In this document: positions 1 through 64,000 of the stretch, one piece after another
Layout: each line of letters begins with the position of its first letter
How positions within the stretch are numbered: position 1 is the stretch's first letter
NCBI GenBank assembly: GCA_017991375.1
Contig: JAGOQP010000002.1
Span: 2,259 to 66,258 of the forward strand
Source: Minisyncoccota bacterium
GTDB taxonomy: Bacteria; Patescibacteriota; Minisyncoccia; UBA6257; JAGOQP01
DNA: 64,000 nt
Reading direction: 5' to 3'
Program-made: the position numbers and the translations under genes
The notes under the pieces: model-generated
Seen by the model: the letters and a program-made list of their open reading frames with translations, nothing else
Told to the model about the DNA's origin: nothing
The model's database searches: none

Positions 1-210
1 TCAAATCTTATCGCGGTCTCCGAAAAATCGGGACATATTGAAAATATTATGCAAACGCTTGCCGATTTTTATAAATCAGAAATAGAATCATCGGTCAAAT
101 CCCTTGTGTCATTTATAGAACCTGTCCTCCTTCTTTTTATCGGTATTATTGTGGGAACAATTGCGTTGGCGATCATTATTCCCGTATACCAACTCACGAG
201 TACGTTTTAG
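1..210 (+). CDS. pilC: GspF/PilC-type pilus platform protein, C-terminal fragment (5' end outside window)
   Basis: Frame-1 translation ...FIEPVLLLFIGIIVGTIALAIIIPVYQLTSTF* matches the conserved C-terminal TM segment of GspF/PilC; stop TAG 208-210. Confidence 0.7.
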   Translation, partial: SNLIAVSEKSGHIENIMQTLADFYKSEIESSVKSLVSFIEPVLLLFIGIIVGTIALAIIIPVYQLTSTF

Positions 211-245
211 ACAAACTAACCAGAGACAACTAACAACTAACAGCA

Positions 246-1346
246 ATGAAAAATTTCTTTTCACTTTCAATGTTTCACATTCGTCGTCACGGTTTCACTC
301 TCGTTGAGTTGCTCGTGGTTATTGGCATCATCGCGATTATTGCTGGGTTTTCATATATGAGCTTAAGTGGATTTAAAAACAGAAGAAGTTTTGACCTTGA
401 CGCGGAAAAAATCGTAGAGGGGATACGCAATGCTCAAAATAGCTCCATTGTACAAGAACAAGGCGCCGCGTGGCAGATTGTGTTTGCCAACACGATAACC
501 ACCAATGTTTCATTTGAAATTAGAAAAGCGACCGCTACAAGCTCAATCACCGGGAAAACAACGCTTTCAAGTGGTTCGTTTTCAAATCTATCATCGGGAG
601 CGACCACATCTATCGTTTTCGAGGCACGTACCGGAAAACCTTCTGATGGAGTAGCGCATACACTTGTGTTTAAAAGAAAAAACGCAACCGATACATATAT
701 TATCACGGTAAGTGTTCAAGGGGTTATCACGAGGCGTTTTGAAACGGGGCTTGCAATGGGATTACTCTTTGATGAGGCGACAAGCACGCTCTCATATGAT
801 ATTTCTGGCACGGGAAATAACGCAACGCTATATAATACTACGTGGTCCACGACAGGATGTCGTAGTGGATCGTGTTTATATTTTAACGGAAACCCGTCAG
901 CGTATGCGTCTTTTGGGACCACCCAATTCGGTTCAACGCAAGGGACTATATCATTATGGGTAAAAGCAACGGGCGTTTCCACCGATTCTTTCTTGTTTTA
1001 TCACCAAAACGCAGGGGAAAATCTAAATATCAGACCAAACAATCCTTCGCGTTTTATTGTGGATATTGATGACGGATCTTATTATGCGTATGCGGCTCCG
1101 TATGAGGGGGAGTGGGTTCATTATGTTTTAACTTACGATAATCAAGCTGGCATCTCTTTCTTTTACAGAAATGGAGCGGCGGTTTCCTCGAGTACGTATG
1201 CGACCAACGGGACTCTATTATTTGGTTCCACAGCGCGTATCGGTTATAGCACGGGATCGGGTTTTTATGGATTGATTGATGACGTGCGCGTGTACGACCA
1301 CGCGCTCACCCAGCAAGAAGTTCAATCGCTCTACGCTAGTTATTAA
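246..1346 (+). CDS. prepilin-type pseudopilin with C-terminal LamG/concanavalin-like domain
   Basis: N-terminus MKNFFSLSMFHIRRHG|FTLVELLVVIGIIAI (G/FTLVE prepilin cleavage-methylation motif, E at +5); C-terminus ...LIDDVRVYDHALTQQEVQSLY is typical of LamG domains. Confidence 0.8.
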   Translation: MKNFFSLSMFHIRRHGFTLVELLVVIGIIAIIAGFSYMSLSGFKNRRSFDLDAEKIVEGIRNAQNSSIVQEQGAAWQIVFANTITTNVSFEIRKATATSSITGKTTLSSGSFSNLSSGATTSIVFEARTGKPSDGVAHTLVFKRKNATDTYIITVSVQGVITRRFETGLAMGLLFDEATSTLSYDISGTGNNATLYNTTWSTTGCRSGSCLYFNGNPSAYASFGTTQFGSTQGTISLWVKATGVSTDSFLFYHQNAGENLNIRPNNPSRFIVDIDDGSYYAYAAPYEGEWVHYVLTYDNQAGISFFYRNGAAVSSSTYATNGTLLFGSTARIGYSTGSGFYGLIDDVRVYDHALTQQEVQSLYASY

Positions 1347-1351
1347 TACAT

Positions 1352-3091
1352 ATGCTCTTTATATCAAACTTAGTACAGCTCATGCGTTCATACGCTACAC
1401 GCATGCCATTTCATAACTTATCACAGGCAAAAAACGAAGAGCCATATACCATATACCATAAGCTATACGCTATTTCTACTGCCCGTTCGGGGCAACTCCT
1501 TGCCGAGGTGCTGATTGCGATTGCGGTAGGGAGCATTCTTATTATTGGGTCAACGATCGCGATGGTGTCTGTCGTAAGAACGAATAATCAAAATAGACAA
1601 AATCAAGCAGGTAGTGCGATGGCACACGATATGTTAGAGAGAATCCGGGCGCTGAGTGTCCGTGACTGGAACACGCTTAGCTCGCTTTCGCGTGGATCAA
1701 ACAATGCATACGCCGTGGCGCCAGGAACGTCAACCGCTTCTATTTTTTTGGGTAAGGAGGGTGTCTTGCTTAACGATATAACGGCGGGACTGGTGGGGCA
1801 TTGGAAATTTGACGAGCTTTCCGGAACAACTGTGTATGATTTCTCGGGGAATCAAAATAATGGAGTTTTGGGAACTACGACGCGCGTATCTGCCACGTCA
1901 AGTTGTCCTGTTAGTTTTTGCGCGAGTTTTAATGGAACGAGTAGCTCTCTCACCGTTCCGGATAATACCACCTTGGATATTTCAGGACAGTTTACGCTTG
2001 CCGCTTGGGTACGGTGGGATCAGTTTAAAAATCATGGCATTATTGCTCAAAAAGGAACGGGTGCCGACGCGAATGTTATGAATTATGGAATTGTTTCGTC
2101 TGTAGGAAATCAAATAACCGGAAGTATTAGCACCGCGACTACCAGCAATTCAGTTTCGTATACATCAGCAAGCATTCTTTCAACAAACACATGGCACCAC
2201 ATCGCCTTCGTTGCCGATGGATCAACGCTTACGTTATACGTTAATGGTGTTTCTCGGGCAACTCAGCAACAACTTATCCAACCACGGGCGAATGCTAATC
2301 CATTTCTCATATCGTCTCCATATTCATCGTACTCTTTTGATGGCGCCATCGACGACGTTCGTTTATATAATAGAGCGCTGAACACGAATGAAATTAACGC
2401 TCTTGCAAAAAATCTCGTGCTTATGAGAATGTTTTTTGTGGATTCAGTAGCGCGAGATCAATGCGGAAGTGGGAATGTTACTACAACGGCGACAACTACA
2501 TGCGTAACATGGAACGGCATTGCGTCTGATCCGTCAACGCTCAATATAACAACCCAAGTTCTATCAAATAGCAGCACGTTTTCAATTGTAGTTCCCACAT
2601 TAATAACAAGAACGCAAAACAATTCGGCGATTCAAAAAGGATGGTTGGAAGAATCAATTATTGGGCCTGTTTCCGATTTTGAGCTTGGTTTTGCAAGTTC
2701 GTCAAATATTGCGCTGGTGGGGCAGTCAATTCGTCCCCTGACATCTTCAACAACAGGGATCGTGTACTCAAGCATATTAGACACGCGGGGTACGTTAGGA
2801 GTGAATTTTAATACGTTGTGGTGGCACGGAACCTTACCTACTAATGCTCATGTTCGTTTCCAAATCGCATCATCAAATTCATCAAGCACATCAGGGTGGA
2901 ATTTCATTGGTCCTGGAGGAACATCTTTGATAACTGATTATTATGAACCATCCGATTCGGGAAAGCCGACTAAAATAAATATTCAATACCACAATAACCA
3001 TCGCTTTTTTAGATACAAACTTTTCTTAGTTCCTGATTCCGCTGGGCTAGGGCCGATTGTTAACGACGCGGTTATTAATTGGAGTTTCTAA
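1352..3091 (+). CDS. large pseudopilin-like protein with LamG domain (start codon uncertain)
   Basis: ...ARSG|QLLAEVLIAIAVGSILIIG (E at +5) TM helix; internal LamG-like block LVGHWKFDELSGTTVYDFSGNQNNG...DDVRLYNRALNTNEINAL; leader is unusually long, so the start may be internal (M at 1403). Confidence 0.7.
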   Translation: MLFISNLVQLMRSYATRMPFHNLSQAKNEEPYTIYHKLYAISTARSGQLLAEVLIAIAVGSILIIGSTIAMVSVVRTNNQNRQNQAGSAMAHDMLERIRALSVRDWNTLSSLSRGSNNAYAVAPGTSTASIFLGKEGVLLNDITAGLVGHWKFDELSGTTVYDFSGNQNNGVLGTTTRVSATSSCPVSFCASFNGTSSSLTVPDNTTLDISGQFTLAAWVRWDQFKNHGIIAQKGTGADANVMNYGIVSSVGNQITGSISTATTSNSVSYTSASILSTNTWHHIAFVADGSTLTLYVNGVSRATQQQLIQPRANANPFLISSPYSSYSFDGAIDDVRLYNRALNTNEINALAKNLVLMRMFFVDSVARDQCGSGNVTTTATTTCVTWNGIASDPSTLNITTQVLSNSSTFSIVVPTLITRTQNNSAIQKGWLEESIIGPVSDFELGFASSSNIALVGQSIRPLTSSTTGIVYSSILDTRGTLGVNFNTLWWHGTLPTNAHVRFQIASSNSSSTSGWNFIGPGGTSLITDYYEPSDSGKPTKINIQYHNNHRFFRYKLFLVPDSAGLGPIVNDAVINWSF

Positions 3092-3095
3092 TGAT

Positions 3096-3665
3096 ATGAC
3101 GATTAGACGAGGGCTATATATTGGCATAGTCGGCCTTTGCGCGTTGTGTGCCTTAGGGCTCTTTTTTCATTATCGTGAACATGCTTTGAATACAACACAA
3201 AACGTCGGCAATATAACATGTGTTACACGAGAGTATGAAGCGTTGGTGCAGGGCGTGTCGCTTGAAGAGATTGTGAAACCGGGATCGTTAGTGCGTGTTC
3301 AAGAGGGGTTTTATAACTGTAACCCAGTAAGACGAGGGGACGTGGTCGCGTATCATTACGCGGGAAACGCCGCGCCGGTTATTAAGATAGTATATGGTAT
3401 TCCCGGGGATGCGTGGCGCGTTTCTATGTCCGCAAGCGGAACTACAATCATTCTTAATGAACAAAACGTGACTACCCCTGCGGGTAAGACGTTCTTGATG
3501 ACATCAAAGCGGGCACAGATGCTTTCGATGTATGCGCGGGATTATCCAATTATTCCCGCCGACACCTATTTGCTTCTTGGTACCGATCCATGGGGGACGC
3601 TTGATAGCTCTCGCTTTGGACTGGTCCATAAAAATGATCTTATTGGGCGTGCGCGCGCGCAGTAG
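3096..3665 (+). CDS. S26 signal peptidase I-like protein
   Basis: N-terminal TM helix; RGDVVAYHY...VIKIVYGIPGD and LLLGTDPWGTLDSSRFGLVHKNDLIGRA resemble SPase I boxes D and E; start placed at M14 of the printed ORF to avoid overlap with the upstream gene. Confidence 0.5.
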   Translation: MTIRRGLYIGIVGLCALCALGLFFHYREHALNTTQNVGNITCVTREYEALVQGVSLEEIVKPGSLVRVQEGFYNCNPVRRGDVVAYHYAGNAAPVIKIVYGIPGDAWRVSMSASGTTIILNEQNVTTPAGKTFLMTSKRAQMLSMYARDYPIIPADTYLLLGTDPWGTLDSSRFGLVHKNDLIGRARAQ

Positions 3666-3720
3666 TGTTGTTGGGCGCCCATTAAAAAGGTATACTCAGT
3701 ACAAAGGGAAATAAAAACAT

Positions 3721-4164
3721 ATGACACAGACACGTGGTGGCGCTATTGCTCTTTCAGTCATTCTTATCGTTGGTGTTATCGTTGTGGAAATAGCGGCCGC
3801 GAGTATGCTTATTTCTTATTTCGCGAATCAAGAAGGATTCGGGACGCGTCTAGCAATAATAGCGGCAACATCTGCTCGAGTAGGAGTAGATGAAGCATTG
3901 CGGCGGATCGTGCGAGGTGATTATGCGTCAGCAGGAGGATCTTTCTCGGTATCTTTGGCAGGAAATGCATCCGCTGGCGTTACTGTCTGTAAGGACTTAA
4001 AAACAGTAACATCAGCGTGTGATACGGCTAACGGGGGCTTGTACGAGATTACTTCTATTGGATCAGCGGTGACTAAAAAAAGCAAATTACGAGCGTATGT
4101 TGTGGTTGATACCTTAACAGGACGAATGACTATTGAGTCAAGTCAATATAGCGCGGTAGAATAG
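3721..4164 (+). CDS. small membrane-anchored protein (possible minor pilin/pilus accessory)
   Basis: 147-aa ORF with a single N-terminal TM helix (AIALSVILIVGVIVVEIAAASMLI) inside the pilus gene cluster; no recognised motif. Confidence 0.45.
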   Translation: MTQTRGGAIALSVILIVGVIVVEIAAASMLISYFANQEGFGTRLAIIAATSARVGVDEALRRIVRGDYASAGGSFSVSLAGNASAGVTVCKDLKTVTSACDTANGGLYEITSIGSAVTKKSKLRAYVVVDTLTGRMTIESSQYSAVE

Positions 4165-4189
4165 AAAAAGAGGTGAAAATTTTTTAGCG

Positions 4190-5731
4190 TTGTGTATGAA
4201 AAAAATAATCAATGTCGCACGTACTATTATTTTGCGCGCCGCGCGCGTTATTAAACCCGAGCTAGAAATTGGCGGGCTTGATATAAGCGATAGTAGAATT
4301 TCGTTTATTTCTATCAACCCAGAAACCGACGCCGTAACGCAAGCATCGTGCAAATTACCCACAGGCGCGGTGCAAGATGGTGTTATCAAAGACAGTGGCG
4401 CGTTTCAGAAAGCTCTTAAAGAGCTTCACGCGCGTATTACTTATTCAGAGAATAAGAAAATACCCGTTATTGTTTCCATATCTGATACGAATGTATTCAC
4501 GCAAGCATTTACCCTTCCTCAGTTTCAAGGATCGGCGCTAAAAGATGCGGTGGAACTTAATATGCGTGCCGCGTCTCCCATTGAGTATGAGCATACGTAT
4601 CATGATTGGGAGCAAATACAAAAAAGAAACGATCAAGATAGCACAGGCGAAACTGAATTACTCTCATCGTTCATCAAAAAGGATATTATTGATGTATTAT
4701 GCCAAAATCTTAAAAACACCTCATTTATACCAGTGGCCATTGAGCAACGGGCCGTATCTTTCGCTCGTTGTATTAACGAGTTAGTGGACGATGTCACGTT
4801 TGATATTCCCTACTGTATATTGCATATAGGGGGCGACGGGGCGAGTTTCGCTATTATCAAATGGGGGAGGGTATATTTTGCAAATAACGTATCATGGGAC
4901 GCGGTAGTCCATACCGCGCATGCTCGTGAAATCTCTTTTGCTGAATTCACTTCATCAATTGTTCAAGGGGTGCAACGCATTGTAAATTACTACACGAGTC
5001 GCTTCCCCGATGATCTATCGGCGCTCTTTTTTGTCGCGCCAGGCCTTGAGCAAAACATTATTCCCATCTTAAGCAGCCATATTCATCTTCCTATCAAACC
5101 AGTGGCGCTTAAAAAATATATTGTTGAGGGGGATTCTATTATTGCCTTAGGTGGAGCGTTGCGCGGTCTTGTTTCAAGATCAAAAGATGCTCAGATCAGT
5201 TTAACACCAGAGGGAACCGAGGCAGAATTCTTTCATTCTCAGGTAACAACTTTTATTACTATGTGGCGCGCTATTGCGGTGGTGGTGTGTGGAGTTATTC
5301 TTGTGGCGGCATTTAGTTCGTTCTTGTTCCTTCGGACGGTCGTTTATAAAAACGCTCAAGGTCTTTCTGTTCTCTCGGTTGGACATACGGCGCAAGAGCT
5401 TGGGGCAAAAAAACGGGAAGCAGAAGTTTTTAACGCGCACATTGATCGCGCGCTTAGGGCAAAAGCACAACAAACAAGGTGGGCAGAAGTCGTTGATGCG
5501 TTATATAAAAAAGCGGGGACAGAAATTGTTATTGAACGCTTATATGCGCAATCGCCTGGTCTCCCGGTACTCGTTAATGCGCGTGCTATCAATGAGCAAG
5601 CAATGATAACGTTTAAAAACGAACTTTCACAGATTGCGCGGCTTAAAAATATAGATTTACCGGTAACAAGCGTCATTAGAGCGGATAACGGAGAAATGAC
5701 ATTCCGTCTATCGTTTACTTTGGATAAATAA
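4190..5731 (+). CDS. PilM-like (actin-fold) + PilN-like fusion protein
   Basis: N-terminal ~350 aa pilM-like (GLDISDSRISFISINPETDAVTQASCKLPTGAVQDGVIKD); a TM helix (ITMWRAIAVVVCGVILVAAFSSFLFL) follows, then a ~150-aa PilN-like periplasmic tail. Confidence 0.65.
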   Translation: MCMKKIINVARTIILRAARVIKPELEIGGLDISDSRISFISINPETDAVTQASCKLPTGAVQDGVIKDSGAFQKALKELHARITYSENKKIPVIVSISDTNVFTQAFTLPQFQGSALKDAVELNMRAASPIEYEHTYHDWEQIQKRNDQDSTGETELLSSFIKKDIIDVLCQNLKNTSFIPVAIEQRAVSFARCINELVDDVTFDIPYCILHIGGDGASFAIIKWGRVYFANNVSWDAVVHTAHAREISFAEFTSSIVQGVQRIVNYYTSRFPDDLSALFFVAPGLEQNIIPILSSHIHLPIKPVALKKYIVEGDSIIALGGALRGLVSRSKDAQISLTPEGTEAEFFHSQVTTFITMWRAIAVVVCGVILVAAFSSFLFLRTVVYKNAQGLSVLSVGHTAQELGAKKREAEVFNAHIDRALRAKAQQTRWAEVVDALYKKAGTEIVIERLYAQSPGLPVLVNARAINEQAMITFKNELSQIARLKNIDLPVTSVIRADNGEMTFRLSFTLDK

Positions 5732-5746
5732 CTACGAAATACGAAT
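5732..5746. repeat. left inverted repeat flanking GxxExxY gene (CTACGAAATACGAAT)
   Basis: Perfect 15-bp inverse complement of 6298-6312; flanking TACGAATATACGAA blocks extend the imperfect IR to ~45 bp. Confidence 0.8.
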
Positions 5747-5819
5747 GGTGCAATACGAATATACGAACTGTATTATAGCGAATTTTTCACAGCAGGCTAG
5801 TATACAAAGTTAAACTTAA

Positions 5820-6224
5820 ATGATGTTAAAAACTCCCATTCGAGACGATTTACTCTACCCAAATGAAACGTATCGGATAATGGGCGTGCTATTTGATGTA
5901 TGGAACCAAATAGGGTGGGGACATAGAGAACGAGTCTATCAGAACGCTTGCGCGGTGGCTTTTAAGAAGGCATTGATTCCATTCAAGAAAGAAGTGCATA
6001 TCCCTGTATTTTATAGAGGAGAAAAAATCTCTCATTCATTGAGCGATTTTCTTTTGTTTGATTGTATTATATTGGAGATAAAGGTTAGATCATTTTTTAG
6101 ATTGGGGGATATAAGACAGTGTTATAGGTACTTAAAGGAAAGTAATATGAAACTTGCAATTATCGCGCATTTTACAAAAGATGGCGTAAAATTTAAGCGA
6201 ATTGTAAATATTCCTAATAACTAG
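5820..6224 (+). CDS. GxxExxY family protein (PD-(D/E)xK-like)
   Basis: Signature WGHRERVYQNA (G-x-x-E-x-x-Y) near the N-terminus; 134 aa; flanked by inverted repeats. Confidence 0.8.
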   Translation: MMLKTPIRDDLLYPNETYRIMGVLFDVWNQIGWGHRERVYQNACAVAFKKALIPFKKEVHIPVFYRGEKISHSLSDFLLFDCIILEIKVRSFFRLGDIRQCYRYLKESNMKLAIIAHFTKDGVKFKRIVNIPNN

Positions 6225-6297
6225 TACAATTTTCTTGTTCGTCTGTTTGTTCATTAATAGTTCATATTGTCTAGGATTCGTATATTCGTACTATCCA

Positions 6298-6312
6298 ATT
6301 CGTATTTCGTAG
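6298..6312. repeat. right inverted repeat flanking GxxExxY gene (ATTCGTATTTCGTAG)
   Basis: Reverse complement of 5732-5746. Confidence 0.8.
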
Positions 6313-6321
6313 TATTGTTCT

Positions 6322-9024
6322 ATGTATAACCACAAAAAAATAGAAAAAAAATGGAGCACGCGGTGGAAAAAAGAGCGGTTATTTGAGTTGCCCGATAAAT
6401 ACATTCCCACCAAAAGAAGTAAGGCAATGTATATTTTAGATATGTTTCCTTATCCATCGGGCGCGGGGCTTCATGTGGGGCATCCTATGGGGTATATCGC
6501 TTCAGATGTGCTCTCTCGTTACTATCGTGCCCAGGGCAAAACCGTGCTTCACCCTATGGGATGGGACGCGTTTGGGTTGCCGGCGGAAAATTATGCAATC
6601 AAAAATAAGATTCATCCCAAGGTAGTGGTAAAGCAAAACGTTGCTCGATTTAAAAAACAAATTGATCGCATCGGATTTTCATACGATTGGTCGCGCGAAA
6701 TAAACACCACCGACCCCCAGTACTACAAATGGACGCAATGGATTTTTCTTAAATTATTTGAACATGGACTAGCGTATAAAAAAGAGACGCCAGTTAACTG
6801 GTGCCCATCATGCAAGACGGTATTGGCGGACGAGGAGGTTGAAAATGGGGCCTGCGAAAGATGCCATAGTGCTGTTGAAAGAAAAAATATAGAACAGTGG
6901 ATGCTTAAAATTACTCGATATGCTGATCGTTTGTTAAATGATCTAGACACTATAGAATGGCCAGAAAAAGTAAAAACCATGCAACGTAACTGGATTGGGA
7001 AATCCACCGGCGCGTTAATCGATTTCGGATTTCGGATTTCGGATTTTGGAGGTCAAGGATCAAAGATTAAAGATCACCGATTTAATATCCCTATTTTCAC
7101 CACCCGTCCCGATACGCTCTTTGGCGCGACACATCTTGTTATTGCTCCCGAACATCAACTTATCAAAGAGCTTGGCGATACTATCAAAAACAATAAAGAG
7201 GTTGCCGCGTATGTGCGTGCGGCGGTCAACAAATCAGATCAAGAACGTATTACTGAAGGAAAAAATAAGACGGGGGTGCGTTTGGAAGGAATAACGGCAA
7301 TCAATCCAGCGAACAAAAAGGAGATTCCAATCTTTGTTGCTGATTATGTGTTGCCACATTATGGTACCGGAGCGATTATGGCGGTGCCTGCCCACGATAG
7401 TCGCGATTTTGATTTTGCTAAAAAATATAATCTTCCTATTGTGCCAGTTGTTTGTGATTATTATGAATATAGAAGTAAGAACGCAAACAATCAACTTCAA
7501 ATAAACAGAATATCTGTAAACGTAGTAGGAAGCTCTCCTAAAATAACCAATTTATCTGAAATTGCAAAGTTTAGAGAACAGGCATATAAAAATCTAAAAA
7601 AAGAGAATATCTGTTTTCGTGAGGGTATACTTTTTGATTCTGGAAAATATTCAGGATATCACTCAACTCTAGCGGCAAAGGAGATAGTAAAGAAAGTAAA
7701 AGGAACTTTTAAAACAACATACCGCCTGCGTGATTGGATATTCTCTCGCCAGCGATATTGGGGGGAACCATTCCCAGTCGTGTTTTGCCAACACTGCAAA
7801 AAAGAAATAGAGTCCTTCCTCGCTAAACATCATCTCTCTCCCGACGCTTTTATTTCTTCCACTTCTCACTTACCACTTACCACTACCCGCTATTCTCTCG
7901 GCGAACTCCTCAACCCCGGTTGGGTTCCACTTAAAGAAAAAGATCTTCCACTTACATTGCCAAAAGTAAAAAAATATGAACCCACAGGCACACTCAATTC
8001 CCCGCTGGCCGCAATATCTTCATGGGTAAACACCACATGTCCCCGGTGTGGCGGTAAGGCACAGCGCGAAACAAACACTATGCCGCAATGGGCTGGTTCG
8101 TGCTGGTATTATTTGCGTTATATAGATCCGCGTAATAAAAAAGAATTAGTCAACACGAAAAAAGCAAAATCATTTTTGCCTGTTGATATATACATCGGAG
8201 GTGTTGAGCACGCTGTCCTCCATTTGCTCTATGCTCGTTTTTGGCATAAGTTTCTTTACGATATTAAGGCAGTGCCAACCGCCGAACCATTTTATCAACT
8301 CAAAAACCAAGGTCTTATTCTCGGTCCCGATGGAGAGAAGATGTCAAAGTCAAGAGGAAATGTTATCAATCCCGATGATATTATTGATCGTTACGGCGCC
8401 GACGCGCTTCGCTTGTATGAAATGTTTATGGGGCCATTTGAGGATGCAAAACCATGGAGCACAGATGGTATTGTGGGACTTGCGCGATTTTTGGAACGCG
8501 TATGGAATATATACAAGAAAAAACCAAAAAAGAACGCGTCCACTGTTCGCAATAAAAAATTGGAACGCGTTATGCACTACACGATAAAAAAGGTGGGGGA
8601 GGATATAAAGAATTTACACTTTAATACAGCGGTGAGCGCGCTCATGATCGCGAGTAAGGAAATTGATGCTACGCACGACGTTCCCCAGTGGGTATATGAT
8701 TCGTTTATTGTGTTGTGTGCTCCTTTTGCTCCGTTTATCGCCGAAGAAATCTGGCGTGTTATGCTTGGGCATAAGCACTCGATTACCAAAGAAAAATGGC
8801 CAACATTTAATGCCCGCATGCTTGTTCGCGATGAAGTGGTAATCGCGGTACAGATTAATGGCAAGACAAAAGGAACGGTTACTGTTGATCAGGGATCAGA
8901 AAAAGAAACAGTTATTGGTGTTCTTAAGAAAGATAAAAAACTGACGACCCATATTGAAAATAAAATCATACTCAAAACGATATTTGTTCCTGATAGAGTT
9001 ATTAATCTTGTTATAAAACAATGA
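6322..9024 (+). CDS. leuS: leucyl-tRNA synthetase
   Basis: HIGH motif (PYPSGAGLHVGHPMGY), KMSKS motif (KMSKSRGN), 900 aa. Confidence 0.95.
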   Translation: MYNHKKIEKKWSTRWKKERLFELPDKYIPTKRSKAMYILDMFPYPSGAGLHVGHPMGYIASDVLSRYYRAQGKTVLHPMGWDAFGLPAENYAIKNKIHPKVVVKQNVARFKKQIDRIGFSYDWSREINTTDPQYYKWTQWIFLKLFEHGLAYKKETPVNWCPSCKTVLADEEVENGACERCHSAVERKNIEQWMLKITRYADRLLNDLDTIEWPEKVKTMQRNWIGKSTGALIDFGFRISDFGGQGSKIKDHRFNIPIFTTRPDTLFGATHLVIAPEHQLIKELGDTIKNNKEVAAYVRAAVNKSDQERITEGKNKTGVRLEGITAINPANKKEIPIFVADYVLPHYGTGAIMAVPAHDSRDFDFAKKYNLPIVPVVCDYYEYRSKNANNQLQINRISVNVVGSSPKITNLSEIAKFREQAYKNLKKENICFREGILFDSGKYSGYHSTLAAKEIVKKVKGTFKTTYRLRDWIFSRQRYWGEPFPVVFCQHCKKEIESFLAKHHLSPDAFISSTSHLPLTTTRYSLGELLNPGWVPLKEKDLPLTLPKVKKYEPTGTLNSPLAAISSWVNTTCPRCGGKAQRETNTMPQWAGSCWYYLRYIDPRNKKELVNTKKAKSFLPVDIYIGGVEHAVLHLLYARFWHKFLYDIKAVPTAEPFYQLKNQGLILGPDGEKMSKSRGNVINPDDIIDRYGADALRLYEMFMGPFEDAKPWSTDGIVGLARFLERVWNIYKKKPKKNASTVRNKKLERVMHYTIKKVGEDIKNLHFNTAVSALMIASKEIDATHDVPQWVYDSFIVLCAPFAPFIAEEIWRVMLGHKHSITKEKWPTFNARMLVRDEVVIAVQINGKTKGTVTVDQGSEKETVIGVLKKDKKLTTHIENKIILKTIFVPDRVINLVIKQ
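7021..7048 (+). repeat. in-frame heptanucleotide microsatellite (GATTTCG)x3 plus one imperfect unit inside leuS
   Basis: gatttcg gatttcg gatttcg gattttg encodes DFGFRISDFG in a variable loop just upstream of the TTRPDTLFGAT editing-domain motif. Confidence 0.85.
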
Positions 9025-9179
9025 GTAAAGAAACGGTAAAGAAAATCGCGATTGTGCTCGCGCTGTTTTTCTTCGTATTTTATATCGCTCGCGCAATTGT
9101 CGCGAAAACAACCTCTATTGAGTGGTTTCGCGGCCCCAGCGAACGTCAAGCTCCCTACGCGGGTTATTTTGGAAAGTGA
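9021..9179 (+). CDS. small membrane protein (52 aa), start overlaps the leuS stop (ATGA)
   Basis: MSKETVKKIAIVLALFFFVFYIARAIVAK... single TM helix; short ORF, so weak support. Confidence 0.3.
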   Translation: MSKETVKKIAIVLALFFFVFYIARAIVAKTTSIEWFRGPSERQAPYAGYFGK

Positions 9180-9281
9180 GCACGGGGTGGCCGATGATAA
9201 GTGGATAGTGGGTAGCGATTGGTGATTAGTGAATAAAAATAGAAGACGAACAATTGTCCCTTCTCCACTTACCACTATTCT

Positions 9282-10352
9282 CTATCTCTCCTCCTTCATC
9301 GTCGCCTTCAGATCAATGATTTTTCCTTTCCTGATGATAGTGAGCGTCACCACACTTCCCACGCGAACATCTTCTAGCGCGTCTTGCAATGTGTGTTGAT
9401 TTGCGAGCAATTTTTTGTTCACGCGGATGATAATGTCTTTCTCTTTTAGTCCTGCTATGTCAGCGGAGCTTTTTGGGATAACCGCTTGTTGCCCGGGAGT
9501 TGGGCTCATAACAAGCGCGCCGTTACATACTGGTGTTTTAAATGTATGCTGCGTATCCCGATCTAAAATAATATAACGAACACCTAAAAATGGCCGACGA
9601 ATCACCCCTTCTTTTTTAAGCCGCGCGAGATCTTTTCGAATAACATTAATCGGAAGAGCAAACCCGATATTTTCTGCCTTAGTAACGCTTGCTGAATTAA
9701 TGCCGATGACGCGTCCTCGAAGATCAATAAGCGGCCCGCCGCTGTTTCCTGGGTTGATCGCGGCGTCTGTCTGAATAAGTCCGTGGAGATTTTCGGTAAT
9801 AGTGTCATTTTCTGCTTCGATGGAGCGAAAAAGCCCCGATACTATTCCGGCAGACACGGTGTTTCTAAAAAACCCTAGCACGTTTCCGATCGCTAGTACG
9901 GTTTGCCCCAAGACCACTAATGATGAATCTCCAACTGGAAGCGCTCGGAATTTTTTCTTTGGCGTTGTTTGTATTTTCAAAAATGCAACATCGTTTACGT
10001 AATCAGTTCCAACGAGCGTGGCTGAATAGGGAACTCCGTCGTGGGTAATAACCTGCCAATCAAGCTTACGATCGGCGATCACATGAATATTGGTCACCAC
10101 AATGCCGCTTGGGTCAATAATAAACCCCGATCCGCCACTCACATGCACTGACTCTCCCTCGATAGCGGTCGCCAGTTTTTTTGCTCGTTTTTTATCTCTA
10201 TCAAATACGGGAAACAATTCCGGGGACGATGAGCGAGAAAGTGTGTTGATATCTTTTGACGCGGATATGGAAACAACGGCTGGCAATGCTTTTTTAATAA
10301 CGCGCATTACTCTTCGTTCGACCGAAAAGAGAGATAAAAATGTGCTCAACAT
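9282..10352 (-). CDS. HtrA/DegP-family serine protease with PDZ domain
   Basis: Trypsin-like catalytic motif GNSGGPLIDLRGRVIGINSA; C-terminal PDZ-like region; true start may be the internal M (MRVIKKALPAVV). Confidence 0.9.
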   Translation of the reverse strand: MLSTFLSLFSVERRVMRVIKKALPAVVSISASKDINTLSRSSSPELFPVFDRDKKRAKKLATAIEGESVHVSGGSGFIIDPSGIVVTNIHVIADRKLDWQVITHDGVPYSATLVGTDYVNDVAFLKIQTTPKKKFRALPVGDSSLVVLGQTVLAIGNVLGFFRNTVSAGIVSGLFRSIEAENDTITENLHGLIQTDAAINPGNSGGPLIDLRGRVIGINSASVTKAENIGFALPINVIRKDLARLKKEGVIRRPFLGVRYIILDRDTQHTFKTPVCNGALVMSPTPGQQAVIPKSSADIAGLKEKDIIIRVNKKLLANQHTLQDALEDVRVGSVVTLTIIRKGKIIDLKATMKEER

Positions 10353-10452
10353 ATATGGTTAGTATACGCTACTCGTATAAAAAAATGAACCATAGCGGTA
10401 TTGTCGGGCATTAGAGTTTGTAAAAGCGTTTTATTAATTTTTCGTTAAAGCG

Positions 10453-10539
10453 CGGAGGGTACAGGATTTGAACCTGTGAGGGGATTTCTCCCCAACCGCA
10501 TTTCGAGTGCGGCGCGTTAGACCACTCTGCCAACCCTCC
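10453..10539 (-). tRNA. tRNA-Ser (anticodon CGA)
   Basis: Reverse-complement folds: acceptor GGAGGGT/ACCCTCC, anticodon stem CCGCA/TGCGG with loop CTCGAAA, long variable arm, T-arm ACAGG-TTCAAAT-CCTGT; 87 nt; no encoded CCA. Confidence 0.8.
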
Positions 10540-10567
10540 AGAATTAACCTACAACATACTTACTCGG

Positions 10568-10618
10568 TTAACGATTAAAGATGAAAGATAGATGGGTTAC
10601 ATGTAGAACGATAAACGT
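10568..10618. repeat. AT-rich direct repeat TTAACGATTAAAGATGAAAG..., copy 1
   Basis: About 80% identical to 11015-11068; the two copies bracket ORF 10697-11002. Confidence 0.6.
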
Positions 10619-10696
10619 GAAACGAGTCATAGATCAATACCATACCGTTAAGGATTAACGATCAATTTATCTGTTCCTCTTCTAACTTCCTTCTGT

Positions 10697-11002
10697 CTAT
10701 TCGTCTTCTTCTAAAATCTTTAGTATCATATCTTCCACGCTGATTTTTCCCATAGGTCGTTTACCATCGGATGATGTATCCAGTTCTTCCCATCGGGGTA
10801 TATAGCTCATTACTCCATTTTTTTTCGGGATGATAAAATGTTCATCGCTGAGCGTTATCTCAACATGAGGAAATTTTTCTCGCATTTTTCTTATGAGTTT
10901 TTGCGCGCGATCTGTTTCAATCCAATTTGAGTGGCCTCTGTTTCCATGGGAATCTTTTGTTTGTTCAATTTGTCGTGCCCAGTCGTTTTTTATGTGTTCC
11001 AT
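10697..11002 (-). CDS. hypothetical protein (101 aa)
   Basis: Intact ORF between direct repeats; no recognisable motif. Confidence 0.45.
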   Translation of the reverse strand: MEHIKNDWARQIEQTKDSHGNRGHSNWIETDRAQKLIRKMREKFPHVEITLSDEHFIIPKKNGVMSYIPRWEELDTSSDGKRPMGKISVEDMILKILEEDE

Positions 11003-11014
11003 AAATTTCTTTTG

Positions 11015-11068
11015 CTAACGATTAAAGATAAAAGGTAGATGAGTTAAATGTATAATGGTAAACGTTGT
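11015..11068. repeat. AT-rich direct repeat copy 2 (CTAACGATTAAAGATAAAAGGTAGATGAG...)
   Basis: See 10568-10618. Confidence 0.6.
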
Positions 11069-11129
11069 GCGATTATCAATTAACGATGAAAAGTAAAAGA
11101 TGAATGATCGTCCGCTCCTTCCTTCTTCA

Positions 11130-11298
11130 TTCAACGTTCAACTTTCCACACCCCGTCCACTCTTCGGCTTGCCCTGTTCTCACTCGTTTAACTTTCCACT
11201 TTCCACTCGTTCGTACCCCCGAGAGGAATATCCTTCGCCTCTCGTTTCGCCTTGCTTTCGTTCGTTTAACTTTCCACTTTTCACTTTCCACTCGTTCG
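11130..11298 (-). repeat. tRNA-Arg(CCU) 3'-flank element: GGAAAGTTAAACGA-type repeats plus a duplicated tRNA 3' end
   Basis: Bottom strand reads tRNA - CGAACGAGTGGAAAGTGAAAAGTGGAAAGTTAAACGAA - CGAAACGAGAGGCGAAGGA - TATTCCTCTCGGGGGTA (copy of the tRNA 3' 17 nt, top-strand 11215-11231) - further GGAAAGTTAAACGA repeats; same architecture as at 26205-26436. Confidence 0.7.
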
Positions 11299-11371
11299 TA
11301 CCCCCGAGAGGAATCGAACCTCTATCTATCCCTTAGGACGGGACTGTTCTAATCCGTTGAACTACGAGGGT
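11299..11371 (-). tRNA. tRNA-Arg (anticodon CCU)
   Basis: Reverse-complement: acceptor ACCCTCG/CGGGGGT, D-arm GTTC-AACGGATTA-GAAC, anticodon stem GTCCC/GGGAT with loop GTCCTAA, T-arm AGAGG-TTCGATT-CCTCT; 73 nt. Confidence 0.75.
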
Positions 11372-13013
11372 TTATAAGCAAAAAACACGTTGAAAACAGC
11401 CCTTGGGTATTGTATGCTAAGTGCGCATAAAAATTCAAATACCATGGGCCTATGGTATACCGGTAGAACGCCTCCATGGCATGGAGGAGAACGGGGTTCA
11501 ATTCCCCGTAGGTCCACCAAAGTTGATTAGTCGCCTCGCTCGGCGCTTCGCGCCTCGCTTCGGCAGGCATTTCCGCAAGGAAATGCCAAGGGTTTTTGAA
11601 ATCAATCGTCAATTTTCCCGCCGCAAGGCGGCGGTTCGAGCCGATGGTTTTGAGAAAATTTTTCATTTCCGAAAAATTTTCAGACAAAATGAGATTTTTG
11701 GCTTGGTTGGCCTCTAAAATCCAATTTCGGGTGAGTTCGAGCCAATGATTTCCTTTTCGCTCAAAATCCGATAATTTTTCCTCAATATCTTTCTTTTCCG
11801 CCATTAGTTTGTTTTTCTTTTCCTGAAATTCCGCCAGTTCAAAACTGCCTTCAAGATAGCCGTCCATTAAGCGGTCTATTTTTGTTTTTATGGCGGAAAG
11901 TTCGGTTTTAAGATTTTGAGCGAAAAGGTCTGATGTTTGGCGGTTTTCGCTTTCCCATTCTTTCACTTTGCAAAGATATTTTTCCCGCCAAACATCGGGC
12001 AAAGAAACTTTTTGACAAATCTCTTTTACTTGCTCGGTCAAAACTTCTTCCCGCAAAAAGCGAGCTTGAGAACAATTTTGCGTTTTGCTTTTGTGGGTGC
12101 AACGATAATAAACAAATTTTAGTCCGCTTTTCTTGATGTGCCGTTCGGCTGTTATGGCATATCCGCACTCGCCACAAACCGCAAAATTGAGAAATTGAAA
12201 GTTTTTCGGTCCTCGCTTTTTGCGGGGCTTGCCGTTTGTGATTAACGCTTCTTGTATTTGGTCAAAAAGTTTCTTTGAAATCATTGGCTTATGCGATCCT
12301 TGATGAATTTCGCCACGATAGCGAAAATGTCCGTAATAGAATGGATTAGTCAAAATTTTCTGAATGGTGGAAAGATGAGGCAGTTTCCCGTCTTTGCCAA
12401 CCAAGCCAAGAGAAAACATTTTGCCTTGAATAGCGGTAAGCGTGTAATTGCCAGTGGCAAAAGCCCGCAAAACTTCTTTCACTTTGTTAAAAGTTTTTCT
12501 ATCGGGTTCTATAGTTCGCAGACGAGGTTCGTTGAAATATCCGAGCGGGGCTTTTGCCGATAGCTCACCGCGTCTTATTTTCTGCCTGATTCCGCGCAAA
12601 ATGTTTTCTCTTAAATTGTCGGTGTAATACTTTGCTTGTCCGAAGGCGACAGACAACATAAATTTTCCCTGCGGTGTCGCTTCAAACCAAAATGTGGGGA
12701 ATTTTAGCGATTCAATCTTTTTTGTGTCCACAAGGTAAATTACTTTTCCGCCGTCTATTGAATTTCTAGCCAATCTATCGGGATTCCACGCTAAAATTCC
12801 CGAAGCGTTGCCTTTTTCAATTTCCGAAAGCATAAAATTAAAAACTTCTCGGCCCGGCTCTTTGGCTGTTTTGCTTTCGTAAAATTCTTTGACGACAAAA
12901 AGATTGTTTTGTTTGGCAAACTCGCGAAGTTCCGTGAGCTGGGCCTCAATAGACAAAACTTGTCTTTCCTCGTCCTCGCTTGATTTGCGACAATAGATAA
13001 AGTATTTTATCAT
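11349..13013 (-). CDS. large serine recombinase (resolvase/invertase N-terminal domain + recombinase domain + zinc ribbon + coiled coil)
   Basis: N-terminus MIKYFIYCRKSSEDEERQVLSIEAQ...AWNPDRLARN (serine-recombinase catalytic domain); CGECGYAITAERH...YYRCTHK zinc ribbon. The ORF has no stop until 11349, so it reads through IR-A, antisense tRNA-Ala and into tRNA-Arg; the true C-terminus is probably upstream (~455 aa to the IR boundary). Confidence 0.85.
   Translation of the reverse strand: MIKYFIYCRKSSEDEERQVLSIEAQLTELREFAKQNNLFVVKEFYESKTAKEPGREVFNFMLSEIEKGNASGILAWNPDRLARNSIDGGKVIYLVDTKKIESLKFPTFWFEATPQGKFMLSVAFGQAKYYTDNLRENILRGIRQKIRRGELSAKAPLGYFNEPRLRTIEPDRKTFNKVKEVLRAFATGNYTLTAIQGKMFSLGLVGKDGKLPHLSTIQKILTNPFYYGHFRYRGEIHQGSHKPMISKKLFDQIQEALITNGKPRKKRGPKNFQFLNFAVCGECGYAITAERHIKKSGLKFVYYRCTHKSKTQNCSQARFLREEVLTEQVKEICQKVSLPDVWREKYLCKVKEWESENRQTSDLFAQNLKTELSAIKTKIDRLMDGYLEGSFELAEFQEKKNKLMAEKKDIEEKLSDFERKGNHWLELTRNWILEANQAKNLILSENFSEMKNFLKTIGSNRRLAAGKLTIDFKNPWHFLAEMPAEARREAPSEATNQLWWTYGELNPVLLHAMEAFYRYTIGPWYLNFYAHLAYNTQGLFSTCFLLINPRSSTD
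11446..11519 (+). tRNA. tRNA-Ala (anticodon GGC), CCA encoded
   Basis: Acceptor GGGCCTA/TAGGTCC with the G3:U70 Ala identity pair; anticodon stem CCTCC/GGAGG with loop ATGGCAT; T-arm CGGGG-TTCAATT-CCCCG; ends ACCA. Confidence 0.8.
11514..11637. repeat. IR-A left copy (124 bp)
   Basis: Reverse complement of 13156-13279 with 2-3 mismatches; contains hairpins GGCATTTCC-gcaa-GGAAATGCC and CCGCCGC-aa-GGCGGCGG; outer end overlaps the tRNA-Ala CCACCA. Confidence 0.9.
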
Positions 13014-13155
13014 AATTTTTAGAAGTTTTTAATTTTATAAAAAGGCAACGCTTTACACCGACAATTTATTAAAATCTCATTTTGTATTCCGCTGAAGGCG
13101 GAAGAAAACCATCGGCTCATTGCGGCTTTGGCGCAATACAAATTCTTAAATTTGT

Positions 13156-13279
13156 GAACCGCCGCCTTGCAGCGGGAAAATTGGCGATTGATTTCAAAAA
13201 CCCTTGGCATTTCCTTGCGGAAATGCCTGCCGAAGCGAGGCGCGAAGCGCCGAGCGAGGCGACTAATCAACTTTGGTGG
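13156..13279. repeat. IR-A right copy (124 bp)
   Basis: See 11514-11637. Confidence 0.9.
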
Positions 13280-13561
13280 TGTTTGTTGGAAAAAGTCAGA
13301 ACTCATTTTGAACAAAATCCCGACTAATTCGCTCCGCCCCGCCGCCGCTCGCTTCGCTCGCTGTTCCGCAAAAAAAGTTTTCTTCGCATTTTTTGATTTG
13401 GCGCGCGATTTCTTTTTCTTCTAAAAGGAAAACAAAACTTTTTTGCGAGACCCTGCTCTGAACGAGCAGGGCGGCGGGGCTTCGCTTCGGCTCGGGCGAG
13501 GCGGAATTCCCCCCACACCCCCCTTCCGCCTCGCCCTCGCTTTGGACGCCGACGGAATTTG
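13278..13561. repeat. IR-B left copy (284 bp, GC-rich)
   Basis: Near-perfect reverse complement of 16141-16424; GC about 60% versus about 35% for the enclosed cargo; contains hairpins GAGGCGGAA-N17-TTCCGCCTC and GCCCTGCTC-gttca-GAGCAGGGtC; abuts IR-A. Confidence 0.9.
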
Positions 13562-13746
13562 TATTTTGCTTTGCAAAATGCACCGCAGAAAAAAGAGGTG
13601 TTGCCCTTGCCCCAACCCACCCGTGCGCGGGCAACGATAAGGAACTCCCTAATTTCGTTTGACTAAATGATAAAAATTTCATATACTAACTATTGATGAT
13701 AAAGGTTTTATATCCTCACTAACTATCATAGTAAAACTATACGAAT

Positions 13747-13956
13747 ATGTCAAACGAAAAATCCACAATCGGCGAGAATATAAAAAAATACCGAAACAAG
13801 CTCGGTATTTCACAGGATCAGCTTTCAAAGAAAGCGGATTTGGCTTTTCATACTATCGCCAAAATTGAAGCAGGCGCAACGCCCAATCCCACCATTGATA
13901 CTGTTAAAAAAATAGCGAGCGCATTGGGCGTTTCGCTTGATGTATTAATGAAATAA
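13747..13956 (+). CDS. XRE-family helix-turn-helix transcriptional regulator
   Basis: 69 aa; IKKYRNKLGISQDQLSKKADLAFHTIAKIE is a canonical Cro/C1 HTH. Confidence 0.8.
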   Translation: MSNEKSTIGENIKKYRNKLGISQDQLSKKADLAFHTIAKIEAGATPNPTIDTVKKIASALGVSLDVLMK

Positions 13957-14070
13957 AAACAACATCGGGGTGTTTAAAAGTTGCCTTTTTAGCCTAATTT
14001 GATATAATAAGTTTAATATGTTTCTACATAATATATACAAAAATACCACACTTTCTTTTCCTACCGTCAC

Positions 14071-14113
14071 TTAACCGGTTGTTTTAGTGCATGAGCAAAA
14101 AACAACCGGTTAA
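14071..14113. terminator. inverted repeat TTAACCGGTTGTTTT-N11-AAAACAACCGGTTAA followed by T-rich tract (terminator and/or operator)
   Basis: 15-bp perfect arms, downstream ttgttttttaaatttt; lies between the xre gene and the rnk-like gene. Confidence 0.4.
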
Positions 14114-14140
14114 AACGGTTGTTTTTTAAATTTTAAACCT

Positions 14141-14536
14141 ATGACCAACATATATATTACAAAAAATGATCACAAAAAATTGATCAAGTTGATAAATGAA
14201 AAATTGCCGGATAACGACAGTACTCGTTCTTTGCTTTCTGAACTTAAAAGAGCGGAAATTGTTGAACCGGAAAAGATCCCGGCCAATATCATCACCATGA
14301 ATTCCTTGGTGAATTTTACAGATGTAGATTCGGGGACGGAACTTGAGTATCGGTTGGTTTTCCCCGAGGATGCCGACATTGCTCAACGCAAGATATCGGT
14401 GATTTCTCCGGTGGGGTGTGCTTTATTGGGGTATCGCGTTGGTGATATCATTAATCTTAAAACACCGAGCGGAGAGAAAAAAATCAAAGTCGAAAAAATA
14501 TTGCACCAACCCGAAGCCGAAGGCAATTATGAATAA
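14141..14536 (+). CDS. Rnk-like regulator (GreA/GreB C-terminal FKBP-like domain)
   Basis: C-terminus ISVISPVGCALLGYRVGDIINLKTPSGEKKIKVEKI matches the GreA/GreB C-terminal domain consensus; 131 aa, as for Rnk. Confidence 0.65.
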   Translation: MTNIYITKNDHKKLIKLINEKLPDNDSTRSLLSELKRAEIVEPEKIPANIITMNSLVNFTDVDSGTELEYRLVFPEDADIAQRKISVISPVGCALLGYRVGDIINLKTPSGEKKIKVEKILHQPEAEGNYE

Positions 14537-15185
14537 TATGATAAACAAGAATAAAATAAGCACAACAATCCGCTTTTTGATATTGTCTGACTTTTTTCTT
14601 TTTTTTGCTGTCGGTTTATTGGCCCCAATATTCGCCGTCTTTGTCCTTGAAAATATAGAAAATAAAATAGAAGTTATCGGTTTTGCCATGTCTTGCTACT
14701 GGTTGACCAGAGTGATTATGGTTGTTCCACTTAGTCGGCTGATGGATAAAATCAGAGGTGAAATTGACGAATGTTCGTTCATGATTATTGGCACCTTTTT
14801 AATATCAATCATTCCTTTGTTTTACATCATGTCATCTGCCCCTTGGCATATTTATGTATTGCAGATAGTGAACGGAATTGCTAACTCTATGGCGGTTCCG
14901 GCTTGGCGTATTCTCTTTACCAATCACATAGATAAAAAAATTGTTGGTCTTGAATGGTCGTTAGAAGATGTCGGGGTTGGCATCGCTACGGCCTCCAGCG
15001 CCACTATCGGCGCTTTTATTGCCAGCAAACTGGGTTTTAACGTTTTGTTTGGAATGATTTCGTTTTTTGGTTTATTAGCGACAATAATTCTTATTGTTTT
15101 GAGCAAGAAAAAAGGAATGATTTTAAGTAAATTTATCATCAATAAAGCGGAAAAAGCACCGCTCAAGTTGGATACTTTTAAATAA
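14526..15185 (+). CDS. six-TM half-size MFS-like membrane transporter
   Basis: Six predicted TM helices; start taken at ATG 14526, overlapping the upstream gene end. Confidence 0.45.
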   Translation: MMNNMINKNKISTTIRFLILSDFFLFFAVGLLAPIFAVFVLENIENKIEVIGFAMSCYWLTRVIMVVPLSRLMDKIRGEIDECSFMIIGTFLISIIPLFYIMSSAPWHIYVLQIVNGIANSMAVPAWRILFTNHIDKKIVGLEWSLEDVGVGIATASSATIGAFIASKLGFNVLFGMISFFGLLATIILIVLSKKKGMILSKFIINKAEKAPLKLDTFK

Positions 15186-15189
15186 ATTT

Positions 15190-16122
15190 ATGGCAATCAA
15201 TTTATTAATTTTTATTATCTCGCTTTACGCCATTGCCAAAGGAGCGACAATGGCCACAAAATATTCCGTCAAACTGGCAGAAAATTTTAGAATCTCAAAA
15301 TTTCTGGTCGGTTTCATGATCGTGGCAATAATTTCAATCCTCCCCGAAACATTTGTTGCCATTAATGCTTCATTGGAAAATATTCCCTCATTCGGACTTG
15401 GTACTCTGTTCGGATCAAATGTCGCTGACTTGACTTTAGTTTTTGCGGTAGTTGTGTTTCTCACCGGCAAAAAGTTAAAAGTTGAAGGGAAAATTTTAAA
15501 GAATAACATTGTGTATCCATTTATACTTTTATTGCCATTAATATTGGGTTTAAATGGACACTATTCGAGACTTGAGGGTCTGACTCTGATTGTTGCGGGA
15601 GGAATATTTTATTATCTTGCTCTGAGAAACGGAACTAACCATTCTGCCGTGGTACACAATGGGCATAACGGGAAAAGCAAAAACTTTCTACTTCTATTAT
15701 TTAGCATGGCAATCTTATTGGTAGGATCACATTTTACCGTTACTTCTGCTGTAGGAATCGCCAATTATTTTAATATAAACCCTGTTCTTATTGGAATGCT
15801 TGTCGTAGGACTTGGTACAACCATTCCAGAATTACTTTTCTCACTAAAATCTGTCAAAAAACACGATGATTCGTTAGCTGTCGGAGATATTCTCGGTACA
15901 GTGCTTGCTGATGCTACTATCGTAGTGGGGATACTCGCCTTGATCAATCCATTTTCATTTCCACAAAAAATCATTTATATAACTGGCATGTTTATGGTCG
16001 GCGCTTCGTTTATGTTGTTTAAATTTTTGAAAACTGGCCGTACTCTTTCAAAAAAAGAAGCTTGTTTGTTGATTATTTACTGGTTGCTTTTTGTAGTTGT
16101 GGAATTTACGGTAAACAGGTAA
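15190..16122 (+). CDS. CaCA-family cation/Ca2+ antiporter (YrbG-like)
   Basis: Two alpha-repeat motifs: ISILPETFVAI and GLGTTIPELLFSL; about 10 TM helices. Confidence 0.7.
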   Translation: MAINLLIFIISLYAIAKGATMATKYSVKLAENFRISKFLVGFMIVAIISILPETFVAINASLENIPSFGLGTLFGSNVADLTLVFAVVVFLTGKKLKVEGKILKNNIVYPFILLLPLILGLNGHYSRLEGLTLIVAGGIFYYLALRNGTNHSAVVHNGHNGKSKNFLLLLFSMAILLVGSHFTVTSAVGIANYFNINPVLIGMLVVGLGTTIPELLFSLKSVKKHDDSLAVGDILGTVLADATIVVGILALINPFSFPQKIIYITGMFMVGASFMLFKFLKTGRTLSKKEACLLIIYWLLFVVVEFTVNR

Positions 16123-16140
16123 AATAAGTGTACAAAGCCT

Positions 16141-16424
16141 CAAATTCCGTCGGCGTCCAAAGCGAGGGCGAGGCGGAAGGGGGGTGTGGGGGGAATTCCG
16201 CCTCGCCCGAGCCGAAGCGAAGCCCCGCCGCCCTGCTCGTTCAGAGCAGGGTCTCGCAAAAAAGTTTTGTTTTCCTTTTAGAAGAAAAAGAAATCGCGCG
16301 CCAAATCAAAAAATGCGAAGAAAACTTTTTTTGCGGAACAGCGAGCGAAGCGAGCGGTGGCGGGGCGGAGCGAATTAGTCGGGATTTTGTTCAAAATGAG
16401 TTCTGACTTTTTCCAACAAACACC
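16141..16424. repeat. IR-B right copy (284 bp)
   Basis: See 13278-13561. Confidence 0.9.
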
Positions 16425-16480
16425 ACTGCTACTCCGCCGCAACGAGATCAGTAAACCCAGGAAAACTATTCATGTTTTTT

Positions 16481-16522
16481 CTCTACCACAAATCTCCACG
16501 ATCGTGGAGATTTGTGGTAGAG
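16481..16522. repeat. 42-bp perfect palindrome CTCTACCACAAATCTCCACGATCGTGGAGATTTGTGGTAGAG
   Basis: Self-complementary; second copy (36 bp) at 32075-32110; both followed by AAGTGTTA. Confidence 0.95.
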
Positions 16523-16543
16523 AAGTGTTAGGTAGTTCACGTG

Positions 16544-16579
16544 CCCTTCCGTAGTCCGCCCTTGGTGGATGTAGGAGGG
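16544..16579 (+). repeat. REP-like hairpin element, copy 1 (CCCTTCCGTAGTCCGCC...TGGATGTAGGAGGG)
   Basis: Family consensus CCCTTCCGTAGTCC-loop-GGAC-N-AGGAGGG; other copies at 25427, 26664 (-) and 41435 (-). Confidence 0.75.
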
Positions 16580-16667
16580 CTAATCACTCCAGTTATAGAT
16601 TAGTCCTTCTCTGGCTGATGGTAATTATCCGTTTCACTTTCTACGTTTAACATTCCACTCTTCTTTG

Positions 16668-16738
16668 TCGGGCTGCTGGGAATTGAACCCAGGCCGTATG
16701 CTCCCAAAGCATATATACTACCGTTATACTACAGCCCG
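16668..16738 (-). tRNA. tRNA-Pro (anticodon UGG)
   Basis: Reverse-complement: acceptor CGGGCTG/CAGCCCG, anticodon stem TATGC/GCATA with loop TTTGGGA (G37), T-arm CTGGG-TTCAATT-CCCAG; 71 nt. Confidence 0.75.
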
Positions 16739-17009
16739 CTAGACAACACACATACTATATCAGATGTATGTTTTGGTCAATTTTTACTAAGGATTGGTGA
16801 TCGCTTCTTTCTCCATCATTGATTATTCGCCGTCGTTGGTTGTGGGTCGTTGGTCGTTTGTTGGTCCATACTTCTAGTAAAGGATTAATGATCAACGGCC
16901 AATAATCGCGCCTTGCCATACGCTATTCATTGCCCGTTCCACGTTTATCGTTACGCGTTTCGCCCATCTTCCCATTTATCCACTATTTCCCTAGCCCCTG
17001 CTTCTTTTT

Positions 17010-20000
17010 GTGTGGTATACTTATAGTGTGATAGTGAACGATGTAAATAACGCACATAAGGTTAAGCGGAGTGCTGTTCGTATCCTTGCGTCACTAGGCA
17101 TAGGCATGGTGATTTTTGGTGCGCTTGGTGGAGCGGCATATGTGTTTGCTATTCCTCCGCTCTCGCCATACGATCCCAATGAAACACTGGATCCAACTTG
17201 TGCCCCCGGTGATATTAATTGTACCGTTGTAACACCAGTTGCTGGGACAGGAGCTCTTGGGCAAATCGGATTTTTTAGCGGGACATCAACGATTGCAAGT
17301 GATTCAAAATTTACCTTTAGTTCGTCAACGGGTGATTTGGGGCTTGTGTCGGATTCGGCCCAGTTTAAACTAGGGGCGCTCTCTGATGTGGGGATCACGC
17401 GTAGTGTAGCGGGAACGTTAAAAATCACCGATGGATCAACTGGTCTTGGATCAATACACATTGGAGGGATGACCTTTGGCACTGCGAGCGGATTACTCAA
17501 AGCAACTGCAGGTGTAGTGAGCACCGCGACATCAAGCGATGCTGATCTAATTCTTCCTACGCAAACAGGAAATAGCGGAAAATATCTTACCACCAACGGA
17601 GCAACGTCTTCGTGGGCGACAGTCCCCAGTTCACAATGGACTACATCGGGGAGTGGTATTTATTACGACAGTGGAAACGTAGGAATTGGAACGGTTAGTC
17701 CGTTGTCAAAACTGCACGTGTCTGGTGGAGCGCGTGTTGATGGAGATACTGGCAACGCGACGTTAGCTGGGTATCTCTCAAGCTCGACCCTCAATGTTTA
17801 CAACGGAAATACAACAGATAATAATTACGCGTCGATCGGATTTTCTTCGTATTTTGAACGAACGGGATTAATTAATATAAATGGAGCTCCAGCGGCTGGG
17901 ATGGGGGCACAATTCTTAAGTCACGTGTCGGCAAGTAGTTTTAACTTTCCAACAGATCTTTATTTTTGGACAGGATATAGCGCTATCGGAGAAGGACTTG
18001 GAATTCCAGCGAGTGAGAAAATGAGAATCACTGCCGCGGGTAATGTCGGTATTGGTACATCAACCCCCCGGGGTCTTTTGGAGGTAGCAAGTAGCACTTC
18101 AAAAACAACTTTGTTTACCGTGTTACCGAATGGATATGTAGGAATAGGGACGGCAACTCCAAGTTATGGATTACAAGTTACTGGGTCATCTTATCTTGCA
18201 GGGAACGCTTTTACGGCAAATGGTGGGTATTTTGGTTTTGGTGGAAGCAATTCTTCTATTTATGGATCATCAGCCGTTGGAAGTAACTACATGGCATTCT
18301 ACACATCAAGTACGGAAAGAATGAGGATTAATCATACAGGCAATGTCCTTATCGGCACCTCAACCGCATCGGGCGTGTTTGTCGTAGCAACAAGCACCGC
18401 AACAAGTCCATTGCTTAGTGTTCTTAATAACGGGAGTGTTTATATGGGCGTTTCTACGCAGGGTTTTGGATTGTTGAATATGAATTCTGATGGAACAGTA
18501 ACGTTAAGAAACACTGCTGGTGCCAATGGTATAACATTTACTGGTGGCACTGCGTCAAGTATTGTGTTTAATTCCGACTCAACCGTGAACGCACAAGTCA
18601 TAAAAACAAGTTCAGCTAACTCATTAACCTTTGGGACAAATAACACCGAACGAATGAGGATTGATAGCACCGGCAACGTCCTTATTGCCACCACCACAAC
18701 ATCGACAGCGCTTCTTACTCTTGGTGCCGCAACAACCACAACAATAACCGATCTTCTTATCAATCCAGCGGCAAAAAACGCGGGGAATTTAATTGACGCC
18801 CAAGTAGGAGGGGTGAGTAAGTTTAGTGTAAGTAATACGGGGAGCGTTATTGCTTCGGGTGCGCTTACGGTTGGTAGTTTTTCAATCAATGCCAGAAAAT
18901 GGTATTCAGATGGCGTATATTTTGCGGCTGGTTCTGCAAATCAATTAATGTGGTCATCCACTATTGATGCTATAGGCACTAAAGACCTTGGTCTTGCTCG
19001 TTCCTCAGCTGGGACATTAAAAATTACTGATGGTTCAACAGGATTTGGAGATTTGTTGGCTGGGAAAGTATCTTTAACGGCAACTGATTCTTCTGCGGCA
19101 ACTGATTTGCTTGTTAACCCAACGACAAAGACAAGTGGAAATTTGATTGACGCCCAGGTAGGAGGGGTGAGTAAGTTTAGTGTAACGAACTTAGGAGCAT
19201 TAACTACGGGAAGTAGTATTACTTCAAGTGGAAATATAACAGCCAAATCTTCAATGAGAACTACTGGTGATTACCTACAACCATCAGGAGCTTTTATTGC
19301 TTGGTCTAGTACAGCTAGTACATTTGCGACTCCAGATATCGGCCTCTCTCGCTACAACGCAGGAGTGCTGGCGGTAGGCAATGGAACTGCGAGTGATTAC
19401 TCAGGAAGTATGCTCGTGGGTCGTATTGGCATAGCTACGACCACTACGTCAACAGCTATTCTCACTGTCGGTGCCGCTACAACCACAACCATAACTGACT
19501 TACTCATCAATCCATCAGCAAAGGATGGGGGGAAATTAATTGACGCCCAGGTAGGAGGAGTGAGTAAGTTTAGTGTAAGTAATAGAGGTTTACTGACAAC
19601 GGCGAGCGCAATAGTATCTGGAACTCTCTATAACTACAACATTGGGGGTGGTGGTAACACAACGCTTAATTTACAAAATGGGAGCATGGTTGCTAGTAGT
19701 ACCACTGCCGTAAGTGCAGCGGGCGGAACGTTCAGTCAGACATCTGGTTCTAATGTGGCATTTAGAATTAATCCTACCTACAACCAATCTTCAGGCACAG
19801 CCGCTAACACCGACCTGCTTATCAACCGCACCGAAACAGCAGTAGGGAGTGGGACGCAAAGATTAATTGACGCCCAGGTAGGAGGAGTGAGTAAGTTTAA
19901 CGTTACCAATCTCGGTCGAGGATATTTTGCTGACGGGATTAGTATTGCTACATCGTCGACTTCATATGGATTAATTGTTGGTGACGGGTCAACACAAAAG

Positions 20001-20960
20001 GATGTATATATTCCCAAAGGGGGACTTTGTGTGGATGATGATAACGCTGGGTGTGCGTCAACACCAACAGCAGGAACGATTTATGCCAAAGCAACGGCAA
20101 TTACCGGCATAGACGTTGCTGAACATTATCCGACTAACGATATATCACTCGAATCAGGCGATGTGGTTTCGTTCAGCACACAAAATTCAACATTTATAGA
20201 AAAATCAACGGCCTCATCAACTCAATATCTTGCGGGAGTCATTTCAACAGAGCCGGGCGTGCTTCTTGGAAAAAATATAGAAAACGCGCGACCGGTCGCT
20301 CTTAACGGGCGCGTGCCGGTAAAAGTATCAACTGAAAACGGAGCGATTAATATTGGTGATTATCTTACCGTATCATCACAACCGGGCGTTGCGGCAAAAG
20401 CGACGAGTCCAGGTATGACTATTGGTATGGCGCTTGAGACATACAATCAGTCGGGTGTTGGAAAAATTACCGTGTTTGTGCGCACCGGGTTTGCGCTGGG
20501 GTCAAGCGAAGCCGCTTCTGGTGGTGAAGGTGGTCTTATCACGCTTCTCACGCGAACATTCGCGTCAATTGGTATTACTATAGAAAACGGAATTACATCA
20601 ATTAAACAACTCATTGTTGATAAAATTACTACCAAAGAATTGTGCGTGGAAGATCTTTGTTTAAATAAAGAACAACTCAAGTTTATCTTGGATAGAAATG
20701 GTATTACTATTGGATCGCCTATCCCTCCACAAGAATCATTGCCACCTGCTCCAACACCTCCCGTAACAGCATCGTCAACAGAGGAGGCCACTCCTACTGA
20801 AACTCCAGCTGAAACTCCAATAGAAACCCCCGTTCCCACTCAAGCGCCTCCGGAACCAACCGCTTCGGAAACTCCACCATCTCCAGAGCCGTCGGCATCT
20901 CCCAGTGAGCAAACACAATCGCCAACAGAAACAGTAACACCAGAAACACCAAGTCAGTAA
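17010..20960 (+). CDS. giant repeat-rich cell-surface protein (about 1300 aa) with a Pro/Thr/Glu/Ser-rich C-terminal tail
   Basis: Signal-peptide-like N-terminus (KVKRSAVRILASLGIGMVIFGALGGAAYVFAI); four copies of LI(N/D)...GNLIDAQVGGVSKF(S/N)V(S/T)N; Gly/Thr/Ser-rich beta-repeat character; tail ETPAETPIETPVPTQAPPEPTASETPPSPEPS. Start codon uncertain: GTG at 17010, first ATG at 17106. Confidence 0.8.
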   Translation: MWYTYSVIVNDVNNAHKVKRSAVRILASLGIGMVIFGALGGAAYVFAIPPLSPYDPNETLDPTCAPGDINCTVVTPVAGTGALGQIGFFSGTSTIASDSKFTFSSSTGDLGLVSDSAQFKLGALSDVGITRSVAGTLKITDGSTGLGSIHIGGMTFGTASGLLKATAGVVSTATSSDADLILPTQTGNSGKYLTTNGATSSWATVPSSQWTTSGSGIYYDSGNVGIGTVSPLSKLHVSGGARVDGDTGNATLAGYLSSSTLNVYNGNTTDNNYASIGFSSYFERTGLININGAPAAGMGAQFLSHVSASSFNFPTDLYFWTGYSAIGEGLGIPASEKMRITAAGNVGIGTSTPRGLLEVASSTSKTTLFTVLPNGYVGIGTATPSYGLQVTGSSYLAGNAFTANGGYFGFGGSNSSIYGSSAVGSNYMAFYTSSTERMRINHTGNVLIGTSTASGVFVVATSTATSPLLSVLNNGSVYMGVSTQGFGLLNMNSDGTVTLRNTAGANGITFTGGTASSIVFNSDSTVNAQVIKTSSANSLTFGTNNTERMRIDSTGNVLIATTTTSTALLTLGAATTTTITDLLINPAAKNAGNLIDAQVGGVSKFSVSNTGSVIASGALTVGSFSINARKWYSDGVYFAAGSANQLMWSSTIDAIGTKDLGLARSSAGTLKITDGSTGFGDLLAGKVSLTATDSSAATDLLVNPTTKTSGNLIDAQVGGVSKFSVTNLGALTTGSSITSSGNITAKSSMRTTGDYLQPSGAFIAWSSTASTFATPDIGLSRYNAGVLAVGNGTASDYSGSMLVGRIGIATTTTSTAILTVGAATTTTITDLLINPSAKDGGKLIDAQVGGVSKFSVSNRGLLTTASAIVSGTLYNYNIGGGGNTTLNLQNGSMVASSTTAVSAAGGTFSQTSGSNVAFRINPTYNQSSGTAANTDLLINRTETAVGSGTQRLIDAQVGGVSKFNVTNLGRGYFADGISIATSSTSYGLIVGDGSTQKDVYIPKGGLCVDDDNAGCASTPTAGTIYAKATAITGIDVAEHYPTNDISLESGDVVSFSTQNSTFIEKSTASSTQYLAGVISTEPGVLLGKNIENARPVALNGRVPVKVSTENGAINIGDYLTVSSQPGVAAKATSPGMTIGMALETYNQSGVGKITVFVRTGFALGSSEAASGGEGGLITLLTRTFASIGITIENGITSIKQLIVDKITTKELCVEDLCLNKEQLKFILDRNGITIGSPIPPQESLPPAPTPPVTASSTEEATPTETPAETPIETPVPTQAPPEPTASETPPSPEPSASPSEQTQSPTETVTPETPSQ

Positions 20961-20972
20961 CACTAAAAAAGT

Positions 20973-22352
20973 ATGAATAAAATCCTAAAACTACGTGTTC
21001 AGTCGGAAGAACACACGAATTACTACACATCGGTGTCAGAGGAGGCGATGGTAGTCAGTGAGCGTATTGAAAGTGAGAGTAAGCAGGTAGAACAAAAACA
21101 ACAAAGTATTTTTACTCGCACTGCTCGGTGGTGCGTGTATGTGCTGGTTGGTTTACTCCCTCTGTTTTTTTTGCCATTTACAAACGCTCACCTGGTTATC
21201 AATAAAACACTCCTAGCGGTTGTTTTAATGGGGATTGGTTTGATCGCGTATGGCGCGGAGAGCATCAGAACACGAACAATCGTATACCCAAAGACGCTGT
21301 TAAGTAGCGCTATTGGGGTATTTTTACTCACTTATATTATAAGCACCGTTTTGTCGCGTGCTCCATGGATCAGTGGATGGGGGATGCTTGGTGCCTCGGA
21401 CTCACTTCTTTCCTTATGCGTAGGATGCGCGGCGTTTTGGTTAGCATCTGTATTTTTTGGCGAAGAAGATAAAATACATCTTGCTCGAGCGTTTTTTATA
21501 GGATGGGGTGTCGCGCTTGTTGAGGGGTGCGTCGTTCTTGTTAACATTCCGCTGATATCGCCATTTCTTACGCGTATAATCGGATATAACACTATCGGAT
21601 CAATTCTTGATTGGGGTGTGTTTGTGTCTTTGGGCCTTGTGGTAGCATCGGCAATATATGTGGTGTTTGACATAAAGAAAAAATGGCGCTACGCGCTTAT
21701 CATCGGAATGGTGCTTGGTGTTCTAGCGCTTACCGCTGTCAATTATTGGTGGTTGTGGGTGCTTCTGGCTATTGCAGGAATTATTACCGGGCTTCGAGAG
21801 CTTAAAAATAGTAGCGTGAAGGCACGAGTGAGTATTCCATTGGTACTTGCGGTGATCGCTATTTTCTTCTTAGCGGTGGGTAATCGTATCCCATCCATCG
21901 CGCGATTCCCAACCGAAGTCCGTCCCAATGTCAGCTCAACTATTGGTGCCGCGCGGGATGTGATAACTAGTATGCGCGCTCCTATTGGAGTAGGGCCAGC
22001 ACTTTTTGGAGACGAATATGCGAAAAACAGATCGGTAACTCTCAATAATACTCAATTGTGGCAACTGCGATTTGATCAAGGGTTTAGCTTCTGGCTGACG
22101 CTTTTAGTTACTACTGGCGTGCTGGGTGTTCTATTTTTTGGAGTAATAGTATATTCGCTTGTTCGATTGATACGCACAGAACACATAGACCAACAAAAAA
22201 GCATTGTTGCTGACGCGGCGCTTTTTATAGCGGCAGCGCTCATTCTATACCCAGCGTCGTTTATAGGAATAGTGTTCTTTTTTGTGAGTATGGGTTTTGT
22301 GGTAGGTATGACACAGAATACAAAAATAATATTATTACACGCCAATGATTAA
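20973..22352 (+). CDS. polytopic membrane protein, possibly O-antigen ligase/Wzy_C-like
   Basis: About 12 TM helices with a large loop; the functional call is by architecture only. Confidence 0.4.
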   Translation: MNKILKLRVQSEEHTNYYTSVSEEAMVVSERIESESKQVEQKQQSIFTRTARWCVYVLVGLLPLFFLPFTNAHLVINKTLLAVVLMGIGLIAYGAESIRTRTIVYPKTLLSSAIGVFLLTYIISTVLSRAPWISGWGMLGASDSLLSLCVGCAAFWLASVFFGEEDKIHLARAFFIGWGVALVEGCVVLVNIPLISPFLTRIIGYNTIGSILDWGVFVSLGLVVASAIYVVFDIKKKWRYALIIGMVLGVLALTAVNYWWLWVLLAIAGIITGLRELKNSSVKARVSIPLVLAVIAIFFLAVGNRIPSIARFPTEVRPNVSSTIGAARDVITSMRAPIGVGPALFGDEYAKNRSVTLNNTQLWQLRFDQGFSFWLTLLVTTGVLGVLFFGVIVYSLVRLIRTEHIDQQKSIVADAALFIAAALILYPASFIGIVFFFVSMGFVVGMTQNTKIILLHAND

Positions 22353-23403
22353 AACACTCTTTACGCGTCTCGTGGATGCGATAAAAAAAATAAAGAACAA
22401 AGGTTTTATTGTAGGGGTTATTGTCGGTATGAGTGTGATACTGGTGGCGTTGTTTATGATAGGAGTACAGTACAGTGCCGCGCTCTACTACCATACCTGG
22501 ACACGTGTTGGATCGTTTAACGCGTTACAAAATGCGGTGCGCCTCGACCCAAAAAGCGATCTATATCAGCGTGATATGAGTCAGGCAATTATTGCTGTCG
22601 CTGATCAAGTACTTGCGGGGGCGCAAACGCAACAAGAATTTAATACTCAACTGCAAGTTGCCGCGTCGGCGGCTATAGACGCGGCTATGCGTGCTACGCA
22701 AAACAATAGTAGTGATGCGCGCAATTGGGCAAATCGGGGGAGTGTGTATTCATTCTTTATTTCGTTAGTGGGTGGAGCTGATACTGCCGCGCAAGACAGC
22801 TATGAAAAAGCTATTTCACGCGATCCTCAAAATCCACAATACTATCTTGATCGCGCAAATACCTTTATTCGTTCTGCTGATTTAAATGCGGCACAAGAGC
22901 GCGTATCGGCACAGAAGGAAAATCTAGATCAAGCTCAAAAAGATATTGAAAAAGCAATCGCGCTCAAACCGGATTATCAGCCAGCGTTACTCGGGCGTAT
23001 GCGTTTAGCGCTCAAAAACAAAGACACCGATCTTGCTGAAAATACAGCTCGATCGATTATGTCATATTATCCGCAAGATATGCAGGCCGCGATTAACATT
23101 GCTCTCGTGTATGCAAAAGTCGGTTATAGCGAGAGGGCACTTGCTCTCGCTCAAGACATTGTGCGTATTGCTCCCTCATATGTTGACGGGCGGTATGTCT
23201 TGGGACTTTTATATAACGCGCGCGGAGATCGCACACGCGCCCTTTCGCAGTTTGAGGAGCTTGAAAAAATGGATTTGAAAAACGCGCACATCATTCTTAT
23301 CACAGAAAATCTTCGCGCGGGTAAGGACGCTCTTGATGGGGGGATTGTTTCGGTATTCGGAGATATTCCAAGATTAGAGCCGATCGTTGAAAAGAAAAAA
23401 TAG
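22345..23403 (+). CDS. TPR-repeat protein with N-terminal TM anchor
   Basis: Repeated 34-aa A/L/Y-rich modules (e.g. AINIALVYAKVGYSERALALAQDIVRIAPSY). Confidence 0.65.
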   Translation: MIKTLFTRLVDAIKKIKNKGFIVGVIVGMSVILVALFMIGVQYSAALYYHTWTRVGSFNALQNAVRLDPKSDLYQRDMSQAIIAVADQVLAGAQTQQEFNTQLQVAASAAIDAAMRATQNNSSDARNWANRGSVYSFFISLVGGADTAAQDSYEKAISRDPQNPQYYLDRANTFIRSADLNAAQERVSAQKENLDQAQKDIEKAIALKPDYQPALLGRMRLALKNKDTDLAENTARSIMSYYPQDMQAAINIALVYAKVGYSERALALAQDIVRIAPSYVDGRYVLGLLYNARGDRTRALSQFEELEKMDLKNAHIILITENLRAGKDALDGGIVSVFGDIPRLEPIVEKKK

Positions 23404-23412
23404 CCAATCATA

Positions 23413-25410
23413 ATGTCGTGGTACGCATATCAGCACAAAAAAGTGGTTATGACCGTGTGCACGGTGTTTTTGTGTTGTGTATGTATGTTGTGGCATAGTG
23501 TTTTGCCCGTGTACGCGTCAGTGGTTGATGGAACCATAGACCCAAGCGCGAAATATGCCTGGGGAGATGTAATGGGGTGGATCAATTTTGGCGCAACACA
23601 TGGAAACGTTCATATTACTGATACGCAACTGACTGGATACATATGGAGCCCTGTGTATGGGTGGATTAACCTTAATCCGACTACTAGCGGCGTGAAAAAT
23701 GATAGCGAAGGACATCTTTCGGGATACGCGTGGTCCGCCCAGCGCGGGTGGATTAATTTTTCCGGCGTCTCTATTTCTACGCAGGGAGTTTTTGGTGGTA
23801 CCGCGACAAGTGATACCGCGGGGACTATTACGTTTAACTGCGCGCAATGTTTAGTGAAAACAGATTGGCGACCCGCGAGTACGCGCACATCACCAACCCC
23901 AACCTCAGTTCCTTATCCTGGGGGAGCGGCGCTTCCGTGGGGTCAAGCAACAACAACGCGCTCAACATCAACATTGGCTTCAACGACGATGTCTATAGTG
24001 ACGGAAAATGAGAACGAGCTATCACTCTTTGAAAAAATAAGCAGAGTACCTTTAGCGCTGTTGCGTAAGATTTTGGGAAAGAAAACGCCGCCAGCTGCTG
24101 AAATTCCGCTTGAACAACAACTACCCAAAGAAGCGCCGCTCGCATTTAAGGGTGCGTGGGGTCTGTTGCCGCAAAAACCAATTAACGCGTTTGTTCTCGC
24201 GCCACTTCCAAACGAACTCAATCGTCTTGCACAAAAAGTTCCGGGACTTGGAAAACTTTTTGGCGAGGTGGGTGTAAACAAAGTAACTGACGTAAGAAAA
24301 CTTGAACTGGCAAAGTTTATCTTGCCGAACTTGAGTCAAACAACAGCGCTTCCTAAAGGAGTTATCGCAAAAGGAGATCTACGTATACCGACAAATATTC
24401 CCATTGGCGAAGTACCTTCCCACATAAAAGAAAAAATTCCAACAGAGGTTCTTTTTGCGCGATCATTTGGTGAAAAGATAGATCTCAATGTAGCGCTTAC
24501 TGTTGATGATCGTGGAAAGCCACAACAGAAAATCGCAACCATTACTGGGAAACCTATTACACTCATTGTTCGCGTAGATCAACCGGCGCGAAGTGTGAAA
24601 GGGTATCTAGTGTTTAAATCAAAGGGCAAGAGTGTTTCGGTAGAAACTGGTCCAGTGATCGCGGGAGAAAATGCTTCCCCTATTAGCGCCAAAGATCTTA
24701 TGGCATCAGCGCTCTTTTCTGTCCCATCGTTTGGAGAAAAGGCCCAAAATGCCACCATCGTTCCAGTTGAAGGCGGTGAAGTAAACACTCAAGCGAAAAA
24801 TAAGAAAAAATCAATTGCACAAGAGACGCGATTGGTTCTAAGTGAGTTTGACTATGAGGGACCCGATGAGCAAGGCATCTATACCGCTCATTTGTATGCG
24901 CCCGTGGTGAGTGGGGAGTACGAAGTTATCACCGCGATTGATTATATAAGTCCGACACTTGCTCAAGAAGAGATTCGTCTGGTTACCGTTGTTGATCCTG
25001 AGGGGTATATCTATGAATCAGATGATGGAAAGGAGGCGCGCATCCCTGGCGCCATTGCGTCACTCTACTGGCTTAATCAGGAAACAAAAGAGTATGAACT
25101 ATGGCCAGGAGAAGAATTTCAACAAGAAAATCCACAAGTAACCGATGTGCGAGGAACATATTCGTTCTTGGTTCCCGAGGGCACGTACTATCTCAAAGTC
25201 CAAGCCCCAGGGTATCAAGAATACATAGGCAAGCCGTTTCAAGTTAAAGAGGGGAGTGGTGTGCATACCAACATAGAAATGCGTAGCACTTATTGGTGGC
25301 TCAATATTGTTGATTGGAAAACTATTTTGTTAGCGCTCGTAACAGTGCTTCTGCTCTATAACTTTTATAAAGACGCGCGACGAAATAGGGAGAAGGCAGG
25401 AAGCACGTAG
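23413..25410 (+). CDS. secreted/surface protein with GWINF repeats, Thr-rich linker and C-terminal CarboxypepD_reg-like domain + TM anchor
   Basis: N-terminal TM; three G(Y/W)...GWIN(F/L) repeats; linker TSPTPTSVPYPGG...TTTRSTSTLASTT; C-terminus EGTYYLKVQAPGYQEYIGKPFQVKEG followed by a TM helix. Confidence 0.6.
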   Translation: MSWYAYQHKKVVMTVCTVFLCCVCMLWHSVLPVYASVVDGTIDPSAKYAWGDVMGWINFGATHGNVHITDTQLTGYIWSPVYGWINLNPTTSGVKNDSEGHLSGYAWSAQRGWINFSGVSISTQGVFGGTATSDTAGTITFNCAQCLVKTDWRPASTRTSPTPTSVPYPGGAALPWGQATTTRSTSTLASTTMSIVTENENELSLFEKISRVPLALLRKILGKKTPPAAEIPLEQQLPKEAPLAFKGAWGLLPQKPINAFVLAPLPNELNRLAQKVPGLGKLFGEVGVNKVTDVRKLELAKFILPNLSQTTALPKGVIAKGDLRIPTNIPIGEVPSHIKEKIPTEVLFARSFGEKIDLNVALTVDDRGKPQQKIATITGKPITLIVRVDQPARSVKGYLVFKSKGKSVSVETGPVIAGENASPISAKDLMASALFSVPSFGEKAQNATIVPVEGGEVNTQAKNKKKSIAQETRLVLSEFDYEGPDEQGIYTAHLYAPVVSGEYEVITAIDYISPTLAQEEIRLVTVVDPEGYIYESDDGKEARIPGAIASLYWLNQETKEYELWPGEEFQQENPQVTDVRGTYSFLVPEGTYYLKVQAPGYQEYIGKPFQVKEGSGVHTNIEMRSTYWWLNIVDWKTILLALVTVLLLYNFYKDARRNREKAGST

Positions 25411-25426
25411 TGTAGGGTGTACTGCG

Positions 25427-25462
25427 CCCGTCCGTAGTCCACCACAAGTGGACGAAGGAGGG
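25427..25462 (+). repeat. REP-like hairpin element, copy 2
   Basis: CCCGTCCGTAGTCCACCACAAGTGGACGAAGGAGGG, 17 bp after the stop of the upstream gene. Confidence 0.75.
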
Positions 25463-25579
25463 TTTCGTAGTCGCGAATAACCATTAATCATTCATCTTTA
25501 ATCATTAACCGAGAGTAACATGTATCGCATTTCGTAGTTTATTAAAAATATAATATAAAATAAAAAGTAATAAAAACGT

Positions 25580-25942
25580 ATGAGCAGCAATCAAAGATCA
25601 ACATTAATAGCAATTATCCTATTACTTCTTGCGGGGAATATCTTTTTCTCGTATCAGTATGTAGCACTCAAACGTGCCAATGACCAGGGACGTGTTGCTA
25701 TTGATCTACTTAACAGTCGTAGTAAAACGCTTGAGTTTACAAAATTATTCATCCAGAAGGTGATTAACGCAACTGGAGAAATAAGTTTTGATACGCGTCT
25801 TGAGTTGGAAAACGCCGTACGCGCGTTGAATGACAAAGAAATTCTTAATCAATGGAACGCGTTTGTAGCGAGTAAAACAGAAGAAGAAGCTCAGGAGAAT
25901 ACAAAGTTACTTCTTAATGTACTTATTAAGAAATGTCAGTAA
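25580..25942 (+). CDS. small membrane-anchored hypothetical protein
   Basis: 120-aa ORF with one N-terminal TM helix. Confidence 0.4.
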   Translation: MSSNQRSTLIAIILLLLAGNIFFSYQYVALKRANDQGRVAIDLLNSRSKTLEFTKLFIQKVINATGEISFDTRLELENAVRALNDKEILNQWNAFVASKTEEEAQENTKLLLNVLIKKCQ

Positions 25943-26132
25943 TGCTTTTTGGATGTTGATTAATTGCTCATACGTCCCCGCCCTTTTGATTTCATAAAAA
26001 GGGCGGGGTTTGATTTTAGGAGCGCATTATCGGTACACTTATTAAGTAGATGAACATCCTTACGCTTTGAGTTTCTTATTCTGTTTTAATCTGCGTTGTT
26101 AGTGGTCAGTGGTAGGTTGTTAGTTACTATTT

Positions 26133-26204
26133 GCCCCCATAGTTCAATGGATAGAACGACTCCCTTCTAAGGAGTAAATCTAGGTTCGATTCCTAGCGGG
26201 GGTA
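26133..26204 (+). tRNA. tRNA-Arg (anticodon UCU)
   Basis: Acceptor GCCCCCA/CGGGGGT, D-arm GTTC-AATGGATA-GAAC, anticodon stem ACTCC/GGAGT with loop CTTCTAA, T-arm CTAGG-TTCGATT-CCTAG. Confidence 0.8.
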
Positions 26205-26356
26205 CGGAGTATCCACGAGCAAGCAAATAATTTTGCTTGCGTCAGGAATCGAACGCCGGAGCTTGTGCGAGTGAGCACACGAGCACGCGAGGCGGTGCCT
26301 AGCCCGAGTTGAGCGACGGCGAAACGAGAGGCGAAGGAGATTTCCTAGCGGGGGTA
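26205..26356 (+). repeat. tRNA 3'-associated conserved structured element ending in a duplicated tRNA-Arg 3' end
   Basis: Hairpin GCAAGCAAATAATTTTGCTTGC; core GAATCGAACGCCGGAGCTTGTGCGAGTGAGCACACGAGCACGCGAGGCGGTGCCTAGCCCGAGTTGAGCGACGGCGAAACGAGAGGCGAAGG; then TTTCCTAGCGGGGGTA, which equals the last 16 nt of the tRNA. The same core lies after tRNA-Tyr (51172-51373); a covarying version lies after tRNA-His (27152-27310). Confidence 0.8.
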
Positions 26357-26436
26357 CGAACGAGTGGAAAGTGAAAAGTGGAAAGTTAAACGAATAAAAG
26401 CAAAGCAAATTGAAGGATGGAAAGTTAAACGATTGG
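26357..26436 (+). repeat. GGAAAGTTAAACGA-type short direct repeats
   Basis: CGAACGAGTGGAAAGTGAAAAGTGGAAAGTTAAACGAA...GGATGGAAAGTTAAACGA; the same block occurs (reverse strand) beside tRNA-Arg(CCU) at 11130-11298. Confidence 0.8.
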
Positions 26437-26663
26437 TCGTTGGTCATTGATTCTTAACCGCAAGACACTCATCTTTAATCGAGAGAGATGGTAGTTAGTT
26501 TTAAGATCAATCCTTGCGTAAGCACTGTTTTCGTATTAGAATACGTTTTGCGTATTTTTATTAATCCCAGTCACTGGTTGTCTGTTGTTAGTCGTTTGTT
26601 GTCTGCCTACGGCAGATCCTGAGCGTAAGTCGAAGGGTAAGTTACTCATATGCCGCGGTAGCT

Positions 26664-26699
26664 CCCTCCGTCGTCCATTTGTGATGGACTATGGAAGGG
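26664..26699 (-). repeat. REP-like hairpin element, copy 3
   Basis: Reverse complement CCCTTCCATAGTCCATCACAAATGGACGACGGAGGG; immediately preceded by a 13-nt tRNA-Phe 5' fragment (GCCGCGGTAGCTC). Confidence 0.7.
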
Positions 26700-26765
26700 C
26701 ACGCAGTGTGCTCCTAGTGTTTGTGCCGTTGTCTGTTGTTAGTCGTTTGTTGTTTGTTGCTATAT

Positions 26766-26872
26766 GCCGCGGTAGCTCAGTGGGTTTAAAGCAAACGATT
26801 TTGCTTTAAACGGGAAATCCAAAAGATATATTGGATTTTCCCTGGAAGAACAGAAAACCGAAGGTCTGCGAT
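26766..26872 (+). repeat. tRNA 5'-associated element: duplicated tRNA-Phe 5' end (18 nt) plus conserved two-hairpin module
   Basis: GCCGCGGTAGCTCAGTGG, then GTTTAAAGCAAACGATTTTGCTTTAAAC (hairpin), GGGAAATCCAAAAGATATATTGGATTTTCCC (hairpin), TGGAAGAACAGAAAACCGAAGGTCTGCGAT; about 90% identical module at 51838-51948 led by the tRNA-Thr 5' end. Confidence 0.8.
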
Positions 26873-26923
26873 ACGAAAGCACAAGACAATAAAGATATAT
26901 AAAAGCAACAATAGAAATAATAT

Positions 26924-26995
26924 GCCGCGGTAGCTCAGTGGTAGAGCAGACGCCTGAAGAGCGTCGTGTCGGGGGTCCGATTCCCTCTCGCGGCA
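26924..26995 (+). tRNA. tRNA-Phe (anticodon GAA)
   Basis: Acceptor GCCGCGG/TCGCGGC, D-arm GCTC-AGTGGTA-GAGC, anticodon stem GACGC/GCGTC with loop CTGAAGA, T-arm GGGGG-TCCGATT-CCCTC. Confidence 0.8.
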
Positions 26996-27077
26996 CTGGA
27001 TTGACACACGACTCGCAATTGATTCTAAAAAATAGTTCTTTTGTGGGTTGTCCGTTGTCGGTCGTTAGCAAGTATAT

Positions 27078-27151
27078 GGTGGCTATAGTTTAACGGTAAA
27101 ACTTCGGTTTGTGGAACCGATGTCAAGGGTTCAACTCCCTTTAGCCACCCA
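27078..27151 (+). tRNA. tRNA-His (anticodon GUG) with G-1
   Basis: Extra 5' G; acceptor GTGGCTA/TAGCCAC; anticodon stem TCGGT/ACCGA with loop TTGTGGA; T-arm AAGGG-TTCAACT-CCCTT; discriminator C. Confidence 0.75.
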
Positions 27152-27310
27152 GAATAGATTTACGTCTATTTTTGTGGCTAAGCGAGCAAACTGCTTTGCT
27201 CGCGTAAGAAGTTGAACGCCGGAATATGTGCAATTATAAATTGCACAATGAGGCGGCGACTAGACTGTGCTATTTAGCACAAGTCGGAGTCAACTCCCTT
27301 TAGCCACCCA
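27152..27310 (+). repeat. tRNA 3'-associated structured element ending in a duplicated tRNA-His 3' end
   Basis: Hairpin GCGAGCAAACTGCTTTGCTCGC; core GAAGTTGAACGCCGGAATATGTGCAATTATAAATTGCACAATGAGGCGGCGACTAGACTGTGC... with compensatory change in the GTGC...GCAC hairpin relative to the Arg/Tyr copies; then TCAACTCCCTTTAGCCACCCA, equal to the tRNA-His 3' 21 nt. Confidence 0.75.
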
Positions 27311-27315
27311 AAATT

Positions 27316-27861
27316 ATGCAAAAAGAAATTGAAGTCAAAATACAGGTCTCCGATTTAAAGCCCATACAAGAAAAATTGGAAAGTTTAGGATGTGTGATTT
27401 CTAACCCAATAGCGCAACACGACACCATTTTTAATCTTAATGGAATTACTATCAATGATCATAAAACTCCGGTATTGCGTATAAGAGAGCAAAATGGAAA
27501 GTATATTTTTACTTTTAAACAAGACGTAACCAATGAGCTTGACTGTATTGAGCATGAGACAGAGATAACAAACAAAGACGAACTCGTTAAGATTATTGAG
27601 CGACTTAATTTTGTAAAAACGGTTGAGGTTAGAAAAACGCGTCGTAAGACACAATATGGGGAGTACGAAATCTGTTTGGACGACGTTGATAATCTCGGGT
27701 TATTTGTAGAGGCCCAGAAGATGTCAGAACAAGACGGAAAAATAGTACAGGATGAGCTAATAGATTTTTTGGTTGAGCTCGGAGTCCCACGAGAAGGGGT
27801 TGTGTCCAGAGGATACGATACGCTTGTGTTTGAGAAGTTGCACCAAAAAGAGAGCTTATAA
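27316..27861 (+). CDS. CYTH-domain protein (class IV adenylyl cyclase/triphosphate tunnel metalloenzyme family)
   Basis: N-terminal EIEVKIQV (ExExK motif); 181 aa. Confidence 0.7.
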   Translation: MQKEIEVKIQVSDLKPIQEKLESLGCVISNPIAQHDTIFNLNGITINDHKTPVLRIREQNGKYIFTFKQDVTNELDCIEHETEITNKDELVKIIERLNFVKTVEVRKTRRKTQYGEYEICLDDVDNLGLFVEAQKMSEQDGKIVQDELIDFLVELGVPREGVVSRGYDTLVFEKLHQKESL

Positions 27862-27974
27862 ACGGTCATTTTTGGCGTTGTTTTTTGGGCGGTAGTATGA
27901 TATACTTACTGTGTCGCTAAGGGCGCTTGAAGGCCCATTTTTAGTGGCAAAATGACTATATTTGAAAAAGCGGT

Positions 27975-29999
27975 ATGGCTTCAAAAGAGGATAAAAAGCA
28001 AGAAAAGGTGTCATCATACAGTGCCAAGGATATATACGTTTTAGAGGGCCTGGAACCAGTGCGAAAGCGCCCAGGTATGTACATCGGATCAACCGGTCCC
28101 GATGGATTACACCACCTTATTTGGGAAATTGTGGACAACTCAATTGATGAAGCAATGGGTGGTTTTGCGCACACTATTCGCATTGAATTGCTTAAGGACA
28201 ACATGGTAGCAGTAACCGACGACGGTCGTGGTATTCCGGTTGACATTCATCCACAAACAAAGAAATCAGCATTAGAAACGGCGCTTTGTACTCTTCACGC
28301 GGGAGGAAAATTTGGAGGTGACTCCTACAAAGTATCGGGAGGACTTCACGGCGTGGGCGTTTCGGTAGTAAACGCGCTCTCTACGTGGATGAAAGCGGAA
28401 GTTCAAAAAGACGGCGGAATATGGGTTCAGGAATATAAACGTGGAGTGCCACAATATAATGTAAAAAAAATAGGAAAGACCGACAGCACCGGAACAAAAA
28501 TCATATTTCAGCCCGATCCTGAGATTTTTAATAAGATAGAATTTGATTGGAAAAAAATAATAGAACATCTTCGTCAGCAAGCGTTTTTGGTAAAAGGTGT
28601 GTCTATTGAAGTAATAGACGCCCGCGAGGACGTTCCCAACTACTACGCTTTTAAATTTGAGGGCGGACTTCTCTCCTTTTTGGCGTATCTGAATGAATTT
28701 GAGGACTCGGTTCAGGTAACGCCATTTTATGTAAACAAAGAAATGGACGGCATTCAAGTAGAAGCTGCGTTTACGTACAACAACGATGCTGATATGCAAG
28801 AGTTGAGCTTTGCGAATAATATCTACACACCAGAAGGCGGTATGCATCTTACTGGATTTCGTACGGCGCTCACGCGGGTACTTAATGATTACGCGCGCGA
28901 GAACAACTACATCAAAGACAAAGAAGAAAATCTTACCGGAGACGACGTGCGTGAAGGAATTGTGGCAATTGTGTCGGTAAAAATTACCGAACCGCAATTT
29001 GAAGGACAGACAAAAGCAAAACTCGGAAACCCGCCGGCACGTACCGCGGTAGATGCCGTTGTGTCGGAGGCGCTTAAAGAGTTTTTACAAAAATATTCAG
29101 GTGATGCGCGTGCGGTTATTGGAAAATGTTTACTCGCGGCCAAAGCGCGTCGTGCCGCGCGGGCGGCCAAAGAAACCGTTTTGAGAAAGGGCCCACTTGA
29201 AGGGCTTGCGCTCCCTGGAAAACTTGCTGATTGCACCTCAAAAGATGCCTCTATCTCTGAGCTTTTTATCGTTGAGGGAGATAGCGCCGGCGGTTCGGGA
29301 AAGCAAGGGCGTGATCGTCGTACGCAGGCGATATTACCGCTACGCGGAAAGATACTAAACGTAGAAAAAGCGCGATTAGACAAAATGCTCGCCAATAACG
29401 AAATTAGGTCGTTGGTAATCGCTTTGGGAACGGCTATTGGAAATGATTTCACGCTTGAGAAGCTTCGGTATCACAAAATTATCATTATGACCGATGCTGA
29501 TATCGATGGCGCCCATATTCGCACGTTGCTTTTGACGCTCTTTTATAAATACTTTAAAGATGTGGTAGAGCAGGGATTTTTGTATGCCGCGCAACCGCCG
29601 CTCTTTAGAGTGCAATACGCCAAAGAGGTGCGTTACGCGTACGATGAAGCAGAAAAAGATCGTATAGTGGAAGAGATACAAAAAATTCGCTCCGCGAAGA
29701 AAAAAACAAAGGGTGAAGAAAAAAATTCAGAGATGGAGATTGTTGAGTCCGATGAAACAACGCCGGAGACAAACGAAAAAGGCATTTTGATTCAGCGATA
29801 TAAAGGTCTGGGAGAAATGAACCCGGATCAACTATGGGAAACCACTATGGATCCCGAACGTCGAGTGCTCAAGCAAATTACAATCAGGGACGCGCAGGAA
29901 GCCGAGCGTATGTTTGATGTTTTAATGGGTCAGAAAGTCGAACCAAGAAAACATTTTATTCAAAGTCGCGCGTCAACGGTGCAAAATCTTGACATCTAG
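27975..29999 (+). CDS. gyrB: DNA gyrase subunit B
   Basis: GLEPVRKRPGMYIGSTGPDGLHHLIWEIVDNSIDEAMGG; TOPRIM and C-terminal domains; 674 aa. Confidence 0.95.
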   Translation: MASKEDKKQEKVSSYSAKDIYVLEGLEPVRKRPGMYIGSTGPDGLHHLIWEIVDNSIDEAMGGFAHTIRIELLKDNMVAVTDDGRGIPVDIHPQTKKSALETALCTLHAGGKFGGDSYKVSGGLHGVGVSVVNALSTWMKAEVQKDGGIWVQEYKRGVPQYNVKKIGKTDSTGTKIIFQPDPEIFNKIEFDWKKIIEHLRQQAFLVKGVSIEVIDAREDVPNYYAFKFEGGLLSFLAYLNEFEDSVQVTPFYVNKEMDGIQVEAAFTYNNDADMQELSFANNIYTPEGGMHLTGFRTALTRVLNDYARENNYIKDKEENLTGDDVREGIVAIVSVKITEPQFEGQTKAKLGNPPARTAVDAVVSEALKEFLQKYSGDARAVIGKCLLAAKARRAARAAKETVLRKGPLEGLALPGKLADCTSKDASISELFIVEGDSAGGSGKQGRDRRTQAILPLRGKILNVEKARLDKMLANNEIRSLVIALGTAIGNDFTLEKLRYHKIIIMTDADIDGAHIRTLLLTLFYKYFKDVVEQGFLYAAQPPLFRVQYAKEVRYAYDEAEKDRIVEEIQKIRSAKKKTKGEEKNSEMEIVESDETTPETNEKGILIQRYKGLGEMNPDQLWETTMDPERRVLKQITIRDAQEAERMFDVLMGQKVEPRKHFIQSRASTVQNLDI

Positions 30000-30055
30000 G
30001 ACTCTGCCTGATACTATAAGGCACACAGCGAACATCCACAGGGTAGCACAAAGAT

Positions 30056-30241
30056 ATGCTTACGAAGATAAAAAGTTATTTTGTTGAATCGTTTTACGAA
30101 CTTAAGCAGGTAAATTGGCCGACCAAAAATGAAACGGTTCGTTTGACGTTGGTGGTTATCGGATTATCGCTCGGGGTCGCGTTATTCTTGGGAATTTTAG
30201 ATATTTTATTCTCGTACGGGCTTCAGTCGATCATTCTCTAA
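30056..30241 (+). CDS. secE: preprotein translocase subunit SecE (61 aa, single TM)
   Basis: WPTKNETVRLTLVVIGLSLGVALFLGILD; directly upstream of nusG. Confidence 0.8.
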   Translation: MLTKIKSYFVESFYELKQVNWPTKNETVRLTLVVIGLSLGVALFLGILDILFSYGLQSIIL

Positions 30242-30246
30242 ACAGT

Positions 30247-30822
30247 ATGGCAGAGGACGTAAAAAAAGGAGCATTAGACACCCCAGAGCGTGGGCAACGC
30301 GCTTGGTTTGCGGTGCATACGTATTCGGGATACGAAGATGCTGTTGAGCGGTATCTTAAGCAACGCGTTGAATCGCTTTCAATGGGAGATAAAATTTTTA
30401 ATGTTATTGTTCCCAAAGAAAAGAAAATTAAGATCAAAAATGGAAAGCGCAAGACCATTGAAGAAAAAATTTATCCCGGATATGTGCTTGTTGATATGGT
30501 TCTCACTGAAGATTCCTGGTATGTGGTCAGAAACACGCCACGGGTTATGGGATTTGTTGGTCCGGACTCAACAAAACCAACACCGCTTTCTAAGGACGAA
30601 ATAGAAAATCTGATGAGTAGAATGGGAGAAGGCAAAGACGCGCGCTTTACGGTTGACTACGCGATAGGGGATTTGATAAAAGTAGTGGATGGCCCGTTTA
30701 AGGATTACGAAGGAACGATTACTGAAATAGATGAAGAGCACGGGCGCGTAAAGGCAACGGTTCCGGTCTTTGGTCGCGATACAGTCGTGGAGATTGACTC
30801 TCTGCAAATTCAAAAAATTTAG
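30247..30822 (+). CDS. nusG: transcription termination/antitermination factor NusG
   Basis: NGN domain ([18 protein letters not shown]) and KOW domain ([18 protein letters not shown]). Confidence 0.9.
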
Positions 30823-30841
30823 ATTATTATTTATAGCATTT

Positions 30842-31267
30842 ATGGCAAAAGCAGTAAAAACAACATTAAAGATACAACTTCCCGCAGGAGCGGCAACGCC
30901 AGCTCCTCCAGTGGGAACGGCACTCGGTCCGCATGGTATTAACCTGGCGCAATTTTGTCAGCAGTTTAATGACGCGACTAAAGAAATGACTGGTAGCGTT
31001 ATCCCGGCGGTGATTACGATCTACGAAGACCGAACATTTGAATTTAAGCTCAAAACACCCCCAGTTTCTGATTTGCTCAAAAAAGCAGCTGGTGTACAGA
31101 AGGGGAGTGGTAATCCGCTTAAAGATAAAGTAGGCACCGTTACGCGCGCACAAGTCAAAGAGATTGCGGAAAAAAAGATGGCAGACCTCAATACAACAAA
31201 GATTGAATCGGCTCAAAAGATTGTAGAGGGGGCGGCTCGCTCAATGGGAATTACTATTGCTGAATAG
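30842..31267 (+). CDS. rplK: 50S ribosomal protein L11
   Basis: [34 protein letters not shown]...; start at the internal ATG of the printed ORF. Confidence 0.9.
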
Positions 31268-31348
31268 ACAAAAATAGGATGTATTTTTATAAACACCCTC
31301 GGTATATGCCGAGGATGTTTTGGTATGTGATGTATCGCCCGAAAGCAC

Positions 31349-31378
31349 TTGACAAAATAGCATAAAATGTGCTATAAT
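31349..31378 (+). promoter_or_regulatory. consensus sigma70-type promoter TTGACA-N18-TATAAT
   Basis: ttgacaaaatagcataaaatgtgctataat; upstream of the GC-rich ORF at 31523. Confidence 0.6.
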
Positions 31379-31522
31379 CTGTTTGTTACAAGCACGCTAA
31401 CATATTACTTGCAGATAACAGCTCACAAAAACTGTACATGGGAATTGACCCAAAAACAGTGGTGAGCTCTTACACAGCATGGAGCCCGACTAGGAATCGG
31501 GTAAGATGCCAAGGAGGATACC

Positions 31523-31939
31523 ATGGCAAAAAGTGTTCAGTTTGTTCTCCCCTCCGCTCTCACTCTGCCCTTTTGGGCAAGGGGGGTGGCGGAAAACCAC
31601 GAAGAACCCTTTGTCGGCAAGAACGTGGAGCTCGAGTTGGTTGAGTTCTGCTCTGCCGGCGAGCCATACACCAGTGGCGAGGAGATGCTCAGGCGCTCTC
31701 TCGCCAAGACCATGCCCACGGGCAACCGGACATTCGAGCACTTGGCCGCCCATCAGGAGATCATTCCGGAGGAGTGGCGGGAGTTTGTGCTCGTTTTCCC
31801 CGGTACGGTTCTGCTCGACGAGCGCGGCCTTCGCTGCGTTCAGTGCCTGGCCGTCCGCAATGGCCGGTGGGGTCGGTACGACTATTGGCTCAGTCGCAAC
31901 CTCCGCTCCTGCTGCCGCGTCGTCGGATTCTGCAAGTAG
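31523..31939 (+). CDS. GC-rich (about 60%) hypothetical Cys-containing protein (138 aa), probably horizontally acquired
   Basis: AAGGAGG 5 nt upstream of the ATG; compositionally distinct from flanks; C-terminus RCVQCLAVRNGRWGRYDYWLSRNLRSCCRVVGFCK. Lies where rplA is expected downstream of rplK. Confidence 0.55.
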   Translation: MAKSVQFVLPSALTLPFWARGVAENHEEPFVGKNVELELVEFCSAGEPYTSGEEMLRRSLAKTMPTGNRTFEHLAAHQEIIPEEWREFVLVFPGTVLLDERGLRCVQCLAVRNGRWGRYDYWLSRNLRSCCRVVGFCK

Positions 31940-32074
31940 TTTTCCCTGGGGATCTTGGAGTTCTTGCGCTCTGCCGCGCTTGGCTCCTTGGTCCCTTTTA
32001 ATTTTTCAACAAAACTGATATGGTGGAAACGGATATTAGGTTCGTATGCGTACGGTCAAGAATTTTGCGTCTTG

Positions 32075-32110
32075 TACCACAAATCTCCACGATCGTGGAG
32101 ATTTGTGGTA
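32075..32110. repeat. 36-bp palindrome TACCACAAATCTCCACGATCGTGGAGATTTGTGGTA (copy 2)
   Basis: Same element as 16481-16522; located at the distal end of the GC-rich insert. Confidence 0.95.
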
Positions 32111-32278
32111 AAAAGTGTTAAACACTCCGTGTTTTAAGATATGAGCTCTAAACTTGTCTAAAGAGTGCTTAATGTTTCTCACCTGACTTGTTTTTTCTCA
32201 CTATTTATTATCCACTAATTGCTTTACCTATTTTCTCGTTTGCCTTCTTTGTTGTAACTAAGGTACTATAAGAGAGAT

Positions 32279-33727
32279 ATGGAAACGCGTTATCAACCAA
32301 CAATCGGGCTTGAAATACACGCAGAATTGGCGACCAAAACGAAAATGTTTTGTTCGTGCGCGAACGACGAAACGCAACTAACGCCAAACACAAATGTATG
32401 CCCCGTTTGTCTTGGGCATCCGGGGACATTACCGGTTCCCAATCAAACAGCGATTGATATGGTGGTAAAAACAGGGCTTGCGTTACAGTGTGCCATAAGT
32501 CGCGCGTCAAAATTTGATCGAAAAAATTACTTTTACCCGGATCTCCCAAAGGCATATCAAATAAGTCAGTATGATCAACCATTGTGCGAACACGGATCAT
32601 TTACGCTTCCCACTGGTAGTGTTATTCGCATTAAAAGAATTCATTTAGAAGAAGATGCCGCTGGGCTCTCTCACTCGGCCGATAATAAACACAGCTTGGT
32701 TGATTTTAACCGAGCCGGCGTGCCGCTTATGGAGTTGGTTACCGAACCAGATTTTCACACTGCCGATGACGCGGTTTTATTCGCGCAAGAATTACAGCTA
32801 CTCTTGCGCTATCTTGAGGTTTCTGATGGTGATATGGAAAAAGGACATATGCGCATAGAGGCAAATATCTCAATTGCTCCCCAGGGATCAGACAAGTTGG
32901 GAACTAAAGTTGAGGTAAAAAATCTAAATTCGTTTCGTGCGGTAAAGCGCGCGATCACGTATGAAATACATCGGCACGAAAAGATGCTATTGGAAGATCG
33001 TCACATAGACCAAGAAACGCGTGGGTGGAACGACGAAAAACAAGAAACATTTTCCCAACGATCAAAAGAAGAAGCACACGATTATCGTTACTTTCCCGAA
33101 CCGGACATCCCGCCACTAGTACTTGCCGATGAATACATTGAGCGTATTCGCGCGTCTGTGGGAGAGTTGCCGTGGGAGAAACGTAAACGGTTTTCCCATG
33201 AATACAATCTTTCAGATACACAGAGCGAATTTTTAGTTCAAGATGAAAAACTCTCAGCGTTTTTTGAACACGCTGTTTCGGAGCTCAATACCTATACTCA
33301 CAAAATAGATATTCAACTTTTATTTAACTATCTAGCGTCTGATGCGCAGGGTCTGGCGACAGATAGGGGAATGCCTATATATGTATCACGACTAACACCC
33401 GCGCATCTTGCGCAATTGGTCGCGTACGTCTCGGAAGAAAAAATATCGAGCCGTGTGGCAAAAGATGTGCTTGCGCGTGTTTTTGATGATGGCCAAAGTC
33501 CACAGGACATCATTATGGCCGAAAATCTTTTTCAGGTATCGGATGTAAGCGCTCTTGAAAGCATGGTGCGTCTGGTAATTGATCAAAACGACAAAGCTGT
33601 TTTAGAATATAAACAGGGAAAGCTTAACGCGCTCCAGTTCCTTATGGGGAAAGTAATGGCGCAGAGCAAAGGAGCGGCTAATCCCGATGTGGTCAAAACA
33701 ATACTTGCAAAATTATTAAATATGTAG
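32279..33727 (+). CDS. gatB: Asp-tRNA(Asn)/Glu-tRNA(Gln) amidotransferase subunit B
   Basis: YQPTIGLEIHAELATKTKMFCSC...VCPVCLGHPGTLPV; 482 aa. Confidence 0.9.
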   Translation: METRYQPTIGLEIHAELATKTKMFCSCANDETQLTPNTNVCPVCLGHPGTLPVPNQTAIDMVVKTGLALQCAISRASKFDRKNYFYPDLPKAYQISQYDQPLCEHGSFTLPTGSVIRIKRIHLEEDAAGLSHSADNKHSLVDFNRAGVPLMELVTEPDFHTADDAVLFAQELQLLLRYLEVSDGDMEKGHMRIEANISIAPQGSDKLGTKVEVKNLNSFRAVKRAITYEIHRHEKMLLEDRHIDQETRGWNDEKQETFSQRSKEEAHDYRYFPEPDIPPLVLADEYIERIRASVGELPWEKRKRFSHEYNLSDTQSEFLVQDEKLSAFFEHAVSELNTYTHKIDIQLLFNYLASDAQGLATDRGMPIYVSRLTPAHLAQLVAYVSEEKISSRVAKDVLARVFDDGQSPQDIIMAENLFQVSDVSALESMVRLVIDQNDKAVLEYKQGKLNALQFLMGKVMAQSKGAANPDVVKTILAKLLNM

Positions 33728-33742
33728 TATAATATAAGCACT

Positions 33743-34144
33743 ATGAAAAAAGAATTTCCAATATCAGAAAAAAATAATTGGTCGTCGGAACAAGAAGAGA
33801 TAAAGCAAAAAGCCGAGCGGGCAAAAAAAGTTCTTATAACAGGTCTTGTTGATGCAACTGTACGCGCGCTCAACGACGACGCCGATCTCTCTAATCCGTT
33901 GCGTGTCAAAGGGTTGATTGCAGAGTTACGGCCCGTTATTGAGCAAATAAAAGGACACGGTTCAGATTGGGCAACTGTTCGCCATGAGATTCAAGAAAAA
34001 GCATACAGAGAGGTAGAGACACGATGCCAGAGCGCGAGCCAATACGAAAAAGCTCACCGCATATACGAATCATTGGCAGATGAACTCTTTGGTAAAGTAG
34101 CGCGTATTTCTGAGGAGGATGGAGGTCAAGAACGAATGGAATAA
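33743..34144 (+). CDS. hypothetical protein (133 aa)
   Basis: Intact ORF; no motif recognised. Confidence 0.4.
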   Translation: MKKEFPISEKNNWSSEQEEIKQKAERAKKVLITGLVDATVRALNDDADLSNPLRVKGLIAELRPVIEQIKGHGSDWATVRHEIQEKAYREVETRCQSASQYEKAHRIYESLADELFGKVARISEEDGGQERME

Positions 34145-34145
34145 A

Positions 34146-35084
34146 CTAATATTTCAAAAAAGCATTCACTAACGTGAGTGCTTTTTTTGTTTCTCCAATT
34201 TCAATCCAGTTGATGGTGTTGTTTCGTGAAAACCACGTCATTTGGCGTTTGGTGTATTGTTCTATATCTTTGGATAGTCCGTTGATATATTCTTCCTTTG
34301 TTATATCTTTCTTAAGTAATCGAGCTGTCCATTTATACTCAAGTCCAAACTGCTCAAGTCGTTTCCACGAAACGCCATCGCGATGTATTTTACTAACCTC
34401 GTTAATCATGCCGGCTTTAATGCGACGTTCAAGTCGCTTGTGTATTCGCTCTGACAAGATTTGTTTTGGTGCGTGTATGCCAATAAAAAGAGTGTGGTAG
34501 GGGGATGTGGCGTGCAACTGAGGAACTGGTTTTTTTGTTGTTATAACAATTTCAAGGGCTCGGATAAGGCGTCTTCGATTGTGGAAATCTATAGTGCTCG
34601 CGCGGCGTGGGTCTTTTTTTAAGAGAAGATCAAAAAGATCGCCTGTTGATTTTTTTTCAAGTTTTTTTCTCAAGACAGTGTCTGCTTTCACATTAGGGAT
34701 GTCCACGCCATTAACGAGCGTGTCTATGTAAAGCCCTGTGCCGCCGCACACAATAGGTATTATATGTTTCTGGTGTAGTCGCTGTACTATATTTTGTGCT
34801 CGTTTTTGAAACTGGGCAACGGAAAACGTTCTAGTAGGGGAGGCAACATCAAGAAGATGGTGGGGAATTCCTCGCGCCTCTTTTTTGGTTATTTTTCCCG
34901 CGGTGAGATTAAACCCTTTGTATACCTGTCTGGAGTCCGCAGAAATAATCTCTGCTCCGGCAATGCTAAATTGTTTTTTGTGGCGAATTAAAAAACGCGC
35001 GAGTAAAACAGCTAAATCTGATTTTCCAGTCGCTGTTGGTCCGCACACAACAATAATAGGGGGTTTTTGTTGAAATATTGACAT
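34146..35084 (-). CDS. miaA: tRNA dimethylallyltransferase
   Basis: P-loop IIVVCGPTATGKSDLAV; 312 aa. Confidence 0.9.
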   Translation of the reverse strand: MSIFQQKPPIIVVCGPTATGKSDLAVLLARFLIRHKKQFSIAGAEIISADSRQVYKGFNLTAGKITKKEARGIPHHLLDVASPTRTFSVAQFQKRAQNIVQRLHQKHIIPIVCGGTGLYIDTLVNGVDIPNVKADTVLRKKLEKKSTGDLFDLLLKKDPRRASTIDFHNRRRLIRALEIVITTKKPVPQLHATSPYHTLFIGIHAPKQILSERIHKRLERRIKAGMINEVSKIHRDGVSWKRLEQFGLEYKWTARLLKKDITKEEYINGLSKDIEQYTKRQMTWFSRNNTINWIEIGETKKALTLVNAFLKY

Positions 35085-35169
35085 TATATTAAAAATATGC
35101 TAGCATATAATCACGAAAAGTTCAAGAACGTACACAAAAACAGGGCAAAAAAACGCAAGGAGGAAAATC

Positions 35170-35331
35170 ATGTTGGAAGTACTTTTGCTGTCGCTCCCGA
35201 TCACAGCTCCTCTCCTTATCGGTGGGGGGCTGGTCGTCCTCTTCGTCAGAAAGAGGGCGATCACCACGCTGCGCCGGAGGAAGAACAGCCGGCACAGCAA
35301 GAGGCCCCACCAGAAGAAGCTCGTGATCTAG
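35170..35331 (+). CDS. 53-aa GC-rich small membrane peptide with polybasic tail (type I toxin-like)
   Basis: MLEVLLLSLPITAPLLIGGGLVVLFVRKRAITTLRRRKNSRHSKRPHQKKLVI; AAGGAGG 6 nt upstream; rho-independent terminator downstream; not on the >=60-aa ORF track. Confidence 0.55.
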   Translation: MLEVLLLSLPITAPLLIGGGLVVLFVRKRAITTLRRRKNSRHSKRPHQKKLVI

Positions 35332-35351
35332 ATTCACGGGCACAGAACACA

Positions 35352-35383
35352 AGAGCCGCGGCGCACGCCACGGCTCTTTTTGT
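35352..35383 (+). terminator. rho-independent terminator
   Basis: AGAGCCG-loop-CGGCTCT followed by TTTTTGTT. Confidence 0.6.
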
Positions 35384-35440
35384 TGCCGAGCTTATTTGTA
35401 GTGGTATACCATCAAAATTTTCTATATTTCTATATCTACG

Positions 35441-35480
35441 TATGTTACAAAAATTAGCGATCGCTAATTTTTGTAACATA
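35441..35480. repeat. 40-bp perfect palindrome TATGTTACAAAAATTAGCGATCGCTAATTTTTGTAACATA (copy 1)
   Basis: Self-complementary; copies also at 36189-36224 and 55707-55740. Confidence 0.95.
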
Positions 35481-35585
35481 TAAGCGCATAGGAAAAAGAA
35501 TATAAAAGATGGATAAAAATATACACAGTGGTATGATATAAATAGAAGGATAATACAAGAGACAAAAAATCGTCTTAATGATATT

Positions 35586-36155
35586 ATGAGACGCGTCTCG
35601 CGAATCGAGTTTTTGAAAAATGTGCATAGTGGTAATTTTTCAAATGCATTTACGGCATTCCTGTTTTCGTTTGGGTCGGTCGATATTCTACGAAAAAATT
35701 TGAGATCTATTGGAAATAATAGTTCGATAGATTGTCATGATGATGAGAGAAGAAAACTGAAAAGAAGATTTGATGTGGTTATGTGCCGTCTTAAAAAAGA
35801 TGGGATGATAAAAGAAGATGGGCATATAACAAAGAGGGGAATTATTTTTTTATCAAGTATTATTGGTCGTGAAAGTAAATATTTACCGACGCGATCATAT
35901 CAACATGGCAAAAGTGACACAATAACATTAGTCACATTTGATATCCCAGAAAAATATAAGAGATATCGCGAATGGTTACGGTTTGTTTTGCGAGATATGG
36001 GATTTTCGATGCTTCAGCGTAGTGTGTGGATAGGTAAAGTAAAAATTCCAAAGGAATTTTTGACGGATCTAAAAAACACTAAAATGATTCCATTCGTAGA
36101 AATAGTTGAAATCTCAAAACTCGGCTCTGTAGAAAGAATTTCCAATGCGGGATAA
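35586..36155 (+). CDS. winged-helix-like N-terminal domain fused to a Cas2-like C-terminal domain (orphan; PaaX-like architecture)
   Basis: C-terminus ITLVTFDIPEKYKRYREWLRFVLRDMGFSMLQRSVWIG aligns with Cas2 N-terminal beta-alpha-beta core (compare [38 protein letters not shown]); N-terminal ...RKLKRRFDVVMCRLKKDGMIKEDGHITKRG looks like a wHTH; no cas1/cas9 or CRISPR array in the window. Confidence 0.6.
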   Translation: MRRVSRIEFLKNVHSGNFSNAFTAFLFSFGSVDILRKNLRSIGNNSSIDCHDDERRKLKRRFDVVMCRLKKDGMIKEDGHITKRGIIFLSSIIGRESKYLPTRSYQHGKSDTITLVTFDIPEKYKRYREWLRFVLRDMGFSMLQRSVWIGKVKIPKEFLTDLKNTKMIPFVEIVEISKLGSVERISNAG

Positions 36156-36188
36156 TTTAAAAAAGTGATAAAAAAAGAAAACAAAGAG

Positions 36189-36224
36189 TGTTACAAAAAT
36201 TAGCGATCGCTAATTTTTGTAACA
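36189..36224. repeat. 36-bp perfect palindrome (copy 2 of GTTACAAAAATTAGCGATCGCTAATTTTTGTAAC)
   Basis: 34 bp downstream of the Cas2-like gene stop. Confidence 0.95.
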
Positions 36225-36356
36225 TGTGTAAAATTTGCCCTGCCATCAATTATGATAAGCTACAATAAATAATAGAAGACCATAGTAAACCATAAAAATA
36301 GAGCTTGATCGATACAAGCTCTATTTTTATAAGTGTTTTGGTGTTTCCGTACTGTT

Positions 36357-38216
36357 TTACAAATGTTTTTTGATCTCGTTCATAATATGATCACGCGTTG
36401 CGTCAATACTCATTTGTCCCAGTTGTCCTTTATGGTAACTGCGCACACTCACTGTATTTGTTTCTTTTTCTTTATCTCCCACTACCAGAATATAGGGCGC
36501 CTTGCTTAATTCTGCTTCACGAATGCGTTTTCCAAGCGTTTCATTCGCCTCGCTTATGGTGACGCGAATATCGTCTTCGCGTAATGCGCGCGCAACCGTA
36601 TCGGCATATGACGCGTGTTTCTCCGATATGGGGAGTATGGTTGCTTGAACGGGAGACAGCCATACGGGGAACGCGCCCGCGTAATGTTCAATAAGAAGGC
36701 CGATGAATCGTTCATATGATCCAAAAAGCGCGCGGTGCAACATGTACGGCTGTTCCGTTTTCCCCTCGTTGTTTATGAAATTCATTGCGAAACGAGAAGG
36801 AAGGTTAAAATCAAACTGTAGCGTGGAGCATTGCCATTGACGTCCGAGCGCGTCTTTTATTTTAAAATCCAGCTTAGGACCATAAAACGCTGCTTCGCCA
36901 ATTTCTTCGGTGAAATGCAATCTTTTTTCTTGTGCCACGGATCGTAATACGCTTTCTGCGAACCTCCATCCACTATCGTTGCCAACATACTTGGTTTTAT
37001 TCTTTGGATCGCGGAGCGAGAGATAAACCTGCACATCGTCGATAGAAAATCCAAAAGACGTATAGATGAACAAAATAAAATCAATTACGCGCTTGAGTTC
37101 GTCTTCGACTTGATCTTTGCGGCATATAATATGCGCGTCATCTTGGGTAAATCCTCGCACTCGTGTAAGCCCAGAAAGCTCTCCTTTCTTTTCAAATCGG
37201 TATACCGTGCCACACTCAGCCCAGCGGAAGGGGAATTCACGATACGAGCGCAGTTGGCCTTTATAGATTTGCACATGGAATGGACAGTTCATCGGCTTGA
37301 GTAGATATTCTTCGGACGCGGCAATTTTCTTTTTTTGTTGTCGCTCTTCAAGCGTTTGTCCCACTTCGAGCGGGGGATACATGGATTTATTGTAAAATCC
37401 CCAGTGTCCTGATGTTTCCCACAATGTTCTGCTACCAATGTGTGGCGTACGCACTAAATCATACCCTCCCTTTAGATGTTCCTTGTACCAAAACTCTTCA
37501 ATAACGCGCCACAATAGCGCTCCTTTTGGATGCCAGAGGGGGAGCCCTAGCCCCACCGCATCATCAAGATGAAACAGATCCAACTCTTTTCCTAGTTTTC
37601 GATGGTCTCGTTTTTCGGCTTCAGCAATACGTTCCAAGTACACATTGAGCTCTTTTTGGTTTACAAAAGCCACTCCATAAATACGAGCGAGCATCGCGTT
37701 CTTTTCATCTCCTCTCCAATATGCTCCCGCAATAGAACGAAGTTTAAATGCGAGCGGATCAATTTCGCTCGTGTGGGTTACGTGAGGACCAGAGCATAGA
37801 TCAACAAATATCTCCTGAGCATGCTTTCCCGTTCCACGTATGGTGCTGTATATTGAAATACTCTTTTTTGCTTTTTTTAGCTCGCTGATTAATTCCTTTT
37901 TATACGGAGCATTTTTAAACAACGTCGTTGCGCGCGCGGGAGTGATAATCTTTTTGGAAAACGTTACATTTTGTTGAATAAGTTCGCGCATTTTGTTTTC
38001 AATCCATTCCAAATCGGTATCGGAGATTGATGAGCCCTTGGTCTTAGCATACGCCGCAAAATCAAAATCATAATAAAACCCATTATCAATTACTGGCCCG
38101 ATAGCGAGTTTGACTTTCGGCCATCGCTCAAGCACAGCTGTCGCCATAAGATGCGAGAGAGAATGCCTTATTTTTTCAATTTGTTTTTCGCCGTTTGTAG
38201 ATATTTTTTTATTCAT
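36357..38216 (-). CDS. thrS: threonyl-tRNA synthetase
   Basis: Class II aaRS core and C-terminal anticodon-binding region ...HRALFGSYERFIGLLIEHYAGAFPVWLSPVQ; 619 aa. Confidence 0.9.
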   Translation of the reverse strand: MNKKISTNGEKQIEKIRHSLSHLMATAVLERWPKVKLAIGPVIDNGFYYDFDFAAYAKTKGSSISDTDLEWIENKMRELIQQNVTFSKKIITPARATTLFKNAPYKKELISELKKAKKSISIYSTIRGTGKHAQEIFVDLCSGPHVTHTSEIDPLAFKLRSIAGAYWRGDEKNAMLARIYGVAFVNQKELNVYLERIAEAEKRDHRKLGKELDLFHLDDAVGLGLPLWHPKGALLWRVIEEFWYKEHLKGGYDLVRTPHIGSRTLWETSGHWGFYNKSMYPPLEVGQTLEERQQKKKIAASEEYLLKPMNCPFHVQIYKGQLRSYREFPFRWAECGTVYRFEKKGELSGLTRVRGFTQDDAHIICRKDQVEDELKRVIDFILFIYTSFGFSIDDVQVYLSLRDPKNKTKYVGNDSGWRFAESVLRSVAQEKRLHFTEEIGEAAFYGPKLDFKIKDALGRQWQCSTLQFDFNLPSRFAMNFINNEGKTEQPYMLHRALFGSYERFIGLLIEHYAGAFPVWLSPVQATILPISEKHASYADTVARALREDDIRVTISEANETLGKRIREAELSKAPYILVVGDKEKETNTVSVRSYHKGQLGQMSIDATRDHIMNEIKKHL

Positions 38217-38251
38217 AGTGAATAAGAAAAGCGATATTGTGTATAGTATCT

Positions 38252-41200
38252 CTAGTTCAATTTTACTACTTGATCAACAATAATTTTTTGTTCTCCATCG
38301 CGAGGCGATGTCTTTCCTTGAATAATAACAATTGATCCTTCAGTCCACACGTCAGGTTTTCGTTCAAGTGTTTCTGAAAATACCACCACCTCTACAGTAT
38401 CGGTCATGTCTTCTATTTTTGCAAACAGCACGGGTTTATTGTTTTTACTGACTATTTTCTTAATTGTTGTTACTACTCCACCAATGCGAACCGATTTTCC
38501 TGATATGGGTGTTGGTGTGGCGACTAAATCGTGAATAGGTGTCGCTTTCTTTTGGGTAAAGAGATGGGCGTAGTGGTGAGCAGGATGTCCTGATATATAG
38601 AATCCCAATAGCTCACGTTCCCACAATAATCGCTGATCAGCCGTTGCTGGTTGTGTAGGGGCTAGAGAAAGTTGCATCCCATTAGTAATTGCCCCAAATA
38701 AATTGTGCTGTGATGCTTGCATGTGTTTTTTTAATTGTTGTGAACAGGCGAGTACGGTGTCCATATTATTCAAAATCGCGTTACGCTCTATGTTCAAAGA
38801 ATCGAATGCTCCTGATTTTGCTAAACTCTCGAGCGATTTTCTGTTGAGGTCCTTGTGTGTAATACGCGCAAGAACATCTTGAAAATTTAAAAACGGACCG
38901 CGGCGCTGGCGCTCTTGGATGATAGCGTCAACAATTCCCTCTCCTACATTTTTAATGGCGCCGAGTCCAAAACGAATAGATCCATTATCCGCGGTAAAGC
39001 GCGCGTAGCTTTGATTAATGTCGGGCGGAAGTACCGCGATTCCCATTTTTTTCGCCTCATCAACCAAAAAAGCGATGCGATCAATATCACCAGAGTCCGC
39101 GTTAAAAAGACTTACACCGAATTCAATAGGGTAATGCGTCTTAAGGTATGCGGTGCGATATGCGATGAACGCATAACATACAGCGTGGCTACGATTGAAT
39201 CCATATCGCGCAAAAGGAGGAAATAGCTCCCATATTGCTTTTGCTATTTTTACATCAAGCCCGTTGGCGGTCATACCGCTAATGAGTTTTTCTTTCTGTT
39301 CGTCAAGAAGCTCTTTTATTTTTTTTCCAATAGCTTTGCGCAGAGTGTCTGTTTGTGCCAATGTAAACCCCGCAACGTCGCGAGCGATCTGCATCATTTG
39401 TTCCTGATACACTCCAATGCCATATGTTTTTTTAAGAATGGGCTCCAGGAGCGGGTGAAGGTACGTCACTTCTTCTTTGCCATGCTTGCGAGCAATGTAT
39501 TGGGGTATAAGTTCAAGCGGCCCTGGGCGGTAGAGCGCAACCATAGCAATGATATCTTCCAATTCGGTCGGTTTTAACTCTTTTAGATACCGGCGCATGC
39601 CCGATGATTCCAATTGAAATACTCCAGTGGTATTCCCTGCCTGAAGGAGCGCGAATACACCCTGATCGTCTAATGGGATAGAAGAAATATCTATATCAAT
39701 TCCATAGGTGTCTCGTACTAAACGTAGAGTGTCTTCGATAATAGTAAGGTTTTTGAGTCCCAGTAAATCCATTTTGAGAATGCCAACCGCTTCAACGGAA
39801 TTACCCTCAAATTGGGTGATAATGGTGTTGGTATCTTGTGGAGCGTACTGTAGTGGCATGTACTGAGTCAGAGATCCTTTTGCGATCACGGTGCCACAAG
39901 CGTGTACCGATGCGTGACGCACCACGCCTTCAAGATGTTGAGCTGAATCAATTAATTTTTGCGCGTCAGGATTTGAATCATGTAATTTTTTAAGCTCCTC
40001 AACATTTTCAAGCGCCTCCTGAAGGGAATTGTTAAAAGGAATTAACTTGGCAATTTGATCGCAAAATCCATATGAAAATCCCAACGCTCGTCCGGTATCG
40101 CGGATTGCCGCGCGCGATGCCATTGTTCCGAAAGTAATAATCTGCGCGACGCTTTCTTTGCCGTACGTATCTTGCAAATAGCCAATTACTTCGTCTCGGC
40201 GTACGTCAGTAAAATCGATATCAATATCGGGCATCTGAATACGGTCGGGGTTTAAAAAACGTTCAAAAAGAAGGTTGTATTGTATGGGGTCGACGTCGGT
40301 AATCTTGAGGATGTAGGACACAATACTTCCCGCGGCGCTCCCACGTCCTGGGCCAACCGCAATTTTTCGTTCTTTTGCCCAGTTCACAAAATCTTGAACG
40401 ATCAGGAAGTAATCAATAAATCCCGTTTTTTCAATAACCGATAGTTCATAATTCAATCGATCCTGCACTTCTTGGGTGATAACGGGGTATCGTTGGTTGA
40501 TGCGTTCATTAATGAGGCGTTTTAAATATGAGGTATTGGTTTCTCCTGTGGGAATGGTAAATTCGGGCAAGATTGTTTTTCCTAACGCTATGTCAACAGA
40601 ACACAAATCGGCAATTTTTTGTGTATTTGAAATTGCTTCCGGCGTGGCTTTAAAAAGTTCCGTCATTTCTTCTGGGGAGCGCATAGAAAAATCTCCCGCA
40701 CGCAGAGTGAGTCGATCATCATCGGTGATTTTGTTTCCTGTCTGTACCGCAAGCAACACGTCATGATAAAACGAGTCCTCTTTCTTGATGTAGTGCATGT
40801 CCTGAGTAGCAACAAGAGGTAGACGGTACTCTTTGGCGAGTGCGACTAATTTGGGAATTGCCGCCATGACTTCGGGTATTTTTTCCTGATGCCAAATCTC
40901 AATGTAAAAGCGTTCATTGAAAATATGAAGATACTGTTCCAGCGCCGCGCGTGCCTGTTCGTCTTGGCCGCGTAGAAGCAGTCGGGCGATTTCTCCACTG
41001 GGACACCCCGAGAGCGCGATAATGCCCTCGCCGAGCTCTTTGAGTAATTCTTTGTCGGCGCGTGGTTTGTAATAAAATCCTTCAAAGTGAGAACGCGTAA
41101 TGAGTTGTAACAAATTGAGCCATCCCTGATTATTTTGTGCTAGCAGAGTGATATGGAAGTACTTATCATCTAGTCCGTTCTTATCAAACCGACTTTTGGG

Positions 41201-41410
41201 AGCGAGGTATGCCTCAACACCCATAATGGGCTTAACCCCCTCCTTGAGTGCCGCTTTGTAAAATTCTATGGCGCCGTATAAATTTCCATGATCGGTTAAA
41301 GCAAGTGCCTTCATCCCTAGACTCTTGGCTCGTTTGATCATATCTTCTGGCTTGGCGAGTCCGTCGAGCATTGAGTAGTAGCTATGGTTATGAAGATGGA
41401 CAAATGACAT
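38252..41410 (-). CDS. dnaE: DNA polymerase III alpha subunit
   Basis: PHP domain MSFVHLHNHSYYSMLDG at the N-terminus (start taken at this ATG, not the upstream ATG of the printed ORF); about 1050 aa. Confidence 0.9.
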   Translation of the reverse strand: MSFVHLHNHSYYSMLDGLAKPEDMIKRAKSLGMKALALTDHGNLYGAIEFYKAALKEGVKPIMGVEAYLAPKSRFDKNGLDDKYFHITLLAQNNQGWLNLLQLITRSHFEGFYYKPRADKELLKELGEGIIALSGCPSGEIARLLLRGQDEQARAALEQYLHIFNERFYIEIWHQEKIPEVMAAIPKLVALAKEYRLPLVATQDMHYIKKEDSFYHDVLLAVQTGNKITDDDRLTLRAGDFSMRSPEEMTELFKATPEAISNTQKIADLCSVDIALGKTILPEFTIPTGETNTSYLKRLINERINQRYPVITQEVQDRLNYELSVIEKTGFIDYFLIVQDFVNWAKERKIAVGPGRGSAAGSIVSYILKITDVDPIQYNLLFERFLNPDRIQMPDIDIDFTDVRRDEVIGYLQDTYGKESVAQIITFGTMASRAAIRDTGRALGFSYGFCDQIAKLIPFNNSLQEALENVEELKKLHDSNPDAQKLIDSAQHLEGVVRHASVHACGTVIAKGSLTQYMPLQYAPQDTNTIITQFEGNSVEAVGILKMDLLGLKNLTIIEDTLRLVRDTYGIDIDISSIPLDDQGVFALLQAGNTTGVFQLESSGMRRYLKELKPTELEDIIAMVALYRPGPLELIPQYIARKHGKEEVTYLHPLLEPILKKTYGIGVYQEQMMQIARDVAGFTLAQTDTLRKAIGKKIKELLDEQKEKLISGMTANGLDVKIAKAIWELFPPFARYGFNRSHAVCYAFIAYRTAYLKTHYPIEFGVSLFNADSGDIDRIAFLVDEAKKMGIAVLPPDINQSYARFTADNGSIRFGLGAIKNVGEGIVDAIIQERQRRGPFLNFQDVLARITHKDLNRKSLESLAKSGAFDSLNIERNAILNNMDTVLACSQQLKKHMQASQHNLFGAITNGMQLSLAPTQPATADQRLLWERELLGFYISGHPAHHYAHLFTQKKATPIHDLVATPTPISGKSVRIGGVVTTIKKIVSKNNKPVLFAKIEDMTDTVEVVVFSETLERKPDVWTEGSIVIIQGKTSPRDGEQKIIVDQVVKLN

Positions 41411-41434
41411 AGAGGTGAGATGAGAGTGATTAGG

Positions 41435-41470
41435 CCCTCCTGCGTCCACCTACGGCGGACTACGGAAGGG
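41435..41470 (-). repeat. REP-like hairpin element, copy 4
   Basis: Reverse complement CCCTTCCGTAGTCCGCCGTAGGTGGACGCAGGAGGG; just upstream of the dnaE start. Confidence 0.75.
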
Positions 41471-41717
41471 TGAATGAAAAGCGAGGAAATTGATTAGAAA
41501 AAGTATCTTCCAATGGGTATGTATTTAGTAGGTTTTGGAGAGATATATTGGATAAAGCATAGCCAGACAAAACACGGAATCTATAACAGGATAGGAACAT
41601 TATACGGTCATCGGGAATAATTCGCAAAAGAGGAATTGACGTATATTTTCTGATGTGATAAAACAATTTCTAGTTCTTTGGCGCGCTATCTCAAGCGATA
41701 GAAAGGAGTTTGCCACC

Positions 41718-42203
41718 ATGGGCAATAGGAATGGTAAAAGAGCTGGTCTGAAACGATACGCTCTCGGACTTATGCGCGACCTTCTCTTTCCTCAAGGAGT
41801 TGATTCAAGAAAAAGATTGGTGCAAAAACGCTTAGCGGAGATATTTGACGCATGTGATCTTTACGCTTGCGAACATAATATCGAATCTGGTGCCGCGACT
41901 CGCGTGGTGTTGCAGGTTATCATTCTTGAAATGGCGGCGGTATTATCCCTCGCTTTCAGTAAGTATATGCAAGATCAGCGTGAAAAGGGTATTAGAGGTC
42001 GCTTGTCAGAACGAGAGATGCTAGTGATCTTTGAGGAAATTCGTTCTCTTTTGGCGCGCAAAGCCGAAGACGATATGATTAAGGAGAATGAGAGATTGTT
42101 TAAACGCGGGGCGCGCGATCGCCGAAGCAATCTCCCCCCTCAAATATGGGGAGGAAGTTATGTGAAGGGATATTTTGACAGTACGATTGGGGAAGGCGAA
42201 TAA
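41718..42203 (+). CDS. hypothetical protein (161 aa)
   Basis: Start at MGNRNGK preceded by AAAGGAG; higher GC than neighbours. Confidence 0.45.
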   Translation: MGNRNGKRAGLKRYALGLMRDLLFPQGVDSRKRLVQKRLAEIFDACDLYACEHNIESGAATRVVLQVIILEMAAVLSLAFSKYMQDQREKGIRGRLSEREMLVIFEEIRSLLARKAEDDMIKENERLFKRGARDRRSNLPPQIWGGSYVKGYFDSTIGEGE

Positions 42204-42215
42204 GGGAGGTGATCT

Positions 42216-42521
42216 ATGGCACGACTGGATCGCGAAGACGAAGTTATCGTTGGTCGTATTGTTGAGGCCGTAGAAAGAATGTGCTCTCAGGTTGTTAAGA
42301 TTATGCACAAACCAGGCAAGAAAATCGCCGTCGTCATAGACACAAAAGAAGCAAATCGCCTTATCACTCTGTGTTCGGTGAATATCGCTGGAGCGACTCC
42401 CAGCGTATCACTCATTCAGATTGAGGACGCACTCAAAGAGGCACTCAAATCAGCAATGTGCAAAAAGGTTAGCTCGTGTCTTACTAAAGAGTTGGCTGAT
42501 AACCGATACAGACCTTTCTAG
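42216..42521 (+). CDS. hypothetical protein (101 aa)
   Basis: AAGGGAGG ribosome-binding site upstream; pairs with the preceding gene. Confidence 0.45.
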   Translation: MARLDREDEVIVGRIVEAVERMCSQVVKIMHKPGKKIAVVIDTKEANRLITLCSVNIAGATPSVSLIQIEDALKEALKSAMCKKVSSCLTKELADNRYRPF

Positions 42522-42590
42522 CACGCATAGCACATCACGCCCCCAATCGCGCATCGGGGGTTTTGTTTTATAGAGACAAAAAGGTACAAT

Positions 42591-43265
42591 GTGCTGGTGA
42601 AAAAAGAAAAGTACGATATGATTGTGGGGATTGATGAAGTTGGGCGAGGTCCACTTGCTGGTTCTGTGTGTGTTGGCGCGGTGGTGCTTACCAAAGAGCA
42701 ACACAAACGTCTTACTATTCATCAACGAAATAAAACGCGCCCCAATAAATTCTCTAAAAATTTTCCAGGAGTTTTGCGCGATTCAAAGAAACTCTCAGAA
42801 TCTCAGCGAAAAGAATGGGTGTTCTGGATAAGAAAAAACAAGATTACACACACAACAGCATCTGTTTCCCACGCGGTTATAGACGCTACCACTATCACGC
42901 GCGCATGCAATCGCGCGGCGCAAAAAGTATACGACACAGTAGCGCGAACAATAAAAAAAGGTGCGCGCGTGCTCGTCATTGCCGATGGATCACTCATGGT
43001 AAGAACCCACAACATCGCCACCATATTTAGACATTTCCCCAAGGCGGACGAAACGGTGTCGGCTGTTTCTCTTGCCTCCATTGTTGCTAAAGTATCACGA
43101 GATGCGGCAATGATACGTCTAGCAAAAAAATATCCCCAATATGGATTTGATGAGCACAAAGGATATGGCACGCAAAAACATATTCACGCGATAAAAAAAC
43201 ACGGACCCTCTCCGATTCACCGTGCAGGTTTTTTAAAAAATATCTGCACGAGACCGATTAAATAG
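42591..43265 (+). CDS. rnhB: ribonuclease HII
   Basis: IVGIDEVGRGPLAGSVCVGAVVL. Confidence 0.9.
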   Translation: MLVKKEKYDMIVGIDEVGRGPLAGSVCVGAVVLTKEQHKRLTIHQRNKTRPNKFSKNFPGVLRDSKKLSESQRKEWVFWIRKNKITHTTASVSHAVIDATTITRACNRAAQKVYDTVARTIKKGARVLVIADGSLMVRTHNIATIFRHFPKADETVSAVSLASIVAKVSRDAAMIRLAKKYPQYGFDEHKGYGTQKHIHAIKKHGPSPIHRAGFLKNICTRPIK

Positions 43266-43466
43266 ATAAAGGGTATTAGGCGCGGTTAAGTGGGTAGTGG
43301 TGTGCGCCATTCTACTCCACGCGTTACACTTTTGTCTTATTATCTGTTTGACTTTACTGTTTGTATCACGTACTATTAACCTTGCTTAGGGGCGAAAGTG
43401 CTTTTTAAGTAAGTTTTTAGAAGCTTTCTTGTTGATGAGCACTTCTTATCGCCCACGTCCACTATT

Positions 43467-43640
43467 ATGGGAGGAGTACCAACAAAACATCATACACGGT
43501 CTAAGACAGGCAATCGTCGGTCACACTTGGCTCTTAAACCAAGGACAGTTTTGGTATGCCCTGAATGCAAGCACCCGACCGCGCCGCATCGTGCCTGTTC
43601 AAATTGTGGTGTGTACAAAGGAAAGAAAATCGCCAAATAA
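43467..43640 (+). CDS. rpmF: 50S ribosomal protein L32
   Basis: MGGVPTKHHTRSKTGNRRSHLALKPRTVLVCPECKHPTAPHRACSNCGVYKGKKIAK (57 aa, Cys4 zinc ribbon); not on the ORF track (<60 aa). Confidence 0.8.
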   Translation: MGGVPTKHHTRSKTGNRRSHLALKPRTVLVCPECKHPTAPHRACSNCGVYKGKKIAK

Positions 43641-43679
43641 GACGCCGTTTCATCTCCGGCTGTTTTCACTTGTTATATT

Positions 43680-44150
43680 ATGGCTACTCGTCATTTAGCA
43701 CGTTCCATCGTTTTACAATCTCTGTATGAGTGGGACTTTTGTGACAAAAAGCCCGATCTAGTGGAGATTGTTGAACGTAACATGGAAGAATTCGGACCCG
43801 GCATCAACGAGCCCGAGTTTGTGTGGAAAATGGTTAGGGGCATTATAGAAAACATAGCGGCTATTGATGGGATTATTTCAAAATCCGCCGTAGAGTGGCC
43901 GTTTGATCAAATAACTATTATTGATCGTAATGTATTGCGTATCGGCGTGTACGAACTTTTGTACGCTGATCGCGCCGAGGTTCCGTACAAAGTAGCTATT
44001 AACGAAGCGATTGAATTGGCGAAGAATTATGGGGGTATTAATTCGGGTAAGTTTGTGAATGGCGTACTAGGTACGGTGTTTAAACAAATAGAAAGTGTAA
44101 CCGAACAAAAATCTCACCCTGCCGATACTCACGAACCAGAGAAAAAATAA
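43680..44150 (+). CDS. nusB: transcription antitermination factor NusB
   Basis: [18 protein letters not shown]... Confidence 0.85.
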
Positions 44151-44180
44151 TCGAGCAGATAGTAACCACACGTATTTTGT

Positions 44181-44882
44181 ATGGCGCACGATATTGATCA
44201 ACTGCAGAGTCGTATTGGAATTGTTTTCAAAAATAGCAGCATTCTCAAGGAGGCACTGACGCACCGTTCATACCTGAACGAGAATCCTTCGTGGGAACTT
44301 CCACATAATGAACGTCTTGAATTTCTTGGAGACGCGGTGTTGGAATTGGTTATTACTGAAAATCTTTTTCATGTCTATCCTCAGCATGACGAGGGACGTC
44401 TTACGAGTATTCGCGCGGCGTTGGTAAACTATATATCACTGGCACGCTGTGCGCGAGACATTGAATTAGAAAATTATTTACTTCTTTCGCGTGGGGAGGA
44501 AAAGGATACCGGAAAGGCGCGGGAGGTCATTTTGGCAAACGCATTTGAAGCGTTACTAGGAGCTCTCTATGTTGACCAGGGATATGAGCACACCGCGGAA
44601 TTCATCAAGCGTACAGTGTTTATTTACGCCGACGAGATTATAAAAAACGATCTCTATAAGGACGCAAAAAGCAATTTTCAAGAATTGGCTCAGGATAAAC
44701 AACGTATTACGCCGACCTATCAAGTCCTTGATGAGGTTGGTCCAGAGCATAAAAAAATATTTCGTGTTGGCGTGTTTTTGAAAGATAAAAAAATCGCCGA
44801 GGGAGAGGGGACTTCAAAACAAGAAGCCGAGATTGAAGCAGCAAGAAACGCTCTTTATGTTTTTAAAACGACTCGAGATTAA
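44181..44882 (+). CDS. rnc: ribonuclease III
   Basis: ERLEFLGDAVLELVITENLF signature; C-terminal dsRBD. Confidence 0.9.
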   Translation: MAHDIDQLQSRIGIVFKNSSILKEALTHRSYLNENPSWELPHNERLEFLGDAVLELVITENLFHVYPQHDEGRLTSIRAALVNYISLARCARDIELENYLLLSRGEEKDTGKAREVILANAFEALLGALYVDQGYEHTAEFIKRTVFIYADEIIKNDLYKDAKSNFQELAQDKQRITPTYQVLDEVGPEHKKIFRVGVFLKDKKIAEGEGTSKQEAEIEAARNALYVFKTTRD

Positions 44883-47058
44883 TGGATTTAAATCGTTTGC
44901 TCAAAAAACCGTTTTTGAATTTCCAACGGGAATTGTTGGTATTGTAGGGCCCAATGGATCGGGAAAATCAAATGTTATTGACGCGGTACGATGGCTTTTA
45001 GGAGAGCGAGAAGCAAAAAATCTTCGTGGGGGGAAAATAGAAGATCTTATCTTTGCGGGAACGCCAAAACGTGCCCGATCGGGCATGGCGCATGTAAGCT
45101 TGGTGTTTGATAATGTTGACGGGCGACTCCCCGTTGATTTCAAGGAAGTTGTTATATCGAGAAAGATAAATCGAAGCGGTGAATCTGACTACGCGATTAA
45201 TGACGCGGCGGTGCGTCTCAAAGATATCATCGAGTTTTTTACTAAAATCAAACTGGGGACAAAGGGGCTTACTATTATTGGGCAGGGATCGGCTGATATG
45301 TTTGTTAAAGCGTTGCCAGTGCAACGTATGATGATGGTGCAAGAAATTCTTGGGCTTCGAGAATATCAGGTAAAGAAAAACGAAGCACAGCGCAAACTCA
45401 AACATACCGCGACAAACATAGAAAAGGTAACCGCGATGATGCAAGAGGTCGCGCCTCGTTTGAGGATGTTAAAGCGCCAGACAGCAAAATGGGAAAAACG
45501 TTTTGATGTTGACAAAGAACTTAACGAACTTGAATACGATTATATCGCGTTTAAGATAAAAACACTTGAACAATCACGCGCGAGTGCTACTGAGCCATTA
45601 GCGCGTATCAAACACGAATACGAAAAAACACTCAAAGCGCTTAAGGAAGTTGAGGCACATCTGGAGGCGATTGAAAAACAATCGGTTTCAAGCGCTGCCA
45701 TTCAAAAAGTTCAAGAAGAAAAAAGAACGCTTTTTGCGCATCGAGCCGAGGTTGAACGAAGATTGTACAAAATAGAGGCGCTTATTGAGCGCCTGAGTGA
45801 AGAGACACCAAATGAGGCCACTCTTTCGATTACGCAAGCGCGTAGCGCGCTTTCTCACGCGCGTCAAAAAATGCAGGAAGCGGCGCGCCTTGATTCACTC
45901 AGTGAAATAAAAAAGATTATCAATGAGGTTGTGCTCGCGATTGATGGTCTTTTTGAAACAAAAAAGGAAACAACAGCGCATAAAGAGCACGAATCGTTAA
46001 AAAAAGAAAAGGACGAACTTGAAAAAGAAATTGTGCGCATGGAGGCGCGACTCACCGAACTAGAGGAGCAAGAAAAAACACTCTCAGCGGGCATAGATGA
46101 CTTTAGTAGAACTTTTAAAGAAACATTTGCCCAAGCTGAGGAGTTACGGCAAACTCTTTCGTCGCTTAATGAACAAAAGAGCAGAAGCGAGCTTGAGTGT
46201 GAAAAAATAGCATTTAAACTTGACGAGCTTAAACATCAGGTTGTGTCAGCGCAAAAAGAGTGGCGTTTATTTGAACAACGCGCAGCCGACCCCTCTTTTG
46301 TCAAAGCATTCACCGAAGATGAGTTACTTGAGAACGAACGACGTATTATGCGTTTGCGGGGCGAGTTAGCGAGTATTGGCGATATTGATGAGTCGCTGGT
46401 TAAGGAAACGCATGAGGTTGAGGCACATTACGAATTTCTTACGAAAGAATCAAAAGATCTTGAAGAAGCAACCGCGAACCTTAACGTGCTCATAACCAAC
46501 CTTAATGAAAAGATAGAGACGGAGTTTCGCGCGTCGTTTAAGAAAGTGAATGATGAATTCAATTCATTTTTCCGTCTTATGTTTGGCGGGGGGTCCGCTC
46601 ACATGAAAATTATAGAAAAAGAACGCGCGGCGTTAATGGAAGATAAAGCGGAAAAAGAAGGGCAAGAGGACCAAGAGCTTACTATCGCCGACGTGGGACC
46701 ATCTGATACCGATGATACGTTAAGTGGAATTGAGGTAACCGTATCAATTCCACAAAAGAAAATAACAAGCTTAGAAATGCTTTCGGGGGGAGAAAAGACG
46801 CTGGTGTCACTTGCCGTGCTTTTTGCGTTGATTGCGGTAAGTCCACCTCCCTTTCTTATCCTTGATGAAGCAGATAGCGCTCTTGATGAAAAAAACTCAA
46901 AGCGATTTGCGGATTTGGTCAAACAATTTGCCAAACACACACAGTTTTTAGTGGTGACGCATAATCGTGTTACAATGGAGGCGGCACAGGTGCTTTATGG
47001 GGTAACGATGGATGACACGGGTTCGTCTAAGGTGCTTTCTATGAAGTTGGGGGAGTAG
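44857..47058 (+). CDS. smc: SMC-like chromosome segregation ATPase (short form)
   Basis: Walker A GPNGSGKSNVIDAVRWLLGE, long coiled coil, C-terminal LSGGEKTLVSLAVLFAL...LDEADSALD; start set at the internal ATG to limit overlap with rnc. Confidence 0.8.
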   Translation: MFLKRLEINGFKSFAQKTVFEFPTGIVGIVGPNGSGKSNVIDAVRWLLGEREAKNLRGGKIEDLIFAGTPKRARSGMAHVSLVFDNVDGRLPVDFKEVVISRKINRSGESDYAINDAAVRLKDIIEFFTKIKLGTKGLTIIGQGSADMFVKALPVQRMMMVQEILGLREYQVKKNEAQRKLKHTATNIEKVTAMMQEVAPRLRMLKRQTAKWEKRFDVDKELNELEYDYIAFKIKTLEQSRASATEPLARIKHEYEKTLKALKEVEAHLEAIEKQSVSSAAIQKVQEEKRTLFAHRAEVERRLYKIEALIERLSEETPNEATLSITQARSALSHARQKMQEAARLDSLSEIKKIINEVVLAIDGLFETKKETTAHKEHESLKKEKDELEKEIVRMEARLTELEEQEKTLSAGIDDFSRTFKETFAQAEELRQTLSSLNEQKSRSELECEKIAFKLDELKHQVVSAQKEWRLFEQRAADPSFVKAFTEDELLENERRIMRLRGELASIGDIDESLVKETHEVEAHYEFLTKESKDLEEATANLNVLITNLNEKIETEFRASFKKVNDEFNSFFRLMFGGGSAHMKIIEKERAALMEDKAEKEGQEDQELTIADVGPSDTDDTLSGIEVTVSIPQKKITSLEMLSGGEKTLVSLAVLFALIAVSPPPFLILDEADSALDEKNSKRFADLVKQFAKHTQFLVVTHNRVTMEAAQVLYGVTMDDTGSSKVLSMKLGE

Positions 47059-47195
47059 GGAAAGCTAACAACTTACGACCAACAACGTACAACACACGAC
47101 AGAAAAAGATTATTGATTGCCTAAGGAACGCATAGTTGACTTATTTCTCTTTTTTATTTACACTACATCGACACAAACAGTAATGAAACGAATAC

Positions 47196-47621
47196 ATGTT
47201 AGCAATTAAATTGCGCCCAGTGGGCAAGAAAAAACAGATTTCATACCGCATCGCGGTCATGGAAAAGAAGTCAAAACTCAAAGGTAAATTCTTGGAGGAT
47301 TTAGGTTGGTATAATGCGCACACAGACAAGTTTCAACTCAAAGCAGAACGGGCAAAGCACTGGATAGCAGTAGGGGCGCAACCAACCGACTCAATTCACA
47401 ACTTGTTGGTTACCGCGAAAGTTATCGACAGTCCCAAGATCCCGCTCCATAAAAAATCAAAACAACCACCGCAAGAGGTAAAACAAGAAGTGCTAGAGAA
47501 AAAGTCAGAAACAATACCAGAGACGACACCCGAGATAGCCGAACCTGTGCCATCTGAAGTAGCTCCTAAAGAGCCAATAACAGAAGAAGCACAAGAAACA
47601 CAACAAACAGAGACTGTTTAA
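47196..47621 (+). CDS. rpsP: 30S ribosomal protein S16 with C-terminal extension
   Basis: MLAIKLRPVGKKKQISYRIAV. Confidence 0.9.
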   Translation: MLAIKLRPVGKKKQISYRIAVMEKKSKLKGKFLEDLGWYNAHTDKFQLKAERAKHWIAVGAQPTDSIHNLLVTAKVIDSPKIPLHKKSKQPPQEVKQEVLEKKSETIPETTPEIAEPVPSEVAPKEPITEEAQETQQTETV

Positions 47622-47661
47622 AAAAGGTCGAAAGGAACTAACCGAACAATCTGTACGATCT

Positions 47662-47988
47662 ATGGAAAAAGATCAGGCATTCCTGGAATTCCTCGTAAAA
47701 TCACTCGTTGATAAGCCCGAGGATGTGATAGTAGAGCGCAAGATTGATGAAATGGGGGTGTTGCTCACGCTCAAAGTCAATCGAGGCGATATGGGACAGA
47801 TCGTGGGACGTCAGGGTTCAACCGCAAAGGCGATTCGTTCACTTCTGCGCATCGTTGGTATGAAAAACAACGCACGCGTAAACCTCAAGATTCTTGAACC
47901 AGAAGGAGGAACAGGAGGAAATCGTCCGTCAGGAGAAACCCCAACCTCATCACTTGATCAAGCGATGGAAGATCTCAAGAATCTCTAA
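47662..47988 (+). CDS. KH-domain RNA-binding protein (UPF0109/YlqC-like)
   Basis: GQIVGRQGSTAKAIRSLLRIVG. Confidence 0.8.
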   Translation: MEKDQAFLEFLVKSLVDKPEDVIVERKIDEMGVLLTLKVNRGDMGQIVGRQGSTAKAIRSLLRIVGMKNNARVNLKILEPEGGTGGNRPSGETPTSSLDQAMEDLKNL

Positions 47989-48177
47989 AAATGAATAAAA
48001 ACGCTCCCGATGTTATATCGGGAGCGTTTTTTGAGGGCAAAATAAATTATAAAACATAGCGCATAATCTTACTCTTACATTCTCTATTTAACGTTCCACA
48101 TTCAATCCTGTGTTGGTTGCCTTTCTGTTTTTTACAGTATACGCTATACAGTGTGTAGTGTGTGCTATACCTTTCTT

Positions 48178-48840
48178 ATGATTTTTCATATTCTCTCAGT
48201 CATTCCTCATGTATTGGATGCGTATGTTAATGAATCCATCGTGGGGCGTGCTCAAAAGAAAAAACTACTATCGGTTAAAACGTACAATATCCGTACGTGG
48301 GCGACTGACAAGCATAAAAAAGTTGACGATCGTCCATTTGGTGGGGGAGCAGGAATGGTTTTGAAGGTTGAGCCTATCTATAGAGCAGTTGCATCAATTC
48401 GTGCCGCGATAGCAAGAGGAAGAAAAAAAACAAAAACACGAGTGATTCTCTTTAGTACGCGTGGGACACTCTTTACCCAAGAGAAGGCAACGCAACTTTC
48501 TAAATACAATCATATTATTCTCATCTGTGGACGCTATGAAGGAGTTGATGAGCGTGTCGCTCGCTATATTGCCGACGAAGAAATTTCTTTAGGCGATGTG
48601 GTATATTCAGGGGGGGAAATTCCCGCGCTCGCTGTGGTGGACGCAGTTGCGCGAAAAATACCAGGGGTATTGGGGAAGTATGAATCGTTGGAAGAGATTC
48701 AGGGAAGCTATCCAACATATACTCGTCCGGAAATATTTATTCCTGATTCAAAGAACAAAAAGAAAAAGTGGATAGCGCCCGCGGTACTAAGATCTGGTGA
48801 TCACAAAAAAATAGAAAACTGGCGGGCAATTGACAAATAA
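48178..48840 (+). CDS. trmD: tRNA (guanine37-N1)-methyltransferase
   Basis: [20 protein letters not shown]...; start at the internal ATG. Confidence 0.9.
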
Positions 48841-48911
48841 TAATTTGTATGCTATAATAGCGCACAGGACACTAAAAAATCACACACTCACGCTGCGAAA
48901 AGGAGATTCAC

Positions 48912-49121
48912 ATGCGTGGAATCGGTTTCATTTGGTTGGTTAACACCTTCGGCCTCTTTTGGTCGGGGGTAATACTTCTCACAGTCGCCACTTTCCTCGC
49001 CGTCTGCGCGGCAAGGAAATACGCTCAGAGAAAGGGGATGTTCTGGCACGCCGTTGGCGTCGTATCAATTGGTATCGGCGTTAACGGGATCAGGTATCTC
49101 TTGTTGTGGTTAAACAACTAG
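48912..49121 (+). CDS. small two-TM membrane protein (69 aa)
   Basis: AAAAGGAG ribosome-binding site; TATAAT at 48852. Confidence 0.45.
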   Translation: MRGIGFIWLVNTFGLFWSGVILLTVATFLAVCAARKYAQRKGMFWHAVGVVSIGIGVNGIRYLLLWLNN

Positions 49122-49380
49122 TTGGGTGTAGTGTGGTGCCCTCTCTTCCCCAGAGTCGCTAGATTCTGGGGGTCGCCAGTGCGCATAACACACGTTGTTT
49201 GCAGTGGCGATCCATTCTCTTGATTTTTGAATTTATATTTTGTTATAGTGTAAACGGCGTTATGGAGCCGTTTTATTGTGCTCACAAATGACGCCTTATT
49301 ACAAAGTAAGAATAATTCAACTCTGTCGTTATTGCTACGCGATAAAGTGAAACGGAGTTAGCCGTAAAACGGCACATACT

Positions 49381-50139
49381 ATGAGTGATCAAAAAAACGA
49401 TCAGAAACAGTCAGCGGGGAGTTTGTTTATTGACGCAAGCGCTCTGTTTGGGGGTTCGGAGGTGGATGATGCCACGCTACTTGAAATGGCACAGGCGGGA
49501 GTTTTATATGGACATAAGAAATCACGCCGCAACCCACGTTTTGGTGAGTATATCTTTACCACACGAAACGGCGTTGAGGTGCTCGATTTGGTAAAAACAG
49601 CAAAAGCGATTGATTTTGTGGCAGGTCTTATTAAGAAAGGAAAAGAAGACAAAAAGAATTTTATTATTGTCGGTACGCAGCCGGCGGCACATGATTCGAT
49701 AAAAGCGCTCTCGCAGGCATTAGGCGACTGTCCGTTTGTTATTAACAAATGGATTGGAGGTCTTATTACTAATTTTAGCGTGCTTTCAAAGCGTATCACG
49801 TACTACAAACAGCAAAAGCAGGGATTGGAAGAAAAGAAATTCGAAGGATACACCAAAAAAGAACGCTTAATGATCGCGCGCGAGGTTGAAAAAATGCAGG
49901 GACGATTTTCTGGATTTGAAAATATTGAGGGCATTCCCGACATTATGATAGTGATCGATGGAAGCATTAAAGGACACGCGACTGCTATTCACGAGGCGCG
50001 TCTCAAGAAAGTGAAAGTGTTTGGTATTATTGACAGCGATGACAACCCGGGTGACTTTGATTACTTCATCCCAGCAAATGATCATGCTCGATCGTCGATC
50101 TCATGGGTGATAAATCGGATCATCCAAAAGATTGCTTAG
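49381..50139 (+). CDS. rpsB: 30S ribosomal protein S2
   Basis: GVLYGHKKSRRNPRFGEYIFTTRNGVEVLDL. Confidence 0.9.
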   Translation: MSDQKNDQKQSAGSLFIDASALFGGSEVDDATLLEMAQAGVLYGHKKSRRNPRFGEYIFTTRNGVEVLDLVKTAKAIDFVAGLIKKGKEDKKNFIIVGTQPAAHDSIKALSQALGDCPFVINKWIGGLITNFSVLSKRITYYKQQKQGLEEKKFEGYTKKERLMIAREVEKMQGRFSGFENIEGIPDIMIVIDGSIKGHATAIHEARLKKVKVFGIIDSDDNPGDFDYFIPANDHARSSISWVINRIIQKIA

Positions 50140-50171
50140 TAAATACATTTAATCAAACAGCACACAGTACT

Positions 50172-50612
50172 ATGAACGATGCTATTGTTCGTTTGCGCGA
50201 AGAGACGGGCGCGGGGGTTATGGATTGTAAACGCGCGCTTGATGACGCGCAGGGGGATTTGGATAAGGCGCGGACGCTTATTTTTGAGCGCGGTGCCGCC
50301 AAAGCGGAGAAAAAAGCAGAGCGTAAAACAGGTTCGGGGCTTTTGGAAACATATGTCCACAACAACCGCGTGGGGGTATTACTAGAATTGCGCTGTGAAA
50401 CTGATTTTGTGGCGCGTACTGACGCGTTTAAAACACTCGCTCACGATATCGTGATGCAAATTGCTTCTATGAATCCACAAAGCGTTGATGAATTGCTGAC
50501 ACAAGAATTTATCAAAGACAGCGCGATTACTATCAATGAATTAGTAACACGGGCAATCGCGTCAATTGGAGAAAATATCAAAATTGAGCGATTCTGCCGG
50601 TACGAGTTATAG
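50172..50612 (+). CDS. tsf: elongation factor Ts (short form)
   Basis: MNDAIVRLREETGAGVMDCKRALDDAQGDLDKARTLI; start at the internal ATG. Confidence 0.85.
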   Translation: MNDAIVRLREETGAGVMDCKRALDDAQGDLDKARTLIFERGAAKAEKKAERKTGSGLLETYVHNNRVGVLLELRCETDFVARTDAFKTLAHDIVMQIASMNPQSVDELLTQEFIKDSAITINELVTRAIASIGENIKIERFCRYEL

Positions 50613-50664
50613 AAATAAAAAAGCGTTGCGTTTAGGGCGGTCTCTGTGATACACTGCCTAAGGC

Positions 50665-51069
50665 GTGACGCTTTTGGCGTCATTATACGTATCATATATG
50701 GTGTATACCATCTTGCAGTTAGTGTTTATGGCGAGTGTAAGCGTGATAATCATAATGATTATTCGCAAGCTACCGCTTATTGACGGATTTGAGTTTTCCG
50801 AATCAACTCAAACGCGTAAAAACGGCCATCGGATTATACGATCCGAAGTTGTTGACGCGATTGATCAACGTCTTGCCGCCATACTTGCTAAAATTCTCAG
50901 GCGGTCAAAATTAATTTTGATGCGCTTGGATAATTTTGTGGCAAAACACCTGGAAGCAGTTAAACAGCGATCGGGGTCTCATAACAAAAATGGTGTGAAC
51001 GTTATAGAGGCGGTTCATGAACAACGCGAAGAAAAAAATGATACGGAAGAAACCAGTAGCCAGGAATGA
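50665..51069 (+). CDS. hypothetical membrane protein (134 aa)
   Basis: N-terminal TM helix. Confidence 0.4.
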   Translation: MTLLASLYVSYMVYTILQLVFMASVSVIIIMIIRKLPLIDGFEFSESTQTRKNGHRIIRSEVVDAIDQRLAAILAKILRRSKLILMRLDNFVAKHLEAVKQRSGSHNKNGVNVIEAVHEQREEKNDTEETSSQE

Positions 51070-51086
51070 GTGCACGTTTACATATT

Positions 51087-51171
51087 GGGTAGGTAGTCTC
51101 GTAGGGGCCGAGGGCGGTCTGTAAAACCGTTGGCCAATGTGCTCGCGTGAGTTCGACTCTCACCCTACCCA
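51087..51171 (+). tRNA. tRNA-Tyr (anticodon GUA), long variable arm
   Basis: Acceptor GGGTAGG/CCTACCC, anticodon stem GCGGT/ACCGT with loop CTGTAAA, T-arm GTGAG-TTCGACT-CTCAC. Confidence 0.75.
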
Positions 51172-51373
51172 CATAATAAAATTATTTTCCTTCACGCAGT
51201 GAGCGTGAGGGAGTAATTTTATTAAGTTGGTCAAGAAAAAACCAACTGCTTGGTTTTTGAGTGAGAGTCGAACGCCGGAGCTTGTGCGAGTGACCACACG
51301 AGCACGCGAGGCGGTGGCTAGTCTGAGTCGAGTGACGACGAGACAAGAGGCGAGGCCGACTCTCACCCTACCC
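51172..51373 (+). repeat. tRNA 3'-associated conserved element ending in a duplicated tRNA-Tyr 3' end
   Basis: Hairpin CCAAGAAAAAACCAA-ctgc-TTGGTTTTTG; core GAGTCGAACGCCGGAGCTTGTGCGAGTGACCACACGAGCACGCGAGGCGGTGGCTAGTCTGAGTCGAGTGACGACGAGACAAGAGGCGAGGCC; then GACTCTCACCCTACCCA, equal to the last 17 nt of the tRNA. Confidence 0.8.
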
Positions 51374-51521
51374 ACTCGACGCGCCCTGAGTAAAATCGAA
51401 GGGCTTGCTCGTGGCAAGCCACATTCTATGAGTGAATTTCAAACACGCACGATAATCAGTTGTTATGAATTTTGTTGGTTCCTTGTTGTTAGTCGTGGGT
51501 GGTTAGTCGTTAGTTATATAT

Positions 51522-51545
51522 GCCATAGCTCAGCTGGGTTTATGG
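51522..51545 (+). repeat. truncated tRNA 5'-fragment + GTTTA module
   Basis: GCCATAGCTCAGCTGG-GTTTATGG; a decayed copy of the 5'-associated element upstream of tRNA-Thr(UGU). Confidence 0.5.
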
Positions 51546-51588
51546 ATTTTATTGTTAGTTGTAAGTAGTTAGTTGTTAGTCAATGCAT

Positions 51589-51660
51589 GCCACCTTAGCT
51601 CAGCGGTAGAGCAACTGTTTTGTAAACAGTAGGTCCCCGGTCCGAATCCGGGAGGTGGCT
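51589..51660 (+). tRNA. tRNA-Thr (anticodon UGU)
   Basis: Acceptor GCCACCT/AGGTGGC, anticodon stem ACTGT/ACAGT with loop TTTGTAA, T-arm CCCGG-TCCGAAT-CCGGG. Confidence 0.8.
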
Positions 51661-51837
51661 CAACTATCTGGACTTTTTTTATAATTTGAATACAATTATA
51701 ACGTGGTTCCAGATGCTTTATCGCTTGCTGTCTGTCTACGGCAGGTTCTGACTGGTGGTGAGTATAATCGAACCAGTAAGTGAAACGCATTGAAGGGTAG
51801 GTGATCGGTAGTTAGTTGTAAGTTGTTAGTTACATAT

Positions 51838-51948
51838 GCCAATGTAGCTCAGCTGGGTTTAAAGCAAACAATTTTGCTTTAAACGGGAAATCCAAAAAGA
51901 TATATTGGACTTTCCCCGGAAGAGCAAGCAACCGAAGGTATTGCGATG
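51838..51948 (+). repeat. tRNA 5'-associated element: duplicated tRNA-Thr(GGU) 5' end (19 nt) plus conserved two-hairpin module
   Basis: GCCAATGTAGCTCAGCTGG, then GTTTAAAGCAAACAATTTTGCTTTAAACGGGAAATCCAAAAAGATATATTGGACTTTCCCCGGAAGAGCAAGCAACCGAAGGTATTGCGATG; the intact tRNA begins 47 nt later. Confidence 0.8.
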
Positions 51949-51995
51949 TCATGCACATTTATATACAGTACAATCAAGTCTGGAAATAAGCACTT

Positions 51996-52262
51996 GCCAA
52001 TGTAGCTCAGCTGGTAGAGCAACTCCATGGTAGAATAAACACTGCCCACTGTCTGAGAAATTAAACAGTGAATCCCGAATGACGGTCAAAAGCCTGTGCA
52101 GGCCAAGACCGTTCCGCTCAAAGCGGACGAACGACTGACAAGGGTGACTAAATTCACTTTTGGTGAACAAGTCAAAGATACAGTCTAATCCTCAAATAAG
52201 CATTGTATAAATTGGGGTAGAAATGAAGGAGTAGGTCGCCGGTTCAATTCCGGCCATTGGCT
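51996..52262 (+). tRNA. tRNA-Thr (anticodon GGU) interrupted by a ~194-nt group I-like intron in the anticodon loop
   Basis: 5' exon GCCAATG-TA-GCTC-AGCTGGTA-GAGC-A-ACTCC-ATGGT (ends at 52031, U36); 3' exon AA-GGAGT-AGGTC-GCCGG-TTCAATT-CCGGC-CATTGGC-T (from 52226); the exons splice to a 73-nt tRNA. Confidence 0.6.
52032..52225 (+). ncRNA. group I-like intron in tRNA-Thr(GGU)
   Basis: Preceded by U and ends in G (omega-G); contains GGGTGACTAAAT (R-like, GACTA) and CAAAGATACAGTCTAATCC (S-like, compare AAGATATAGTCC), the P7-forming elements of group I introns. Splice junctions inferred, not computed. Confidence 0.5.
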
Positions 52263-52275
52263 CTCTGTAGATTTT

Positions 52276-54870
52276 ATGTGCAAAAAACATATGGTTAATA
52301 AAAACACTTCGCTCATATTTTTCTTTTGCCTATTTATTTTTTTTATATACGTAGAACACGTTCATGGAGCAGTTACGCTGGATTCTGTTAATGGTATATA
52401 TACAAATGATTTTAATACTAATACTGGCTTATACCAAACAAACAAAGCCAAAATCGACGTGAGCGATGGGAAACTTAAATTAACCAATGCAACTAATACA
52501 TCTATTTTTACCGCTCCGTTCGCGACCTCTGGTTACGCGATTCTTTCAGCTATCACTCCCTCAAGTACAGCCGCATGGGGGACGCTTTCTTTAAATTTTC
52601 AAAAACCAACAAGCACGCAGATTTTATTTCAAGTACTTGATGGTGGGTACTATGCTTATGACGATACATTAGTAGCGGGCAATTCGACTGGTTTTTCAAG
52701 CTCATCAACTAACTTTTCGACACTGTCGATAACTCAAACGGGAAATAGTAGCGGAAGCGCAAAATATGGCAAAATCTCCTTCAAATTATTATTATCTACC
52801 TCTGACGCCAGTACTACGCCATCAATTGATGACTTATCTTTTTCATGGGCAGTAAATCAAGGAGACCTAAGCACGTCAACGCCAAAAGAGAGTATATGGT
52901 ACAACCAACAGGGAGACAACCAAGGGACTCAACGCGCTCGAGTCGATTATGGTATTTTATACCCCTCTATACGATGGGTAAAAACCTCGATGCCTGGTGA
53001 TGGATATGGACATTTTTTAAGAGGGTCGGGGGATACCATATACCATAAGTCAGTAGGCGGGCTTGTTTCGTGGCCCTGGATGACTGATGGGGTGCTTAGA
53101 AAATTAAACAGACACACTGGGGAGATAGTTTGGGAAAAAAAGTTTTCTGGCTATTCGTACTCTAATACTGATATGGCCTTATCTCAAAATGATACTATTT
53201 ATAATTCGGATATCTATTCAGATATCATGGTAGCGCTTGATGGTTCTGATGGGAGTGTAAAGTGGACATATCAGTTTAGCGGCGGGCATGGCAATCAGGA
53301 TGTGGTCATTGGTCCGGATGGGTCTATCTATACCATGCGATATGATAACACCACTTATTTAACCGTATATGCTTTTAACGCGAACGGTACGGTGAGATGG
53401 ACTAAAACTATCGTTCCCCCTGGCTCAACTTTTGGCGGATCGCCTATCTCTTTGGCGTCTGATGGAAGTACTCTCTATTTTGGGACGTACTCAAAAAGTG
53501 GAGCAAATTTTACCAATAATGGATTGTTGTATGCTCTAAATACATCAGATGGCTCCATAAAATGGACATATCCAAGTGGTGATTTTGGCTCTACTATATT
53601 TACATCGCCCATTGTGGACGTTGATGGGTCTATTTATATTACAAACTCTGTTCCAACTGAATACAGAAAAAGGATAACCGCGGTTACCTCTGACGGCTCA
53701 CTTAAATGGGAATATTCAATTGGTACTACTACTGATTTTTGGAGAGGCATGGCTCTAAGAGAAGATGGTGTGTTACTCGTGGAACGTTTTCCATCACTCT
53801 TTTACTTGCCCTTTTCAACGGGCTTAATAGAGGCCATTAATATAAACGATGGATCACTTTTGTGGTCAAAAACAACAAGTGACCATGGAAATACTACAGG
53901 GGGCGACTCGTTTGTGACAAACAACGCTGAAGGATTATTCCGTGCCTATTCGGTTTCCGCGCCGTCTCCAACCAGCACCTTTTTTTCTTACTATGATGCA
54001 CAAGGGAATGAAAAGTGGTCTATTAACAAAATTGACAACTCCTTAACTGATTACATTAGATTTTACAGAAGTATGCAAGATGAAGATGGATGGGTGTACG
54101 TAGATGGATGGGGGTCATCTTCAAGCGTGCTTATGGGCATTGCTCCGTGGACATTGAATGCCTCATTAGACAGAACAGACGCGTATCAAACCGATACCAT
54201 TGTTATTACGGCGACGTCATCAATGCAACAAATAAGCCCGCTTACTAATCAAGTAAATAAAATTCAGATTGTTTTTGATAATGGAGCGACTATTCCACTT
54301 GTGTATAATTCAAGCGATGATTCGGGAAATAACATATGGAGGGGAACATATACCATTCCGACAACGTACGAAGCCGGTGTTCACCAGTATACCGTGGAGG
54401 CTGGCGCCGCTGAAATTAGAACAGATATAACGACTAGATTTAGTGAGCCGGCGAATAATTCTAATAATACTGGTATCACTTTAACGGGTTCATTTAATAT
54501 CAAAAGAGTTGGAGGCGCGCTTCCCTCATATAAAAATACAGCTCAATCAAGTGGCATAGCGTTAAAGCTCAACAACGCAGAACAACAAAAGGGAAACTTA
54601 TCTACGGGAACACAAATTAGTTTATCTATTACAAAAACATTGAGGTTTGGTATGATTGATCCTCAAGTAATAATTGCGCAGAAAATACTGCAAAAAGTTG
54701 GTACGCTATCAAAAGAAATTACACCAATAAATATCTTTGGCCCCAAGACGCTTAAGGCGGTAAAACAATTTCAGGTGCAAAAAAGAATCGCATTTTCTGG
54801 ATTAGCGGGGTATGGTCAAATTGGCCCCAAGACAAGAAAGGCACTGAACGAAATGAACATTCGAGATTAG
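52276..54870 (+). CDS. secreted beta-propeller (PQQ/BamB-like repeats) protein with C-terminal peptidoglycan-binding domain
   Basis: Signal peptide; repeated DGS(I/V)KWTY / GEIVWEKKF motifs; C-terminus ...AQKILQKVGTLSKEITPINIFGPKTLKAVKQFQVQKRIAFSGLAGYGQIGPKTRKAL (PG_binding_1-like). Confidence 0.65.
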   Translation: MCKKHMVNKNTSLIFFFCLFIFFIYVEHVHGAVTLDSVNGIYTNDFNTNTGLYQTNKAKIDVSDGKLKLTNATNTSIFTAPFATSGYAILSAITPSSTAAWGTLSLNFQKPTSTQILFQVLDGGYYAYDDTLVAGNSTGFSSSSTNFSTLSITQTGNSSGSAKYGKISFKLLLSTSDASTTPSIDDLSFSWAVNQGDLSTSTPKESIWYNQQGDNQGTQRARVDYGILYPSIRWVKTSMPGDGYGHFLRGSGDTIYHKSVGGLVSWPWMTDGVLRKLNRHTGEIVWEKKFSGYSYSNTDMALSQNDTIYNSDIYSDIMVALDGSDGSVKWTYQFSGGHGNQDVVIGPDGSIYTMRYDNTTYLTVYAFNANGTVRWTKTIVPPGSTFGGSPISLASDGSTLYFGTYSKSGANFTNNGLLYALNTSDGSIKWTYPSGDFGSTIFTSPIVDVDGSIYITNSVPTEYRKRITAVTSDGSLKWEYSIGTTTDFWRGMALREDGVLLVERFPSLFYLPFSTGLIEAININDGSLLWSKTTSDHGNTTGGDSFVTNNAEGLFRAYSVSAPSPTSTFFSYYDAQGNEKWSINKIDNSLTDYIRFYRSMQDEDGWVYVDGWGSSSSVLMGIAPWTLNASLDRTDAYQTDTIVITATSSMQQISPLTNQVNKIQIVFDNGATIPLVYNSSDDSGNNIWRGTYTIPTTYEAGVHQYTVEAGAAEIRTDITTRFSEPANNSNNTGITLTGSFNIKRVGGALPSYKNTAQSSGIALKLNNAEQQKGNLSTGTQISLSITKTLRFGMIDPQVIIAQKILQKVGTLSKEITPINIFGPKTLKAVKQFQVQKRIAFSGLAGYGQIGPKTRKALNEMNIRD

Positions 54871-55203
54871 AGGTGAGTTTAACGTATAAATGGCCGCACA
54901 GAAAGCAAAAAAAGCGGCGAGAGAAAAGAATGTTTGAGCGTAAAGGCATGTGCCGTTCGTTGAGCTCGCTTGAGCGAGTAACGAACGTGTTACCTTAGAG
55001 CTGATGGCCCGGTCGACTCGCATGCGTTCGACCCATGGTTTTATTCGCTCTGCGCACCCCTATCTCTCGCCAGTGATCGTATAATTACATAAATAAGCAT
55101 ATTTGTCAATAATAAAAACTATACCCAAAAACTTGATTTTTTCTCTTTGGTGGTGTATCCTTCCACCACTAGACGCTAATCGCTATTCACTTATCACTAT
55201 TTC

Positions 55204-55374
55204 ATGGCAAAATCAAAATTCAGCGAAAATCTTATAAAGCTCCGATGTGCCGAATGCAAACGGACGAATTACTACACACGCAAAAATAAAAAGACCAACC
55301 AGGAAAAACTTGAGGTAAAAAAATATTGCCCGTGGTGCCGGGAACACGCCAAACATACCGAAACGAAAAAATAA
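55204..55374 (+). CDS. rpmG: 50S ribosomal protein L33
   Basis: [56 protein letters not shown] (56 aa, Cys4); not on the ORF track. Confidence 0.8.
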
Positions 55375-55377
55375 ACT

Positions 55378-55416
55378 AAACCCCCTTTGTAGAACATTTT
55401 CACGAGGGGGTTTTGT
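55378..55416 (+). terminator. rho-independent terminator after rpmG
   Basis: AAACCCCCT-loop-AGGGGGTTT followed by TGTAT. Confidence 0.6.
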
Positions 55417-55481
55417 ATAGGAGTTAAGTTTTAACAATAAGCGCGCCTTCGCGCTCGATGGTGCTTTTGGCGAACTGGAGG

Positions 55482-55553
55482 CGGGAGCTGAGGGAATCGA
55501 ACCCCCGACCGCGGTTTTGGAGACCGCCGGTATACCACTTACCTAAGCTCCCT
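55482..55553 (-). tRNA. tRNA-Trp (anticodon CCA)
   Basis: Reverse-complement: acceptor GGGAGCT/AGCTCCC, D-arm GGTA-AGTGGTA-TACC, anticodon stem GCGGT/ACCGC with loop CTCCAAA, T-arm GGGGG-TTCGATT-CCCTC. Confidence 0.8.
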
Positions 55554-55706
55554 TGTTTTTTACCAACCACCAACCACTAACAACTAATCACTATTCTTAT
55601 TGTAGCAGAAAAACCATACCATTTGTCAAAATGAGTAAAATCAAACAATAAATGCACAATGACACACAGACACGGGAGAATCGCAAAGAGAGCATGAAAA
55701 TTAAAC

Positions 55707-55740
55707 GTTACAAAAATTAGCGATCGCTAATTTTTGTAAC
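55707..55740. repeat. 34-bp perfect palindrome GTTACAAAAATTAGCGATCGCTAATTTTTGTAAC (copy 3)
   Basis: Identical core to the palindromes flanking the Cas2-like gene. Confidence 0.95.
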
Positions 55741-56045
55741 ATAGATAAAACATAGCAAGAGCAAGAAAGCAAAAGTTGTTTTTCCGTCTACGTTTCCGTA
55801 TTATGTACTAAGGAAGATTTAAAATAGATGAGTAAAATGTGGAATGAATGACAGAGTGAAACGAATGAGATGTGGTTAACAGTCAAAGATAAAAGATGAA
55901 TGATTACCCACATTTTCTGTATTCGACTCTGAGGGATGAACCCTCAGGTTCAGGCCCAAATGAGGGCGATTTATGGTGAGCTCGTCGAACCAGTGAAGTG
56001 AATAGAAAAATCCGTCGTTAGTTGTTTGTCGTTAGTTACTGTACT

Positions 56046-56702
56046 ATGCATACGTATGACGATTTAATACATGAACTCATCCGATTGGGATATCTCAAGA
56101 CGGATCGAGTTATAGAAGCGTTCAAAACGGTTGATCGCGCGCTTTTTATTCCCGAAGAAAAAAAAGAATACGCTTATAAAAACGTTCCCATTCAAATCGC
56201 GCAGAATGGATTTATTGTTCAGCCGCTCATCGCGGCGTTTGTTATAGAGTTACTTGATCTACGCCCAGGAAACGCCGTGCTTGAAATTGGAACAGCAACA
56301 GGGTGGCAAACGGCAATCATGGCACGACTTGTCGAGTATATCGGTGGCATTACCGAAGATGAAGACGGAAGATATGGTATTACCTCATGCGAACCAAATG
56401 AGGAAATAAAAAATCACGCGTATACGATATTGGATTCTTTTGGGTATGTGGAAAAAGGAGTGGTGCGCGTAATAGGCGACACTGGTCAGAAAGGGGATAT
56501 TGATCACGCGCCGTTTGATAAAATTGTGTGCTGGTACGGAACGTTAATCGCGCCAGGTGCGTGGCATGAGCAGTTACGCATTGGTGGGCAGATGATCGTT
56601 CCCACCTATTCTGGAATTGCGCTGTACGAAAAAACGGACAAGAATACATTTACTCACAAAGAATATTTTGGATATACAACTCCTCATTGGCATCCGGAGT
56701 AA
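56046..56702 (+). CDS. pcm: protein-L-isoaspartate O-methyltransferase
   Basis: ...TVDRALFIPEEKKEYAYKNVPIQIAQNGFIVQPLIAAFVIELLDLRPGNAVLEIGTATGWQTAIMARLV (SAM-binding motif I); contains an internal insertion. Confidence 0.75.
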   Translation: MHTYDDLIHELIRLGYLKTDRVIEAFKTVDRALFIPEEKKEYAYKNVPIQIAQNGFIVQPLIAAFVIELLDLRPGNAVLEIGTATGWQTAIMARLVEYIGGITEDEDGRYGITSCEPNEEIKNHAYTILDSFGYVEKGVVRVIGDTGQKGDIDHAPFDKIVCWYGTLIAPGAWHEQLRIGGQMIVPTYSGIALYEKTDKNTFTHKEYFGYTTPHWHPE

Positions 56703-57003
56703 CAAATAATAGTAAATAGTGGAAAGAGGAAAGTGATTAATGGTTAGTCCTCCTACCCCGCCGCGGAGGGTACGAAAAAATAGGCTACGTAGTGGAGTGT
56801 TTAAAGTAGAACGTGAAACGTTGAACGAAGAAAAGAGGAATAAATAATCGTTGATCTTTAATCTTTAATCCTTAACTGGGAGCGGGGAGAGAATCATTAA
56901 TCTTTCATCGTTGATTATTAACCGCATGCCATTCATCTCTAATCGTTATTCGTAATCCATTACCCGTTCCACGTTCATCGTTCCGCGTGTAACTTGTTTA
57001 GTG

Positions 57004-57032
57004 TTGACATTTGCTATCTTTTATGGTAACAT
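57004..57032 (+). promoter_or_regulatory. sigma70-type promoter TTGACA-N17-TAACAT
   Basis: ttgacatttgctatcttttatggtaacat; followed by a ~110-nt leader with alternative hairpins (GAACGCT...AGCGTTC and CGCTGGGAAA...TTTTCCAGCG). Confidence 0.5.
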
Positions 57033-57163
57033 CCGTCAGTTAATACAGCACTCTGGGAACGCTAAAAAAATCGCTGGGAAACTTACTTTTCCAGCGTTCA
57101 GGAAGTTTTGTTAGAAACCAAGAACGAAAACCCCAGACAACTTAGACCCAAAGGAGGTCTGCT

Positions 57164-58054
57164 ATGTCGAAGAAGCTCGTCGGCCTGTTTGTGGCGATTT
57201 TCATCGCCATCTTCGTCAACGTTTTCTGCGCGAACATCGCGTTCGCGCAGATGCCCGTGGGAACTGCGCCCGACATCCTCGCTCAGTGGGAAGAGGTCGA
57301 GTGCCCCAACGGGTACTACGACATCGGACGCGCTGCCGTCAACCGGAATCGGATTCTGGAAGACGGGGAGTGCTACGTGGAATTCGCGTTCGGGATCCCG
57401 GGGAAGATGGGATACCGGCGCGGGTTTGGGGGGAACCAGTGTCTCCCCAAGCGTGAGATGTTCATCATCGACAGGGCCTCCGTCAGTGAGACGGGGGTGA
57501 TCAACAAGGGTACGCGGGTCGACATCCGTCGATGCGGGAACGGTTTCGAGTTGGGGATCGTTCTCAACATCCTCAACGCGGAGCGCGTCGAAGGGGAGGG
57601 GTGCGAGATGGGCTTCTGGGAAAAGAAGCCGGACCCGCCGAAAGCTGAGGCGGCGCCGACTTCACCTCCAGCTCCACCAGCTCCACCAGCGCAGGAGACA
57701 CCAAAGGTGGATGCACCTCCGATCCCCTCAAGAACGACTGTCGTCAACAACTACCCCCCCGCCTTCTCCGACGAACAGGTCGCGGAGATGCTCAAGAAGG
57801 CGGTTCAACCTCCAAAGAAGGAGAGGGGTTGGTGGAATCGCAACTGGGGATGGGTCGCTGGTGGAGTCGTTGTCGCCGGCGCGGTCATCGCGCTTGGTGA
57901 CAAGAAGGACAAGAACGACAACGGCAACAAGCCGACCATCTCGGGGATCAAGGGGGTGGTGGCAGGAGGACGGAATTCGCCGCCACGATTTGCTGGTGGC
58001 GGGGGAGGGTTTGGTGGTGCTGGCATGACCGCCGGCATCCGTGTCCGCTTCTAG
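57164..58054 (+). CDS. GC-rich (about 62%) secreted Cys-containing, Pro-rich protein with C-terminal TM and Gly-rich tail (296 aa)
   Basis: AAGGAGG 6 nt upstream; signal peptide MSKKLVGLFVAIFIAIFVNVFCANIAFA; PAPPAPPAQETPKVDAPPIPS linker; TM WVAGGVVVAGAVIAL; composition unlike the host. Confidence 0.6.
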   Translation: MSKKLVGLFVAIFIAIFVNVFCANIAFAQMPVGTAPDILAQWEEVECPNGYYDIGRAAVNRNRILEDGECYVEFAFGIPGKMGYRRGFGGNQCLPKREMFIIDRASVSETGVINKGTRVDIRRCGNGFELGIVLNILNAERVEGEGCEMGFWEKKPDPPKAEAAPTSPPAPPAPPAQETPKVDAPPIPSRTTVVNNYPPAFSDEQVAEMLKKAVQPPKKERGWWNRNWGWVAGGVVVAGAVIALGDKKDKNDNGNKPTISGIKGVVAGGRNSPPRFAGGGGGFGGAGMTAGIRVRF

Positions 58055-58071
58055 CAACAACTTCCTGGTGT

Positions 58072-58110
58072 GGGTCGCGCGTCAAAGGACACGCGCGACC
58101 CCACTGTTTT
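58072..58110 (+). terminator. rho-independent terminator
   Basis: GGGTCGCGCG-loop-CGCGCGACCC followed by CACTGTTTT. Confidence 0.65.
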
Positions 58111-58239
58111 AAAGCACTCAACTACAATATATTTGAGTATTTCAAAACGGTGCATATATGTACCGTGTACGTTACAATCATGTGTATTTTGAATGGCATA
58201 TTATCTCGTGGACACGTTAGGCAGTTTTACGGGATAGTG

Positions 58240-58268
58240 TTGACTTCCATCTATTTTTATGCTAGAAT
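58240..58268 (+). promoter_or_regulatory. sigma70-type promoter TTGACT-N17-TAGAAT
   Basis: ttgacttccatctatttttatgctagaat, 16 nt upstream of ATG 58285. Confidence 0.5.
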
Positions 58269-58284
58269 ATACACACGGTTTGTT

Positions 58285-61200
58285 ATGCGTAAAAAGCGCA
58301 TAAAATCTATGAAAAACATTATTATCAAAGCATCAATTGCGGTAGCGCTCGTTGTAGCGCTCGGTTTTGTGTTTGCGGGCGTTACTCACGCTCAAACACA
58401 GGCGCAATTTGATTCAAACTTTTTTGAGGTCGGAGATCACAAAGACACGGGGACGATAAATTGGCAAAAGGCCCTTTATAACATCAAACCAGGCGATCAG
58501 GTGCAATTTCTTTTCTCTCTGCATAACATCTCAAATGTAAAAGCACTGGATGCGCGCACCACATTGTCTGTTCAAAATTCGGGAAACGTTATTTCAATTA
58601 CGGGGCGTATTTGGGCTCAAAACGCTCCCGCAATTACCGAAACAGTAACTATTCACGCCGCTCCTGGGTATACCATTCGTCTTGATATTCAAAACGGTGA
58701 TTACGGTGGTGTGGGGGATGTAAATCCGGGACAAATCAAATACCACACAACTAATTTGCTCCCGATCACCGGAGGGCCTGTTACTCCTACGCTTACATGT
58801 ACAGCAAATGCAAGCCCTTCATCGGGGAATAGTCCGCTTTTAACCGTGCTTTCGGTTAATGCTCAAGGTGGAAGCGGGGGATACATGTATAAGTATGCAT
58901 ATGGCGATGGCGGATACACTGATTTTATTTCCAACGCATCGATTCCCTACACGTATGCTTCTAACGTATCAAAAACGTTTACAGCAACTATCACGGTAAA
59001 AGACAGTCAAAACAATCAAACATCATGTACCACACAGGTAGCGGTAACTGTAACACAAACAGGTGGCGCTCCCATTGTTCAAACAAACGCGGCAACTATT
59101 GTCGCGCAAGTAAGCGCCGTTCTTAACGGATCAGTCAATCCTAATGGCGCTAATACGATGTATTGGTTTGAGTACGGCACATCAAATAATCTTGGAAATA
59201 ACACGCCTTCGCAAAACATCGGATCGGGAACATCGGCACAATCGGTCTCTGCTCAACTAACAGGACTTTCGGGGAATACTACTTATTACTTTCGTGTTAC
59301 GGCGCAAAATACATACGGCGTATCACGTGGCCAGATTCTTACCTTCACGACAACCGGCGATGGTGGGTTAGTAAACTCATCACTTTCGTTGCAAGCATTA
59401 GAGCGTACCAATTGTAACGCGTCGGGCGGCACTCCTATCTCGGGTGTGCGTATGCCAATTCGCAATCCACGTAATTTACTAGTGTATAGTGGAAACACCA
59501 ACTCAGGTACGTCATTTCCAGTAACGGTTGCGGGAAATTATACTGCCGAAACTCCATCGGGATATGGCAATCGCCAATTCTGTCGCTTTGAAGGATCCCC
59601 AGCATATTTTGATCAAAACAATCAGACAAAAACCATTACAGCCATCTTTGCGGTTCAACAGAGCGGAGGGGCCCCCATCGTTCAAACCAATAGCGCGACT
59701 AACATCTCGCAAACGGGTGCAACGCTCAATGGTTCAGTCAATCCTAACGGCGCCAACACCAACTACTGGTTTGAGTACGGCACCTCAATGTCATTGGGGA
59801 ATAACACTCCGATGCAAAGCGCTGGATCAGGAACATCAGCACAATCAGTATTTGCTTCGCTGACCGGACTTTCTGCTAACACCACATATTACTTCCGTAC
59901 CGTTGCGCAAAACCAATATGGTACTACTCAGGGTTCTATCTTGAGTTTTACCACGGGGACAAATACTCAGTGCCAAATCCCATTCGCGTCAACCGCGGCG
60001 GCAACTAATATTAGTGCGTCTTTGGCAACGCTTAATGGAACAATTAATGGAAATGGATGCCAAACAACCTACTGGTTTGAGTACGGCACCTCAATGTCAT
60101 TGGGGAATAACACTCCAACACAGAATGGTGGAACTGGAAGCGCGCAAGCATACGCATCTGTGTCAAACCTTGCGGCCAATACCACATACTATTTTCGTGT
60201 GATGGCGCAAAATCAACAGGGATCAGCGCAAGGATCAATTTTGAGTTTTACGACGGGGAATGGAGGTGGTGGATCTGCCCCCATCGTTCAAACCAATAGC
60301 GCGACTAACATCTCGCAAACGGGTGCAACGCTCAATGGTTCAGTCAATCCTAACGGCGCCAACACCAACTACTGGTTTGAGTACGGCGCCTCAATGTCAT
60401 TGGGGAATAACACTCCGATGCAAAGCGCTGGATCAGGAACATCAGCACAATCAGTATTTGCTTCGCTGACCGGACTTTCTGCTAACACCACATATTACTT
60501 CCGTACCGTTGCGCAAAACCAATATGGTACTACTCAGGGTTCTATCTTGAGTTTTACCACGGGGACAAATTCAGGAAGTTCTCCGTATGTCCAAACCAAT
60601 AGCGCGACCAACATTTCGCAAACAAGCGCAACGCTCAATGGGCAGGTTAATCCAAACAATTCAAACACAACGTACTGGTTTGAATATGGAACGACCAGTG
60701 GTCTTGGAAATACCACTCAAACACAAAGCGCCGGATCGGGAAACAACACTACTAATATCTCGCAATACGTTTCTGGGCTTACGAGCAACACCACGTATTA
60801 CTTCCGCGCGGTTGCGCAAAATCAGTATGGTACTTCATACGGACAAATTCTTACGTTTACCACCAATACGGGTGGGGGAGGATCTGCTCCGATAGTGCAA
60901 ACCAACAGCGCGACCAACATCTCGCAATCATACGCGACTCTAAACGGATCGGTGAATCCAAACAATGCCAACACCAACTACTGGTTTGAGTACGGCACTA
61001 ACGGAAACTTGGGGAACTCAACAGTGATGCAAAATGCCGGATCGGGAAATTACAGCATGAACATCTCCCAGTATCTTTCGGGGCTAATGTCTAACACGAC
61101 CTACTACTTCCGCGCGGTGGCGCAAAATCAATACGGTACTTCGTATGGACAAATTCTCACGTTTGTAACAAACACAGGAGGTGGAAGCTGTACCATTTCC

Positions 61201-62406
61201 CCGAATGTATGGACTAATAGCGCAAACAGCATTTCTTCAAATGGGCTTACTTTCAATGGCCAAGTAACAGCCAATGGAGACAACGCGTATGCGTGGTTTG
61301 AGTATGGAACAGGAAGTGGCTATTTGAGCTACACCACCAACTCAACCAACGTAAGCAACTGGAGTGGTTCTCAGAACGTTTCACAGTCGGTGTACAATCT
61401 CTCATCGGGAGCAACGTACTATTATCGTATGGTAGCGCGCAATAACTGTGGAACGTCATATGGGCAAACATTATCAGCAACAACGGGAGGATATTACTAC
61501 GATGGGCAAGCGCCTTATGTCGTAACACTTCCGGCTACGTACGTGTATCGCAATTCAGCGCTTCTTAACGGTCAAATCAATCCCAATGGCAGTATGACTA
61601 CAGGATGGTTTGAGTATGGAACAACTATGAACTTGGGATCACGAACGCCGACGCAAGCAATGGGATCAGGATCATACCTTTCAAACATTGCGGCGGCACT
61701 TTCTGGGTTAGTACCAAACACAACCTACTACTTCCGCGCGGCGGCGCAGAACACGTATGGGACAGCATACGGCCAAGTATTAAGCTTCACCACACAAGGA
61801 CAACAGATTATTGTTACTCCTCCAAGCGAGCCAACGATTGTTATTCAACGATCGGGCGTGGTTACTACCGGATCGGGAACGTCGTGTGTGATCTTGGTAC
61901 CGGCATTGGATGTGTCTGAATTACTCCCAGGTCAAACCTTTACGTATACCATTACGTATCGCAATGGATGTGCCTATAATTTGGGGAACGCGTTCTTGAA
62001 AGTTATCTTGCCGACTGAAACGGACTTTGTCTCTACTAACTATCCATTCTTCAATCGCGACGCGAACGGAATTTCATACAACCTTGGCGTTATCTCACAG
62101 AATTTCCAATCGGCGATTAGTATTAAGGGTATAGTGAAAGAAACGGTAAAACGGGGAGATACGTTAATCTTTAGCGCGGTGCTCAACTTTAACGACGCGC
62201 AGGGACGCTTTCAGTCAATTAGCGCCTATCTAACTGCGGTAGTTGGAGGAGCGCAAGTGCTTGGAGCTTCAATCTTTGGCGCATTCGCGGGACTCTTTAG
62301 TAACTGGCTCTTTGATCTGTTCTTAGTACTTCTTATCATCTTTGCTATTTGGTGGATCTTCTTTAGGAATAAAGAGTCATCGGTAAAAGTTGACGTGTTA
62401 AAATAA
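58285..62406 (+). CDS. giant cell-surface protein with about nine ~101-aa FN3/Ig-like repeats, N-terminal signal anchor and C-terminal TM anchor
   Basis: Repeats APIVQTNSATNISQTGATLNGSVNPNGANTNYWFEYGTSMSLGNNTPMQSAGSGTSAQSVFASLTGLSANTTYYFRTVAQNQYGTTQGSILSFTT; many N-x-S/T sequons; two repeat units (59671-59972 and 60277-60578) are about 99.7% identical at DNA level; start set at MRKKRIKS. Confidence 0.8.
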   Translation: MRKKRIKSMKNIIIKASIAVALVVALGFVFAGVTHAQTQAQFDSNFFEVGDHKDTGTINWQKALYNIKPGDQVQFLFSLHNISNVKALDARTTLSVQNSGNVISITGRIWAQNAPAITETVTIHAAPGYTIRLDIQNGDYGGVGDVNPGQIKYHTTNLLPITGGPVTPTLTCTANASPSSGNSPLLTVLSVNAQGGSGGYMYKYAYGDGGYTDFISNASIPYTYASNVSKTFTATITVKDSQNNQTSCTTQVAVTVTQTGGAPIVQTNAATIVAQVSAVLNGSVNPNGANTMYWFEYGTSNNLGNNTPSQNIGSGTSAQSVSAQLTGLSGNTTYYFRVTAQNTYGVSRGQILTFTTTGDGGLVNSSLSLQALERTNCNASGGTPISGVRMPIRNPRNLLVYSGNTNSGTSFPVTVAGNYTAETPSGYGNRQFCRFEGSPAYFDQNNQTKTITAIFAVQQSGGAPIVQTNSATNISQTGATLNGSVNPNGANTNYWFEYGTSMSLGNNTPMQSAGSGTSAQSVFASLTGLSANTTYYFRTVAQNQYGTTQGSILSFTTGTNTQCQIPFASTAAATNISASLATLNGTINGNGCQTTYWFEYGTSMSLGNNTPTQNGGTGSAQAYASVSNLAANTTYYFRVMAQNQQGSAQGSILSFTTGNGGGGSAPIVQTNSATNISQTGATLNGSVNPNGANTNYWFEYGASMSLGNNTPMQSAGSGTSAQSVFASLTGLSANTTYYFRTVAQNQYGTTQGSILSFTTGTNSGSSPYVQTNSATNISQTSATLNGQVNPNNSNTTYWFEYGTTSGLGNTTQTQSAGSGNNTTNISQYVSGLTSNTTYYFRAVAQNQYGTSYGQILTFTTNTGGGGSAPIVQTNSATNISQSYATLNGSVNPNNANTNYWFEYGTNGNLGNSTVMQNAGSGNYSMNISQYLSGLMSNTTYYFRAVAQNQYGTSYGQILTFVTNTGGGSCTISPNVWTNSANSISSNGLTFNGQVTANGDNAYAWFEYGTGSGYLSYTTNSTNVSNWSGSQNVSQSVYNLSSGATYYYRMVARNNCGTSYGQTLSATTGGYYYDGQAPYVVTLPATYVYRNSALLNGQINPNGSMTTGWFEYGTTMNLGSRTPTQAMGSGSYLSNIAAALSGLVPNTTYYFRAAAQNTYGTAYGQVLSFTTQGQQIIVTPPSEPTIVIQRSGVVTTGSGTSCVILVPALDVSELLPGQTFTYTITYRNGCAYNLGNAFLKVILPTETDFVSTNYPFFNRDANGISYNLGVISQNFQSAISIKGIVKETVKRGDTLIFSAVLNFNDAQGRFQSISAYLTAVVGGAQVLGASIFGAFAGLFSNWLFDLFLVLLIIFAIWWIFFRNKESSVKVDVLK

Positions 62407-62469
62407 ACGACTTACCACTTACGACTGACGACAGGCAACGATTCAGTCAGAAAAATTTGTAATCGGGAA

Positions 62470-62510
62470 AACAACGCCCTTTCTGTTAAAACAGAAAGGG
62501 CGTTGTTGTT
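62470..62510 (+). terminator. rho-independent terminator after the giant gene
   Basis: AACAACGCCCTTTCTGTT-aaaa-CAGAAAGGGCGTTGTTGTT. Confidence 0.7.
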
Positions 62511-62633
62511 GACAAGAGCTCTTAAAAATGATAGCGTAACATTATTCCCCATAAAGACGAAGATCGTCTTTCTACACAGAAGAGCTGTGTTAGGCGCAAC
62601 GCGGGGGAATGTACGCCTCATAAGGAGGGGTGT

Positions 62634-63050
62634 ATGACAGGGTTAGAAATTTTCTTGTTGGTTTTTTTGTGTGGTGCCTTGGTTTGCGTCATCAATCTCG
62701 CTCGAGAGGTCAGAGATCGTTCGTGGTTCATTCGAGTTATGTGTACTCGAGAGATGATGATTCATATACGTCTCTCACAAGCAGCGAGAGGGTTGGAGGA
62801 GTATTTTCAGAAAGAAATCGCACGTCAACAAGAGTGTGTTAAGCAGGGGATTGATCCATCGCAAGACGCAGACCTATGTCGAATGAAAAAACAAAGCACT
62901 TTGTTCAAAAAGCGTTTCTGGAAACTAGTCCGTCTAGCGAAGGAATACGGTCTTATCTATGAATCTTGGGCTTCTGCGAAAGAAAAGAGCAAGAGATATA
63001 GTGACTTCATTGATCCAGAAGATACAAGCTATCGACTTTATCTAGGTTGA
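62634..63050 (+). CDS. hypothetical protein with N-terminal TM helix (138 aa)
   Basis: AAGGAGGGG 5 nt upstream; terminator downstream. Confidence 0.5.
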   Translation: MTGLEIFLLVFLCGALVCVINLAREVRDRSWFIRVMCTREMMIHIRLSQAARGLEEYFQKEIARQQECVKQGIDPSQDADLCRMKKQSTLFKKRFWKLVRLAKEYGLIYESWASAKEKSKRYSDFIDPEDTSYRLYLG

Positions 63051-63068
63051 CAACCTCAGCTCTTTCCT

Positions 63069-63098
63069 GCCCCGACCTTGTGTTGGGGCTTTTTTGTT
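63069..63098 (+). terminator. rho-independent terminator
   Basis: GCCCCGAC-loop-GGGGC followed by TTTTTTGTT. Confidence 0.65.
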
Positions 63099-63347
63099 GG
63101 CTTATTATCCTCTTGATTTTTAGACAATGATATGATACGCTTCCTCCAAGATCCACAGACCGTATGCAATCCGCCGTAGGTGGATATAAGTCATACCGAG
63201 GATAATCGCTTTTTTTCAAAAAGCATCTGTCGCGATCTTATCAAAGGTCGTTTTATTTTATTGTTTTCTTGATATTCGTATCTATTAGTTCGCCGCGGCG
63301 AATTCGTGCGTATTAGTAGATTAGTATCATGAAAGCGTAAGCATTGT

Positions 63348-63851
63348 ATGAAGTCAAAACAGCAAAAGATCAAAGAAATAGAACAAGAAACAGCGCTTGT
63401 TGATAGTGCTCAGTCGCTTATCTTCGTTGATTTTGCAAAAACGCCAACAAAAGATATTGTCTCTCTCAAGCAGGCGTTGGAGCATATAGAGAGCGTATAT
63501 AAGGTGGTCAAAAAGCGCTTGCTCAAAATTGTTTTAGGAAAAAAGGAAATTCCTGTTGATCCAAAATCATTTTCGGCACAGTTAGCAACCGTGTTTTCTC
63601 CTAAGGATATTTCAGAATCTGCGGGGGTGGTATACCGATTTGCAAAAGAGAGAGAAAAAGACGGGGGAGCGTTTAAGGTACTGGGAGGATACGACGTGAT
63701 CGCGCGTACGTTCTTTGGTGAACAAGATATCAAACGCATTGGACAACTTCCTTCTCGCGAAGTGCTCTTGGCACAGCTGGTCGGTATGGTCCAGGCACCG
63801 TTGCGATCTCTGGCGTATGTGCTTGATCAAGTAGCAAAGAAGAACGCGTAA
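63348..63851 (+). CDS. rplJ: 50S ribosomal protein L10
   Basis: ...REVLLAQLVGMVQAPLRSLAYVLDQVA typical L10 C-terminal region; followed by rplL. Confidence 0.8.
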   Translation: MKSKQQKIKEIEQETALVDSAQSLIFVDFAKTPTKDIVSLKQALEHIESVYKVVKKRLLKIVLGKKEIPVDPKSFSAQLATVFSPKDISESAGVVYRFAKEREKDGGAFKVLGGYDVIARTFFGEQDIKRIGQLPSREVLLAQLVGMVQAPLRSLAYVLDQVAKKNA

Positions 63852-63879
63852 CACATTACTAGTAATTAACACGTGATAT

Positions 63880-64000
63880 GAACGAAAAGTTTAATGACAT
63901 TTTGTCAAAAATTGAATCAATGACCGCGCTTGAAATTTCAGAGCTGGTCAAAGCGTTAGAAGAAAAGTTTGGTGTTTCTGCCGCGATGCCGGTTATGGCA
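63880..64000 (+). CDS. rplL: 50S ribosomal protein L7/L12, N-terminal fragment (3' end outside window)
   Basis: [41 protein letters not shown]. Confidence 0.8.

Follow-up and report, generated by a model that had tools for sequence, protein, structure and literature searches.

What is the structured sequence that lies behind three of the tRNA genes of this contig, and why does each copy of it end by repeating the end of the tRNA that precedes it? The window, the whole stretch of DNA analyzed here, comprises 64 kb of contig JAGOQP010000002.1 from a Minisyncoccota bacterium, read on the forward strand, and all the parts of the three loci lie on its plus strand. The initial annotation described a short hairpin, a core and a copy of the tRNA 3′ terminus following tRNA-Arg, tRNA-Tyr and tRNA-His, and this arrangement is present as claimed at all three loci, each time on the strand of the tRNA. 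The hosts are tRNA-Arg(UCU) at 26133–26205 (ARAGORN, and Rfam tRNA with 64.5 bits), tRNA-His(GUG) at 27079–27150 (ARAGORN and Rfam) and tRNA-Tyr(GUA) at 51087–51172 (ARAGORN; not listed by Rfam at the gathering threshold). The motif GAACGCCGGANNNNGTGC has three exact occurrences in the window, all of them at these elements, and a covariance model built from relatives finds exactly the same three copies in the 64 kb, with E = 3e-33, 2e-32 and 3e-21. Three of the ten tRNAs in the window carry an element, and the neighboring genes are gyrB, a CYTH-domain gene and similar.

The Arg and Tyr cores are indeed very alike, although the estimate of about 90% becomes 76 of 87 positions (87%) on alignment; the His core is identical to these at 53–55 of 88 positions. 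The exact copies of the tRNA 3′ end, put at 16–21 nt, are 16, 19 and 21 nt long for Arg, Tyr and His, respectively. One assignment has to be changed. The GAAC that was taken as the start of the core really closes an inverted copy of the host T loop together with the 3′ strand of its T stem, a component of each window element that had been overlooked. Read 5′ to 3′, the element thus consists of a 9-bp hairpin (hp1), an inverted host copy (IR), the two helices P2 and P3, and a direct host copy (DR2).

The components are most simply followed at the Arg locus. In the tRNA, G53 is at 26184, the T loop at 26185–26191, the 3′ strand of the T stem at 26192–26196 and C74 at 26205. Hairpin hp1 (26219–26240), assigned from the sequence and the model alignment, has the sequence GCAAGCAAA-UAAU-UUUGCUUGC with 9 bp. 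The inverted copy at 26244–26254, AGGAATCGAAC, is the reverse complement of the tRNA from G53 to position 63 (26184–26194), and forms the 5′ strand of a T-arm look-alike helix that we designate T*. Helix P2 (26254–26294) has the base CGCC/GGCG, an internal loop GGA/GA and then a variable hairpin, while P3 (26298–26337) is formed by CCUAG...CGAAGG with tandem G-A mismatches. The direct copy at 26342–26357 is identical to the 16 nt at 26190–26205, and comprises the last two bases of the T loop, the 3′ strands of the T stem and the acceptor stem, A73 and C74.

At the Tyr locus the terminator-hairpin scan places a terminator-like hairpin between tRNA and element, at 51187–51213. It is followed by hp1 (51237–51258; AAAAACCAA-CUGC-UUGGUUUUU) and by an inverted copy at 51261–51273, GTGAGAGTCGAAC, that is the exact reverse complement of tRNA positions 51151–51163 at 13 of 13 nucleotides. 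P2 lies at 51273–51313, its variable part 96% identical to that of the Arg copy, and P3 at 51317–51356 by model alignment. The direct copy runs from C56 to C74 (51357–51375), identical to the 19 nt at 51154–51172. A Tyr locus free of the element is predicted to have the junction GAGTTCGACTCTCACCCTACCCACTCGACGCG.

The His locus also has a terminator-like hairpin in the gap between tRNA and element, at 27152–27174 (AATAGA...TCTATT and then a T run). This was read from the sequence and is present in the minimum-free-energy fold, and was missed by the consensus terminator scan because it has too few G-C pairs. Next comes a copy of the acceptor 5′ strand, GTGGCTA at 27174–27180, pairing with the acceptor 3′ strand copy at 27301–27307; in the minimum-free-energy fold this helix closes the entire element. 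Within it are hp1 (27182–27203; GCGAGCAAA-CUGC-UUUGCUCGC), and an inverted copy at 27206–27217 in which AGTTGAAC is the reverse complement of GTTCAACT. The stem part of this copy has partly diverged, so that 10 of 13 positions match the tRNA, eight of them contiguous. P2 (27217–27255) and a short version of P3 (27259–27290) are assigned from model alignment and fold. The direct copy at 27290–27310 is identical to the 21 nt at 27131–27151, and 6 nt beyond it, at 27316, is the start codon of the CYTH-domain gene.

Is the element confined to this genome? The initial annotation proposed a search for further copies, and an exact-pattern scan finds at least 119 loci, nearly all in Patescibacteria (CPR) and spread over many classes. 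Most copies have the end of a same-strand tRNA 25–100 nt upstream, and essentially all isotypes are represented; at two loci (L020 and L041) the host is tmRNA, and at another (L045) the host tRNA carries a group I intron. Most elements are about 130–170 nt long, with about 200 nt at the window Tyr locus. Tandem arrays of whole units exist, and roughly 20% of copies are decayed or truncated (for example L010:3169–3310). Many tRNAs of the same kinds as the hosts lack the element, in favor of a real feature; 110 of 219 tRNA and tmRNA genes are occupied in loci that were picked because they bear the element. The downstream context varies widely. A small membrane protein, a YraN-like protein and the CCA-adding enzyme recur as neighbors, and these look like lineage synteny rather than partners. 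No cluster of open reading frames for a recombinase, transposase or reverse transcriptase is found within 2.5 kb of more than 100 elements. Outside cellular genomes, the strict pattern has no match in IMG/VR, the covariance model rejected all of the first 100 of 120 viral matches to a loose pattern, and blastn gives no match in phages and plasmids.

A match to a known Rfam family had been named as counting against a new element, and there is none over the elements at the gathering threshold. Even with E up to 10, Rfam 15 gives nothing credible in 25900–27400, where the sole overlap is mir-92_2 at 27214–27259 on the minus strand, with 17.8 bits against a gathering threshold of 70 and E = 3.9. 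In 16 related loci Rfam finds only tRNA, tmRNA and one group I intron in an upstream tRNA, and full-text searches of the literature return no description of such an element. This analysis shows that the window loci belong to one large, uncatalogued family situated behind CPR tRNA and tmRNA genes, and the family is apparently previously undescribed.

An unusual property of these elements is that part of each is templated on its own host. The direct copy always starts at C56 or G57 of the T loop, and ends at C74, with CCA added where this is encoded by the gene. Of the 96 copies whose host tRNA was mapped, about 60 repeat the 12 nt of T stem and acceptor with no mismatch. The 3′ strand of T* is a copy of the 3′ half of the host T loop and the T-stem 3′ strand, and it is followed by copies of the acceptor 3′ strand, the discriminator base and C74 (plus CCA if encoded). 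The 5′ strand of T* is its Watson–Crick complement, equally host-specific, and spans both sides of the junction (G53–U55 and C56–N65). When the inverted and direct copies pair they generate a T-arm look-alike in which the P2–P3 domain takes the place of the T loop. A minority of elements also have an acceptor 5′ strand copy ahead of hp1; it is mostly degenerate, and perfect in only about 9 of 108. There are no D or anticodon arms. Given this combination of conserved and host-templated parts, the element may be described as a shadow of the acceptor/T-arm half of its host.

It might be supposed that the 5′ strand of T* is a direct copy of the T-stem 5′ strand and T loop, into which the core has been inserted. 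This can be rejected, as for the non-palindromic T loops TTCAAGT, TTCGATT, TTCGACT and TTCAACT the element contains the reverse complement and not the direct sequence. Where the host T stem has a wobble or mismatch, the element has the Watson–Crick partner of the 3′ strand at 10 sites, the tRNA 5′ base at three and neither at 14. Nor is the repeat a long target-site duplication extending past the tRNA, since the long cases are tandem arrays of whole units. The presence of CCA in the copy is unsupported as a sign of reverse-transcribed mature tRNA; only 7 of 62 cases have a copy with CCA and a gene that lacks it, and two show the reverse.

Does the element fold? The initial annotation suggested covariation as the test, and this is strong across the family. 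The 39 proposed pairs are paired in 92.0% of cases, compared with 68.6% in shuffled controls (none of 500 shuffles reaching the observed value) and 35–45% when partners are slid, and 33 of them exhibit changes on both sides. Within the family hp1 is 94% paired, with both-side changes at all nine pairs, and P2 (helices 4–7) is 92–100% paired; P3 corresponds to helices 8 and 9 in the same count. Both P2 and P3 contain G-A-rich internal loops, and they join T* at a three-way junction. At positions 57–58 of T*, UC (Watson–Crick) alternates with GA (sheared tandem) opposite an invariant GA. G-U outnumbers A-C by 39:2 in hp1, 24:9 in P2 and 38:9 in P3, a total of 101 to 20, so that the tRNA-sense strand is the strand that folds; minimum-free-energy z-scores do not discriminate between the strands. 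The earlier reading of a structured element is therefore strongly supported as a structured single strand. Since G-T wobble and G-A pairs form in single-stranded DNA too, the element could also act as folded DNA. A protein-coding role is rejected; the overlapping open reading frames have no Pfam match, and the conservation is that of compensatory base pairing.

If the element is an RNA, how might it be made? In 64 of 88 copies (73%) no terminator-like hairpin lies between the tRNA and hp1, while the remaining 24 (about 27%) have one ahead of the element. Past the direct copy such a hairpin is found in 21 of 88 cases, compared with 31 of 109 past element-free tRNAs. There are no U tracts after hp1, P2 or P3, unlike the hairpins of intrinsic terminators. 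From the arrangement of the sequence, co-transcription of the element with its tRNA is plausible.

The relatedness of the copies bears on how they are inherited. Two elements behind tRNA-Pro(UGG) in different species (L013 and L103) have nearly identical spacers and hp1 hairpins, while the P2 helix of each resembles the paralogues in its own genome instead. By this comparison at least one pair of elements looks orthologous and vertically inherited. More generally, elements at different tRNAs of one genome have identities of 0.73 (P2) and 0.69 (P3), against 0.60 and 0.57 for elements at the same tRNA in different genomes. For individual pairs P2 identity can reach 100% (L005, Asp, with L034, Ser), 97% (L009 with L112) and 96% (Arg with Tyr in the window). 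Mobility of the element is possible. Of the signature of site-specific integration that was originally proposed, the direct repeat stands; integration is not demonstrated, and there is no integrase inside the element or nearby. A simple insertion with target duplication leaves the inverted host-specific complement unexplained. A search for empty sites near the window tRNA-His by way of conserved gene order reveals no synteny, the nearest homologues of the adjacent CYTH gene being 55% identical.

The account that we tentatively favor, while giving it somewhat less than an even chance, is that the element is a co-transcribed RNA that mimics the 3′ half of tRNA, vertically inherited and homogenized within each genome. 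We infer its transcription, processing and any partner from sequence. Lacking a promoter of its own, the element would be transcribed by read-through from the tRNA promoter, and would work as a folded RNA, mimicking a minihelix or the 3′ half of a tRNA. Enzymes acting on tRNA and tmRNA ends, such as RNase P, RNase Z and the CCA-adding enzyme, recognize structures like the T*/acceptor part, and might bind it; alternatively this part may compete with the true 3′ strand for the acceptor 5′ strand of the tRNA. The P2–P3 domain could present a conserved surface to a factor common to CPR bacteria. Following vertical inheritance, gene conversion would homogenize the cores within a genome. The direct repeat of 19–21 nt, kept identical to the tRNA, may be the source of the tandem arrays, and would permit clean loss through unequal exchange or slippage. 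The CPR accounts for much of the diversity of bacteria. Because CPR genomes are very small, a conserved non-coding module of ∼150 nt that recurs behind many tRNA genes and behind tmRNA is unlikely to be carried at no cost. A dispensable or selfish element and a functional RNA are equally compatible with the patchy occupancy and decay, and a generic RNA function alone gives no explanation for a stem templated on the local gene.

The principal competitor is a selfish, non-autonomous mobile element directed at the T loop and 3′ end of tRNA and tmRNA genes through a folded single-stranded RNA or DNA intermediate. We regard this as doubtful taken by itself, and yet nearly as likely as the RNA mimic. 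The inverted copy would be an internal guide or a folded att site pairing with C56–N65 of the target, and insertion would duplicate C56–C74 and leave the host gene intact, using enzymes of the host or an enzyme encoded elsewhere in the genome. An inverted copy that spans the junction, G53–U55 together with C56–N65, is what an intron guide sequence would do, and the strict target class of tRNA and tmRNA is a classic one for integrative elements; group I introns are known in tmRNA T loops (PMC13011429, with its reference to Williams 2002). Patchy occupancy, decayed copies and tandem arrays also suit a selfish origin. So does the near identity of the core, within host-specific stems, at different tRNAs of one genome, except that gene conversion among old copies explains this likeness equally well, as the two tRNA-Pro elements illustrate. 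No insertion event or pair of empty and filled alleles is observed, however, no associated enzyme is found near the copies, and searches of viral, phage and plasmid collections find no member of the family. Known self-splicing introns need more sequence than this core provides, no ribozyme family in Rfam matches it, and a tRNA terminator-like hairpin in the gap of about 27% of copies is awkward for simple insertion into the T loop. No mechanism is known by which a new target would template afresh both the inverted and the direct copy. A further step would be to propose a new mobile or replicating class at the RNA level, a ‘tRNA shadow’ that recognizes the T loop and 3′ end of tRNA or tmRNA and rebuilds its closing stem from the target, as inverted complement and C56–C74 copy. 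The element could then follow any tRNA without harm to it, and the catalyst would be host enzymes or its own three-way-junction domain. This we consider unlikely.

Two further accounts are less probable. Direct repeats from the T loop to the 3′ end are the pattern that integrases leave in tRNA and tmRNA genes (PMC9897764, citing Williams 2002), and tmRNA is also among the hosts here. The tRNA and its partial copy might accordingly be attL and attR, enclosing the remnant of an attP arm after loss of cargo, or equivalently an att-only miniature integrative element moved in trans by a tyrosine integrase. Set against this, the unit is only about 130–200 bp at more than 100 independent loci and never contains an integrase. 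One conserved interior serves over 30 tRNA species, whereas an integrase family is normally restricted to a single site or a few. The covariation of the hairpins and the G-U strand bias would be unexpected for protein-binding arms in duplex DNA, and nothing matching is found in viral contigs, making integrase scars the least probable of the explanations, and a very improbable one. The alternative is a purely cis-acting signal with no independent RNA, a tRNA-like punctuation or a termination and stability module that sets where the tRNA transcript ends or where the mRNA downstream begins. Its position is always in the tRNA 3′ trailer, its T*/acceptor mimic resembles the substrates of RNase P and RNase Z, the window His copy stops just short of the next start codon, and terminator-like hairpins are about as frequent after it as after ordinary tRNAs. 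Yet only a subset of tRNAs have the element, hp1 and P2–P3 are far more elaborate than a processing site needs, and the acceptor 5′ strand copy that an RNase P or RNase Z substrate requires is degenerate in most copies. Given also the variety of downstream contexts, we think a cis signal improbable.

Several known systems share part of the design of the element. With the att duplications made by integrases it has in common the direct repeat from T loop to 3′ end, the intact host and the choice of tRNA and tmRNA genes. It differs from integrative elements in its short, non-coding character without an integrase and its use of more than 30 tRNA species, and in having an inverted host-specific complement that pairs with the repeat, and its interior covaries and is strand-biased in the manner of an RNA. 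The group I introns of tRNA anticodon loops and of the tmRNA T loop, which are common in Patescibacteria (PMC13011429), are likewise structured, with a guide-like segment complementary to both sides of the junction. In the element, by contrast, the core is about 87 nt with two helices, and the host tRNAs are intact, so that no splicing is needed. RF00028, the model for group I introns with their conserved P3–P9 catalytic core, has no match on any element, while the same search found the real group I intron upstream of the L045 element.

Among RNAs, mascRNA (MALAT1), the YrlA Y RNAs and viral tRNA-like structures share a coaxial helix resembling the acceptor and T arm, placed 3′ to another RNA, and handling by tRNA end-processing enzymes is plausible for the element too. 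Those RNAs keep the T loop and elbow, whereas the element has a two-helix domain instead. Its stems are copied from the neighboring gene rather than being common to the family, the acceptor 5′ strand is usually missing or decayed, and the Rfam tRNA clan has no match on it. The ω RNAs of TnpB and IscB provide another likeness in the unpaired, host-identical tail of 9–11 nt that follows the scaffold; but the surroundings of more than 100 copies contain no tnpB, iscB or cas gene, and the ‘guide’ is taken up over its first 10 nt in base pairs of the element itself.

Folded DNA sites offer another structural parallel. In integron attC and in the CTX-φ attP(+) site used by XerCD, the structure is conserved although the sequence is variable, and folding is strand-specific; two inverted segments, separated by about 90 nt, form a duplex replica of the target, and there are flanking direct repeats. 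The element has no integron or Xer context that we have found, no attached cassette or phage genome, and no GTTRRRY/RYYYAAC core beyond the GAAC/GTTC supplied by the T loop, and its G-A-rich three-way junction has no counterpart in these sites. REP/BIME and MITE-like repeats are also short, non-coding, multi-copy hairpins 3′ to genes, homogeneous within a genome and with decayed copies. The element differs in being found strictly at tRNA and tmRNA 3′ ends, in being partly templated on its host and in its conservation across a superphylum. It does not qualify as a MITE, as its only inverted segments (IR and DR2) are host-specific and the repeat is set by positions 56–74 rather than by a fixed length.

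If the element is an RNA it constitutes a new and widespread structured class, in which a conserved domain is grafted into a stem copied from its neighbor, and would point to biology specific to the CPR, in tRNA maturation, quality control or tRNA mimicry. Should it be mobile, it would add a new case of target-templated insertion and a novel route to tRNA genes that needs no enzyme encoded by the element. In practice, the downstream partial copies can cause errors in CPR genomes both when tRNAs are annotated and when genomic islands are sought, and the covariance model could be used to annotate thousands of loci.

Ten tRNA genes are called in the window by ARAGORN, and three of them, tRNA-Arg(UCU) (26133-26205), tRNA-His (27079-27150) and tRNA-Tyr (51087-51172; absent from the Rfam list at the gathering threshold), are followed by an element with the arrangement described in the initial annotation. 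In each case the 3′ end of the tRNA is exactly duplicated downstream, over 16 nt for Arg (26342-26357 = 26190-26205), 19 nt for Tyr (51357-51375 = 51154-51172) and 21 nt for His (27290-27310 = 27131-27151). The core is common to the three loci as reported, with 76 of 87 positions identical between Arg and Tyr and ~60% identity of His to either, and the motif GAACGCCGGANNNNGTGC has exactly three occurrences in the 64 kb, all at the Arg, His and Tyr element sites. The GAAC that had been taken as the opening of the core is not part of it, however; it is the tail of an inverted copy of the host T loop and T-stem 3′ strand that had been overlooked.

The inverted copy in the Tyr element is GTGAGAGTCGAAC (51261-51273), the exact reverse complement of tRNA positions 51151-51163. 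That of the Arg element is AGGAATCGAAC (26244-26254), the reverse complement of 26184-26194, and that of the His element is AGTTGAAC, the reverse complement of GTTCAACT. It is complementary to the first ~10 bases of the downstream direct copy, with which it pairs, and thus the element is a hairpin. The stem of this hairpin (T*) replicates the 3′ half of the host T loop together with the T stem, with the conserved core as its 'loop'. Beyond the paired part the direct copy comprises the host acceptor 3′ strand, the discriminator base and C74. The direct repeat starts at C56 or G57 and ends at C74 in all cases, with CCA included where this is gene-encoded; most of these CPR tRNA genes, in the window and in the fetched loci, encode C74 without the full CCA, and the C is retained in the element copy. 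The 5′ strand of T* is the complement of its 3′ strand, rather than a copy of the T-stem 5′ strand of the tRNA. Of the sites at which the tRNA T stem is mismatched or has a G-U pair, 10 show the Watson-Crick partner of the 3′ strand in the element, 3 the tRNA 5′ base and 14 neither, and loop positions 59-60 are correctly complemented in 84 of 96 copies. The His element also duplicates the acceptor 5′ strand, as GTGGCTA (27174-27180), ahead of the first hairpin (hp1), and with this the predicted fold closes in a tRNA-like manner. Such a copy is perfect in ~9 of 108 elements and has one mismatch in 10, where shuffles predict 0.1 and 4.2, and looks like a decaying original feature. Because it is rarely perfect, the acceptor 3′ copy is left unpaired within the element in most copies.

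How general are these elements? The initial annotation had called for further copies to be collected, and at least 119 stretches (given L numbers below) match the exact pattern GAACGCCGGA-N20-40-GAGGCGG-NNN-CTAG in prokaryotic contigs sampled at one genome per species. Among the matches listed, all but one come from Patescibacteria/CPR, comprising Magasanik-, Komeili-, Nomura-, Jorgensen-, Kuenen-, Wolfe-, Yanofsky-, Ryan-, Kaiser-, Uhr-, Moran- and Kerfeldbacteria, Saccharibacteria, Microgenomates, Paceibacteria and Minisyncoccia. The exception is a deltaproteobacterial sequence (L097), which matches by chance and is not recovered by the covariance model, built from relatives. A number of element-bearing MAGs are labelled 'uncultured Gammaproteobacteria' (L002, L017, L018, L030, L047-L049, L051, L069, L078, L113 and others); their RecA and other proteins share 70-73% identity with proteins encoded on CPR-labelled contigs, and the label is probably wrong. 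A Pacebacteria MAG is the source of the window. ARAGORN places a same-strand tRNA 24-250 nt upstream of 96 of 124 matches, mostly at 25-100 nt, and essentially all isotypes are represented. In ~65 matches an exact 15-21-nt copy of the host 3′ end lies 33-38 nt past the CTAG. Matches lacking a mapped tRNA are explained by the edge of the locus, a tRNA missed by ARAGORN (that of L045 carries a group I intron), a second copy in a tandem array, or a tmRNA host (L020:5356-5856(-) and L041:7527-8000(-)); the L020 element copies the T arm and acceptor 3′ strand of the tmRNA. Repeat extensions of 36-80 nt are only apparent, since in these cases the whole unit is tandemly repeated (L005, L009, L078, L111, L095, L103, L074 and L081), while L119 has two copies ~600 nt apart. 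The family is real, CPR-wide, folded in a strand-specific manner and linked to tRNA and tmRNA genes at their 3′ ends, each member being a chimera of conserved and host-templated sequence.

The proposal that the element is structured is strongly supported by covariation and by G-U strand bias. RNAalifold predicts 33 pairs from 112 copies, 26 with compensatory changes. In the structure refined on a covariance-model alignment, hp1 is a 9-bp helix, and T* comprises the T stem plus two pairs that involve loop positions 59-60 and 2-3 additional ones. The core helix P2 is built on a CGCC/GGCG base and contains a GGA/GA internal loop, and the second, P3, is (G/C)CUAG-NCC...GGN-CGAAG(C/G) with tandem G-A mismatches. 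In this structure P3 stacks on T* without any linker, with P2 as a branch and junction strands AA and GUG. Standard pairs occupy 92.0% of 4216 cells, a value somewhat inflated by fitting the alignment to the model, compared with 68.6% after column shuffling (none of 500 shuffles as high) and 35-45% when the partner is slid; the independent MAFFT/RNAalifold prediction given above agrees. Changes on both sides are found in 33 of 39 pairs. At the top of T*, opposite an invariant GA, a Watson-Crick UC alternates with a GA forming a tandem sheared pair, and the helix geometry is preserved by this exchange. An extra small hairpin, AAGCGUACUCGCGG, lies between the core and the copy of the T-stem 3′ strand in L028, L037, L094 and L101.

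An A-C pair on one strand is G-U on the other, so the folded strand can be identified. G-U exceeds A-C by 39:2 in hp1, 24:9 in P2 and 38:9 in P3, and all covariance-model matches lie on the strand of the host gene; thus selection acts on the tRNA-sense single strand. Since the element is co-oriented with the tRNA, RNA is the simplest case, but the folded strand could also be a non-template or lagging-template DNA strand.

Within a genome, cores behind different tRNAs are 0.73 (P2) and 0.69 (P3) identical, compared with 0.60 and 0.57 for the same tRNA in different genomes and a background of 0.58 and 0.55. P2 is 100% identical between L005 (Asp) and L034 (Ser), with 97% identity for L031 (Ser) and L039 (Leu) and 96% for the window Arg and Tyr, yet the stems are host-specific. 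In the tRNA-Pro(UGG) elements of two species (L013 and L103) the spacer and hp1 are nearly identical, while P2 is closer to paralogues in its own genome. This pattern bears the signature of vertical inheritance combined with homogenisation within genomes, so that within-genome similarity is explicable without recent transposition, although transposition may also have occurred. A second subfamily keeps the architecture with a different P3 (L089:1992-2171(+) and L016:2729-2884(-)), and the superfamily is wider than the exact pattern shows. Together with L026:5454-5593(-) and L064:7260-7404(-), these two form a set of divergent relatives whose core sequences differ, examples being GAAAGGCGGAGCC...GGCGAGCCC and a long P3 containing GGAGCCAYUUAG...YUUAGUGAGCUG; members of the set sometimes adjoin a main-family copy in one genome.

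Our tentative preference, to which we give a little less than an even chance, is that the element is transcribed by read-through from the tRNA promoter, giving an RNA that would mimic the acceptor/T-arm half of the host with the P2-P3 domain where the T loop would be. We infer read-through because the interval between tRNA and element lacks a terminator-like hairpin in 64 of 88 copies. Such an RNA might be handled by enzymes that recognise the ends of tRNA and tmRNA, or might provide an alternative partner for the tRNA 5′ acceptor strand. The identity of the tRNA-element repeat would be maintained by tandem duplication and clean deletion, and would itself be their cause. A mere processing or termination signal fits more poorly and is improbable.

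The main rival, which we regard as somewhat unlikely, is a selfish element directed at the T loop, which would act via a folded intermediate of RNA or single-stranded DNA and use the inverted copy as guide. This would account for the host-specific stems, for patchy occupancy (3 of 10 tRNAs in the window, and 110 of 219 tRNA and tmRNA genes in loci chosen for holding an element), and for decayed copies, the repeat being decayed in ~20% of copies with a mapped host tRNA and truncated copies such as L010:3169-3310 being found. However, no insertion event was observed, no enzyme was found, and no mechanism is known by which both segments would be re-templated. Within 2.5 kb of >100 copies there is no cluster of integrase, transposase or reverse transcriptase genes. 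The direct repeat that had suggested integration into tRNA genes exists, but integration itself is unproven, and classical integrase scars are a poorer fit and very improbable. None of these readings accounts for the first acquisition of host-specific inverted and direct segments by a new copy. The earlier finding is confirmed and extended.

We found no known family to which the elements belong. Membership of a known RNA family had been considered, and no Rfam family matched over the elements. IMG/VR gave 0 copies by the strict pattern and none among the first 100 of 120 loose-pattern matches screened with the covariance model, and blastn against phage and plasmid collections gave no match. 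No description of such an element was found in the full-text literature; work on group I introns in tRNAs of Patescibacteria (PMC13011429) and on tRNA fragments derived from att sites (PMC9897764) comes closest. Neighbouring genes in the window are ordinary ones, gyrB and a CYTH-domain gene among them. Genes that recur beside the elements in related genomes encode a small membrane protein, a YraN-like protein and the CCA-adding enzyme, probably reflecting lineage synteny. YraN-like endonuclease ORFs lie near element-bearing tRNAs in seven loci, and such tRNAs adjoin the CCA-adding enzyme gene in several Paceibacteria loci (L016:5150-6614, L032:3783-5256, L022:1155-2643 and L089:106-1165), the L016 element ending 22 nt ahead of the gene start.

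The window also contains smaller repeats. A 14-nt direct repeat, GGAAAGTTAAACGA, is present in two copies 39 nt apart just 3′ of the Arg element (26380-26432). Between 26577 and 26941 there are three occurrences of the promoter-proximal region plus the initial 13-18 nt of tRNA-Phe, with ATATGCCGCGGTAGCTC(AGTGG) at 26648, 26762 and 26920, the last being the real gene, and a 29-nt G/T-rich block upstream of the tRNA-Phe sequence is present at 26577 and 26728. This looks like a graveyard of partial tRNA-Phe 5′ duplications, mirroring the 3′ duplications of the elements. Past the second fragment, 26771-26855 contains an hp1-like hairpin, UUUAAAGCAAA-CGAU-UUUGCUUUAAA, and then a second, GGGAAAUCCAA...UUGGAUUUUCCC; it aligns weakly to the covariance model (10.7 bits) as an element without the P2-P3 core, and may be a core-less relic or chance. 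Another tRNA 5′ fragment, ATATGCCATAGCTCAGCTGG, lies in a promoter-like context at 51522-51540, upstream of tRNA-Thr (51589), whose own 5′ end it does not match. Lastly, a G/T-rich motif of 7-nt periodicity (GTTGTTAGTCGTT and variants; 55 matches compared with 21 expected) is found on the sense strand just 5′ of the majority of tRNA genes, at 26095-26128, 26577-26596, 26728-26761, 27054-27066, 51485-51511, 51551-51584, 55565-55591(-) and other sites, and probably serves the tRNA genes of the source organism as an upstream promoter element.

Follow-up and report, generated by a model that had tools for sequence, protein, structure and literature searches.

Genes for tRNA and tmRNA are classic landing sites of mobile DNA, and those known to occupy them are large islands that bring an integrase and lie at the 3′ side of the gene. 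For the non-canonical introns of archaeal tRNA genes, movement from one tRNA gene to another has also been proposed. The occupants described here are 60–190 nt long, non-coding and strongly structured; they are found at both elbow loops, bear tRNA-specific arms, and stand alongside an intact gene. They fall into class A, a 5′-side tRNA stub followed by a two-hairpin module, and module B, its 3′-side counterpart. With moderate confidence, we explain both as small non-autonomous mobile elements whose targets are the elbow loops of tRNA and which, through duplication of the gene's end, leave the gene unharmed.

The window (the whole stretch of 64,000 nt that was analysed) is chromosomal DNA from a member of the Patescibacteria (candidate phyla radiation): by Pfam scans of its ORFs it encodes gyrB, nusG, gatB, miaA, dnaE, thrS, leuS, rpsB, tsf and trmD. 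The scans took in 48 ORFs of at least 100 aa, nearly all of those lying outside a longer ORF. A large serine recombinase ORF (11349–13013) adjoins tRNA-Arg(CCT) and tRNA-Ala; beyond it, the scans found no recombinase, transposase or reverse transcriptase in the window. The closest relatives of its GyrB, at 55–60% identity, come from Magasanikbacteria, Falkowbacteria and Berkelbacteria MAGs; the GyrB relatives as a whole are 50–60% identical. For the CYTH gene at 27316–27861 the nearest relatives are only ~55% identical and show no synteny to the window, and only four tRNAs were present in the relatives' loci examined, mainly GyrB loci. Eleven tRNA genes were found in the window, ten by direct calling and one, tRNA-Thr(GGU), split by an intron.

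Class A units at tRNA-Phe and tRNA-Thr(GGU)

A preliminary description of the window had reported that the first 18–19 nt of tRNA-Phe and tRNA-Thr are duplicated upstream of the genes and joined to a module about 90% identical between the two loci. Both duplications are exact, and the identity of the modules is close to that figure. All class A features given here are on the + strand.

At tRNA-Phe, ATATGCCGCGGTAGCTCAGTGG is present twice, at 26762–26783 and 26920–26941 (22/22 identical), spanning positions −4 to +18 of the gene, and the two direct repeats enclose 136 nt of non-coding DNA. The first copy, ATAT plus tRNA-Phe positions 1–18, is the stub, which contains the acceptor 5′ strand, the D-stem 5′ strand and the D-loop as far as GG. 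Ahead of it lies a G/T-rich heptad leader (26728–26756), 97% identical to a copy at 26577–26605. The stub is followed directly by HP1 (26784–26811), a perfect 12-bp hairpin with a 4-nt loop (GTTTAAAGCAAA-CGAT-TTTGCTTTAAAC), and by HP2 (26812–26842), an 11-bp hairpin with one bulged base (GGGAAATCCAA-AAGATATA-TTGGA(T)TTTCCC). The 3′ arm of the unit (26843–26872) reads TGGA-AGAACAGA-AAACCGAAGGT-CTGCGAT. Its AGAACAGA matches tRNA-Phe positions 21–28 (AGAGCAGA) at 7/8 positions, corresponding to the D-stem 3′ strand, and is followed by a mini-hairpin, ACC-GAA-GGT, and then by 5 nt that can pair with acceptor positions 3–7, a pairing that is not significant. An A-rich spacer (26873–26919) separates the module from the second repeat copy, which runs on into the intact tRNA-Phe(GAA) (gene, 26924–26996; repeat and gene together, 26920–26996). 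The only ORF across the locus is an antisense one (26760–27071) that overlaps tRNA-Phe.

Further upstream is an older stub region (26650–26727). The 13-nt tRNA-Phe fragment noted there in the preliminary description is real (26652–26664), and two hairpins unrelated to HP1 and HP2 follow it (CCTCCGTCGTCCAT..ATGGAC..GGAAGG and GGGCACGCAGTGTGCTCC). It is probably an earlier, decayed event at tRNA-Phe.

At tRNA-Thr(GGU) the repeated sequence is TGCCAATGTAGCTCAGCTGG, at 51837–51856 and 51995–52014 (20/20 identical), spanning positions −1 to +19 and enclosing 138 nt of non-coding DNA. The first copy, T plus tRNA-Thr(GGU) positions 1–19, is the stub. The second module copy (51857–51947) follows, with HP1 at 51857–51884, HP2 at 51885–51916 and then a 3′ arm, CGGA-AGAGCAA-GCAACCGAAGGT-ATTGCGAT, in which AGAGCAA is identical to tRNA-Thr positions 21–27. 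The minimum-free-energy fold of this unit is a three-way junction, in which GCUC/GAGC (the D-stem) and CUGG/CCGG enclose HP1 and HP2. The second repeat copy runs on into the intact tRNA-Thr(GGU) (gene, 51996–52263; repeat and gene together, 51995–52263), which has a 194-nt group-I-like intron at 52032–52225, position 36/37. As a separate observation, the spacer segment at 51969–51992 is 75% similar to part of the 3′ region of this intron.

A truncated class A copy, also noted in the preliminary description, is present at 51522–51542 (GCCATAGCTCAGCTGG+GTTTA) and consists of a stub plus the first 5 nt of HP1. After it come heptad repeats and then tRNA-Thr(UGU) (51589–51661). The stub is of the Thr(GGU) type with a 3-nt deletion, and is unlike the 5′ end of the Thr(UGU) gene that it precedes.

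The Phe and Thr(GGU) stubs both end at the D-loop GG. The modules that follow (Phe 26784–26872, Thr 51857–51948) are identical at 81/92 positions (88%), and HP1 and HP2 together at 57/60 (95%), at loci 25 kb apart; the three differences in the hairpins are all unpaired (HP1 loop, HP2 loop, HP2 bulge). Both 3′ arms contain ACCGAAGGT and GCGAT. The spacers to the intact gene (~47 nt) are by comparison dissimilar, with 27/54 positions identical (~50%). The HP1 pattern occurs twice in the window against an expectation of 0 by chance, and when the window is searched without filters by a covariance model of the module, the two full copies are the only ones returned. With the truncated copy included, class A is restricted to those window tRNAs that have the D-arm TAGCTCAG, namely Phe, Thr-GGU and Thr-UGU. 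The Phe unit bears a slightly degraded Thr-type D-arm complement, CUGGAAGAAC against CCGGAAGAGC, which suggests that this segment came with the element and not from the target.

Among the uninterrupted tRNAs of the window, Arg-TCT, His and Thr-UGU also have the heptad leader (GTTGTTAGTCGTTTG...TATAT) in front. It is missing before the intact Phe and Thr(GGU) genes but present before their stubs, so that the stub looks like the old start of the gene. Since tRNA sequence appears to resume after the insert, we take the unit to be an incomplete copy of the tRNA whose D-loop holds a ~63-nt insert. A tRNA-like closure of class A, in which the acceptor 5′ strand pairs with CUGCG or UAUUG, is attractive and is seen in the Phe minimum-free-energy fold. 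The stub-to-tail duplex energies of both window copies are no better than those of shuffled controls, so this closure is not claimed.

Module B and class A analogues

In the window, module B follows tRNA-Arg(TCT), tRNA-His and tRNA-Tyr, and a truncated form follows tRNA-Arg(CCT). It opens with a hairpin (P0), which is followed first by a reverse complement of the T-stem 3′ strand and T-loop, next by a conserved core, GAACGCCGGA...GAGGCGGUG(G/C)CUAG...CGAAG, and last by an exact copy of the tRNA from the T-loop through the 3′ end. HP1 of class A resembles the P0 hairpins. The copy after tRNA-Arg(TCT) (26206–26358, +) has P0, then AGGAATC as the T-arm reverse complement, a core running GAACGCCGGA...GAGGCGGTGCCTAG, and the exact T-loop-to-3′-end copy at 26342–26358. 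After tRNA-His (27151–27314, +), P0 is accompanied by a copy of the acceptor 5′ strand, GTGGCTAA (27174–27181), the core is divergent with compensatory changes, and the tRNA 3′-end copy is 25 nt long (27290–27314). After tRNA-Tyr (51173–51375, +), the T-arm reverse complement is at 51261–51273, the core starts from 51270, and the tRNA 3′-end copy is at 51352–51375. The truncated form after tRNA-Arg(CCT) (11213–11297, −) has lost all of the core but its final ~25 nt, after which comes a copy of the tRNA 3′ end and trailer.

A degenerate pattern for the module B core matches at least 120 metagenome contigs. Among the matches listed, 101 of 129 instances have a tRNA shortly upstream on the same strand; it usually ends 20–100 nt before the core and may be of nearly any amino-acid type. 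Three further instances have tmRNA upstream, and a few have no tRNA within 1.5 kb. Most instances have a 15–21 nt copy of the tRNA 3′ end ~35–40 nt past the core. The duplicated segment, 17 to >40 nt long, starts mostly at T-loop positions 56/57, with a second mode at position 60, and ends a few nt from the tRNA 3′ end or sometimes 15–148 nt into the trailer.

The core is nearly invariant across many contigs. In an alignment of 110 instances, 92.9% of the cells are paired, as against 70.8% in shuffles and 30–44% when the pairing partners are slid; double changes number 595 against 175 in shuffles, and compensatory changes are found in 18 of the 23 pairs. Tallied from the pair table, G.U cells (~85) outnumber A.C cells (~33), which points to the tRNA-sense strand as the one that folds. 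A subset of instances carries a copy of the acceptor 5′ strand 33–34 nt before the T-arm complement, just 5′ of P0. Matches of at least 8/9 are found in 19 of 85 cognate and 7 of 838 non-cognate cases. With the acceptor strand so placed, before P0, the module B unit is a miniature tRNA-like fold with a large T-loop domain. The strong conservation of module B, with its RNA-type covariation, is no less compatible with a functional RNA than with selfish DNA.

Tandem copies of module B occur in two contigs (L176 and L159). An automated search for filled and empty sites returned mostly repeat artefacts and one genuine pair, which is a polymorphism of module B and not of class A. In the filled site (L127), tRNA-Lys is followed by a ~190-nt module, the repeat, AATC... 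and tRNA-Arg; in a closely related contig (L092), tRNA-Lys leads directly to AATC... and tRNA-Arg. Gain and loss look alike in this pair, because deletion between the repeats gives the same empty site.

Exact class A patterns have 0 matches in species-representative genomes, JGI metagenomes and viral contigs; at sequence level there are two full copies here and none in those collections. Analogues of its layout were found in other Patescibacteria contigs, within 827 kb of related loci. Three tRNA-Ser genes (L111, L159 and L206) are preceded by stubs that break off at the D-loop GG; two hairpins come next, and after them the D-loop end and D-stem 3′ strand of the tRNA concerned. In L111 the insert is 64 nt and the repeat 30 nt, extending 12 nt upstream of the gene; the layout in L159 is the same, and HP1 in L206 has the CUGC loop that is typical of P0. 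All three genes also have module B downstream. In three further contigs (L114, L138 and L148) the stub ends in the anticodon loop. The class A covariance model matches one more pair of contigs (L128/L189) at 28.8 bits, with an insert related in sequence. Downstream of tRNA-Cys in these contigs, a partial tRNA-Cys copy holds in its T-loop HP1 (with a CUGC loop), HP2 (GGGAAAUUU...AAAUUUCCC) and CGG. Two-hairpin inserts are thus not confined to the 5′ side, and the insert is better described as a loop insert in a partial tRNA copy.

ORF clustering around 120 module-bearing loci gave housekeeping families only; neither a transposase nor an integrase or reverse transcriptase recurs alongside the modules. 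No terminal inverted repeats were found at the class A ends, where the only hairpins are the internal HP1 and HP2; the class A repeats vary in length (20, 22 and 30 nt), and there is no short fixed target-site duplication. The prevalence of T-loop 56/57 as the start of module B repeats prompted an IS91-like model in which a nick follows GTTC; with a second start mode at position 60 and no HUH-family gene, this model is unsupported. No Rfam 15 family matches class A or module B, only tRNAs reaching threshold. Homology of the module to group I introns was likewise rejected: the match to RF00028 scores 15.5 bits, with its high-confidence part coming from the true intron at 52032–52225, and over the module the alignment is a loose hairpin match with no recognisable catalytic core. 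A full-text literature search found no published description of class A or module B. Apparently the elements form one widespread, undescribed set of small structured elements in tRNA and tmRNA loops.

Proposed mobile elements and rival explanations

In the mobile-element reading, the Phe unit is a disabled partial start of tRNA-Phe with a ~63-nt insert, made up of two hairpins and (C/T)GGA, placed right after G18G19; the copy appears to resume for ~8 nt as the D-stem 3′ strand and then to stop. In the wider set from Patescibacteria, the targets would be the D-loop after GG, the T-loop at ~56/57 and sometimes the anticodon loop, in genes for tRNA or tmRNA. Integration would duplicate the end of the gene, so that the interrupted partial copy is always accompanied by a surviving, complete gene. 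On the 5′ side the stub would keep the old leader and the intact gene would end up behind the element. We propose that integration begins when the loop is broken and that recombination or copying then duplicates the end of the tRNA; it may be helped by pairing of the CCGGAAGAGC segment of the element with the D-arm. The stub and insert would be transcribed as a leader and folded as a three-way junction.

The preliminary description had suggested either repeated recombination at the tRNA gene boundaries or a mobile promoter-bearing module. Repeated events are supported by the copies at 51522 and 26652; the boundary is not, the break lying inside the tRNA at the D-loop GG. Mobility is favoured by the insert shared between two tRNAs, the restriction of class A to tRNAs with one D-arm, the decayed and stacked copies, the analogues, the tandem copies and filled/empty pair of module B and the sporadic occupancy, and we infer that class A itself moves. 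Gene conversion could be an alternative source of the near-identity of the copies within one genome. The preliminary description had also set mobility against a module confined to these two sites, with simple tandem-duplication remnants of the tRNA in relatives. The exact sequence does occur at two sites only, but the foreign insert that two different tRNAs have in common, at 95% identity, shows that the loci are no such remnants. That the units are plain tandem duplications of each tRNA, with no foreign element, is thus scarcely credible: the stubs do reproduce the adjacent gene exactly, and the 7–8 nt past the insert also match it, yet the 60-nt insert common to both loci is unrelated to either tRNA and contradicts the reading.

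The promoter was the other part of that suggestion. As a cassette, the module would supply the downstream tRNA with a sigma-70-type promoter (TTTAAA-N16/17-TATATT). The same promoter-like site is called in both copies, which adds no weight since the copies are 95% identical, and the intact genes have indeed lost their usual heptad leader. The site is a 9/12 match, however, of a kind whose number here falls within the range of shuffled sequence, and the GC-rich analogues L111 and L159 have no equivalent; we consider a promoter cassette unlikely. The units might instead be scars of integrase-borne islands, with the repeats as attL and attR and the islands later almost wholly deleted. Genes for tRNA and tmRNA are classic island targets, repeats made of the tRNA end with regeneration of the intact gene and stacking of events at one gene would be as expected, and the serine recombinase ORF adjoins two tRNA genes of the window. 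Against this, no integrase remnants were found, and independent loci have equal small sizes (136/138 nt for class A, ~135 nt for module B) and a covarying RNA-like fold, which is not expected from independent deletions; a D-loop break on the 5′ side would moreover be an unusual sublocation for an integrase. We therefore consider deleted islands an unlikely source.

Also unlikely, in our estimate, is a natural single guide RNA, in which the 18–19 nt of tRNA identity would be a 5′ guide and the hairpins a scaffold, as in a Cas9 sgRNA or IscB omega RNA; read on the minus strand, the hairpin would come first and the guide would lie 3′ of it, as for TnpB or Cas12, with the effector encoded elsewhere and directed to tRNA genes. 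The target-identical 18 and 19 nt do abut the perfect hairpin HP1 with no linker, and after the match both targets continue with TAGAGCA where the module continues with GTTTAAAG. The match always reaches the first base of the tRNA gene, however, and tRNA sequence appears to resume past the insert, a continuation of no use to a guide. Matches on the 3′ side begin at variable T-loop positions, so that there is no fixed target-adjacent motif. Searches for an effector gave no Cas9, IscB, TnpB or Cas12-like gene among the 48 window ORFs scanned with Pfam and no recurrent effector beside the modules in the 827 kb of related loci, and no Rfam guide scaffold matched up to E = 10 over the loci. Guide RNA, integrase scar and promoter cassette each fail on at least one of the features tested.

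The main rival is a functional tRNA-mimic RNA, which we hold to be possible and rather doubtful. The stub and module would then be a cis-encoded, tRNA-specific structured RNA, co-transcribed with the tRNA and acting in processing, stability or charging-related control, or else as a lure drawing off enzymes that recognise the acceptor, D or T arm; the tRNA-end copies would be kept by selection and would not be leftovers of insertion. The architecture of module B is in its favour, with a tRNA-like order of acceptor 5′ strand copy, P0, T-stem 5′ strand, T-loop domain, T-stem 3′ strand and acceptor 3′ strand. So are the fixed distance (33–34 nt) and cognate preference of the acceptor-strand copy (at least 8/9 in 19/85 cognate and 7/838 non-cognate cases), the nearly invariant core with its strong covariation, the excess of G.U over A.C on the tRNA-sense strand, the usual end of the duplicated segment within a few nt of the tRNA 3′ end, and the D-arm-closed three-way junction predicted for the Thr copy of class A. 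Occupancy is sporadic, on the other hand, extending to about half of the 11 window tRNAs, and truncated and decayed copies occur. Tandem repeats, and an empty site in a close relative, speak against a required role at each locus. The class A sequence is not conserved outside its source genome, and the closing helix of the Phe copy is degraded.

Mobility and mimicry could also be combined. We offer it as a tentative possibility that Patescibacteria carry a new class of retargetable tRNA-mimicking RNA elements that spread by an RNA or single-stranded intermediate. In each element a conserved structured domain would occupy the D- or T-loop of a small-scale version of the adjacent tRNA or tmRNA, and the intermediate would find its target by mimicking or pairing with the tRNA arms. 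If true, non-coding elements would have a new means of homing to essential RNA genes while sparing them.

Relation to known systems

The occurrence of module B in at least 120 environmental contigs, and its absence from Rfam, suggest a common and overlooked feature of Patescibacteria genomes. If the elements move, they would have an integration route of a new kind, one that recognises tRNA arms; if they are functional, they would be a new family of tRNA-specific mimic RNAs. In either case they bear on the annotation of tRNA stubs and on tRNA transcription and processing in these genomes, as well as on the tolerance of small genomes for selfish elements in essential genes.

Several described systems resemble the elements in part. 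Archaeal non-canonical tRNA introns, and split or permuted tRNA genes, share small structured inserts at the D-, anticodon and T-loops. The host here is bacterial, unlike theirs, and no bulge-helix-bulge motif is evident; also unlike archaeal tRNA introns, splicing is not needed, because the interrupted copy is a truncated pseudo-copy beside an intact gene. Bacterial tRNA group I introns, of which tRNA-Thr(GGU) contains one, are likewise structured RNAs in a tRNA loop, but the module is without a recognisable catalytic core and leaves the functional gene uninterrupted. MITEs and REP-like elements are similarly short, non-coding and hairpin-rich, with near-identical copies in one genome. They differ in that the elements here have no terminal inverted repeats and no short fixed target duplication, lie strictly in tRNA loops, and have flanking repeats of 17–30+ nt with one end fixed at the loop. 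Cas9 sgRNA and IscB omega RNA also have an 18–19 nt target-identical segment at a perfect hairpin with further hairpins after it; unlike there, we find no effector gene and no scaffold homology, the segment is set by the tRNA start and the D-loop, and the sequence appears to resume as tRNA.

Of the known systems, integrase-borne islands at tRNA and tmRNA genes come nearest. These share the loop targets, the direct repeats of tRNA ends, the restored intact gene and the repeated events at one gene, and module B fits their T-loop sublocation. The islands cross over in the anticodon loop, the T-loop and the 3′ end, whereas class A duplicates the 5′ part of the gene with a break in the D-loop. Also unlike the islands, the inserts here are 64–190 nt and non-coding, with no integrase or cargo between the repeats; they contain conserved hairpins or a three-way junction, and those on the 3′ side have reverse-complement copies of tRNA strands. 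We read the elements as targeting tRNA genes, and they are set apart from the islands by their size, coding capacity, side, break position and RNA-like structure.

Module B downstream of tRNA and tmRNA genes

Module B, the 3′-side counterpart of the class A units (a partial tRNA 5′ copy with a two-hairpin insert after the D-loop GG, upstream of tRNA-Phe and tRNA-Thr(GGU)), is a conserved three-way-junction element positioned 3′ of tRNA and tmRNA genes. Its components include a T-arm segment in reverse complement and the 3′ end of the tRNA, copied exactly. Within the window it occurs at 26206-26358, 27151-27314, 51173-51375 and, on the minus strand, 11213-11297, and among metagenome contigs at loci L090-L209. 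Matches were found in at least 120 such contigs, and the element shows strong covariation; no Rfam family was matched. The tmRNA genes of L096, L191 and L203 are also followed by module B, whose arms there match the tmRNA T-arm and 3′ end. A filled/empty pair was found at tRNA-Lys(CTT) (L127:1-420 versus L092:700-930, minus strand), flanked by a tRNA-Arg that is essentially identical in both contigs. Tandem repeats of ~77 nt lie near the site in L092.

A rearranged variant of the core, GCCGGAGCGCGRCGGCGCGAGGYGGGGTCG...UUUUYCAGCAGRAAAA, is present downstream of a tRNA-Arg paralogue in L123 and at L138:697-880, where it comes after a tRNA-Phe stub (a truncated copy of the gene's start) ending in the anticodon loop.

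Other repeats near tRNA genes

A third motif recurs at 26606-26649 and 51729-51800, upstream of the class A units, consisting of a CUGCC-UAC-GGCAG hairpin and then (C/U)CUGA...GAAGGGUA(A/G)G. A similar segment, ...GGAGGGTAAGG, follows a tRNA-Arg stub upstream of tRNA-Arg(GCG) in L149.

The tRNA genes of the window are flanked on both sides by heptad-periodic repeats, G/T-rich and GTTAGTY-like upstream (26577-26605, 26728-26756, 51488-51514, 51552-51580 and 55562-55593) and A/G-rich downstream (GTGRAAA...GTTAAACGA; 26363-26390, 11191-11207 and 11265-11292). Repeats of 7-nt period are also present in several further parts of the window.

Protein-coding genes

In a large serine recombinase ORF (11349-13013, minus strand), residues 5-331 hold the Resolvase, Recombinase and Zn_ribbon_recom domains. 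The long C-terminal extension of this ORF passes through tRNA-Ala(GGC) (11446-11519) in antisense orientation, and it also overlaps tRNA-Arg(CCT) at that gene's start. Neither a small protein with a Cas2-like/PaaX central domain (35586-36155, plus strand) nor a PD-(D/E)XK (PDDEXK_3) nuclease-family protein (5820-6224, plus strand) adjoins modules. A fibronectin-type-III-rich ORF of 1418 aa (58150-62406) contains 306-nt tandem repeats at 59683-61164.

The tRNA-Thr(GGU) intron

The tRNA-Thr(GGU) gene (51996-52263) carries a 194-nt intron (52032-52225) inserted after anticodon position 36. Intron positions 52179-52202 are 75% similar to 51969-51992 in the class A spacer, between the two-hairpin module and the intact gene. 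In its 3′ part the intron matches the P7 region of group I introns (AAGAUACAGUCUAAUC), but scored over its full length it falls far short of the Rfam threshold.

Follow-up and report, generated by a model that had tools for sequence, protein, structure and literature searches.

A cassette between rplK and gatB of a Minisyncoccota genome appears to encode a DGR target protein, most likely orphaned and with a frozen variable repeat

Introduction

Mtd of Bordetella phage BPP-1 and TvpA of Treponema denticola are described target proteins of diversity-generating retroelements (DGRs), with a C-type-lectin fold. Each has a variable repeat (VR) at its C terminus, in the last ~40 codons of the gene; the variable codons are NNC or NNT and arise from AAY codons of the template (TR); and a GC-rich hairpin follows the stop codon. 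In phage DGRs this hairpin has a 7-10 bp stem and a GRNA tetraloop, and the distance between VR and hairpin in published DGRs is 4-34 bp (PMC3240598). The DGRs of CPR/Patescibacteria ('clade 2' of Roux et al. 2021; the ungrouped CLec and UVR1-6 of Wu et al. 2018) have small, single targets, with VR classes that are missed by domain databases. Other targets are remote, as in the Treponema DGR with multiple targets: a VR gene with an intact hairpin stands with no TR or reverse transcriptase (RT) beside it, and has a known cognate TR that differs from it only at adenines.

Here we describe a gene of this kind in the genome of a Minisyncoccota bacterium. The stretch of DNA analysed (hereafter the window) comprises 64,000 nt of the 108,454-bp contig JAGOQP010000002.1, and the gene, which we call ORF138, lies between rplK and gatB. 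We conclude, with a probability of about 0.85, that window positions 31337-32056 form a self-contained cassette coding for a DGR variable (target) protein, and that this copy is most likely orphaned, with a frozen VR. What is new is an unannotated DGR target; the system itself is already known.

ORF138 shares with Mtd and TvpA all three features named above. However, it has no detectable sequence similarity to either protein; it is far smaller, its 138 aa comprising the lectin domain alone; and no TR, Avd or RT adjoins the window copy. Its hairpin is longer than that of the phage DGRs (6+6+4 pairs with a 6-nt loop) and, unlike the phage hairpin, doubles as a rho-independent terminator. The likeness to CPR/Patescibacteria DGRs extends to the host lineage, to the small and single target with a VR class missed by domain databases, and to complete relatives (loci L091 and L092) in which target(VR), TR, avd (minus strand) and RT (plus strand) follow one another. 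Judged by its sequence, ORF138 would work like a target of the CPR-restricted, cell-encoded DGRs (PMC8144416; PMC5758913). The window copy differs from these in lying apart from any DGR core and in having a VR that is static between two strains. It resembles remote targets in its VR gene and intact hairpin with no TR or RT beside them, but no cognate TR was found in the 64 kb, and a stub of spacer points to the loss of a core that was formerly adjacent.

Results

Layout of the cassette

The cassette and the palindrome that lies beyond it are made up as follows, in window coordinates.

31337-31413, plus strand: conserved promoter and 5' end, comprising a consensus sigma-70 promoter and the first ~35 nt of the transcript
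31414-31522, plus strand: structured leader (RNA fold z-score -3.1)
31523-31939, plus strand: ORF138, 138 aa, a predicted DGR variable (target) protein with a putative C-type-lectin-like fold
31811-31939, plus strand: VR, the last 43 codons of ORF138, with the variable codons within 31823-31936
31948-32006, plus strand: three-part GC-rich hairpin (31948-31995) and T-run (fold z-score -5.2)
32007-32056, plus strand: apparent remnant of a VR-to-TR spacer, which aligns to locus L088 at ~1195-1250
32076-32109, no strand assigned: perfect 34-nt palindrome, with a second exact copy at 16485-16518

We derived this anatomy from an alignment of the window with two homologous loci, L001 and L088, and inspected three more (L089, L090 and L102) separately. 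L001 encodes the closest homologue of ORF138 (70% protein identity), downstream of efp in another CPR contig; the L088 protein is 64% identical. The same cassette, with AT-rich flanks, is found in both of these further assemblies. The promoter, ribosome-binding site, 138-aa ORF, GC-rich segment and palindrome that a sequence-only reading of this DNA had described are all present.

The promoter matches the consensus at 12 of 12 positions (-35 TTGACA, 31349-31354; 18-nt spacer; -10 TATAAT, 31373-31378) and has an extended -10 with a TG (TGCTATAAT, 31370-31378). Two such perfect sigma-70 sites were observed in the 64 kb, whereas 0.03 would be expected by chance. The other, TTGACA-N17-TATAAT within 48830-49125, shares ~94% identity with the promoter region of the L088 target gene across ~31 nt and, by eye, appears to serve a hydrophobic ORF of ~69 aa located between trmD and rpsB. 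The 31337-31413 segment is 92% identical to L001 over 74 nt, at a different genomic site. The 5' end of the cassette can be aligned in part to L088, and a similar promoter and leader precede the L089 gene when judged by eye. Exact DNA searches with the conserved promoter and 3' end gave no match in viral contigs, and the promoter pattern had no match in JGI metagenomes.

The leader contains a long hairpin (~31408-31481), which lacks a section that this hairpin has in L001 and L088. A small hairpin follows, CCCGA...TCGGG at 31485-31501, whose stem bases are altered with pairing kept in L001, L088 and L089 (by eye). The Shine-Dalgarno sequence AAGGAGG (31511-31517) lies 5 nt upstream of the ATG at 31523. 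The consensus promoter would thus be followed by a ~140-nt structured leader, a strong Shine-Dalgarno sequence and a 138-aa protein.

The downstream hairpin begins 8 nt past the stop codon of ORF138. It is kept in five homologous loci, with 16 pairs, 4 of which show compensatory changes. Together with its T-run, it terminates transcription of the cassette. A GC-rich inverted repeat shortly downstream of the VR is what a DGR target would have, although the size and loop here are unlike the phage consensus; the hairpin is likely the counterpart of the hairpin/cruciform needed downstream of the VR for DGR retrohoming. By analogy with phage BPP-1, it would mark the retrohoming site.

After the T-run, 50 nt still align to L088, with 21 of 21 bases identical in CGGATATTAGGTTCGTATGCG. 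Homology of the cassette to L088 stops at ~32056, and L088 continues to its TR at 1459. The palindrome (ACCACAAATCTCCACGATCGTGGAGATTTGTGGT) starts 20 nt past this end of homology, and its second copy lies between an ORF and tRNA-Pro. We considered whether it belongs to the cassette and rejected this, because none of the 101 loci that we fetched, every homologous locus included, contains it. It may act as a terminator or a recombination site, or be a genome-specific repeat.

ORF138 belongs to a large family without a domain model

Several long ORFs overlap at this locus. GC at the three codon positions of ORF138 is 0.62/0.45/0.76, compared with ~0.57/0.36/0.40 in rplK, nusG, gatB and gyrB, and the third-position value (0.76 versus ~0.40 in these neighbours) identifies its frame as the coding one. 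The protein is annotated by NCBI as a 'hypothetical protein' (MBP6855518.1 / KBC26_00880) of a 'Candidatus Pacebacteria/Paceibacterota' MAG. Relative to its closest homologues (L001, L088 and L089) it lacks ~63 N-terminal codons, and the missing part includes a hydrophobic stretch in those proteins, for example IVSGLGFAASFFIALF. Short proteins consisting of the lectin domain only are common among family members.

A seven-sequence alignment of the family, used as query, retrieved eight related loci, and a search of 1.8 billion representatives with the seven-member profile gave 2481 clusters at E <= 1e-3. The homologues keep the motifs SGEEM...IPEEWR.(F/Y)VLVFPGT. Pfam, NCBIfam and PHROG have no family for ORF138 or for 65 of its relatives, a profile search of PDB sequences with the family returned spurious matches only, and hmmsearch of a six-frame translation found no second paralogue in the 64-kb window. 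The analysis therefore gives a function-level label to MBP6855518.1 and to the ~2,500 clusters that lack a Pfam, NCBIfam or PHROG model.

The AlphaFold2 model of ORF138 is confident (pLDDT 90). Foldseek support for a C-type-lectin-like fold is weak, and a Foldseek search of the model against viral structures returned nothing. As modelled, the VR is carried on what would be a C-type-lectin-like fold.

Some homologues of ORF138 are paired with a TR, Avd and RT

Evidence that this is a DGR target family comes from homologous loci. In L088 the TR lies 330 bp downstream of the gene. Over 128 nt, the VR (997-1124) and the TR (1459-1586) differ at 18 positions, and at 17 of these the TR has an A. Three JGI metagenome loci with more distant family members show the same adenine pattern, with 16/18 (L091), 19/22 (L092) and 17/18 (L095) VR/TR mismatches on TR adenines. 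In both L091 and L092 the TR is followed by bAvd (PF22296) on the opposite strand and then by an RVT_1 reverse transcriptase with the motif YxRYADD (E 6e-18 for RVT_1 in L091). These adenine-specific TR/VR pairs, together with bAvd and RVT_1, make the ORF138 family a bona fide DGR target family.

We take the mechanism for ORF138 from the established DGR model. In complete relatives, with the TR 330-400 bp downstream of the target and bAvd and the reverse transcriptase beyond it, TR RNA would be copied with misincorporation opposite adenines, and the cDNA would overwrite the VR. Codons derived from AAY, on the ligand-binding face, would thereby be randomized.

The VR of the window copy carries the pattern of diversification

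The VR of the window copy is homologous to the VR/TR pair of L088. Between the window and L001, 31823-31936 contains 24 differences, distributed 14/9/1 over codon positions 1/2/3 (dN 0.315, dS 0.042). Outside the VR, ORF138 has a dN/dS of 0.39 relative to L001, and the flanks are 92-94% identical (promoter region 92%, 3' untranslated region 93.5%). The differences from L001 fall on 17 of the 37 positions with A in the L088 TR, compared with 7 of 93 elsewhere (Fisher p = 1.8e-6). A VR-type substitution pattern thus separates the window copy from its closest homologue.

The residues at variable positions (R, Y, S, G, L, N, C, H, A, I, D, V and F) are all within the NNC/NNT set, and third-position A in the VR is 3%. 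ORF138 therefore has the C-terminal VR of a DGR target, one that varies at positions 1 and 2 of AAY-derived codons. The same codons account for its Cys-rich tail: five of its six Cys are among the last 35 residues because TGC is an NNC codon at diversified sites.

The window copy is probably orphaned

We found no DGR core in the window. By blastn, its 64 kb contain no TR copy of the VR, and an A-wildcard scan gave a best score of 93/129, inside the background tail. Searches of the 64 kb for RT (tblastn with the L091 RT; Pfam on large ORFs) and for Avd (tblastn; Pfam on large ORFs) found neither. All three components, absent here, are present in homologues, and the TR-VR pair that defines a DGR is thus shown in homologues only. 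Around the family member in L090, the fetched sequence likewise contains neither a TR-like repeat nor a gene of the reverse-transcriptase family.

A sister strain is represented by L102, in which this gene, with its N-terminal deletion and an essentially identical VR, occupies the corresponding site. Positions 1-754 of L102, aligned with window 31244-31998, contain 27 differences up to 31642 and only 2 in 31643-31998. One of these two falls in the VR and neither is a TR-adenine site; this comparison therefore gives no sign of ongoing diversification. The L102 allele is a mosaic, with 3-11% divergence up to 31642 and 0.6% over the remaining 356 nt, and several of its 5' variants match L001. The abrupt change in divergence at 31642 suggests recombination between alleles of the target gene. 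The near-identical VR indicates that there has been no re-diversification since the two alleles last shared their 3' half. Because that half differs by 0.6%, the argument for a frozen VR spans a short evolutionary time only, and recent recombination may explain it.

The absence of TR, Avd and RT from the 64 kb, the ~50-nt spacer stub and the same VR in L102 together lead to the conclusion that the gene is probably an orphaned target with a frozen VR.

A different reading, which we consider possible though unlikely, is that ORF138 remains active as a remote target and that a DGR core (TR, Avd and RT) located outside the 64-kb window continues to diversify it in trans. Remote and non-adjacent DGR targets are documented (PMC5758913; PMC8144416). 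Moreover, the VR, its GC-rich 3' end and the downstream hairpin are intact in the window copy, as are ORF138, its promoter and its ribosome-binding site, and the GC enrichment and adenine depletion of ORF138 equal those of loci with an adjacent TR. However, all TR-adenine-type positions of the VR are identical in L102 despite the 3-11% divergence of the 5' part, and the reduction of the VR-TR spacer to a 50-nt stub suggests that an adjacent core was deleted.

If the copy is orphaned, as we prefer, ORF138 is a DGR target minus its adjacent template and reverse transcriptase, with a perfect promoter kept, and would still be expressed from that promoter. Such a gene bears on the frequency at which hypervariable genes become fixed.

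GC-richness is a property of the family

GC is 57-63% over 31500-32000, compared with 43.6% for the window. This GC-richness belongs to the ORF138 family and not to the insertion in the window. Among 13 family loci, 11 have a target ORF whose GC content exceeds that of its contig by 5-21 points; the only loci without the enrichment are L002 and L098, which encode the same protein and have no TR nearby. In L091 and L092 only the target and TR are GC-rich, whereas avd, RT and the neighbours are host-like (in L091, 55% for target and TR versus 27-38% for avd, RT and host genes). Adenine is depleted as well: third-position A is 6-14% in the most enriched family loci, compared with ~30% in host genes, and 6-8% in ORF138, the part upstream of the VR included. 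The target genes of L091, L092, L095, L001, L088, L089 and L097 are GC-rich and adenine-poor along their whole length.

Avoidance of adenine at constant positions is expected inside a TR/VR, but the DGR model does not explain why it extends over the whole ORF. We offer, as a speculative proposal that is more doubtful than not, that whole-gene GC enrichment with sense-strand adenine depletion is a signature of CPR DGR targets. If it were, either selection for an adenine-poor sense strand or GC-biased gene conversion by repeated cDNA homing might be at work. DGR targets could then be found by composition alone, orphans could be dated as the bias decays, and the target-only bias in GC and adenine would provide a cheap, testable signature for DGR targets in fragmented CPR assemblies.

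A second GC-rich island, at 57000-58110, bears on this proposal. It carries an ORF (57164-58054, 296 aa, GC3 0.75) with a signal peptide, a Pro-rich linker, a TM segment and a Gly-rich tail, and with its own TTGACA promoter, ~130-nt leader, AAGGAGG and terminator hairpin. In the related contigs L099 and L101 the ORF keeps both its position (PCMT - ORF - giant Fn3 protein) and its GC-richness, and it is vertically inherited. We rejected it as a DGR target, because its differences from L099 fall 28/26/64 on codon positions 1/2/3, an ordinary substitution pattern, and no repeat accompanies it. Since this unrelated ORF is equally GC-rich without a VR signature, a DGR-specific cause is one possibility only.

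If the gene had simply been gained horizontally from a donor of high GC and had nothing to do with a retroelement, the GC island would reflect donor composition only. ORF138, at ~61% GC, does stand out from a 43.6% GC genome, its homologues occupy differing insertion sites, and the window contains that second, unrelated GC-rich gene. We nevertheless regard this explanation as very improbable. The promoter, leader and 3' flank that travel with the gene are AT-rich and 92-94% conserved, GC-richness in complete loci is confined to the target gene and TR and does not extend to the adjacent avd, RT and host genes, and the VR substitution pattern, with the TR pairing in homologues, ties the family to DGRs. 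The TR pairing and the composition of complete loci have already largely refuted the donor reading.

Loss of rplA is probably a trait of the clade

Upstream of the cassette are secE, nusG and rplK. Its immediate flanks are as follows.

30842-31267, plus strand: rplK, ribosomal protein L11 (Pfam Ribosomal_L11_N and Ribosomal_L11, E 1e-26 to 1e-28)
31297-31324, plus strand: intrinsic rplK terminator, with a T-run after its 7-bp stem (terminator scan)
32279-33727, plus strand: gatB (Pfam GatB_N, E 2e-115)

L102 has the rplK terminator too, and there both stem arms carry changes. The sequence-only reading had pointed out that rplJ is far from rplK and that the window holds no rplA. Indeed, rplJ occupies 63348-63851 and is followed by the start of rplL, and E. 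coli L1 has no tblastn match in the 64 kb. That reading had left the choice between an absence of L1, as in some Parcubacteria, and disruption of the operon by foreign DNA.

Comparison with related loci favours the first. We fetched 80 loci by relatedness to the window RplK and scored each for L1 over the 6 kb next to rplK. With this query, 51 gave a match directly after rplK (E 1e-42 to 1e-59), whereas the other 29, among them all the closest relatives, had no L1 in that interval. RplK identity to these L1-less loci is 58-81%, with L008, L012, L013 and L077 the closest (78-81%), and none of the 29 has rplJ near rplK. Many share the order gyrB-secE-nusG-rplK-gap-gatB-...-miaA (miaA on the minus strand), and gatB is a conserved synteny partner of rplK in many L1-less loci. 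In rplK without rplA next to it and rplJ/rplL unlinked, these 29 loci and the window resemble the L1-less Parcubacteria ('OD1-L1', Brown et al. 2015). A preprint (bioRxiv 10.1101/2022.01.07.475337, citing Brown et al. 2015) also states that L1 was lost in a Parcubacteria group. The absence of rplA beside rplK looks like an old, clade-wide trait of a Parcubacteria (Paceibacterota) lineage. Loss of L1 is already known and is mere background for the cassette.

The gap between rplK and gatB is 106-3127 bp in the L1-less loci and usually contains tmk, sometimes dcd/dut, thyX or a dCMP-deaminase-like gene. The interval (window 31268-32278) is a variable hotspot of the L1-less clade. Neither tmk nor a remnant of it is present in the gap or anywhere in the 64 kb of the window. 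To call this slot the expected position of rplA, as had been done, is misleading, because in this clade it normally holds tmk, with or without other nucleotide-metabolism genes, or almost nothing.

The suggestion of disruption by foreign DNA survives in part. Homologues elsewhere follow efp or a methionyl-tRNA-synthetase-like gene, so the cassette is not native to the rplK-gatB site. However, the closest related loci also lack rplA beside rplK; the cassette therefore did not displace it.

We consider it highly improbable that an intact rplA lies elsewhere in the genome and that the insert either displaced it or arose from a chimeric assembly. In most bacteria rplA does follow rplK, and the genome beyond the 64-kb window could still hold it. 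On the other side stand the 29 related loci with no rplA after rplK and a shared rplK-(tmk)-gatB order, the ease with which L1-bearing CPR loci are found by the same L1 query, and the published loss of L1. Moreover, L102 is an independent ENA scaffold with the same junctions, and the same gene, N-terminal deletion and site after rplK exclude a chimeric assembly. What had seemed an anomaly of a ribosomal operon resolves into two ordinary facts, a lineage-wide loss of L1 and a DGR target gene.

The GC-rich stretch is not a structured RNA

RNA genes often form GC-rich islands in AT-rich CPR genomes, and long ORFs overlap here, but the idea that the stretch is a structured non-coding RNA with ORF138 incidental can be dismissed as next to impossible, because Rfam gave only tRNAs and noise (the window at gathering thresholds; 31200-32300 at E <= 10, with no match for the stretch itself) and the evidence for a protein is strong at every level (codon-position GC, a 2481-cluster family with conserved motifs, a confident fold and a dN/dS of 0.39 outside the VR).

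Other features of the window

A large serine recombinase (Resolvase, Recombinase and Zn_ribbon_recom) is encoded on the minus strand within 11298-13013. Its ORF as listed, 11349-13013, overlaps tRNA-Arg (11298-11371) and tRNA-Ala (11446-11519). This region suggests an integrated mobile element nearby.

A 59% GC stretch at 35100-35400, between miaA and a Cas2/PaaX-like ORF (35586-36155), is covered by an ORF that is not protein-like; the stretch has no Rfam match and may be an unrecognised RNA gene.
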